From the IMG/VR virus record IMGVR_UViG_3300046536_000394: DNA of 20,000 bases; one strand, written 5' to 3'. Within the stretch, counting starts at the first letter, position 1, and the number at the start of each line of letters is the position of its first letter. Source of the DNA: an uncultured virus (IMG/VR IMGVR_UViG_3300046536_000394) (Duplodnaviria; Heunggongvirae; Uroviricota; Caudoviricetes). This document shows positions 1-20,000 of this stretch, piece after piece. The notes under the pieces were generated by a model. The model was not told where the DNA came from and searched no databases. It saw nothing but the letters and a program-made list of their open reading frames with translations. The position numbers and the translations under genes were made by a program.

Positions 1-337
1 AGTAATCCTCCTCAGTCAAGTCCGGAACGCCTGAAGCGTCGATGCCGACGGATGTCAGCAGATCGCGCAATTGATCTTGTGAGTGATCGAACCAGCGATC
101 GCGAATGAAGAGCTTTTCTCCCTCTCCCCGCACGAAGAATTTGCATTGACGTCCATGGACGTAATCCATGTACACACGATCAACCGGGCGCCCCATGGCG
201 ATGATCGCTTTTGCGTCTTCCGTCGAAAGCTCGCCCTCCTGAAAATGCAGCCCGCCCATTCCAACCGGCCTGCTCCTGGCGTAGGCACCTTTGACGAGGG
301 CGATAAGGTCTACGCCGGTTACTTCGATATTTGCCAT
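1..337 (-). CDS. Phage hypothetical protein, 3' end outside the window (MANIEVTGVDLIALVKGAYARSRPVGMGGLHF...YMDYVHGRQCKF...)
   Basis: Hand translation, not in the ORF track. The ATG at 337 overlaps the TAA of the upstream gene (TAATG) and the frame is open to position 1. Confidence 0.75.
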   Translation of the reverse strand, partial: MANIEVTGVDLIALVKGAYARSRPVGMGGLHFQEGELSTEDAKAIIAMGRPVDRVYMDYVHGRQCKFFVRGEGEKLFIRDRWFDHSQDQLRDLLTSVGIDASGVPDLTEEDY

Positions 338-717
338 TAGTAAGGTCTCCTTCTGTTGATTGGGATCATGTCGGCGGCATCCATCCAGCGCATCCACCGC
401 CTCGGGTTGATATCGAAGCATTCGTGATCGAGGACGACGGAAAGCGTCCTCATAGCGCGGATGTAACGCTCCGGATCCTGGTCAAGCGCCAAGAACATAA
501 CAAACGCCATGGTCTCTTTGCGCATGAACCTGAAAACGTTCGGCATCTTCTGCAGCTCGATGCCCTTCTGATGCGCGAGATCAAACATCAGCCGCGCCGT
601 GTAGTCGACGCTCCTCGACGTCGGGCAGATGTAGAGAACCATTTGCGGTCCATCCATCATCTCGAGGACGTCGAGGAGCTGGCGTGTCGTGCGGCCCGAT
701 CCGCGTCCTCCGTTCAT
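337..717 (-). CDS. Small hypothetical protein with degenerate P-loop-like motifs
   Basis: 126 aa, coupled on both sides; N-terminal GRGSGRTT and later VVLDHE. Confidence 0.7.
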   Translation of the reverse strand: MNGGRGSGRTTRQLLDVLEMMDGPQMVLYICPTSRSVDYTARLMFDLAHQKGIELQKMPNVFRFMRKETMAFVMFLALDQDPERYIRAMRTLSVVLDHECFDINPRRWMRWMDAADMIPINRRRPY

Positions 718-1646
718 CGGCGTAGAACCGGGAAGGCATCGTGGACGACGCCGTTGATGGTCCGGCCGCTACGTCCCTTGCCAACCTTGCGCACCGTGGC
801 GCCGTCCGGGAATTTGAAATGATCACCCGGTCCCTCGACCTCGGAAACCGATACCCACTCGCCATTTTGCTTGTGGTGATATGGAACCCTCCATTGAGCG
901 CACTGATCCCGCAGCGATCGGAATGCCCCCGGATGCGTCGGACGCGCTCTGTGCGCTCCCTGATCGGTTTCTCCGCCTGTTATCACCCAATCGATGTAGT
1001 GAATAAGAGGCGGTTCCGTCGGTTTGCCCTGGCAACCGCACTCAAATCCACCGCAGCACCGTTCCGGGCCTCCAGGGAAGAGCGACTCCGGATACTCCAG
1101 ATCGAGGTGCTCGAGGAGCGGCTCGCAGGACAGAAACGCGAACAGAGCATCGTTGTCGTGCTTGGCCCTGATGAGATGCGGGACATTGAGATCGGCGCGC
1201 TTTTGATCCTCGATCGTTGTTCCGATCGCAGCGTTGCTTGGCAAGCCGCCGGCCTCGAGCGCCAGCTTCGTGATGAGCTGCGGCCGCTTCGTCAGCAGCA
1301 GATAGATGAGGCGAGGCGTGTCCCTCATCACCTTGAAGGCGTCGGCCCGCCACTGCGGATCCCACTGGTTGTCGAAGACGTCGGAAAGACTCGAGCAAAA
1401 CACGAATGGCCGTGTCCCGTCGCGCTCCGCCTTGCGGTTCCATCTCGCCGGATCATTCCAGGTATGCGCAGATGTCCGGACGCGCTCGCCGGCGCCGGCC
1501 CCAGGCTTGCCCCAATCGACGCGATGATAGCGCTTGTCCATCAGGTTTTCAGCGTAGCAGCCGTCGCATGCCGGCGAGACCTTGGCGCACCCGATCACAG
1601 GATTCCAGGTGTGGTCGCACCAACTGATATGTGTCACTTCACCCAT
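714..1646 (-). CDS. Phage Gp37/Gp68 (DUF5131) family protein
   Basis: Family motifs ISWCDHTWNPVIGCAKVSPACDGCYA, VFCSSLSDVF, LLLTKRP, FLSCEPLL, IDWVITGGET, HHKQNGEW. Confidence 0.93.
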   Translation of the reverse strand: MGEVTHISWCDHTWNPVIGCAKVSPACDGCYAENLMDKRYHRVDWGKPGAGAGERVRTSAHTWNDPARWNRKAERDGTRPFVFCSSLSDVFDNQWDPQWRADAFKVMRDTPRLIYLLLTKRPQLITKLALEAGGLPSNAAIGTTIEDQKRADLNVPHLIRAKHDNDALFAFLSCEPLLEHLDLEYPESLFPGGPERCCGGFECGCQGKPTEPPLIHYIDWVITGGETDQGAHRARPTHPGAFRSLRDQCAQWRVPYHHKQNGEWVSVSEVEGPGDHFKFPDGATVRKVGKGRSGRTINGVVHDAFPVLRR

Positions 1647-1647
1647 T

Positions 1648-1866
1648 TTATTCGGTCCCCCGTATAGCCATGATCTTGAGTTTGTTTTGGGCGGCGATCT
1701 TGCGCATAGAGTCGATCGCCTTGCCGATATCGGGCGCCTGCTGCGGGATCAACGCATCCGCAACAAGCTTCTTTGTGAGATCGTGCATCGCCGTCTTCAG
1801 GCTGACATGCGGGCGACACCTCAGATACCAGTTGAGGAAGTCGATCTGGCGTTGCGCGTCCATCAT
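1648..1866 (-). CDS. Hypothetical protein
   Basis: 72 aa; fits operon packing, with its start overlapping the upstream stop. Confidence 0.65.
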   Translation of the reverse strand: MMDAQRQIDFLNWYLRCRPHVSLKTAMHDLTKKLVADALIPQQAPDIGKAIDSMRKIAAQNKLKIMAIRGTE

Positions 1867-2045
1867 AGTGTTTCCATCTTCGCGAAGACGACAACGGCGG
1901 TCCAGACGACAACGGCGACAGCAACCCCGTAGATGACGAGGGAGAGCGGCGTATCAGCGTTGTACAATTCCCTGAATGTAGCCATGACCGACAGCATCAG
2001 GCCGGTGCGCGCCAGCCACGCGTTCTTTTTCGTGAGCTTCATCAT
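1863..2045 (-). CDS. Small membrane protein (2 predicted TM helices)
   Basis: 60 aa, two hydrophobic stretches, ATGA coupling. Confidence 0.7.
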   Translation of the reverse strand: MMKLTKKNAWLARTGLMLSVMATFRELYNADTPLSLVIYGVAVAVVVWTAVVVFAKMETL

Positions 2046-2230
2046 AGGGCACCTATCCAGATGAGGGTGATCACGAACAGGATGGTTAGCCCGATGAGGC
2101 CGACGGTCCCGGTGACAACGGAGACGCCCATGGCTGTGTCGTTATCCGCCCCAGGGCGCGACCTGAAGGTGGCGCGGAGCGAAAGAACGGTGACAACAAT
2201 GAGCGCGGCGACAATGAGATAGATCAGCAT
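2042..2230 (-). CDS. Small membrane protein (2 predicted TM helices), MLIYLIVAALIVVTVLSL...
   Basis: Start re-assigned to ATG at 2230, just after the upstream stop at 2232; 62 aa, hydrophobic. Confidence 0.7.
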   Translation of the reverse strand: MLIYLIVAALIVVTVLSLRATFRSRPGADNDTAMGVSVVTGTVGLIGLTILFVITLIWIGAL

Positions 2231-2231
2231 T

Positions 2232-2522
2232 TTATATCCCCATGGCCCTTTCGATGGCCTGTTTCCTGATGATGGCCCATGACTTATCGAGGAGCCTGGC
2301 GAGCCTGGCCGCTTCGATCCGCTTCTTAGACCCGGCCGGGAATTCCCAAAACGCGGTCTTGCCGAAGCGTTTGATGTAGCGGCGCAAAAGCATGCTATCG
2401 CGCCGCCGCATGTATTTGGGGACAAGCGGCCAATGGCGGCCGCAGATCCATTCGGCGCCGCCTTGTGTCAGCGTCTTCGTCCGCCGGCAATGCGGGACGC
2501 AGCATGGGGTCCGATCCGTCAT
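2232..2522 (-). CDS. Hypothetical protein with Cys/His cluster (possible Zn-binding)
   Basis: CCVPHC...WICGRHW motif; ATGA coupling. Confidence 0.75.
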   Translation of the reverse strand: MTDRTPCCVPHCRRTKTLTQGGAEWICGRHWPLVPKYMRRRDSMLLRRYIKRFGKTAFWEFPAGSKKRIEAARLARLLDKSWAIIRKQAIERAMGI

Positions 2523-3295
2523 GGATAGAGCCGATCGATGTTGCCATCGAGGACGGTGAATGTGTAGACCAGAACCCAGGGGTTAAATCCCCACTGGCCA
2601 GATCCGTGAATCGTATCCCAAAGAGCGGCATACATTTCGCGCGCCGTTGGCCTCGACAAGACCGGGAAGTTAGGATCCGGATGCTCGGCCCCCGGGACGA
2701 TGTAGCCTTTCCATTTCTCGGAATAGACGACGCCTTCCGCCTTGGCATCTTCCTCCGTGATGTCCTGGAGCCGCTCGACGTTGATATCGTCGATCAGCAA
2801 GGTGAGGCGCGAGACGACTCGAGGCATATGCATCGCTTGGCGAAACTTGCCGTAGGGCGCCATCTCGTGATCGTCATCGTCCAGGAAGAACCCCCGATCT
2901 GGAGCCTTGCCGATCGACAAGCCGCCACCGGCCTCGTAGCGGATCGCGGCGCCACGGCCGCCCGCCAGCAGGTTCTTCGGCATGTGATCCTCGCACGTCT
3001 TGTCGAACGAGGCGAACGTCCTCCAGGGTTCCCGCACGTAGAAGGCGTCGCCGATCTCTTTGCTTGGCTCATAGAGCTCCGTAAGGATGGCGCCGCCGCC
3101 GACGGCAGATGCGCCGAAACGGAATGCCTTATGCGGATAGCGCGAGTCCCCGGGGACCACGGTCATATCGACATCGCCCTGGCAATAGCCATTGTGGAAC
3201 GGCTGCGGCGATAGGAGTCGACGGCTTTGGTTTTTCAGCTTGGCGCGAAGCAGGTTCACGTTCGGAGCTGTGAATGTGATCGGATGCTTCCTCAT
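2519..3295 (-). CDS. Phage ASCH/PUA-like domain protein
   Basis: PITFTAPNV...KNQSRR, GDAFYVREPW, MHMPRVVSRLTLLI..INVERLQDITEEDAKAEG, W..NPWVLVYTF. Confidence 0.85.
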   Translation of the reverse strand: MRKHPITFTAPNVNLLRAKLKNQSRRLLSPQPFHNGYCQGDVDMTVVPGDSRYPHKAFRFGASAVGGGAILTELYEPSKEIGDAFYVREPWRTFASFDKTCEDHMPKNLLAGGRGAAIRYEAGGGLSIGKAPDRGFFLDDDDHEMAPYGKFRQAMHMPRVVSRLTLLIDDINVERLQDITEEDAKAEGVVYSEKWKGYIVPGAEHPDPNFPVLSRPTAREMYAALWDTIHGSGQWGFNPWVLVYTFTVLDGNIDRLYP

Positions 3296-3570
3296 CGGCC
3301 CTCCTCCGCAGCCAGCATCTTGGAGAGCTCGATCGGCAACAGCTTCTCCATCGACTTCCGGTAAACCTTGCGGCCATGGGGATCATCGATCGATGCCAGA
3401 AACGATGCCTGGAGCCGCACGAAGGCAGCAACAAAGGCGCGCGGATCCGGCTGGCGCCCTTGCTGCTTCACCTTGCGGGTGATTTCCGAAAACACGGTGG
3501 AGAACCCGGCGATGAGCTCTTCGGTCTGGACGTCCATTTCGGACTTTTTACGCTCGCTTGCGGTCATCAA
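3292..3570 (-). CDS. Hypothetical helical protein
   Basis: 92 aa, coupled on both sides, GGAG upstream. Confidence 0.7.
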   Translation of the reverse strand: MMTASERKKSEMDVQTEELIAGFSTVFSEITRKVKQQGRQPDPRAFVAAFVRLQASFLASIDDPHGRKVYRKSMEKLLPIELSKMLAAEEGR

Positions 3571-4016
3571 AACTCGTACTCCCCTTCGGGTTCACCATTG
3601 CCTCTATCGACGCGCGGCGGACTCAAGACTTCCTCAAGCACGGCCTGCAGCCTGTCGCCCGTCGGCGCCGATGCCGGGAGATCCGATAGGGGCGGCCTAT
3701 CCTCGATCTCATCGAAGTCCGGATCCGGCCGGCTCAAATCGCCAAGCGCCACGGTATGGAATTGGTCGAAGCTCATGACCCAGGCGACATCGTGGTTCTT
3801 GTCGATGCCGATGATGACGCCTTTCAAATCACCGCCATCCCAAACGACCAAGTCGGCGATCTCGAAAGCTGCGCGATGCATGACGGCGTCGGTTTGATTG
3901 ATGTAGATGTTGGACGATCGCGGCATCTCGACTTTCATCTGGCCGCCCTCTTTGTCGACCCACATGACCTCGCCAAGAACCATGACGAGATCGCCCTTTT
4001 TGAACAAATCAGCCAT
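3567..4016 (-). CDS. Hypothetical protein with two SH3/KOW-like repeats
   Basis: Start re-assigned to MADLFKKGDLV with AGGAG upstream; repeats FKKGDLV..GEV..VD and FEIADLV..GVIIGID. Confidence 0.72.
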   Translation of the reverse strand: MADLFKKGDLVMVLGEVMWVDKEGGQMKVEMPRSSNIYINQTDAVMHRAAFEIADLVVWDGGDLKGVIIGIDKNHDVAWVMSFDQFHTVALGDLSRPDPDFDEIEDRPPLSDLPASAPTGDRLQAVLEEVLSPPRVDRGNGEPEGEYEF

Positions 4017-4326
4017 TCGCCGTCTCCTTGAATTCCCCATGCAGGGTTTTGATGCGCGGTAGCGAGATCACTACGCTGACCTGTCGAGACCCGTTGTCGC
4101 GAACCTTGTTCAGCATAACTTTCTCGGCAGTAGCCTCCGGCCGGGAACGTCTATTGTCCTCCCGGCTGGACTGGTCGCGGATCCTTCCTTCGTAGATCCG
4201 GTGGCGGGCGGCGGCGACGACGTCGCGCCCCACCTCGAGCTCTTTGGCGATCTGGCCAGTATTCTTGCCGGCCTCAAAGAGCTCCCGGATTTTTCCGTCC
4301 GGTGGCGGGATCTGCTTCTTCCTCAT
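4009..4326 (-). CDS. Helix-turn-helix DNA-binding protein
   Basis: Start re-assigned to MRKKQIPP (ATGA overlap with the RecT-like stop); IRELFEAGKNTGQIAKELEVGRDVV HTH pattern. Confidence 0.72.
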   Translation of the reverse strand: MRKKQIPPPDGKIRELFEAGKNTGQIAKELEVGRDVVAAARHRIYEGRIRDQSSREDNRRSRPEATAEKVMLNKVRDNGSRQVSVVISLPRIKTLHGEFKETANG

Positions 4327-5570
4327 TTCGCAGCCGCCTTCTTCACCGGCAGATCCTTGTCGTCGAAGCCGGCGAGCCCGTTGATGTATTTGCGCATCGG
4401 CTCCGGCTTCTTCCGATCCATGACAACATCCATGCAGGTATCGAAAATGGCCGATGCCTTCTCGCGGATCTCCATGGCAACGTTGTCCGACGGATAGGTG
4501 GCGAGGAAGCCGTTGCGCTGCGCCTTTAGGACGAGGACGTCGCCGCCTGGGTTCGTCGCCGCCCAAAGTGACGTTGTCAGGTTGCGCAGCCATTCCCAAT
4601 CCATGACCGTCGGGCGGCCATTGTTGGCGACGGGGAGATCCTTCTTGACCTCCTCCTTCTCGGCAATATCAGGGGACGACTCGGCAATAGGGGTGTCCGT
4701 GTCGTCCCCGGTGGAGGGCTCTTCATTGGAGATGGAGTGGCCCTCCTCTTCCGCGGCTGAAACGCTCACGGAATCTGAATTCGATTTGGTCTCATCGACC
4801 TTTTCGCCATTGGTATCGGCGTTGATGCGATCGCTATCGAAGCCGTCGGTCTTTCCCGATTGCGCTGCGCGGAGCCGCTCGAGGACGGCGGACCCGGAGT
4901 GCGTCGTCCGCGCCGGGGTGACGTCGCGCATCGTCTGCTGCGGCTCGTATTCGTCGGCCGCCATGATGCCAAGCATTGCGCCTGGTTCGTGCAGGCGAGC
5001 CCACTCGCGGGCGCCACGGTTGAAAAGCATCTTCCGCCAGTCCGACGGCTTCGACCACGCTGAATTCGCTCCTGTCGTCTTCCAGTTGTTGACGTTGCCA
5101 TCGACGTAGCGGCCCATGGACCCGTCCTCGAGCACTTCGAAGACGCGGACAGCCAGATCTTCATTTGGCGTGGCGATGCCGACCTGGGTTTCCTTCATCT
5201 CCGGATCCCACTTGCCGAAGGCGTGCTTCAGCTCGACGGACAGCACCGTATTGAGAACGGCGGCCACAAGCTTGCCTTCGAACATCAACTTGCCGCGCAC
5301 GATCGATGTCGCCTGCGAAACCGAGAATGGGTCCAGCTTCCAGTTGAAGGAGATGTTGGCGATCAGAAAGCAGTTCGCCTTGATGACGTCGAACGACAAT
5401 TCGGTTTTCGGATCCGTGGTCATGTCGAACCGGAGCGACTCCGGTATCAGCGACGACATCGCCATGACATCTGCGATCGCCATGATTTGGGTGAAGTGGC
5501 CGACGTCCAGCAGCGGGTTCGTGCGGGCGATCGGGAAGAACTGTTCTTCGGTTGCTACTATTTCGTTCAT
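4323..5570 (-). CDS. RecT-like single-strand annealing protein with acidic linker and C-terminal domain
   Basis: Start MNEIVATEEQ coupled to the exonuclease stop; motifs ANCFLI...WKLDPFSV...GKLMFEGKLVAAVL and KMLFNRGAREWARLHEPGAMLG; directly follows a RecE-like gene. Confidence 0.8.
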   Translation of the reverse strand: MNEIVATEEQFFPIARTNPLLDVGHFTQIMAIADVMAMSSLIPESLRFDMTTDPKTELSFDVIKANCFLIANISFNWKLDPFSVSQATSIVRGKLMFEGKLVAAVLNTVLSVELKHAFGKWDPEMKETQVGIATPNEDLAVRVFEVLEDGSMGRYVDGNVNNWKTTGANSAWSKPSDWRKMLFNRGAREWARLHEPGAMLGIMAADEYEPQQTMRDVTPARTTHSGSAVLERLRAAQSGKTDGFDSDRINADTNGEKVDETKSNSDSVSVSAAEEEGHSISNEEPSTGDDTDTPIAESSPDIAEKEEVKKDLPVANNGRPTVMDWEWLRNLTTSLWAATNPGGDVLVLKAQRNGFLATYPSDNVAMEIREKASAIFDTCMDVVMDRKKPEPMRKYINGLAGFDDKDLPVKKAAAK

Positions 5571-6502
5571 GGGTGAAATCCATCCATTGCTAGGGCTTTG
5601 ACGAGGCGATCGCGTTCGAATTTCTTCATCCGGATCGATTGGTTTTCCCGGGTGTAGACCGCGACCCCGGGCCATTCGCCGGTGTCGAGACCATGCCGGA
5701 TCTTGTGCAGTGCGTAGTTGACGGTGGCGATGCCGATGAGGATGTCTTCCTCATCCATCACCCTGAAGTCGCTGTCGGCGTAGTCCTTAGACAGCGTGTA
5801 AAACAGCGTGAAGGAGTGGAACGGGATCTGCAGCAAGTCGCAAACCATCTTGGTCATCGCCGCCTGCAGGTAGTAACCCATGTCGCCGATCTGCTTCTCG
5901 AGGAAGTCCGGATCCATGGATGATGTCGTCTTCACGTCGCCGAAGTCGCCATCGGCGGCGCGCACGTCTGGCCTCGAGCGCAGCCAGATCCCGGTACGTG
6001 GGCATCTGGCAAACATCGAGATTTCGACGTCGCCGTTCAACCCGCCGGCCTGGACGAACGGATGCTTCGACGCATCATCGGCCATGCGCTTGATCTGCTC
6101 GAGCTGTTCCGTCGACAAGGTGACGAGACCGGACTCCGCCATGCGCTTGAACCAGTTCTGCCAGACGCGCTTGTTGCCATGATAGGTCTCGCCTTCGACC
6201 TTCTCCGGGATGATGACAAACTTGTCCTTGAAGACTTCATCACCCAAAAGGATGGCGTGGACCGCCTTGCCGAAATCCATCTCGCGCGATGAGGGGCGCT
6301 TGATGCGATTCGGATTGCCGGCGTAATGCTGGAAAAACCGTTTCGGCGTGCCATTGGGCGGCGCCAGATGCTTGACGCTGGACTTCGAAACAGACGGTCC
6401 GGAGAGGAGCGTGGTGTCGTTGTGATAGACCTCGAGCGGGATGCCGCGGTAGAGACCCGGCTTCGTGATCGTGGTCCCCTCTTCCCAATCTATAATCTCC
6501 AA
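5567..6502 (-). CDS. RecE/exonuclease VIII-like PD-(D/E)XK exonuclease (DUF3799-type)
   Basis: PGLY.GIP.EVYH, VSKS, MDFGKAVHAILL, EISMF, LRSRPD, DVKTT, GYYLQAAM motifs. Confidence 0.9.
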   Translation of the reverse strand: MEIIDWEEGTTITKPGLYRGIPLEVYHNDTTLLSGPSVSKSSVKHLAPPNGTPKRFFQHYAGNPNRIKRPSSREMDFGKAVHAILLGDEVFKDKFVIIPEKVEGETYHGNKRVWQNWFKRMAESGLVTLSTEQLEQIKRMADDASKHPFVQAGGLNGDVEISMFARCPRTGIWLRSRPDVRAADGDFGDVKTTSSMDPDFLEKQIGDMGYYLQAAMTKMVCDLLQIPFHSFTLFYTLSKDYADSDFRVMDEEDILIGIATVNYALHKIRHGLDTGEWPGVAVYTRENQSIRMKKFERDRLVKALAMDGFHP

Positions 6503-6687
6503 AGAAGTATTCCTCGTGTGTTGATGCAGCAGGCTGCAACGGCGAATATCGCCGCGCAGATGACGAAGAGGGCGGAAGAGCTTTTACAGCTCCTCCAGAT
6601 CATGCCGGACATCAGCAGGAACCCGGCGGACTCGACGATCAGGAGCGCGGTGGCGATCTCGATTAAACCGCTCTTCATATCGCGCAT
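6490..6687 (-). CDS. Small membrane protein (2 TM), MRDMKSGLIEIATALL...
   Basis: Strong AGGAGG Shine-Dalgarno just upstream of ATG 6687; two hydrophobic segments; stop overlaps the exonuclease start. Confidence 0.6.
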   Translation of the reverse strand: MRDMKSGLIEIATALLIVESAGFLLMSGMIWRSCKSSSALFVICAAIFAVAACCINTRGILLWRL

Positions 6688-6778
6688 ACTTCCTCCTGTT
6701 CCCTTTGAGGTACATCCCGATGCCGACGGCGCCGGCGATACAAAAACCAAACCAGACCGAAAGCCCGAAGACGATCAT
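6584..6778 (-). CDS. Small single-TM protein with basic tail
   Basis: ATGA coupling to the upstream gene; N-terminal hydrophobic helix followed by Arg/Lys-rich sequence. Confidence 0.55.
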   Translation of the reverse strand: MIVFGLSVWFGFCIAGAVGIGMYLKGNRRKYARYEERFNRDRHRAPDRRVRRVPADVRHDLEEL

Positions 6779-8040
6779 GCGATGACAAGCCCAACATTGC
6801 GGATCTTGCTGTCGAGGATGGCAGTGACGATCGCACCGGCAGCTTCAGACCGGCTCTTCGTTGCCGCCATAACCCCTGTGATGTCGTCGCAGATTTCCTT
6901 GAAGATGCGTTCCGCCTCATCCTTGCGGATCCGCTGGCGTTCGGTCTCGGCTTCAGCGGCCGCCCGGGCGTCGGCATCTTCCTTCTCGAGGCGCTGGCGT
7001 TCGTTCTCGGCGGCGATGTCGTCGTCGATCTTCTTCTGTGCTGCGGCCTGCCTGTCGGTTTCCTCCTTCTCGAGGCGGTCCCGTTCAAGCTTGTCGGCGC
7101 GCTCCGTGGCGTCGAGGGCGTCCTGCTCCGCCTTCTTCACCCGGGCGTCGGCGTCGGCGATCGCCTGCAGACGCTCTTCCTCGGCCTTGTCTGCGGCGGC
7201 GGCTTCATCCTTCTCCACGTAGAGCTTGCGGAGCGCGCCGTTGTAGGCTTGCGTCGCCTGATCGCGGAGATCGCCATAGCTGGCATCGATCTGCATGCCA
7301 TCGAGCGCCTTGAAGCGGGCCGCCAGTTCGGCCTTCTCGCCATCCAGGAAGCCGTTGCCGATATCGATGATGACGCGGATCGAGTCCTTGGCCGCCTGTT
7401 CGCGCTCCGCCTTGTCGGCCTTGTCGCGGAGAGCGGCGAGCTCGAGCCGGTTCGTTTCGGCCACTGCGGCTTCAGCTTCAGCGTTGATCGCCGCCGTCTT
7501 CGCCCGAACCAGGTTCGTATAGGCGGCTTCGATGACGAGTTTGGCCTCATCCTCGAATTCGTCATAGGTCGACATCTCATCCGTCGGCAGCGAGTCGATG
7601 CGAACCTGGATCTGTGCCGACGTCTCGCCGAAGTTGACCTGGCCGGCGAGGCGGGCGGCCTCGATCTTGGCCTGGAGGCGTTCCTTGCGGAGCTTTTCGG
7701 CGTCCTCGAATTTCGTCAGCGGATCCCGGACCGTCTTCTGGCGGGTCTCGAGCTCATCCCAAATCTCGGAACGATCGGCGTTGACCTGGTTGACAACAAG
7801 CTGCGCCTCTTCCTTGCGCTTCGCTCCGGCCTCATCGATGCGGTTCTTCAGTGAGGCAAGGGCGGCGGCCGTCGACTTCAGGACGTCGCGCTCCTTCTTC
7901 GACTCAATGGTTGTCGGAACGTCCTTCAGAACGACGTCGAGCTGCTCGAGGAACGCGGTACGGGCATCCTTACCGAGATCGGGGTGGAAGAGCTGCAGAA
8001 CCTTTGCAGGCTCCAATGTCATGATTTCAAGTTTAGCCAC
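6775..8040 (-). CDS. Long coiled-coil phage protein (family often mis-annotated as TolA-like)
   Basis: 421 aa, A/E/K/R-rich helical sequence; N-terminal SKKERDVLKS.A..L...KNRIDEAG...VRDPLTKFE resembles a recurrent phage family found near recombination genes. Confidence 0.8.
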   Translation of the reverse strand: MAKLEIMTLEPAKVLQLFHPDLGKDARTAFLEQLDVVLKDVPTTIESKKERDVLKSTAAALASLKNRIDEAGAKRKEEAQLVVNQVNADRSEIWDELETRQKTVRDPLTKFEDAEKLRKERLQAKIEAARLAGQVNFGETSAQIQVRIDSLPTDEMSTYDEFEDEAKLVIEAAYTNLVRAKTAAINAEAEAAVAETNRLELAALRDKADKAEREQAAKDSIRVIIDIGNGFLDGEKAELAARFKALDGMQIDASYGDLRDQATQAYNGALRKLYVEKDEAAAADKAEEERLQAIADADARVKKAEQDALDATERADKLERDRLEKEETDRQAAAQKKIDDDIAAENERQRLEKEDADARAAAEAETERQRIRKDEAERIFKEICDDITGVMAATKSRSEAAGAIVTAILDSKIRNVGLVIA

Positions 8041-8044
8041 TGTG

Positions 8045-8221
8045 TTATCGCCTTTCGAGCCGGAGGTAAGCTGAGATGCAGACGCGCGCCTGATCCATGA
8101 ATTCTTTCTTGATCGCCGGCCGCATGTTGCGCCAGCGGGTGTCGGCCCACTTAGGATCCTTCACTTGGGCCCAAAACTCCCACATCGCCTTTGCCGCGGG
8201 CTCGATCGACTTTTCTTCCAT
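8045..8221 (-). CDS. Hypothetical 58-aa protein (MEEKSIEPAAKAMWEFWAQVKDPKWADTRW...)
   Basis: Hand translation, below the ORF-track cutoff; GAGGA Shine-Dalgarno; stop lies just upstream of the next gene start. Confidence 0.65.
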   Translation of the reverse strand: MEEKSIEPAAKAMWEFWAQVKDPKWADTRWRNMRPAIKKEFMDQARVCISAYLRLERR

Positions 8222-8342
8222 CAACCAGTTCCTCGTATTCGTTCCGATATTGCTGGCGCAGCTCGGCGTTGGGTTCGTTGACTAACAGCCATTCCAATTC
8301 CTTGATCTGGCCGGCGATCGGGAGATGCGAGTTACGCTTCAT
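8151..8342 (-). CDS. Hypothetical protein
   Basis: 63 aa; start overlaps the upstream gene end, GGAG upstream. Confidence 0.5.
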   Translation of the reverse strand: MKRNSHLPIAGQIKELEWLLVNEPNAELRQQYRNEYEELVDGRKVDRARGKGDVGVLGPSEGS

Positions 8343-8574
8343 CTGGCTTCTTCTCCGCTGGCGGGGTTAGAGTTGTCCAGCCGCACATGATGGCTATGGC
8401 GCAAACCCTTGCGAGGCCATGGCCGAGACTGACGTCCCCGAAGGCGGCCTCGACCAGGCCGGCACAGCGTTCGCGTTCGGCCCGAAGAGCGTTGAGATGA
8501 TCGGCGTTCGTGATGTAGTGGCCACCCAATTGCTCCTCCATCTTCCCGCACATATGAGGCGAGTAGCGCTTCAT
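8332..8574 (-). CDS. Hypothetical protein (MKRYSPHMCGKMEE...)
   Basis: Start re-assigned to ATG 8574 (ATGA overlap); AERERCA motif common in phage early proteins. Confidence 0.7.
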   Translation of the reverse strand: MKRYSPHMCGKMEEQLGGHYITNADHLNALRAERERCAGLVEAAFGDVSLGHGLARVCAIAIMCGWTTLTPPAEKKPDEA

Positions 8575-8864
8575 TCCGGAAACTCCGGAGGGGCATCGAA
8601 CATCGGCGCCCAGGCGTAGAGATCGCGATCGGTTTTGATGCCGGCCCACCAACCCGTCGGGTGCTGCTTCGTCGGTTCCGTCCGATACGTCGGGATCCAC
8701 TTCATCACCCCGGCATCGATGACGGCGCCAAGGATCGGCTCCGACTTGAACGACGTCGTTGTCCGTGTCCCGCCCTTGCCGTCCGGCCCGGTATGAACCA
8801 GCGTCTTGCCTCGAGGCGCGTTCTCGACGTCGTAACGCCACATGAAAATAACTGTCCTGCTCAT
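8571..8864 (-). CDS. Hypothetical protein (WRYDVENAPRG...YAWAPM, DUF551-like pattern)
   Basis: Start at the ATGA overlap with the LuxR-type stop; 97 aa. Confidence 0.7.
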   Translation of the reverse strand: MSRTVIFMWRYDVENAPRGKTLVHTGPDGKGGTRTTTSFKSEPILGAVIDAGVMKWIPTYRTEPTKQHPTGWWAGIKTDRDLYAWAPMFDAPPEFPE

Positions 8865-9358
8865 AAAACTATCCATCCCCGTTGTAGTGACAGCGCCACG
8901 GCGGCCGTCGTGTTTCTGACGTTGAGCTTGTGGCGGATCGCCGTGTTCAAATGAACCATCGAGCTAGCCGACCTCTTCATGACGCGCCCGATCTCCGCGT
9001 TGGTGTGGCCATGCGCCGCCAGCGAAAGAGCCTCAGTCTCGATGACGTTGAGCGGAGAGCGCATCTTCGCATCTATCCTATCCAACGCCTTCGAAACCAA
9101 CTGGATCGCGTCCAGGATATCGTTGCCGCCGTCTGGTTTTGGAGAGCGAAAGGCGAACCGGAGCTGGCGTGCTGCATCGATCAGCGTGAGATCCCCAACC
9201 GGCGCGACGCGCTCCATCATGTCAAAATCTTCGGCGAGGGCTTCGGCGCATGCCTTCCAGCCGTCACGCCATCCAGCCTGCCGGCTTTCGTGCTTCGGTA
9301 TGTTGGCGTAGGATTTCAAGATATCGCGCCATCCTGGCGGAATTGGTGGTTTCGTCAT
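8861..9358 (-). CDS. LuxR/GerE-type C-terminal HTH transcriptional regulator
   Basis: LNVIETEALSLAAHGHTNAEIG...IRHKLNVRNTTAAVALSLQRGWI; start re-assigned to MTKPP (ATGA overlap, GAGG upstream). Confidence 0.85.
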   Translation of the reverse strand: MTKPPIPPGWRDILKSYANIPKHESRQAGWRDGWKACAEALAEDFDMMERVAPVGDLTLIDAARQLRFAFRSPKPDGGNDILDAIQLVSKALDRIDAKMRSPLNVIETEALSLAAHGHTNAEIGRVMKRSASSMVHLNTAIRHKLNVRNTTAAVALSLQRGWIVL

Positions 9359-9552
9359 CTCGACTTCCTCGTGAAGTGCATTCGATAGCAGCCCTTGGCA
9401 AATTTCGATGGCTCGAATGGCTCTCTCACCAATGATGTCCCGGTCCATTGCATTCCATTCTCTTTTGCGAGGGCCCTGGCCGCGTCGCGTTCTGCATTAG
9501 AAGCCACTACGACTTCAGCACGATCGTCGCTTATCCTGAGGCACAGCGTCAT
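9355..9552 (-). CDS. Hypothetical protein (MTLCLRISDD...)
   Basis: 65 aa, ATGA-coupled to both the ProQ-like and LuxR-type genes. Confidence 0.65.
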   Translation of the reverse strand: MTLCLRISDDRAEVVVASNAERDAARALAKENGMQWTGTSLVREPFEPSKFAKGCYRMHFTRKSR

Positions 9553-10229
9553 TTCGCATCGCGCTCGCGGATCCGGCGTTCGAAGTCGGCGATTCGTGCG
9601 TCGTCTTGCGCTTTGCGGCCGCTGGAATGATACCAGTTGTCGCTCATCGAAGCGGCGTATTGGTAGTATTTCAGGCGCTCCAGCTCTTCCTCGAGCGTCG
9701 GCATCGGGACGAAGTCGTCCGGGATCCCCATCTTCGCAGCGGGCACCCCCATGACATCGGCCATGTGCTTGCGGTTCATCTCCGCCCACTGCTCATAGGA
9801 AAGTACAAGTGGATCGGCAGTCGGAGCGCCAAACAATGCCTCGCCGACCTGGACCGGTCCCGCGGGGTCTCGCTTCGGATTAGGAATGCGTTTGCCGGCA
9901 TTGAGGAGCTCGATACACGCCTTGGCGTACTCTGCGGCGTCATCGTCCACGAAGCCGGAGAACATGCCTGCGAGCCCTACCCTGACGGCGCCCTTTCGGC
10001 ATGCCTGGAAATAATGGATGCCGGTGACGTAGTCGGTCATGAAGGCGGAGATGTGCCGATGCGACAGACCCGGGAATTTCTCGCGGGCATCCTTCAGCAG
10101 ATCTCTCTTGATACCAATTTTCAGGGGACGCTTTGCAAGCCCTGGGGCGACGAAGCAATTCGGATACTCGTGCACCATAGCGGTGCGGAGCTGGTTCATT
10201 TCCAGCTTAGAAACCCGTTTGCGGGACAT
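9549..10229 (-). CDS. ProQ/FinO-domain RNA chaperone with extra C-terminal region
   Basis: YPNCF...KRPLKIGIKRDL...MTDYV...YFQAC.KGAVRVGLAG...G.V matches the ProQ/FinO core; GGAG upstream of ATG 10229. Confidence 0.88.
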   Translation of the reverse strand: MSRKRVSKLEMNQLRTAMVHEYPNCFVAPGLAKRPLKIGIKRDLLKDAREKFPGLSHRHISAFMTDYVTGIHYFQACRKGAVRVGLAGMFSGFVDDDAAEYAKACIELLNAGKRIPNPKRDPAGPVQVGEALFGAPTADPLVLSYEQWAEMNRKHMADVMGVPAAKMGIPDDFVPMPTLEEELERLKYYQYAASMSDNWYHSSGRKAQDDARIADFERRIRERDAK

Positions 10230-10257
10230 TGATTCCATCTCCAAGGAACGATGGATT

Positions 10258-10309
10258 ATGTATACCTTTCTGATTAGAAAGCGCAATAGGTATACGAATA
10301 AAAATATAC
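10258..10309 (-). promoter_or_regulatory. Leftward promoter/operator (PL/OL-like)
   Basis: GTATAC at 10260 and 10290 plus ATATAC at 10304; on the minus strand TTGCGC-N16-TATACA; inverted repeat CTTTCT-N4-AGAAAG at 10266-10281; AT-rich. Confidence 0.6.
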
Positions 10310-10347
10310 AATTTTATCGACCTGGGATTAATCCCTATTGACGAGGG

Positions 10348-10917
10348 TGCGTCTAAGCCCGAAAAGAAAAAGCCCACGGAGGGAAAAGATCCGACCGTGG
10401 GCTCTGTGAGCAAAAACTGCCTGCCAAGACAATTGACGAGATTTATAAGGGAAAATCCCTGATCGTTCAATAGTGAAGCGGCTCACAGAGGCTTAAAAGC
10501 CCGGAAATGATGGGTCCGCTCGGTGGTTCCCGCCATTGTTTTGAAGCTTTGAGGCTTGAGTGACGCGGTTTCCAAGTGATTCGCCCGCGCTGCCGATCTT
10601 TTCCGGACCATGAATTGCTTTGCGGTGCTGATGCCTGGCTCATCAGACGGAATCGATCAGGCTTAGACCCCCTGCCGGGAACACCGCTTTTGCAAGGCGC
10701 CGGGAAACTCAACCAGATTATACCGAAGCCAAGACACGGCTTTCGCTCGTATTGCCCATAAATGATCGTGACGAGATCGATAAAAAGACTGGCAATGTTA
10801 GACGCAGTAGCGGCTGCGAAATCAAACCGAGGTTGAGATTAGGATGATTCCACGGATGCTTGGTGCTGAAGGGCTGCACCGGAATAGACCGCGTCTCGCT
10901 GTGTTAGAGACGGTCTA
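10348..10917 (-). ncRNA. Putative large structured non-coding RNA (ends and strand uncertain)
   Basis: No credible ORF; many perfect 6-10 bp stems, both local and nested long-range; ends in a minus-strand intrinsic terminator. Confidence 0.5.
10361..10403 (-). terminator. Rho-independent terminator of a minus-strand transcript
   Basis: Stem AGCCCACGG (10371-10379) / CCGTGGGCT (10395-10403), followed on the minus strand by TTTTCTTTTC. Confidence 0.8.
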
Positions 10918-10954
10918 AAATGATACCTGTACCCAATCGATAGAATAATCATAA

Positions 10955-11001
10955 AAAGGTATACATTCCGCTTGCACCACTAACCCGGAATACGTATACA
11001 T
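10955..11001 (+). promoter_or_regulatory. Rightward promoter/operator (PR/OR-like)
   Basis: CTTGCA-N17-GTATAC (10971-10999) resembles the rhizobial sigma70 consensus CTTGAC-N17-CTATAT; AAAGGTATACAT (10955-10966) is the exact reverse complement of 10258-10269. Confidence 0.65.
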
Positions 11002-11032
11002 TTATGTGACGGCTTAATCAGTGAGAGTTAGA

Positions 11033-11275
11033 ATGCGAATCAAACATACCGCTACAGACCTGGGAGATCGGACCGGTGTCGCCGCTTTGTCAGCGACGCT
11101 TTTCCTCAACGAAGTCGCGGAGAAATTGGGGCTTTCGCACATTGCTGTTCGCAAGTGGTCACGCATCCCCAATAAGCATCTCGATGCCGTACACGAGATG
11201 TCCGATATCCCGCTCCACATCCTCCGGCCTGATCGTTTCGACATCAACGGGCCAATCGAAAAAACCAAATCATAA
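11033..11275 (+). CDS. Cro/YdaS-like HTH regulator
   Basis: EVAEKLGLSHIAVRKW.RIP...VHEMSDIP.HILRPD.F pattern; first gene of the rightward operon. Confidence 0.85.
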   Translation: MRIKHTATDLGDRTGVAALSATLFLNEVAEKLGLSHIAVRKWSRIPNKHLDAVHEMSDIPLHILRPDRFDINGPIEKTKS

Positions 11276-11538
11276 AGCTTTCCCTGCAACCGTCTTGACG
11301 CTTGGGCAGGGGCGACACCGTGCGGAGAAATTAGGCGACGATCCGGATTAGATACCCGGGAAATGGAGAGGGGCCGGTGGAGAGCTCACCGGTGCAGGGT
11401 TCCCAGGGTAAGCACATTCCCCCTGGGATGGAATTCATAACTCACCAAAATCGTCGCAAGTCGCCCATTTGTAGCACCGCGGGAAACCAGAAAATGAAAC
11501 ACTTTTCTCCGATGGAGATTAAGAAGGGAAGCAATAAA

Positions 11539-12300
11539 ATGGCGAAGAAACCCGCCCCAGGCGCAGGCCACAACGGGACCGGACTTACCGAAGATCAGGA
11601 AAAGGTCTTTGTTGTCGAGCTTCAGAATTTCACGGATGCCGAATCCTCCATGGCGGAGAAAAAGGGTTCGATGTCCGGCATCATGAAGCGCCTCGAGTCC
11701 GCCGGCTTCACCCCGGAACACATCAAGTGGGCGAAGCGTCTGAAGAAAGAAAACGTCGCGTCCATCATCGGCGATCTGAAGATGAAGATCGGCATCGCGC
11801 GCTTGCTCGGCCACGCCGCCGGTCGCCAGCTCGATATCTTCGACGATCGCACCCCGCTCGAGGACGCCGCCTATCTCGAGGGCTTGTCCGACGGCAAGAT
11901 GGGCGTCGCCAATGCGAACCCCTACGGCATGGATACCGCAGCCGGCCAGCGTTGGCAGCAGGGCAGCAACGAAGGCCACACGCTCCGGAACGCTTGGCTG
12001 AACGAAGCCATCAATGGCAAGCCTCCTGCAGCCGAAATCATCAAGGGCGACGCCGATGTTGAAGATGAGACCGAAGAAGCTGGCAACGAAGCCGAAGCTG
12101 TCGCGGCTGTCGAAGTTGTTCAGGAAGCGCCCGCCGTGGCCGATATACCCTTCGCGGATGCCGCTGAAGACGCTGACACCGGCAATTTGGGGCGGGGAGA
12201 TGGTGTCGAGCGCGAAGAGGGCGCCGTTCCGGTGGAAGTAGCGCCGGCCGCCGCATCCGACGATTGGGACAACGAGACCCCGCCGCCTCGTGCGGCATAA
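11539..12300 (+). CDS. Protein with GapR/DUF2312-like N-terminus, RMF-like middle motif and acidic tail
   Basis: GHN motif, then a coiled coil and KRLESAGFT; AYLEG..DGKMG....NPY......QRWQQG..EG; D/E-rich C-terminus. The start could be at 11494 or 11512. Confidence 0.7.
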   Translation: MAKKPAPGAGHNGTGLTEDQEKVFVVELQNFTDAESSMAEKKGSMSGIMKRLESAGFTPEHIKWAKRLKKENVASIIGDLKMKIGIARLLGHAAGRQLDIFDDRTPLEDAAYLEGLSDGKMGVANANPYGMDTAAGQRWQQGSNEGHTLRNAWLNEAINGKPPAAEIIKGDADVEDETEEAGNEAEAVAAVEVVQEAPAVADIPFADAAEDADTGNLGRGDGVEREEGAVPVEVAPAAASDDWDNETPPPRAA

Positions 12301-12416
12301 GAATTAACCGGGCACCCCAAACGGCCGGTTAGTCAGTGCGTCAGGGGTGGATCTTAACGTCCGCATCGTGAGTCCACCCCTCCGCTACCCAAATTACCTC
12401 CCCTACAAGCGATCAG

Positions 12417-13211
12417 ATGACAAAAGCCATTTTCAAATCGGAAGCGGAGCTTTGCCGCGCCTTCATTTCGCAGCTCCCAAAGGGCTGGACCGCTTATGCC
12501 GAGTCTTGCAATTTCGATATCGTCCTGGCGCATGCCGACGGGACACAGATCGGCATCGAAGCCAAGCTTACCTTGAATGCAAAAGTCATCCTCCAGGCCG
12601 TCGATCGCACCACGAAGTATCGGGAAAAGGGGCCGGATTTCCGCGCCGTGCTTGTTCCGGCCGGGACAGCCGGACACGAGATGAAGGCAATTGCCAAGCT
12701 CCTCGGGCTCACCACGATCGAGATGAAGTCGAAAGAGCTCTATCTCGAGACAAAACGGAAGTACATGGAGAACGACAAGTTCACGCCGCACCTTCCCCTC
12801 GATCCTCGATCCGCATGGCGGGCCAATGATTACTGGATCGACTGCGCGCCGATCGACCGCCTGAAGCTGCCGGAATACGTTCCGGATGTCACTGCCGGCG
12901 CCTCCGGCCCCTCGCAATTGTCCGAGTGGAAAATCAAGGCGATCAAGATCTGCGTTCTCCTCGAGAAAATTGGTTATGTCACCCCGATGGATTTTGCCGA
13001 AATCGGCATCGACCGCGGCCGCTTCGTCACCATGGGGTGGATCAAAATGAACCCGGAGAAGCGCGGCCACTATCTCCCAGGTTTCTGCGCCCTGGATCTC
13101 CGCCGCGCCCATCCGCGCAATTACGTTGAGATCGAAGCCCATTTCGAAAAGTGGAGGCCGAAAAAGGGCATCCCGCAGACTGTCATCACCATTGAAGGGG
13201 AAACGGTATGA
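12417..13211 (+). CDS. Phage PD-(D/E)XK restriction-endonuclease-fold protein
   Basis: SEAELC...YAE...FDIVL...IGIEAKL motif spacing. Confidence 0.75.
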   Translation: MTKAIFKSEAELCRAFISQLPKGWTAYAESCNFDIVLAHADGTQIGIEAKLTLNAKVILQAVDRTTKYREKGPDFRAVLVPAGTAGHEMKAIAKLLGLTTIEMKSKELYLETKRKYMENDKFTPHLPLDPRSAWRANDYWIDCAPIDRLKLPEYVPDVTAGASGPSQLSEWKIKAIKICVLLEKIGYVTPMDFAEIGIDRGRFVTMGWIKMNPEKRGHYLPGFCALDLRRAHPRNYVEIEAHFEKWRPKKGIPQTVITIEGETV

Positions 13212-13699
13212 GCATGTTTGAAGAGGCTTCGTTGAGATCCATGGCGTGCAGCGAATCGGCTCTCGCCATTGGGATAGCTGCGGAGCACTTGGTTTGCGCT
13301 GATTTGATTATCAAGGGCTACAAGGCTTTCTCCAGCGATCAAACCTCGCCGTACAACATCGTCGTCGATATGGGCGATCGACTACTGCGGATCCAGGTAA
13401 AGGCGACGTGCTTCCCAAAGAATTTGAACGCGAACGGTAGGTCTAGCCGGATCGGCTACGGGTTCCATGTTCGCAGGCGCGGCAAGTTTCAAGATAAGCG
13501 TCTCGACGAAACGCATTGCGACCTGGTCGCCTTCGTGGCGATGGATATTTGCAAGATTGGATACCTACCCGTCGGCGAGTGCGGGCAGACATTCCAGGTC
13601 ATGGGTCCGGGGTTTGAATTCAAAGGGAAAGTCAAGCGTAGCCGGATCGTTAGCATCGACAAGATGCCGTTCTCTGAAGCCGTTGCGAGGTTGCCATGA
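13208..13699 (+). CDS. PD-(D/E)XK endonuclease, I-Ssp6803I-like (PDDEXK_5) homing-endonuclease type
   Basis: GIAAEHLVCADL...GY...PY[N]IVVD....LLRIQVKAT...CDLVAFV. Confidence 0.8.
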   Translation: MSMFEEASLRSMACSESALAIGIAAEHLVCADLIIKGYKAFSSDQTSPYNIVVDMGDRLLRIQVKATCFPKNLNANGRSSRIGYGFHVRRRGKFQDKRLDETHCDLVAFVAMDICKIGYLPVGECGQTFQVMGPGFEFKGKVKRSRIVSIDKMPFSEAVARLP

Positions 13700-14289
13700 A
13701 CCACGCCGGTCCTCTTTTTAGCAATTGGCCATTCCAAGGTCTCGAGCCGAACGGCTACGATTTCCTCATGTGCGATCCGCCGTGGCGCTTCGAACTGCGA
13801 TCGGAGAAGGGCGAAGAGAAGTCCGCCCAATCGCACTACGAGACCATGTCGCTCGAGGAGATCAACGAGCTGCCGGTCATGGATCTAGCCCGCAAGGACA
13901 CGCTGCTATGGCTTTGGGCAACGGCCCCGATGCTGAACCAGCAATTGACCACGGTGCGCGCCTGGGGCTTCCGCTACTGCACTGAAGGCGTTTGGGTGAA
14001 GATGACGAAACACGGCAAGATCCACTTCGGAACCGGCTACGGGCTTCGTGGATCTCACGAGCCTTTCATCCTCGCCAAGCGCGGCAACCCCAAACTTACG
14101 AAGTCGACCAGGTCCGTCATCATGGGCAAGGTTCGCGAGCACAGCCGGAAGCCTGAGGAGGCTTATGAGGCCGCCGAAAAGCTGATGCCTGGGGCGACTC
14201 GAGCCGATCTCTTTTCCAGAACCAATCGGCCAGGATGGACAGCCTGGGGCAAGCAAACCGGCAAATTCAACGTAGAGGAAGCGGCATGA
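13696..14289 (+). CDS. MT-A70 family N6-adenine methyltransferase
   Basis: YDFLMCDPPW, HYETMSLEEI.ELPV, LWLWAT, WGFRY, HSRKP, DLFSR...GWTAWG. Confidence 0.93.
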   Translation: MNHAGPLFSNWPFQGLEPNGYDFLMCDPPWRFELRSEKGEEKSAQSHYETMSLEEINELPVMDLARKDTLLWLWATAPMLNQQLTTVRAWGFRYCTEGVWVKMTKHGKIHFGTGYGLRGSHEPFILAKRGNPKLTKSTRSVIMGKVREHSRKPEEAYEAAEKLMPGATRADLFSRTNRPGWTAWGKQTGKFNVEEAA

Positions 14290-14870
14290 AAATTATGTGT
14301 TTGGACCCTGCGAGCAAGCTCGGTTGGGCAGTTCATACCATCGGCGACACCTTCAGCGGCGTCGAGCTCGGGACAATCCACCTCGAGGGCAAGGGACCAT
14401 TCGCCAAGGTCAAGGCGGTCCGGAAATTGCTGCCACCGCTGATCAAGAAATACCGTCCGGATTATGTCGCCTTCGAATCGCCGCTGCAGTTCATTCCGAA
14501 ATACGAACGGACCAAGACCGACATCTTCGGCGAGGATGAGACGACGTCGACCATGAACGCCGGCACAACGCTGATGCTGAACCGGATCTCCGGAGCGGTC
14601 CAGTGCGTCATCGAAGGCTTCGATATCCCCTGCGAGGAGGTGTTCCCGATCTCCTGGCAAAGCGTCATCGATAAGCGGATACCGAAGAAAAGCGCCAATG
14701 GCGACAAGATCTCGGTCAAAGAAAGGATCCGGATGATGTGCGATCTGAACCGCATCGTCGGCGGCAACCAGGACGCCAAAGACGCCGCCGTAATGTGCAT
14801 ATGGGCGGCGCAGAAAAGTCAAATACTCAAGCAAATCATGAACCATGGGATGGAGCTAGACCTCGTATGA
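14286..14870 (+). CDS. RuvC-like Holliday junction resolvase
   Basis: MKIMCLDPASKLGWAV, PDYVAFE, NQDAKDAAVM; ATGA coupling. Confidence 0.82.
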   Translation: MKIMCLDPASKLGWAVHTIGDTFSGVELGTIHLEGKGPFAKVKAVRKLLPPLIKKYRPDYVAFESPLQFIPKYERTKTDIFGEDETTSTMNAGTTLMLNRISGAVQCVIEGFDIPCEEVFPISWQSVIDKRIPKKSANGDKISVKERIRMMCDLNRIVGGNQDAKDAAVMCIWAAQKSQILKQIMNHGMELDLV

Positions 14871-16387
14871 CGCAAGACGATTTGAACGAACGCGCACCCG
14901 CCAACGCCTACGGCACGAACCGCGAGATGCCGAACAACATTGAAGCCGAACAGGCTTTGCTCGGCGCCTGCCTCATCAACAACGCCGCCTACGGCCAAGT
15001 GAATGAATTCCTGAAGGCCCAACACTTCTACGAGCCAATCCACCAGCAGATTTACGAAATCATTGGGGAGATCATTGTCGGCGGCAAGCGCGCCAACACC
15101 GCGATCGTCAAGAGCTTCATCAAATCGGACAAGCCGATCGGCGATATGACGGTATCGCAATATCTGGCTTCGCTGACCTCGAATGCCGTTTCCATCATCA
15201 ACGCTCCGGATTACGCCCAAGCGATCCACGCCCTGGCGCTGCGCCGCGAGCTCATCGATGTCGGGACCGAAATCGTCAACACAGCGTTCGAATCCGGACC
15301 AAGCCATGACCCGAAGAAGCAGGCGGATGAGGCCGGCCAAAAGCTTTACCGGATGACGCAGACCAACGATGGCACAATCCAGACCTCCTATTCCGGTTCG
15401 GAGCTGACGAACGCCTACCTGAATTCGCTGTCGCGGGATCCGGCGAAACGTGGCAATCGCGGCGTTCCCATCGTGCTGCGCGAGATCCAAACCGTGCTTT
15501 CGGAAGAGCGTTTTGAGCCAACGAACGCCTATAGCCTCGTGTCGAGCTCCGGCGAGGGAAAAACCAGTCTAACGATGCAGATCATCGAGCACGCCGCAAG
15601 CCTGGGGCATCCCGTCGCGTTCTTCAGCTTCGACCAGAACAGCGTCCAATGCGTCCAGCAGATGGTTGCGCAGCGGATCGGCCTCGAGGTTCGCCGCCAG
15701 AAGGCCGGAGATCTCAACGATCGACAATATGAGGATGCCGCATCGGAAGGCATCAGGATCGGCCGGTTGCCCTTCAAGGTGTTCGAATGCAATTCGATGT
15801 TCGACACTATGGAAAAGCTGATCCCCAAGGCGGTTCAGTTCGTCAAGGACTGCAGCCGCAACCCGGCGACGGAAGGCAAGACGCCGCTATTCGTCTTCGA
15901 CCACATGTCGGCGATCCCACCAGTCAAGGAAGTCCGCAACGCCGACGAAGGATCCAAGGCGCTGTCGATCGGCAATTACGGCAAGGCGTTAGGCAAGATG
16001 ACGCAAGGTGCAACGCTCTTCCTGCAACAGCGCTCCGGATCTGGCGTCAAGCGGATTAACCCGCGGCCGATCCCTGCAGACCTTTTTGGGGGTGAAGCGG
16101 CCCGCCAAGCCTTCGACGCCGTGTTCTATCTCTATCGTGCCGAAGAGTATTTGCGTCGCCAATTGGACACGGCGGATGATGAAAAATCGGCTGATCGCAT
16201 CAATGCCCGGTTCGCAAAGACATTCCCTGAGGCGTATGGTCTTGTAGGAACTGCGGAAATAGGCAGCTTGAAGGTGCGATTCGGCAAGGTAGGCATTAAG
16301 CGCTACGCCAGCTTCGTCGGCGAATACACGAAGTACACCGGTTTCTCGGCTGGCTTCGATGATCTTCCAGAGGGTGGGTTCCTGTGA
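14867..16387 (+). CDS. dnaB: DnaB-like replicative helicase (divergent)
   Basis: N-terminal PNNIEAEQALLGACL; Walker A SSSGEGKT; FVFDHM; P.PADL; DAVFYLYR.E.Y; AEI...K.RFG. Confidence 0.88.
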   Translation: MTQDDLNERAPANAYGTNREMPNNIEAEQALLGACLINNAAYGQVNEFLKAQHFYEPIHQQIYEIIGEIIVGGKRANTAIVKSFIKSDKPIGDMTVSQYLASLTSNAVSIINAPDYAQAIHALALRRELIDVGTEIVNTAFESGPSHDPKKQADEAGQKLYRMTQTNDGTIQTSYSGSELTNAYLNSLSRDPAKRGNRGVPIVLREIQTVLSEERFEPTNAYSLVSSSGEGKTSLTMQIIEHAASLGHPVAFFSFDQNSVQCVQQMVAQRIGLEVRRQKAGDLNDRQYEDAASEGIRIGRLPFKVFECNSMFDTMEKLIPKAVQFVKDCSRNPATEGKTPLFVFDHMSAIPPVKEVRNADEGSKALSIGNYGKALGKMTQGATLFLQQRSGSGVKRINPRPIPADLFGGEAARQAFDAVFYLYRAEEYLRRQLDTADDEKSADRINARFAKTFPEAYGLVGTAEIGSLKVRFGKVGIKRYASFVGEYTKYTGFSAGFDDLPEGGFL

Positions 16388-16752
16388 GCGATTTCTTTCC
16401 AGACGTTTCGACGATGCCGCGCCCTGGCGGTTATAGCGGTCTGTACAGACTGTTTACCGATCAGGCGTGGAAATACGTGAGCGATCCCAAGACCAAAAAG
16501 CCGATCGTGTTCCCGGGCGTCGGCGAGGCTGTGAAGGCGGCCCGGGAAACCGTCCGGCTGAAGTTGAACCCGCATATCCGTTCGCAAGCCGGCGCCGTGG
16601 CCGTCGAGCCTGAGGACGAAGACATCCTGGGGATCGAAGAGTGGATCAAGGGGAAACAGGAAGACACGGCGAAAACCCGGGCGTTAATTAAAAACGGGAA
16701 ACACTACAAGCCGTTCAAGGTTGAGATCCGCGCGCGGAAGAGGGGGAAGTAG
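16384..16752 (+). CDS. Hypothetical protein
   Basis: 122 aa; GTGA overlap with the helicase stop. Confidence 0.7.
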   Translation: MSDFFPDVSTMPRPGGYSGLYRLFTDQAWKYVSDPKTKKPIVFPGVGEAVKAARETVRLKLNPHIRSQAGAVAVEPEDEDILGIEEWIKGKQEDTAKTRALIKNGKHYKPFKVEIRARKRGK

Positions 16753-17313
16753 ATGTGCAAGGTTGAAGGTTGCGAAAGAAAGATCCGCGCGCTTGGTTTG
16801 TGCGAAATGCATTACGGCCGCCAGCGGAGATTAGGGACGACGGAAAGAGGAACTTGGGGCCGGGCTCGAGCATTTTTCGATGAAGCCAAAGCGATGGAAA
16901 CGGACGAGTGCATCCTTTGGCCTTTCGCGAAGACTAGTAAATCTCCCTTCTACGGAACAATCCGCGGGCACAAGGAGACATCGATCGTTAATCGGTTGAT
17001 GTGTATAGAGGTTCATGGCCATCCTCCCACTCCGCAACATGAAAGCGCTCATAATTGTGGGGTCTCTTTGTGCATCAATAAGAGGCACCTGAGGTGGGCT
17101 ACTCCCCTGGAGAATACCGCAGACCGAAAGATCCATGGAACTGAGGTGTTCGGGGAGAAAGTCATCAATGCCAAGCTTTCCGCTGCGAAGGTTGTTGAGA
17201 TCCGATCCCTCCGTGGGCGCATGTCTAATAGGGAAATTGCCGGTATGTTTGGGGTTTCAAAAACCACGATTAGCTCGGTTATGACGAAGCAAAATTGGGC
17301 GTGGGTGGCATAA
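16753..17313 (+). CDS. HNH/His-Cys homing endonuclease with N-terminal Zn finger and C-terminal HTH
   Basis: CKVEGC...GLCEMHY; ECILWP; AHNCG..LCIN.RHLRWAT..EN; AKLS...REIAGMFGVSKTTIS. Confidence 0.9.
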   Translation: MCKVEGCERKIRALGLCEMHYGRQRRLGTTERGTWGRARAFFDEAKAMETDECILWPFAKTSKSPFYGTIRGHKETSIVNRLMCIEVHGHPPTPQHESAHNCGVSLCINKRHLRWATPLENTADRKIHGTEVFGEKVINAKLSAAKVVEIRSLRGRMSNREIAGMFGVSKTTISSVMTKQNWAWVA

Positions 17314-17724
17314 ATGGCTCCAGTTTTCAGGAATAAAGGAAATAAAAAGAAGCATCACAGCGAACGGTTCGTTGCCCCTGGTCTGTGGGTTGAGCGATAT
17401 TCGAATGCGAAGTGCGGCTTCATCGGGTTCTATCTCGGGCAGGCGAAGACATACGTGGAGGTTGCTGAAATAATTGGGGATGGCACTTCATCAGACACGC
17501 TCCGCCGCATGGTCGCTCTATGGAAACTTCCCGTCGACCGTGCTAGGCGAGGTTTCATCGTGAATATGACGACTCACAAGAAACGAAAGCTTGCCGCAAA
17601 ATGCGAGCAACTCGGGATCGAGCCTGAAGAGTACCTTCGCCGCATCGCGGAGGCTGTCATCGGCGACGATCTTTATGACGCAGTGACGGATGGTAAATTC
17701 GACAACAAGGGCAGCACCCGATGA
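17314..17724 (+). CDS. Hypothetical DNA-binding protein (HTH-like plus possible RHH-like C-terminus)
   Basis: TYVEVAEIIGDGTSSDTLRRMV; KLAAKCEQLGIEPEEYLRRI. Confidence 0.65.
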   Translation: MAPVFRNKGNKKKHHSERFVAPGLWVERYSNAKCGFIGFYLGQAKTYVEVAEIIGDGTSSDTLRRMVALWKLPVDRARRGFIVNMTTHKKRKLAAKCEQLGIEPEEYLRRIAEAVIGDDLYDAVTDGKFDNKGSTR

Positions 17725-18488
17725 TCCAATGGACTCCAGGCGATGTGAAAGCGGCCCTGATCGATGCGTTCCAAATCGATTACTTAATTGGGGGTAGGAT
17801 TGGCCCGAAGTCTTTCGGCTCAAACATGCCCTCCGTCTTCCAGGATGAGATAGATTACAAGATCCTCGAGCTCCTCGATGCTGTCGACGAAGACGAGGGC
17901 GGCACCAAGGGCGAGCATTTCAACGCCATGAAGCGCGATCGCCTCGCCGCGATCTCAACGCGCCGCAAGATCACCCCGGCGGAAGTAAGCCGGATGGAAG
18001 CCGTGTTGATCGGAACGAAGACGACGCCGTCCTGGTTGTCGGGATTGCTGAAGGGGCAGGACGGCCAGCGCAATTGTCTCGGCGCCTATTCCGTCCAGTC
18101 CGCCTTTTGGGGATTGCGCGGGAGAGAATTCAAGGAAGCCCGATTTTGCAAACGGATTGGTTGGAACCCGGATACCTTCGCGAACCGTCGCGACACCGGC
18201 GCCGCTATGGTGACCTTCCGGCTGAATTCAATTGGTGTCGGCTGCTGGACTCGAGACGCCGCTGTTCCGGTCCAGGTGAAGCCGGCCAAGATCCCGTTGA
18301 CGTATCTTCTGCTGGAATTTCTGAAGGATGAGCCTAAAACCAAGTACCAGTTCATCAGCTACGCTCACACCCAAGGCATCTTGCCGGAGCGTGACATCCG
18401 AAGCGCCGCTGTGATCCAGGCGATCGGGAAATTGAAGGCCGCCGGCAAGATCTCAAAGCTCGCCGACGGCCGCCTCTGCAGGGTCTAA
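17721..18488 (+). CDS. DUF6362-like putative transcription regulator at the end of the early operon
   Basis: WTPGDVKAALIDAF...GPKSFGSNMP...TPAEVSRMEAVL, then an HTH-like segment; occupies the Q-antiterminator position. Confidence 0.65.
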   Translation: MIQWTPGDVKAALIDAFQIDYLIGGRIGPKSFGSNMPSVFQDEIDYKILELLDAVDEDEGGTKGEHFNAMKRDRLAAISTRRKITPAEVSRMEAVLIGTKTTPSWLSGLLKGQDGQRNCLGAYSVQSAFWGLRGREFKEARFCKRIGWNPDTFANRRDTGAAMVTFRLNSIGVGCWTRDAAVPVQVKPAKIPLTYLLLEFLKDEPKTKYQFISYAHTQGILPERDIRSAAVIQAIGKLKAAGKISKLADGRLCRV

Positions 18489-18664
18489 TTCTCTATCGCG
18501 CGAGCCAAGGCGGGAACCTTGCTCGCGGTCCAGTCCAAGACCTCGAGGATGATAGCCTCGAGGACAGCCTCCGTGATGGCTTGACCCGCGAATTTCTCCA
18601 TCAGGTGTTTTGAGATATCGACATCGTCTCGAGCGACAAATTCGAATTCAGTCCGCGCTGTCAA
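18485..18664 (-). CDS. Hypothetical protein
   Basis: Likely TTG start overlapping the upstream TGA (TTGA), with GGGGGA upstream; alternative ATG at 18697. Confidence 0.55.
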   Translation of the reverse strand: MTARTEFEFVARDDVDISKHLMEKFAGQAITEAVLEAIILEVLDWTASKVPALARAIEN

Positions 18665-18927
18665 CGCTGTATTCCCCCCGTTGCTGCGGCCGTACATGCG
18701 CCCTTGAGCGCTTCAGCCAAGTCTATGATGTGTTTCCCCATCAGCGTCGCCGCAAAGACGCGCGCCTCCGGAGCGATGACTTCGACGATGACGGCAACTG
18801 CCGTCCGTTCCACCGCTTCAAAAACCTGCATTATGTCCATGTTTTGGGCTTTCGCGCCCCGCTTTATCATTGCAAGGATCTCCATCGACAAGCGTTCGAT
18901 GCGATCTAAGTCCGTCACTTCCGCCAT
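18661..18927 (-). CDS. Hypothetical helical protein
   Basis: 88 aa; GAGG Shine-Dalgarno. Confidence 0.75.
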   Translation of the reverse strand: MAEVTDLDRIERLSMEILAMIKRGAKAQNMDIMQVFEAVERTAVAVIVEVIAPEARVFAATLMGKHIIDLAEALKGACTAAATGGIQR

Positions 18928-19020
18928 AATTTGGTTCCTCGTTTAATCAACCCAATTGGTATTCGAGATTCTGTCTGATTCGGCGATACTCCTTTCGGGA
19001 TTGCAAACGGTTCATAGGGA

Positions 19021-19503
19021 TTAGTTAAGCGACTTCCTGTGAGCGCGTGACTTATTTATCGAGTCGAGCACGAGACCCGCATTGGTGGAAATCATTCCGA
19101 CATCCGCCTTGGTCAAACCGAACGCCTCGTGAACGACGGCCATGGCCACCGTCATCGCATAGGCCGCTGTTTGCATAGGAAGCTTTTCGGCCTGGCAGGC
19201 GGACAGCATGGCGGTCTGGATGAATTCCGACACCTTGTCTTCCGGATCTTTCACCATCTCCTGCGCCGGCCCGGTCTGGACTTTGAGGTTTTTGTGCATG
19301 TCGTAGGCGAAATCGAGCAGGCTATCGACCTTGTAGCGCGGATCGACCCCCCTGAGGATCATGACATTAACCAAGCTCTGCGCGACGACGGACAGCACGG
19401 CGGGCGACATCGATTGCTTGCTGGCGTCGTGGACGATGATGGTCGCGAGTTTCTCGAGCAGGACTTTCGCCTGGATCTTTTCGCGGTCTGTTAGTTCGGT
19501 CAT
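19021..19503 (-). CDS. Hypothetical helical protein
   Basis: 160 aa; AAGGGA upstream. Confidence 0.75.
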   Translation of the reverse strand: MTELTDREKIQAKVLLEKLATIIVHDASKQSMSPAVLSVVAQSLVNVMILRGVDPRYKVDSLLDFAYDMHKNLKVQTGPAQEMVKDPEDKVSEFIQTAMLSACQAEKLPMQTAAYAMTVAMAVVHEAFGLTKADVGMISTNAGLVLDSINKSRAHRKSLN

Positions 19504-19514
19504 TTGATTTCCCT

Positions 19515-20000
19515 TCAGTGAATTGCGATTGCGATGAGAACGACGGACACGGCGAGCGCGACGACGCCCTGAAGCATCTTGGTCCGGCCGATACGACGAC
19601 GCGCGTCCCTGGCCTCCTGTGGCGGCGCAGAAGGGCTAACGACATACTTTGCGAAGTCGCCCTCCATCCAGGCGCCGGTCGGCTCGAGAATTGGCAAGCC
19701 GCGCTCCGCCCGCATGCGGTTGTCGAATTGCTTCGCCGCTTCACCTTCCGACGCCGAATAAGTGTACTTGACACGGAGCGATGAACCCAGGTTGACGATC
19801 TCGCGCTCGAGCGTGGAAAGCGGCCCGATCTGTCCAGCCGGCAATTCCACCTTGACGCGCTCCACCTTCGTCGGGACGCCGTCGGCCTCGATCACGGAAA
19901 TGAAGGCTTCGCCGATCCCAAGCGTGGTGACTTCCTTGACGTCGACTCCGCGGTTCGGCCGGAACGATTTGATCGTTGCCTTGACCATGGTCTGATCGCG
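19515..20000 (-). CDS. C-terminal part of a DUF853/YjgR HerA-like ATPase, with C-terminal TM helix (5' end outside the window)
   Basis: RDQ..VKA...SFRPN..VD.KE.TTLGIGEAFIS..EADG.PT.VER....P.GQIGPL resembles YjgR; ends in hydrophobic LQGVVALAVSVVLIAIAI. Confidence 0.8.
   Translation of the reverse strand, partial: RDQTMVKATIKSFRPNRGVDVKEVTTLGIGEAFISVIEADGVPTKVERVKVELPAGQIGPLSTLEREIVNLGSSLRVKYTYSASEGEAAKQFDNRMRAERGLPILEPTGAWMEGDFAKYVVSPSAPPQEARDARRRIGRTKMLQGVVALAVSVVLIAIAIH

Follow-up and report, generated by a model that had tools for sequence, protein, structure and literature searches.

New classes of large, elaborately folded RNAs are rare in bacteria and phages, and OLE, GOLLD, ROOL, and raiA each opened a field of structural biology. 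ROOL and GOLLD are several hundred nucleotides long, combine many covarying helices with pseudoknot or kissing contacts, are encoded by phages and prophages, lie near tRNA islands, and form RNA-only homo-oligomeric assemblies. P4 CI RNA and P1 C4 RNA, the noncoding RNAs of other immunity regions, are about 70 nt long, arise by processing of the leader of the operon under their control, pair with targets there, and are immunity specific. In lambda-type immunity regions, cI (encoding an HTH and S24 repressor next to a divergent cro) is accompanied by accessory genes of the rex, sieB, or nun type, by tImm, and by PL. In FinP-FinO, Inc-FopA, and RocR-RocC, small RNAs that regulate known targets by antisense or seed pairing adjoin a FinO-domain gene on a mobile element. 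Terminator hairpins are known ligands of FinO domains (PMC9977716).

The window analyzed here is a stretch of 20,000 nucleotides from an uncultured soil caudovirus (IMG/VR record IMGVR_UViG_3300046536_000394). Between its replication and recombination operons lies an ORF-free gap of 803 nt (positions 10230 to 11032), flanked by the ATG of a ProQ/FinO-domain gene at 10229 and the ATG of a Cro-like gene at 11033. A preliminary description of this DNA had noted that about 800 nt between the divergent early operons hold no credible gene, which is borne out by the shortness and poor conservation of the ORFs, and had proposed an RNA-based switch, consisting of a structured RNA and the ProQ protein, in place of the CI repressor. 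Of this proposal, a large structured noncoding RNA on the minus strand, ending at a terminator and followed by a FinO gene, was confirmed, whereas the replacement of CI was not. Our overall reading, which we hold to be reasonably probable, is that the gap contains the gene of a multihelix noncoding RNA of about 566 nt, running from 10917 to 10352 on the minus strand, with a trans-acting accessory function rather than a role as lysis-lysogeny switch. We are highly confident that this is a real structured RNA family, and it is very probable that the RNA is no substitute for CI. A host factor as its target in trans is a tentative guess from its conservation and position.

Homologue alignment, nhmmer searches, and covariation place the RNA gene at positions 10352 to 10917 (minus strand). 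Its 5′ end was set at the start of conservation and the first covarying hairpin, and its 3′ end at the T-tract of the terminator. In its full-length form the RNA has 100 base pairs in about 18 helices, and its 3′ half is universally conserved. The 5′ hairpin (10885 to 10917, minus strand), identified by an inverted repeat and by covariation, has a conserved UAACACA loop and an outer stem that depends on the lineage (UAGACC/GGUCUA versus GGAUG/CAUCC), with double-sided changes in four of the six outer pairs. It is followed by an invariant block, CCAAGCAUCCGUGGAAUC (10846 to 10863, minus strand), which is identical in all six aligned rows and served as a scan pattern. The GGAAUC in the 3′ part of this block is predicted to pair with a GAUUCC about 200 nt downstream; the helix comes from the fold only and never varies in the alignment. 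A hairpin, CUGAUG-AGCCAGGC-CAUCAG (10630 to 10646, minus strand; helix 13, CG:2, UA:2), has a conserved loop, and by eye its stem is wholly different among members, in a region that MAFFT misaligns. A small hairpin, CCGG-AAAAGA-UCGG, occupies 10593 to 10606 on the minus strand.

The universally conserved 3′ half comprises the most conserved block, a P1 domain, and the terminator. The block, GGCGGGAACC(A/U)CCGAGC(A/G)GACCC (10512 to 10534, minus strand), lies within a covarying stem (helices 5 and 6 in the alignment of 29 sequences). Directly 5′ of the terminator, the P1 domain (10402 to 10490, minus strand) encloses inner hairpins within a 10-bp closing stem formed by 10481 to 10490 and 10402 to 10411. 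Double-sided changes are seen in 7/7 pairs of this closing stem (29 sequences), and separate folds agree on it in four lineages. No convincing promoter of the RNA's own was found; the sequence upstream of the 5′ hairpin is conserved within sublineages and has no clear −35 element, and a longer mRNA may thus exist of which the RNA is just the 3′ portion.

The interval had also been described as highly base-paired. For the single sequence this holds only modestly, the fold being slightly better than those of shuffled sequences (z scores of −1.90 for the minus strand and −1.88 for the plus strand), and the claim therefore rests on the comparative evidence, which is strong. In the full-length alignment of five distinct sequences 95.0% of the cells are paired, against 86.5% in shuffles, and in the 3′ half (29 sequences) 94.4%, against 82.9%; these paired percentages are inflated, as the tested structures were derived from the same sequences. 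Double-sided changes affect 23/100 pairs of the full-length form, compared with 12.4 in shuffles (reached in 0/500) and 0 to 3 in slid controls. In the 3′ half they affect 24/40 pairs, compared with 11.4 in shuffles (0/500) and 7 to 12 in slid controls, and 118 cells, compared with 34.3 (0/500) and 13 to 21, respectively, and the covariation score is 0.285 versus 0.085. MAFFT misaligns the variable interior of P1 and the first hairpin of the 3′ half.

A minus-strand intrinsic terminator had been predicted at the end of the interval, and it is present at 10359 to 10403 as a two-tier hairpin (10371 to 10403) followed on the minus strand by TTTTTCTTTT (the plus-strand A-run at about 10359 to 10370). 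A simple terminator scanner missed the hairpin, the loop of which exceeds 8 nt, while an inverted-repeat search reveals its arms. Eight of the ten stem pairs show double-sided changes (e.g., CG:16 and GC:12 at alignment columns 313/338 and CG:16 and AU:10 at columns 319/332), and a T-tract (at least six T's in the 10 nt past the stem) was found in 28/29 family members. The loop of the 10593-10606 hairpin is complementary to the apical loop of the terminator (at about 10382 to 10393), the inverted repeat found here having 10/10 complementary positions, and the kissing-loop pair 90/326 covaries (UA:23, CG:3, AU:2, other:1 in 29 sequences). Because its apical loop thus pairs with an internal hairpin loop, the terminator belongs to the folded RNA. 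A long pseudoknot between GGAAAAGAUC and the terminator loop was considered and rejected, as the 29 sequences indicate a short loop-loop contact and a local hairpin instead. The RNA is assigned to the minus strand because of the U-tract; counts of G-U versus A-C are 15 versus 24 in the 29 sequences (minus strand not favored) and 30 versus 12 in the alignment given to RNAalifold (minus strand mildly favored).

Homologues were detected with nhmmer profiles and aligned. A pattern of the 23-nt conserved block matched 31 IMG/VR loci, 29 of which are members of the RNA family (26 clusters at 97%), and members were found in 3 of 19 metagenome pattern matches. BiPBO1, a cultured and sequenced temperate Brucella phage, also carries the RNA, and six of nine IMG/VR records checked are classed as proviruses. 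Carriers of the family are temperate phages and prophages whose hosts are of the Brucella/Ochrobactrum type (Hyphomicrobiales), along with related soil phages. At the nucleotide level, the window RNA is 72% identical to that of locus L011 and 67% identical to that of L133, and the ProQ coding sequence is only 59.5% identical to that of L011. The family is narrow or patchy in its distribution: the 23-nt block was present in 0/401 sampled genomes of the class of genome G004, and a BLAST search with the RNA in the same class gave one match in 401, which was false. Blastn searches yielded no match of the RNA in plasmids and none of the region in phages. Fourteen genome-contig loci matching an 18-mer pattern were all chance matches, and among 77 viral loci from 15-mer and 16-mer patterns only two already known contigs were true. 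Reads from four runs gave contigs of near-identical relatives only and added no diversity. The sequencing runs containing the stretch comprise seven of DNA and none of RNA, so that the expression, ends, and stability of the RNA are deduced from sequence.

The RNA family is absent from Rfam and was previously undescribed. When the whole window was scanned with the covariance models of Rfam 15, no family reached its gathering threshold, tmRNA, RNase P, and 6S RNA included; the best subthreshold scores on the interval were those of RT-2, on the opposite strand (18.5 bits versus a threshold of 40), and ar14 (16.9 versus 58.8), and three relatives gave no consistent match (E ≤ 5). With its size of about 566 nt, its 18 helices, its covariation and kissing contact, and its occurrence in proviruses and phages, the RNA resembles ROOL and GOLLD. 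In contrast to these, it is not near a tRNA (the sole ARAGORN call in the window, at 18498 to 18590, is about 7.6 kb away), and the ROOL and GOLLD models match neither the interval (E ≤ 10) nor its relatives (E ≤ 5), nor do they reach the gathering threshold. It differs from both also in its place beside cI in the immunity region, in having the terminator within its fold, and in its Hyphomicrobiales-type alphaproteobacterial hosts.

The position of the RNA is fixed: within the immunity region it occupies the repressor side, and the promoter of the leftward early operon follows closely downstream of it. In BiPBO1, L133, L161, and others, Cro and the divergent promoters are followed by CI, by none to three small accessory genes, and by the RNA with its terminator, beyond which the leftward recombination operon (exoVIII/RecT) has its operators and promoter. 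A canonical CI gene (HTH_3 and Peptidase_S24) stands upstream of the RNA on the same strand in 11/24 representative viral loci and also in L133, L128, and BiPBO1, and in a provirus (G414, locus L157) CI, RNA, and ProQ follow in a row. An Arc-like gene directly precedes the RNA in L149, L161, and L133. In BiPBO1 the RNA unit lies between two terminators, downstream of the cI-like gp68, and in this phage and in L133 the upstream terminator separates the RNA from the cI transcript. In L158 and L143, the RNA begins within about 45 nt of the cI stop codon, as estimated from offsets. The gene order is that of a lambda-type immunity region, except that a large RNA and not a protein gene fills the accessory slot.

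The window's lineage also departs from the lambda type in that CI was lost or never present. The lack of a CI-like HTH/S24 ORF, noted earlier, extends from the window ORFs scanned to a six-frame search of a complete relative with direct terminal repeats (G002); PF00717 is absent from G002 and G003 and from the window ORFs, and an HTH-S24 CI gene next to a divergent Cro gene is a feature of relatives bearing the same RNA and not of the window's phage. G002 gave no S24, tyrosine-integrase, or serine-recombinase match. PF00589 (E ≤ 0.01) is likewise absent from four of five other RNA-bearing records, including two complete proviruses (G414 has a sub-cutoff match only), and PF00239 is absent from 4/4 other RNA-bearing records tested. 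TerL relatives are about 33% identical and of mixed lifestyle. The Cro-like gene (11033 to 11275, plus strand) encodes a small HTH protein of 80 aa and opens the rightward (replication) operon; its Pfam matches are subthreshold only (P22_Cro, E = 0.025; YdaS, E = 0.047), and by eye a homologue is present in L011.

Palindromic operators follow the terminator and are lineage specific, GTATAC in the window and others in L133, L157, L012, and BiPBO1 (by eye). The promoter/operator of the Cro-like gene (10955 to 11002, plus strand) has GTATAC at 10959-10964 and 10994-10999 and TTGCAC-N17-TATACA directed toward Cro. That of the ProQ operon (10256 to 10300, minus strand) has GTATAC at 10260-10265 and 10290-10295, and by eye a TTGCGC-N16-TATACA promoter directed toward ProQ. 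These four GTATAC sites, all at the two ends of the interval, are the only ones in the 20 kb; 0.55 is expected, and four were reached in 0/200 shuffles. A 12-nt sequence, AAAGGTATACAT, is also present in inverted orientation at both ends of the interval.

As an immunity-region noncoding RNA that is directed toward an early operon and has internal complementary segments, the RNA is comparable to P4 CI RNA and P1 C4 RNA. However, it measures about 566 nt, lies upstream of the early promoter and behind a terminator, outside the operon transcript, and has no complementarity of 14 nt or more to the operon. Its complementary segments make a structural loop-loop contact shared by heteroimmune phages, and most relatives have a canonical CI as well. 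It is not an RNA of the small, leader-processed, operon-complementary, and immunity-specific kind.

We know of no phage-borne ProQ protein with a known RNA partner. The next gene on the same strand as the RNA (9549 to 10229, minus strand) encodes, as had been recognized, a ProQ/FinO-domain protein (PF04352, E = 9.7e-17, 61.4 bits versus a cutoff of 27); this protein of 226 aa has its FinO domain at residues 11 to 106 and is encoded by the first gene of the leftward operon. A LuxR-like protein of 195 aa is encoded nearby at 8861 to 9448. The ProQ/FinO-domain protein has 517 relatives at E ≤ 0.001, and a C-terminal motif, ASMSDNxYxSSGRK, is conserved in the subfamily alignment of 18 sequences, P0018 lacking it. 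A FinO-domain gene follows the RNA in four of about 30 lineages (the window, G002, L011, and L157), starting 98 to 175 nt past it, and the two ProQ types among these neighbors share 32% identity. Conversely, the RNA was found in 2 of 15 ProQ-bearing viral loci. In IMG/VR, a strong terminator on the same strand lies 115 to 175 nt upstream at all three loci of two-domain ProQ, the upstream interval of L012 being unrelated, while none of 12 FinO-only loci has a comparable one (dG ≤ −18) and two have weaker candidates. Tblastn of ProQ against phages gave no match, and with hhalign the first genes downstream in BiPBO1 and in L133 matched the ProQ profile at probabilities below 1%. The adjacency of a FinO-domain gene and an RNA ending in a GC-rich terminator with a U-tail, the ligand type of these proteins (PMC9977716), recalls FinP-FinO, Inc-FopA, and RocR-RocC on their mobile elements. 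Unlike those small regulators, the window RNA measures about 566 nt and has no antisense target found in the phage, and co-occurrence of the two partners, as in FinO-cognate RNA pairs, is not seen here, nine of ten whole RNA-bearing records having no FinO protein. ProQ would be a lineage-specific neighbor that may bind the terminator hairpin and U-tail of the RNA; such binding is no general requirement of the RNA family.

Four other explanations of the interval were weighed against an accessory RNA acting in trans. In the earlier model, the RNA and a terminator-binding ProQ would together be the repressor or immunity factor for the divergent early operons of a CI-less lineage. We consider this very unlikely, although neither the window nor G002 has a CI-like gene, the RNA lies precisely between the early promoters of the two operons, the FinO genes past the terminator in four lineages are of two diverged types, the strong upstream terminators are confined to the two-domain ProQ loci (3/3 versus 0/12), and terminator hairpins are bound by FinO domains (PMC9977716). 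Substitution of CI by the RNA and ProQ is not supported: a canonical CI occurs together with the RNA in at least 14 other lineages, G414 has CI, RNA, and ProQ at once, and a FinO protein (PF04352) occurs in only one of ten whole RNA-bearing records (G414). Phages whose operators differ share the RNA, which thus does not follow immunity specificity. Antisense targets of at least 14 nt were found neither in the window nor in G002, and 12- to 13-nt matches were near chance; RNA and ProQ are separated by a terminator and a separate promoter, and the GTATAC boxes, which occur as a pair at each promoter, suggest a DNA-binding regulator. A somewhat less improbable, though still unlikely, reading makes the interval a cis element, a long structured 3′ UTR or terminator of the cI-side transcript (a tImm-like insulator) that stabilizes the mRNA or sets read-through into the leftward operon, with no function as a free RNA. 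Its constant location between cI-side genes and the leftward early promoter, the strong terminator always at its end, its close spacing to cI in L158 and L143, and the lack of a clear promoter of its own would fit such an element, but about 550 nt with some 18 covarying helices, invariant loops, and a loop-loop tertiary contact far exceed what a terminator or stabilizer needs, the upstream terminator of BiPBO1 and L133 cuts the RNA off from the cI transcript, and the window's lineage has no upstream gene to serve.

That the interval acts as DNA (a replication origin, recombination site, or protein-binding array), with the RNA structure incidental, is highly improbable in view of the compensatory changes in 24/40 and 23/100 pairs, well over shuffled and slid controls, and of the strand-specific T-tract after the last hairpin in 28/29 members; iterons and an AT-rich unwinding region are absent, and direct repeats are short and two-copy. 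The location between replication and recombination operons, the palindromes and GANTC-type sites seen by eye in conserved blocks, and the absence of a strand preference in the G-U/A-C count of the 29 sequences would agree with a DNA element. We give still less credence to small protein genes that were missed or to a decayed repressor. The gap does contain ORFs of 53 to 87 aa, and ORFs of 44 aa and 52 aa are annotated over the homologous region of BiPBO1. Every frame, however, including those of the minus-strand ORFs of 81 aa and 53 aa, is broken by 1- to 2-nt indels among close and distant relatives; indels are not multiples of three, no reading frame is common to the relatives, and the frame in which the conserved block is read varies from member to member. 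Four interval ORFs had no Pfam match, and tblastn with the relatives' CI, Arc, and Cro proteins found no trace of a decayed repressor in the window, G002, or L011 (all E > 0.3).

We therefore return to the accessory RNA. It would be produced as a stable RNA in its own right, ending at its terminator and either starting from a promoter of its own or forming the tail of the cI-side transcript. Given its conservation in phages that differ in operators and repressors, its action is most likely in trans, on a conserved partner that would most probably be a host protein or RNA, and its role could be a prophage or early accessory function, e.g., exclusion or host modulation. In the window's lineage, CI is missing, and nothing but the RNA fills the stretch from the Cro promoter to that of ProQ; the latter is the first gene of the next transcription unit, with a product that may bind the terminator hairpin and U-tail. 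In a bolder version, which we think unlikely, a large, self-contained functional RNA of a new class (an RNA-only assembly, a catalytic or decoy RNA, or the core of an RNP), expressed by temperate Hyphomicrobiales phages from the immunity region, acts on a conserved host machine and, coupled to a FinO chaperone in the CI-less window lineage, has taken over part of the control of the early genes. If this holds in that lineage, it would be a natural case in which a large RNA and its chaperone replace or supplement a protein repressor module.

The accessory RNA family offers strong covariation and a defined address: in the immunity region of temperate phages it lies past cI and before the leftward early promoter. 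With this address, a terminator within the fold, and at least one cultured phage, its function is testable, which is harder for RNAs known from metagenomes only. The occasional pairing with FinO provides a concrete candidate ligand for phage-borne ProQ proteins. The small “hypothetical proteins” annotated over the RNA region, such as BiPBO1 gp62 and gp63, probably do not correspond to genes. The window sequence also contains a perfect 12-bp palindrome, GGGATTAATCCC (10324 to 10335, no strand assigned), which lies past the terminator and ahead of the ProQ promoter, a possible protein-binding site that is not kept in L011 and is the same in L001.

The two divergent early operons of this phage, the genome of which comes from rhizosphere metagenomes, run from 10229 downwards on the minus strand (ProQ/FinO, a LuxR/sigma-like HTH protein, exonuclease VIII-like and RecT-like proteins, and DUF5131) and from 11033 on the plus strand (a Cro-like HTH protein of 80 aa, a PD-(D/E)XK nuclease, an MT-A70 methylase, and RuvC-like, DnaB, and HNH proteins). 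The 803 nt separating the ProQ and Cro-like start codons (10230-11032) contain no credible gene, which confirms the gene-free gap of the preliminary description. Because folding this one sequence gives nothing out of the ordinary (z near -1.9 for either strand), whether it is "highly base-paired" could be decided only by comparison.

Initial IMG/VR searches based on ProQ and Cro yielded a single close relative, G002, a complete, myovirus-like 66.3-kb genome with direct terminal repeats and a 97% identical interval. A ProQ subfamily profile added locus L011, with a 52% identical ProQ, an unchanged order of genes, and an interval that has diverged yet is clearly homologous, and an 18-nt invariant block retrieved three metagenome contigs (L132, L133, and L128), the first two of which carry identical RNAs. 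A 23-nt block, invariant across the window, G002, L011, L132, L133, and L128 lineages save for two positions given as IUPAC letters, was used as the second scan pattern and found 31 IMG/VR loci, 29 of which were confirmed as members by nhmmer (26 clusters at 97%); in six of the new loci the match spans the entire RNA. Another member, identified by blastn with one member as query, is the temperate Brucella phage BiPBO1. Its annotated hypothetical proteins gp63 (52 aa; positions 3199-3357 of its locus, L169) and gp62 (44 aa; 3535-3669) overlie the RNA homologue and are probably not genes; a term search of the BiPBO1 paper returned neither "noncoding" nor "non-coding" (PMC4729917). Rfam 15 does not contain this family, whose 3' half is conserved in every member and whose 5' half varies.

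RNAalifold gave a structure of 100 pairs in 18 helices for five distinct full-length sequences, and 40 pairs were tested in 29 sequences of the 3' half. Paired percentages (95.0% of cells versus 86.5% in shuffles for the full length, and 94.4% versus 82.9% for the 3' half) are inflated because the structures came from the same sequences; double-sided changes and slid controls are fairer. Over the full length, double-sided changes occur at 23 pairs, compared with 12.4 in shuffles (none of 500 reached 23) and 0 to 3 when partners were shifted by 1-3 columns. The 3' half shows them at 24 pairs (11.4 in shuffles, 0/500; 7-12 slid) and in 118 cells (34.3 in shuffles, 0/500; 13-21 slid), with a covariation score of 0.285 versus 0.085. 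Covariation supports all seven closing-stem pairs of the P1 domain (10402-10490, minus strand, directly 5' of the terminator) and 8 of 10 terminator pairs. Judged from these alignments, the interval is an RNA structure, neither a gene nor a chance fold, and the large structured RNA proposed earlier very probably represents a real family; base pairing thus stands on covariation among relatives, not on the fold of one sequence. A missed coding region is the least probable reading of all, since relatives differ by 1-2-nt indels and do not keep the conserved blocks in one reading frame, and a DNA element is only marginally less improbable.

The minus-strand intrinsic terminator is likewise real: its hairpin (10371-10403) is followed by TTTTTCTTTT on the minus strand and has a long loop, for which reason a simple scanner missed it. 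A U-tract lies directly 3' of the stem in 28 of 29 members, which identifies the minus strand as that of the RNA (10917 to 10352); counts of G-U versus A-C pairs did not help in this choice. Base pairing joins the terminator's apical loop to that of a small hairpin inside the RNA (UA in 23, CG in 3, and AU in 2 sequences at the diagnostic pair). The terminator thereby belongs to the folded molecule, an argument for this being the end of the RNA.

It had been suggested that the RNA might replace the CI repressor together with ProQ, and its genomic context speaks against this. A scan of 142 flanking ORFs from 24 representative new loci showed a CI-like Peptidase_S24 protein, mostly with HTH_3, upstream on the strand of the RNA in 11 of the loci, and an Arc-like gene directly upstream in two; L133 and L128 also have CI upstream. 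In BiPBO1, cro-like gp69 and cI-like gp68 are followed in turn by four small genes, a terminator, the RNA, its terminator, operators, and a leftward operon with exonuclease VIII. CI is indeed missing from the window, G002, and L011, but this lineage is the exception within the family. Post-terminator sequences and palindromes vary by lineage while the RNA is conserved, indicating that it is not tied to immunity type. The RNA thus regularly accompanies the protein switch and is in all likelihood no CI substitute. Several lineages share, between cI and the RNA, a conserved ORF of some 125 aa that is convergent with cI (L133, 2416-2784, plus strand; L128, 932-1327, minus strand; 121-132 aa in L138, L145, L160, and L161); it has no Pfam match and carries a GDxMEPxLRGGD-like motif reminiscent of the S24 peptidase core.

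As first described, the next gene on the same strand encodes a ProQ/FinO domain (Pfam PF04352, E 9.7e-17). The protein belongs to a small two-domain subfamily, the C-terminal half of which (window 9549-9900; proteins P0003-P0019) shows, behind a variable basic linker, the conserved motif ASMSDNxYxSSGRK...DDAxI, which has no Pfam match. Identity between the window and G002 is 88.7% to the left of about 9700 and 96.9% from 9734 to 13212; 96 nt in G002 take the place of a 48-nt stretch of the window gene (9700-9750), a recombination joint inside the linker.

A switch made of the RNA and ProQ in the lineage of the window would agree with FinO being the first gene behind the terminator in four lineages, whose two types of ProQ share just 32% identity. 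It is nevertheless improbable: relatives have CI beside the RNA, the RNA is no more complementary to other parts of the phage than expected by chance, and whole-record searches found a FinO domain in only 1 of 10 RNA-bearing records, provirus G414, where CI, RNA, and ProQ follow one another on one strand within 2.8 kb. A FinO protein is directly downstream in 1 of the 24 representative loci (L157), the first downstream genes of BiPBO1 and L133 are not FinO-like, and of 15 viral loci with ProQ only 2 contain the RNA. A phage ProQ is not needed by the family as a whole. Binding of ProQ to the 3' end of the RNA in the lineage of the window is plausible, at well below even chances, because the FinO gene follows the terminator, because a strong same-strand terminator lies 115-175 nt upstream of ProQ in all three two-domain loci of IMG/VR, and because terminator hairpins with U-tails are bound by FinO domains (PMC9977716). 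One of the three, L012 (IMGVR_UViG_2643221653_000001), has an unrelated interval: an ORF-free stretch of about 340 nt (2540-2895) is closed by a strong terminator (stem AAGGCCUCC/GGAGGCCUU with a U-tract) that precedes a 34% identical two-domain ProQ homologue by 117 nt and is followed by palindromic operators; this stretch may be a second RNA paired with this subfamily.

The conserved, elaborately folded element with its built-in terminator holds a fixed position, with the cI side on one flank and the leftward early promoter on the other, a slot where temperate phages keep prophage-expressed accessory functions. This position, together with invariant loops and blocks kept across heteroimmune phages, suggests action in trans. 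The RNA would be released as a discrete stable molecule, from its own promoter (none was identified) or as the tail of a cI-side transcript, and would act on a partner identical in all hosts; we propose this host-directed role tentatively. A cis-acting 3' UTR or insulator is unlikely, if less so than the ProQ switch. Among known RNAs, the family is most like the large ornate phage RNAs ROOL and GOLLD, which resemble it in size, covariation, and phage location, GOLLD also in its conserved 3' and variable 5' regions (PMC12286853). However, their models do not recognise the family, no tRNAs lie near it, and it has a different genomic address and a terminator built into its fold. On the features testable here, it is not FinP-like, P4 CI-like, or C4-like. 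The family is of high interest to RNA biology and of moderate interest to the study of phage regulation.

Between the RNA and ProQ lie the terminator and a separate promoter with GTATAC boxes. All four GTATAC copies in the 20-kb window fall within the interval (0.55 expected; 0 of 200 shuffles reach four), two per end (10260-10265 and 10290-10295, 30 bp apart; 10959-10964 and 10994-10999, 35 bp apart), at the divergent early promoters. The gene-proximal boxes make TTGC(A/G)C-N16/17-TATACA, facing Cro at one end and ProQ at the other, the 12-mer AAAGGTATACAT is inverted at both interval ends, and L011 has similar boxes (GGTATAC/GAATACC). By eye, we predict that these are the two early promoters and that a single DNA-binding regulator, for which the Cro-like protein is the obvious candidate, acts on operators common to both; the hexamers probably serve as such operators or as -10 elements within a phage-specific regulatory code.

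Neither G002 nor complete proviruses carrying the RNA match a tyrosine integrase or serine recombinase. G410 and G412, two such proviruses classed as integrated, lack PF00589 and PF00239 at E<=0.01; their integration enzyme would be of an unrecognised kind or lie outside the record. G002 also encodes a DnaN clamp, a HerA-like ATPase, and a BrnA-type antitoxin (34518-34796, or 14518-14796 of its locus L007, minus strand; PF14384, E 1.4e-11), and a toxin-antitoxin pair might point to a prophage kept outside the chromosome. A 93-nt ARAGORN call at window 18498-18590 (minus strand), "tRNA-Asp" with the odd anticodon ATC, may be false or an unusual, possibly interrupted, tRNA-like element.

Follow-up and report, generated by a model that had tools for sequence, protein, structure and literature searches.

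A discrete structured RNA with its own terminator in the genetic switch region of Rhizobiaceae phages and prophages

Introduction

ROOL and GOLLD are large non-coding RNAs of phages and prophages, hundreds of nucleotides in length, with many helices, pseudoknot-like contacts and covarying kissing loops, and in these respects they resemble the RNA described here. Contacts in ROOL and GOLLD which were first taken as tertiary turned out to be intermolecular bridges (PMC12286853). While these RNAs are found near tRNA islands, the RNA of the present study lies in a genetic switch region beside operators, has no Rfam match and belongs to phages whose hosts are Rhizobiaceae in the broad sense.

The CI RNA of phage P4 and the c4 RNAs of P1 and P7 are non-coding RNAs of phage immunity regions, carrying sequence complementary to sites transcribed from the same strand. 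They are about 70–80 nt long and act on defined sites in the controlled operon, whereas both complementary sites of the RNA described here are internal. The put sites of HK022 and the nut sites of lambda are structured RNA beside an early phage promoter in a lambdoid-type switch; these elements are located downstream of PL and PR, inside the early transcript, while our RNA is located upstream of the early-left promoter and has its own terminator. FinO-domain proteins bind a terminator hairpin with a U-tail. As in the FinP/FinO and RocR/RocC systems, the present RNA ends in such a hairpin and, in the window, a FinO-domain gene adjoins it, a likeness of adjacency only; however, FinP is a short antisense RNA, while nothing is encoded opposite our RNA and the ProQ gene stands beside it in one clade only. 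Finally, the cI-rexAB-tIMM region of lambda offers a slot after the repressor and its cargo, with a terminator just before OL/PL. In lambda this slot is taken up by protein genes and a simple terminator, whereas in the family described here the same slot holds a conserved fold of 330–570 nt.

In this study, we analysed a stretch of 20,000 nt (the window) from an uncultured virus of the Caudoviricetes (IMG/VR record IMGVR_UViG_3300046536_000394), for which an earlier note had proposed a multi-domain fold of about 570 nt built from nested long-range stems.

Results

From position 10931 down to 10362 of the minus strand, the window almost certainly encodes a discrete, extensively folded non-coding RNA that is about 570 nt long, has its own intrinsic terminator and belongs to a hitherto uncatalogued RNA family, carried by phages and prophages of Rhizobiaceae in the broad sense. 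Three observations carry this assignment, namely covariation above shuffled and slid controls, the lack of a conserved reading frame and a common 3' end. Homology to the related locus L007 is confined to positions 10934–10359 (75% identity), and in 29 of 30 viral loci the nhmmer match stops at the terminator. The strand, which the earlier note had not named, follows from several features: in the window a U-tract follows the hairpin on the minus strand only, and G–U pairs occur in minus-strand sense, with U–G in 15 of 16 sequences at alignment columns 92:320 and G–U in all 16 at columns 368:375. The comparison of folding energy with shuffled sequence which the earlier note had suggested came out at a z-score of -3.06 for the minus strand and -1.65 for the plus strand.

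No conserved open reading frame was found in the RNA among 32 sequences, only one of which holds an open sense frame across the RNA core, and 287 of 325 gap runs in the family alignment have lengths not divisible by three. Neither the 53-aa nor the 81-aa ORF of the minus strand matches anything in Pfam or PHROG, and ARAGORN reported no tRNA or tmRNA in the RNA. The annotation of Brucella phage BiPBO1 places a 44-codon 'gene' over the RNA. The full-length alignment covers about half of the members and the remainder align over the 3' domain only, so that the 570-nt form is not universal.

The family was detected in 30 viral contigs, 22 metagenome stretches, 6 of 400 related genomes and phage BiPBO1, and it occurs in temperate phages whose hosts are rhizobia, agrobacteria and brucellae (Rhizobiaceae in the broad sense). 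In agreement with the earlier note, which recognised no known RNA family, a search of the whole window against Rfam 15 (including ROOL, GOLLD, C4 and ar14) at the gathering threshold gave 0 matches; the best sub-threshold scores on the RNA were 18.5 bits for RT-2 (threshold 40) and 16.9 bits for ar14 (threshold 58.8), the RNA matched no family at E up to 10, and the RNAs of loci L041, L044, L047 and L076 had no Rfam match either. By blastn, the 801-nt gap of the window found nothing in phage and plasmid collections, and the copy of L041 found BiPBO1 alone among phages and nothing among plasmids. The family signature described below was not found, with up to one mismatch, in 401 genomes sampled at order level. 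Neither the literature found by full-text search nor passages of the BiPBO1 paper mention an RNA at this location.

Across the family, the RNA closes the immunity side of the switch. The cI-type repressor and cargo genes precede it on the same strand, and the left operators and early-left promoter follow immediately after it. In the window, the following features define the locus:

10362..10931, minus strand: whole non-coding RNA unit, about 570 nt; 5' end approximate, 3' end inside the U-tract
10938..10965, minus strand: putative promoter of the RNA, placed by eye; -35 TGTATA (10965-10960), 16-nt spacer, -10 CTATCG (10943-10938)
10954..11002, no strand: right-hand operator-like repeats, AAAAGGTATACATT (10954-67) and AATACGTATACATT (10989-11002); repeat families D1, D4 and I1
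11034..11275, plus strand: small cro-like ORF of 80 aa; no Pfam or PHROG match
10258..10295, no strand: left-hand operator-like GTATAC repeats (10258-69 and 10285-95), overlapping the putative leftward early promoter
10286-10281 (-35 TTGCGC) and 10264-10259 (-10 TATACA): putative leftward early promoter, placed by eye
9549..10232, minus strand: ProQ/FinO-domain gene (Pfam PF04352, E 9.8e-17), first of the leftward early operon

A Peptidase_S24 gene is located upstream on the RNA strand in 10 loci, 8 of these genes also having an HTH match, and in BiPBO1. The operator words of the cI–cro spacer recur between -14 and +70 nt from the 3' end of the RNA in 7 of 8 loci, and promoter-like pairs, 55–95 nt beyond the terminator, are alike in placement in at least 22 of 25 loci as judged by eye. 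Different loci have unrelated genes downstream of the RNA (59 of 87 such genes are singletons); the ProQ/FinO gene occupies this position only in the window, in G001 (the nearest complete relative, 66 kb) and in L007. These same three loci have no gene upstream on the RNA strand, and G001 and G005 carry neither a Peptidase_S24 repressor nor a tyrosine integrase. With cI missing from the window clade, the RNA therefore stands alone between two operator sets. The right-hand operator-like repeats separate the RNA from the rightward cro-like gene, which is putatively labelled Cro on the basis of its position and a by-eye likeness to small divergent ORFs elsewhere. The putative RNA promoter overlaps an operator-like GTATAC site, and a consensus scan reported no promoter there. 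An antitermination RNA of the put/nut type was rejected, since the operator words and promoter-like pairs lie 3' of the RNA's terminator. In L021, L022 and L017, which represent different phage lineages, the same slot is occupied by unrelated-looking terminator-ended non-coding stretches.

Comparison of the homologues yields a predicted fold with a 5' domain (P1–P5) and a more conserved 3' domain (P6–P10, an invariant-loop hairpin and a variable sub-domain), tied together by the long-range helix P3. Its elements, all on the minus strand, are:

10885..10917, minus strand: P1, 5' bulged hairpin; conserved in relatives, G001 differing in bulge and loop only
10863..10879, minus strand: P2 hairpin, GUGCAG/CAGCAC; columns 62-67 with 75-80 of alignment A5, double changes in 5/6 pairs, 79% of cells paired
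10846..10853, minus strand: P3 5' strand GUGGAAUC, long-range helix joining the 5' and 3' domains; A5 columns 91-98 with 314-321
10647..10654, minus strand: P3 3' strand GAUUCCGU, partner of the P3 5' strand
10803..10818, minus strand: P4 hairpin, CGCAG/CUGCG; 97.5% of cells paired, compensatory changes in 3/5 pairs
10764..10778, minus strand: P5 hairpin; 96.9% of cells paired, compensatory changes in 3/4 pairs
10658..10703, minus strand: P6 hairpin (10703-10675; double changes in 8/8 pairs) and P7 hairpin (10674-10658; 98% of cells paired)
10628..10646, minus strand: P8 hairpin, CUGAUG/CAUCAG; 6/6 paired in 16/16 sequences, compensatory changes in 5/6 pairs
10593..10606, minus strand: P9 hairpin, CCGG...UCGG; its loop GAAAAGAU (10603-10596) is the partner in the predicted kissing contact
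10565..10588, minus strand: P10 (GCGG/CCGC) around a small variable hairpin; 98% of cells paired
10501..10545, minus strand: long hairpin with an invariant 19-nt loop (10532-10514), within the 25-nt family signature (10535-10511)
10402..10490, minus strand: variable 3' sub-domain, closed by CUCUGUGAGC (10490-10481) with GCUCACAGAG (10411-10402)
10362..10402, minus strand: intrinsic terminator; stem GCCCACGG/CCGUGGGC, inner stem, loop AUCUUUUC (10390-10383), U-tract 10371-10362

Covariation was counted in two alignments. In A5 (16 of 33 distinct sequences, 75 modelled pairs) 44 pairs show double, compensatory changes compared to 22.7 ± 2.4 in shuffles (0 of 500 reaching the observed value) and 10–16 in slid controls, and in A4 (32 of 33 sequences, 34 pairs) 22 pairs do so compared to 9.5 (0 of 500), although the shuffle controls overstate significance because the sequences are kin. 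The share of paired cells amounts to 91.6% in A5 (79.2% in shuffles) and 93.2% in A4 (83.9% in shuffles), values which are inflated because the structure used for counting derives partly from RNAalifold on the same alignment. For individual elements, P3 is paired in 94.5% of cells with compensatory changes in 6 of its 8 pairs (A5), and predicted folds of 12 of the 16 full-length members place a single hairpin of at least 7 bp in the P1 region. A boxA-like CUCUAACA in the P1 loop was considered as an antitermination element and dropped, being absent from 7 of these 16 members. The P8 loop is a conserved 7-mer, AGCCUGG in most members and AGCCAGG in the window; the third pair of P9 changes from G–C to U–A or A–U in 3 of 32 sequences; and P10 displays weak covariation because it is almost invariant. 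In the variable sub-domain, judged from single-sequence folds, the closing helix shows a compensatory G–C to A–U change in G001, and a closing helix of at least 4 bp, differing in sequence, was found in 25 of 32 members.

The terminator is read from the minus-strand sequence, in which GCCCACGG and CCGUGGGC are followed by UUUUUCUUUU. Its stem carries compensatory changes in 9 of 11 pairs with 96% of cells paired (32 sequences), including a C–G to U–A change in G001. A simple consensus scan for terminators missed it. The loops of P9 and of the terminator hairpin are complementary to each other, so that a kissing contact of 6–8 bp is predicted, and the two loops co-vary in sequence and in length. 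Perfect complementarity over at least 6 nt is found in 19 of 32 sequences, comprising 7 distinct cognate loop pairs of 6 to 8 nt, and in G001 one loop carries a deletion and its partner a substitution, which together keep the match. The sequences are compatible with pairing within one molecule as well as between copies.

These results allow the stems proposed in the earlier note to be sorted. All four of its long complementary pairs are present in the window (10348-56/10798-806, 10351-62/10657-68, 10382-91/10595-604 and 10402-11/10481-90), as are both 9-nt direct repeats, and CTGATG/CATCAG and the hairpin at 10885-10917 appear both in the sequence and in predicted folds. Region 10348-10917 is indeed rich in complementarity. 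It contains 7 perfectly complementary 9-mer pairs, where 1000 dinucleotide shuffles average 0.72 ± 1.12 (7 or more in 3 of the shuffles), and 2 complementary 10-mer pairs compared to 0.15 (28 of 1000). Conservation separates the eight proposed stems into two halves. The 5' hairpin, CUGAUG/CAUCAG, CUCUGUGAGC/GCUCACAGAG and GGAAAAGAUC/GAUCUUUUCC are conserved, and the last of these (10382-91/10595-604), pairing an internal hairpin loop with the terminator loop, is the kissing contact. The other four are not conserved: the outermost stems 10348-56/10798-806 and 10351-59/10660-68, which had been thought to define the fold, each have one arm past the terminator U-tract and lose their pairing in L007; CCGGAAA 10501-07/10600-06 pairs 7/7 in the window and G001 only and 1–4/7 in the other 14 sequences; and GCGGTG 10622-27/10682-87 pairs 6/6 in the window only. 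Each direct repeat lacks one copy in G001. Judged by this comparison, the two local stems and both direct repeats appear to be lineage-specific or due to chance. The picture of a multi-domain fold of about 570 nt with long-range pairings thus stands, with its outer stems replaced, while the organising elements had been missed, namely the helix of 10853-10846 with 10654-10647, the invariant-loop hairpin and the terminator. Compensatory substitutions in homologues, whose lack the earlier note would have counted against a fold, are abundant. The switching it suggested from mutually exclusive pairings is possible, and two hairpins with kissing loops would also accommodate the overlapping pairings.

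The invariant-loop hairpin shows compensatory changes in 6 of the 10–11 pairs of its stem, and the 25-nt signature around its loop occurs without mismatch in the 30 viral contigs and the 22 stretches of metagenome. Within ±3 kb of the RNA, the search found no conserved complement to the loop of 9 nt or longer, its complements in four host genomes are as frequent as those of controls, and neither Pfam nor all-against-all blastp revealed a conserved protein partner encoded downstream.

For a near-identical copy of L041, a single contig spans the whole RNA in 4 of 4 RNA-library runs of one study. These data are assembled contigs, from which strand, ends and level are not readable. The contigs bridge the upstream ORF and extend 200–270 nt beyond the terminator, so the RNA may belong to a longer transcript or be read through. 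Positions 5855-6200 of L041 have no cover in the RNA-library contigs, and the contigs downstream are of lower depth.

Discussion

The best explanation overall, to which we give about an even chance, is a structured stand-alone RNA of the switch region. That such an RNA acts in trans or associates with itself, working via its invariant 19-base loop, we regard as nearly as probable as its opposite. In this model, the RNA would be made as a stable stand-alone molecule, in the window from the putative promoter beside the right operators. Its terminator would end the RNA and at the same time shield the early-left promoter from read-through. The kissing contact could then dock the 3' hairpin on the body of the RNA or link copies to one another, and the RNA would act in trans by offering the invariant loop to a conserved partner of host or phage origin.

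An unlikely contender is a cis-acting switch or insulator, in which the RNA is a sensor, its terminator sets how much immunity-side transcription enters the early-left operon and P9 and the loop–loop pairing are alternative states. The RNA is always located directly upstream of the early-left operon in the same orientation, the loop of its conserved terminator takes part in covarying pairings that overlap P9, and the L041 contigs pass the terminator in all four runs. However, the operon has a putative promoter of its own, flanked by operators and placed beyond the terminator and ahead of the first gene, and would hence not depend on read-through. The loop–loop pairing furthermore spares the main terminator stem of 7–8 bp, the inner stem covaries as well, and no classic antiterminator is present; a length of 330–570 nt is also well above the size of known attenuators.

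We consider it quite improbable that the RNA is the structured 3' end of the immunity-side transcript, which stabilises the cI and cargo messages or is cut into a 3'-derived small RNA. Its place after cI and the cargo genes on the same strand and the L041 contig bridging the upstream ORF and the RNA are in line with such a role, but a contig bridge is no proof of one transcript, and the RNA is kept in the window, G001 and L007, where that strand holds no upstream gene. Size and invariant loop also exceed what a stabiliser needs.

Very doubtful, too, is RNA-based immunity or antisense control after the manner of P4 CI or P1 c4, with the RNA pairing to the phage's own early transcripts and replacing the protein repressor in the cI-less clade. 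In the window clade the RNA indeed takes the place of cI between the operator sets, and the repressor and integrase genes are missing from G001 and G005. Additionally, GAUCGGC in the RNA is complementary to GCCGAUC, a conserved element of the early-left leader seen by eye in about 16 loci. The window and about 10 other loci, however, lack this leader element, and changes at the GAUCGGC site are compensated within P9 and not in the leader; a pairing of RNA and leader was thus rejected as neither universal nor covarying. An immunity RNA of the P4 CI/c4 type was rejected on similar grounds, since conserved target complementarity was found neither within ±3 kb nor in the leader and Rfam gave no C4 match, and the operators still imply a protein regulator.

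A bolder proposal, which we regard as a long shot, sees the RNA as a protein-free switch module. An intermolecular contact of the P9 and terminator loops would give homo-oligomers as in ROOL and GOLLD, or the RNA, standing where cI would be, is itself an immunity or exclusion determinant in phages that, like that of the window, lack cI and integrase, perhaps aided by the phage ProQ/FinO protein.

That the region is merely a DNA-level element, whose repeats serve as protein sites (such as iterons of an origin or additional operators) and which yields no functional RNA, is hardly credible: its GC content is lower than that of the flanking genes and operator-like repeats lie at its borders, but sites separated by 20 to 200 nt stay complementary through compensatory changes, G–U pairs are tolerated on one strand only, and the terminator U-tract is conserved while the direct repeats, as G001 illustrates, are not.

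Conclusions

Large and intricate RNAs of bacteria and phages are rare and their function is mostly unknown; here, such an RNA is found at a fixed place in the lysis–lysogeny switch. Since the 25-nt signature is exact, further members are easy to find, and the loop–loop contact, covarying in sequence and length, is well suited for mutate-and-rescue experiments. If the unrelated-looking stretches in the same slot of L021, L022 and L017 are RNAs as well, the slot would be a general home for phage RNAs. The RNA is more conserved than every neighbouring gene and survives in relatives without a repressor. These traits suggest that protein-centred annotation has overlooked a component of the switch or of the interplay between prophage and host.

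The gap and the RNA it encodes

The ORF-poor gap of about 800 bp (10233-11033) that separates two divergent gene blocks encodes a discrete, conserved multi-helix RNA of the minus strand, which ends in a terminator, has one loop of invariant sequence and a loop-loop contact that covaries, and occupies a fixed place upstream of the early-left operators and promoter (OL/PL).

Features of the window referred to in the text
9549-10232, minus strand: ProQ/FinO-domain gene (Pfam E 1e-16), first early-left gene; sigma/LuxR-like, RecT-like and exonuclease VIII-like genes follow in the leftward block
10258-69 and 10285-95, left gap edge: GTATAC-centred operator-like repeats (repeat search)
10286-81 (TTGCGC) and 10264-59 (TATACA): putative early-left promoter, by eye, overlapping the left GTATAC sites
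10402-10372 and 10371-10362, minus strand: intrinsic terminator, hairpin then U-tract UUUUUCUUUU; 9 of 11 stem pairs compensatory
10853-10846 with 10654-10647, minus strand: long-range helix; 6 of 8 pairs compensatory
Minus strand: CUGAUG/CAUCAG hairpin with conserved 7-nt loop AGCCUGG
Minus strand: long hairpin with invariant 19-nt loop
10954-67 and 10989-11002, right gap edge: GTATAC-centred operator-like repeats (repeat search)
Rightward block: small cro-like ORF, then methyltransferase, RuvC-like resolvase and DnaB-like helicase

The RNA is thus flanked by four operator-like sites on the palindrome GTATAC (10258-10295, 10954-11002). The terminator was not reported by a simple consensus scan. 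Between the window and its nearest complete relative, G001 (66 kb, direct terminal repeats), the gap is 97% identical and the adjoining ProQ protein only 84%; most of the divergence falls in the C-terminal half, suggesting that a mosaic junction lies within the gene. This protein has few relatives (11 at E ≤ 0.001), and a C-terminal tail, …YAASMSDNWY.SSGRK..DDA.I…, is conserved across 10 aligned sequences including the window product. Elsewhere in the window, ARAGORN reported a 93-nt tRNA-like gene (18498-18590, minus strand; Asp, anticodon atc), unusual in both length and anticodon.

Relatives and spread

Locus L007 is 75% identical to the window, confined to 10934-10359, a span that opens just 5' of the first hairpin and closes with the U-tract. 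The ProQ protein of L007 shares 52% identity with that of the window. By BLAST the unit was found in 6 of the 400 genomes scored within the family that surrounds a Rhizobium host (one more was left unscored), and a profile search of these loci lengthened the matches to the full RNA. Exact search with a 25-nt signature that is invariant in all copies (10535-10511) yielded 30 viral contigs and 22 metagenome stretches, 9 of the latter duplicating sequences already in the set, and an order-level sample of 401 genomes held no occurrence with up to one mismatch. In 29 of the 30 viral loci the alignment reaches beyond the signature, nearly full length in 13 and over the 3' domain only (270-420 nt) in the remaining aligned ones. 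Searched by blastn against named phages, the copy in prophage L041 matched Brucella phage BiPBO1.

The earlier note had not recognised a known RNA family, and indeed no Rfam model matched the window RNA or four other members at gathering threshold or relaxed E-values. The RNA is not protein-coding: a single one of 32 sequences keeps the sense frame open across the core, and 287 of the 325 alignment gaps have a length not divisible by three. In BiPBO1 a 44-codon hypothetical gene, gp62 (L076 3978-4112), is annotated over the invariant-loop hairpin and is probably not a real gene.

Covariation of the helices

Few differences separate G001 from the window in the gap, three of them matched changes: GCCCACGG/CCGUGGGC to GCCCAUGG/CCAUGGGC, CUCUGUGAGC/GCUCACAGAG to CUCUGUGAAC/GUUCACAGAG and GGAAAAGAUC/GAUCUUUUCC to GGGAAAGAUC/GAUCUUUCCC. 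Two alignments were evaluated: A5, with the 16 of 33 distinct sequences that have an alignable 5' domain, and A4, for the 3' domain, with 32 of the 33 (L062, matching in the signature only, was dropped). RNAalifold predicted 70 pairs on A5, 36 of them with compensatory changes; the 75-pair test structure takes these helices, leaves out one long-range stack that is invariant, and adds the stem of the hairpin with the invariant loop. In A5, 91.6% of cells were paired vs 79.2% after shuffling, and 44 pairs changed on both sides vs 22.7 ± 2.4 (0 of 500 shuffles reached 44) and vs 10-16 in slid controls. In A4, with 34 pairs, the corresponding values were 93.2% vs 83.9% and 22 pairs vs 9.5 ± 1.7 (0 of 500 reaching 22), with 7-10 in slid controls. 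These figures are inflated, as part of the structure came from the alignment it was tested on and the members are mutually related; the slid controls and per-helix counts are the safer evidence. The compensatory substitutions in homologues that the earlier note had named as a test are present.

Best supported are the long-range helix, the CUGAUG/CAUCAG hairpin, the invariant-loop hairpin and the terminator stem. Of 32 single-sequence folds, 25 close the variable sub-domain 5' of the terminator with a helix of 4 bp or more, whose sequence differs completely from member to member; in the window this helix is the CUCUGUGAGC stem proposed earlier. Of 16 members, 12 fold the 5' end into one hairpin with 7 bp or more. 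Read on the other strand, minus-sense G-U pairs (columns 92:320 in 15 and 368:375 in all of 16 sequences) would turn into A·C mismatches, which assigns the RNA to the minus strand. Folding energy agreed moderately on this strand (z -3.06), the plus strand being unremarkable (z -1.65).

All long complementary pairs and both 9-nt direct repeats listed in the earlier note were recovered by repeat search, at the coordinates given there. Against 1000 dinucleotide-preserving shuffles of 10348-10917, this region holds seven perfectly complementary 9-mer pairs vs 0.72 ± 1.12 (at least seven in 3 shuffles) and two 10-mer pairs vs 0.15 (matched in 28). Several elements of the earlier note did not survive comparison: stems 10348-56/10798-806 and 10351-59/10660-68, each with one arm past the U-tract, are lost in L007, CCGGAAA/TTTCCGG and GCGGTG/CACCGC are perfect in the window clade only, and each direct repeat is down to one copy in G001.

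A kissing contact

Through the pair GGAAAAGATC/GATCTTTTCC of the earlier note, the loop of a small CCGG...UCGG hairpin, P9, contacts the terminator-hairpin loop; both stems covary independently. Perfect complementarity between the loops extends over 6-8 nt in 19 of the 32 sequences, with seven different cognate pairs (GAUGAU:AUCAUC, GGUGAU:AUCACC as in BiPBO1, CGUGAU:AUCACG, GAAUGAU:AUCAUUC, GGUUGAU:AUCAACC, GAAAAGAU:AUCUUUUC and GGAAAGAU:AUCUUUCC); the remaining 13 pair with a one-base bulge or mismatches, L007 most poorly. The contact is a kissing interaction, and no other single feature of the fold is as strong. The overlapping pairings from which switching had been suggested do exist, but they are compatible as kissing loops: it is enough that the G·U pair closing P9 opens, so that a true either-or switch is unnecessary. 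That the sites act as DNA rather than RNA is scarcely credible, since complementarity is conserved and repeat sequence is not.

Genomic place

At 10 loci the RNA has upstream of it, on its own strand, a Peptidase_S24 gene (with an HTH match in 8) that faces a small cro-like gene; BiPBO1 has the matching layout (gp68 opposite gp69). Variable cargo genes separate this cI from the RNA (lipoprotein-like ORF, AAA ATPase, WYL protein, Arc-like protein, DUF6941). Among the cargo we noted AAA ATPase (AAA_22/ATPase_2), WYL-domain, RNase H (opposite strand) and DUF6941 genes, at L073 1391-2662, L067 3436-4443, L061 3427-4146 and L049 1400-1783, which might play a role in prophage defence or exclusion. 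Of 8 loci examined, 7 repeat operator words of the cI-cro region between -14 and +70 nt from the RNA 3' end; in 4 loci a few single matches also precede the RNA by 39-150 nt. A promoter-like pair (CTTGAC/TTGACA/CTTGCG, N16-18, TAnnnT) lies by eye 55-95 nt past the terminator, in the RNA's orientation, in at least 22 of 25 loci. The RNA is therefore the last immunity-side element, outside the early-left transcript. In lambda, rexAB and tIMM occupy the matching slot. The genes that follow are unrelated between loci (59 of 87 singletons by blastp; any Pfam match in only 2 of 67).

No cI adjoins the RNA in the window, G001 or L007. No Peptidase_S24-type repressor that might bind the GTATAC sites was found in the complete G001, and neither G001 nor the further genome G005 gave a Peptidase_S24 or tyrosine-integrase match; the RNA is thus kept in phages apparently without a classical lysogeny module.

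Some 100-170 nt beyond the terminator, about 16 loci (L044, L046-L050, L052-L054, L056, L057, L059, L060, L064, L073, L074, L076) share a conserved hairpin-like element in their early-left leader, CACGAAGAAGC … GCCGATCTGG, and about 5 others have a second type, CCGAATGA … GACGACGAAACGG; either type may represent an additional switch RNA. In L047 an 89-91-nt tRNA-like gene (3700-3790, plus strand; ARAGORN Thr, ggt) lies ~530 nt downstream of the RNA, with a weak Rfam tRNA-Sec match (30 bits, under the 47-bit threshold). In prophages with a ProQ homologue, L021 (2500-3000) and L022 (2500-3000) and also L017 (2050-2420), the slot upstream of OL/PL is taken up by another terminator-ended non-coding stretch, with a common motif CCCGCGCCCGCAG…GGGATTTGCACC, a C/U-rich hairpin in L021 and L022, an L017 terminator like that of the window RNA family (nhmmer E 3e-5) and no Rfam match.

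Proposed function and expression

We tentatively favour a trans-acting or self-associating RNA, a reading with somewhat less than an even chance of being right. In the window the RNA would be driven from a promoter of its own beside the right operators, its terminator would insulate PL, the kissing contact would dock or link the 3' hairpin, and the invariant loop would act in trans by binding a conserved partner. FinO domains recognise terminator hairpins that carry a U-tail, which makes the adjoining ProQ/FinO gene suggestive, though it is a neighbour of the RNA in the window clade only. A cis-acting read-through switch or insulator is unlikely, given the separate PL in between and a terminator stem that nothing sequesters. 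It is more doubtful again that the RNA is the structured 3' end of immunity-side messages, since it stands alone in the window clade, and we give little credence to P4/P1-like RNA immunity, for which no conserved target was found.

In each of four RNA-library runs of one study, 85-92% of sampled words of L041, a copy in a complete chromosome, were present, and one assembled contig spans the whole RNA, the upstream ORF and 200 nt or more beyond the terminator, at a depth similar to the contig over cI. Such contigs, which carry no information on strand, ends or level and may include DNA carry-over, hint at expression in uninduced cultures.

Nearest in kind are ROOL and GOLLD, likewise large ornate RNAs of phages and prophages, which differ in genomic place and share no homology with the window RNA. 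Their covarying kissing loops turned out to be intermolecular (PMC12286853). No mention of an RNA at the cI-OL/PL slot was found in the full-text literature searched or in the BiPBO1 paper. We rate the RNA as a new family within a known kind, of real interest for RNA and phage biologists.
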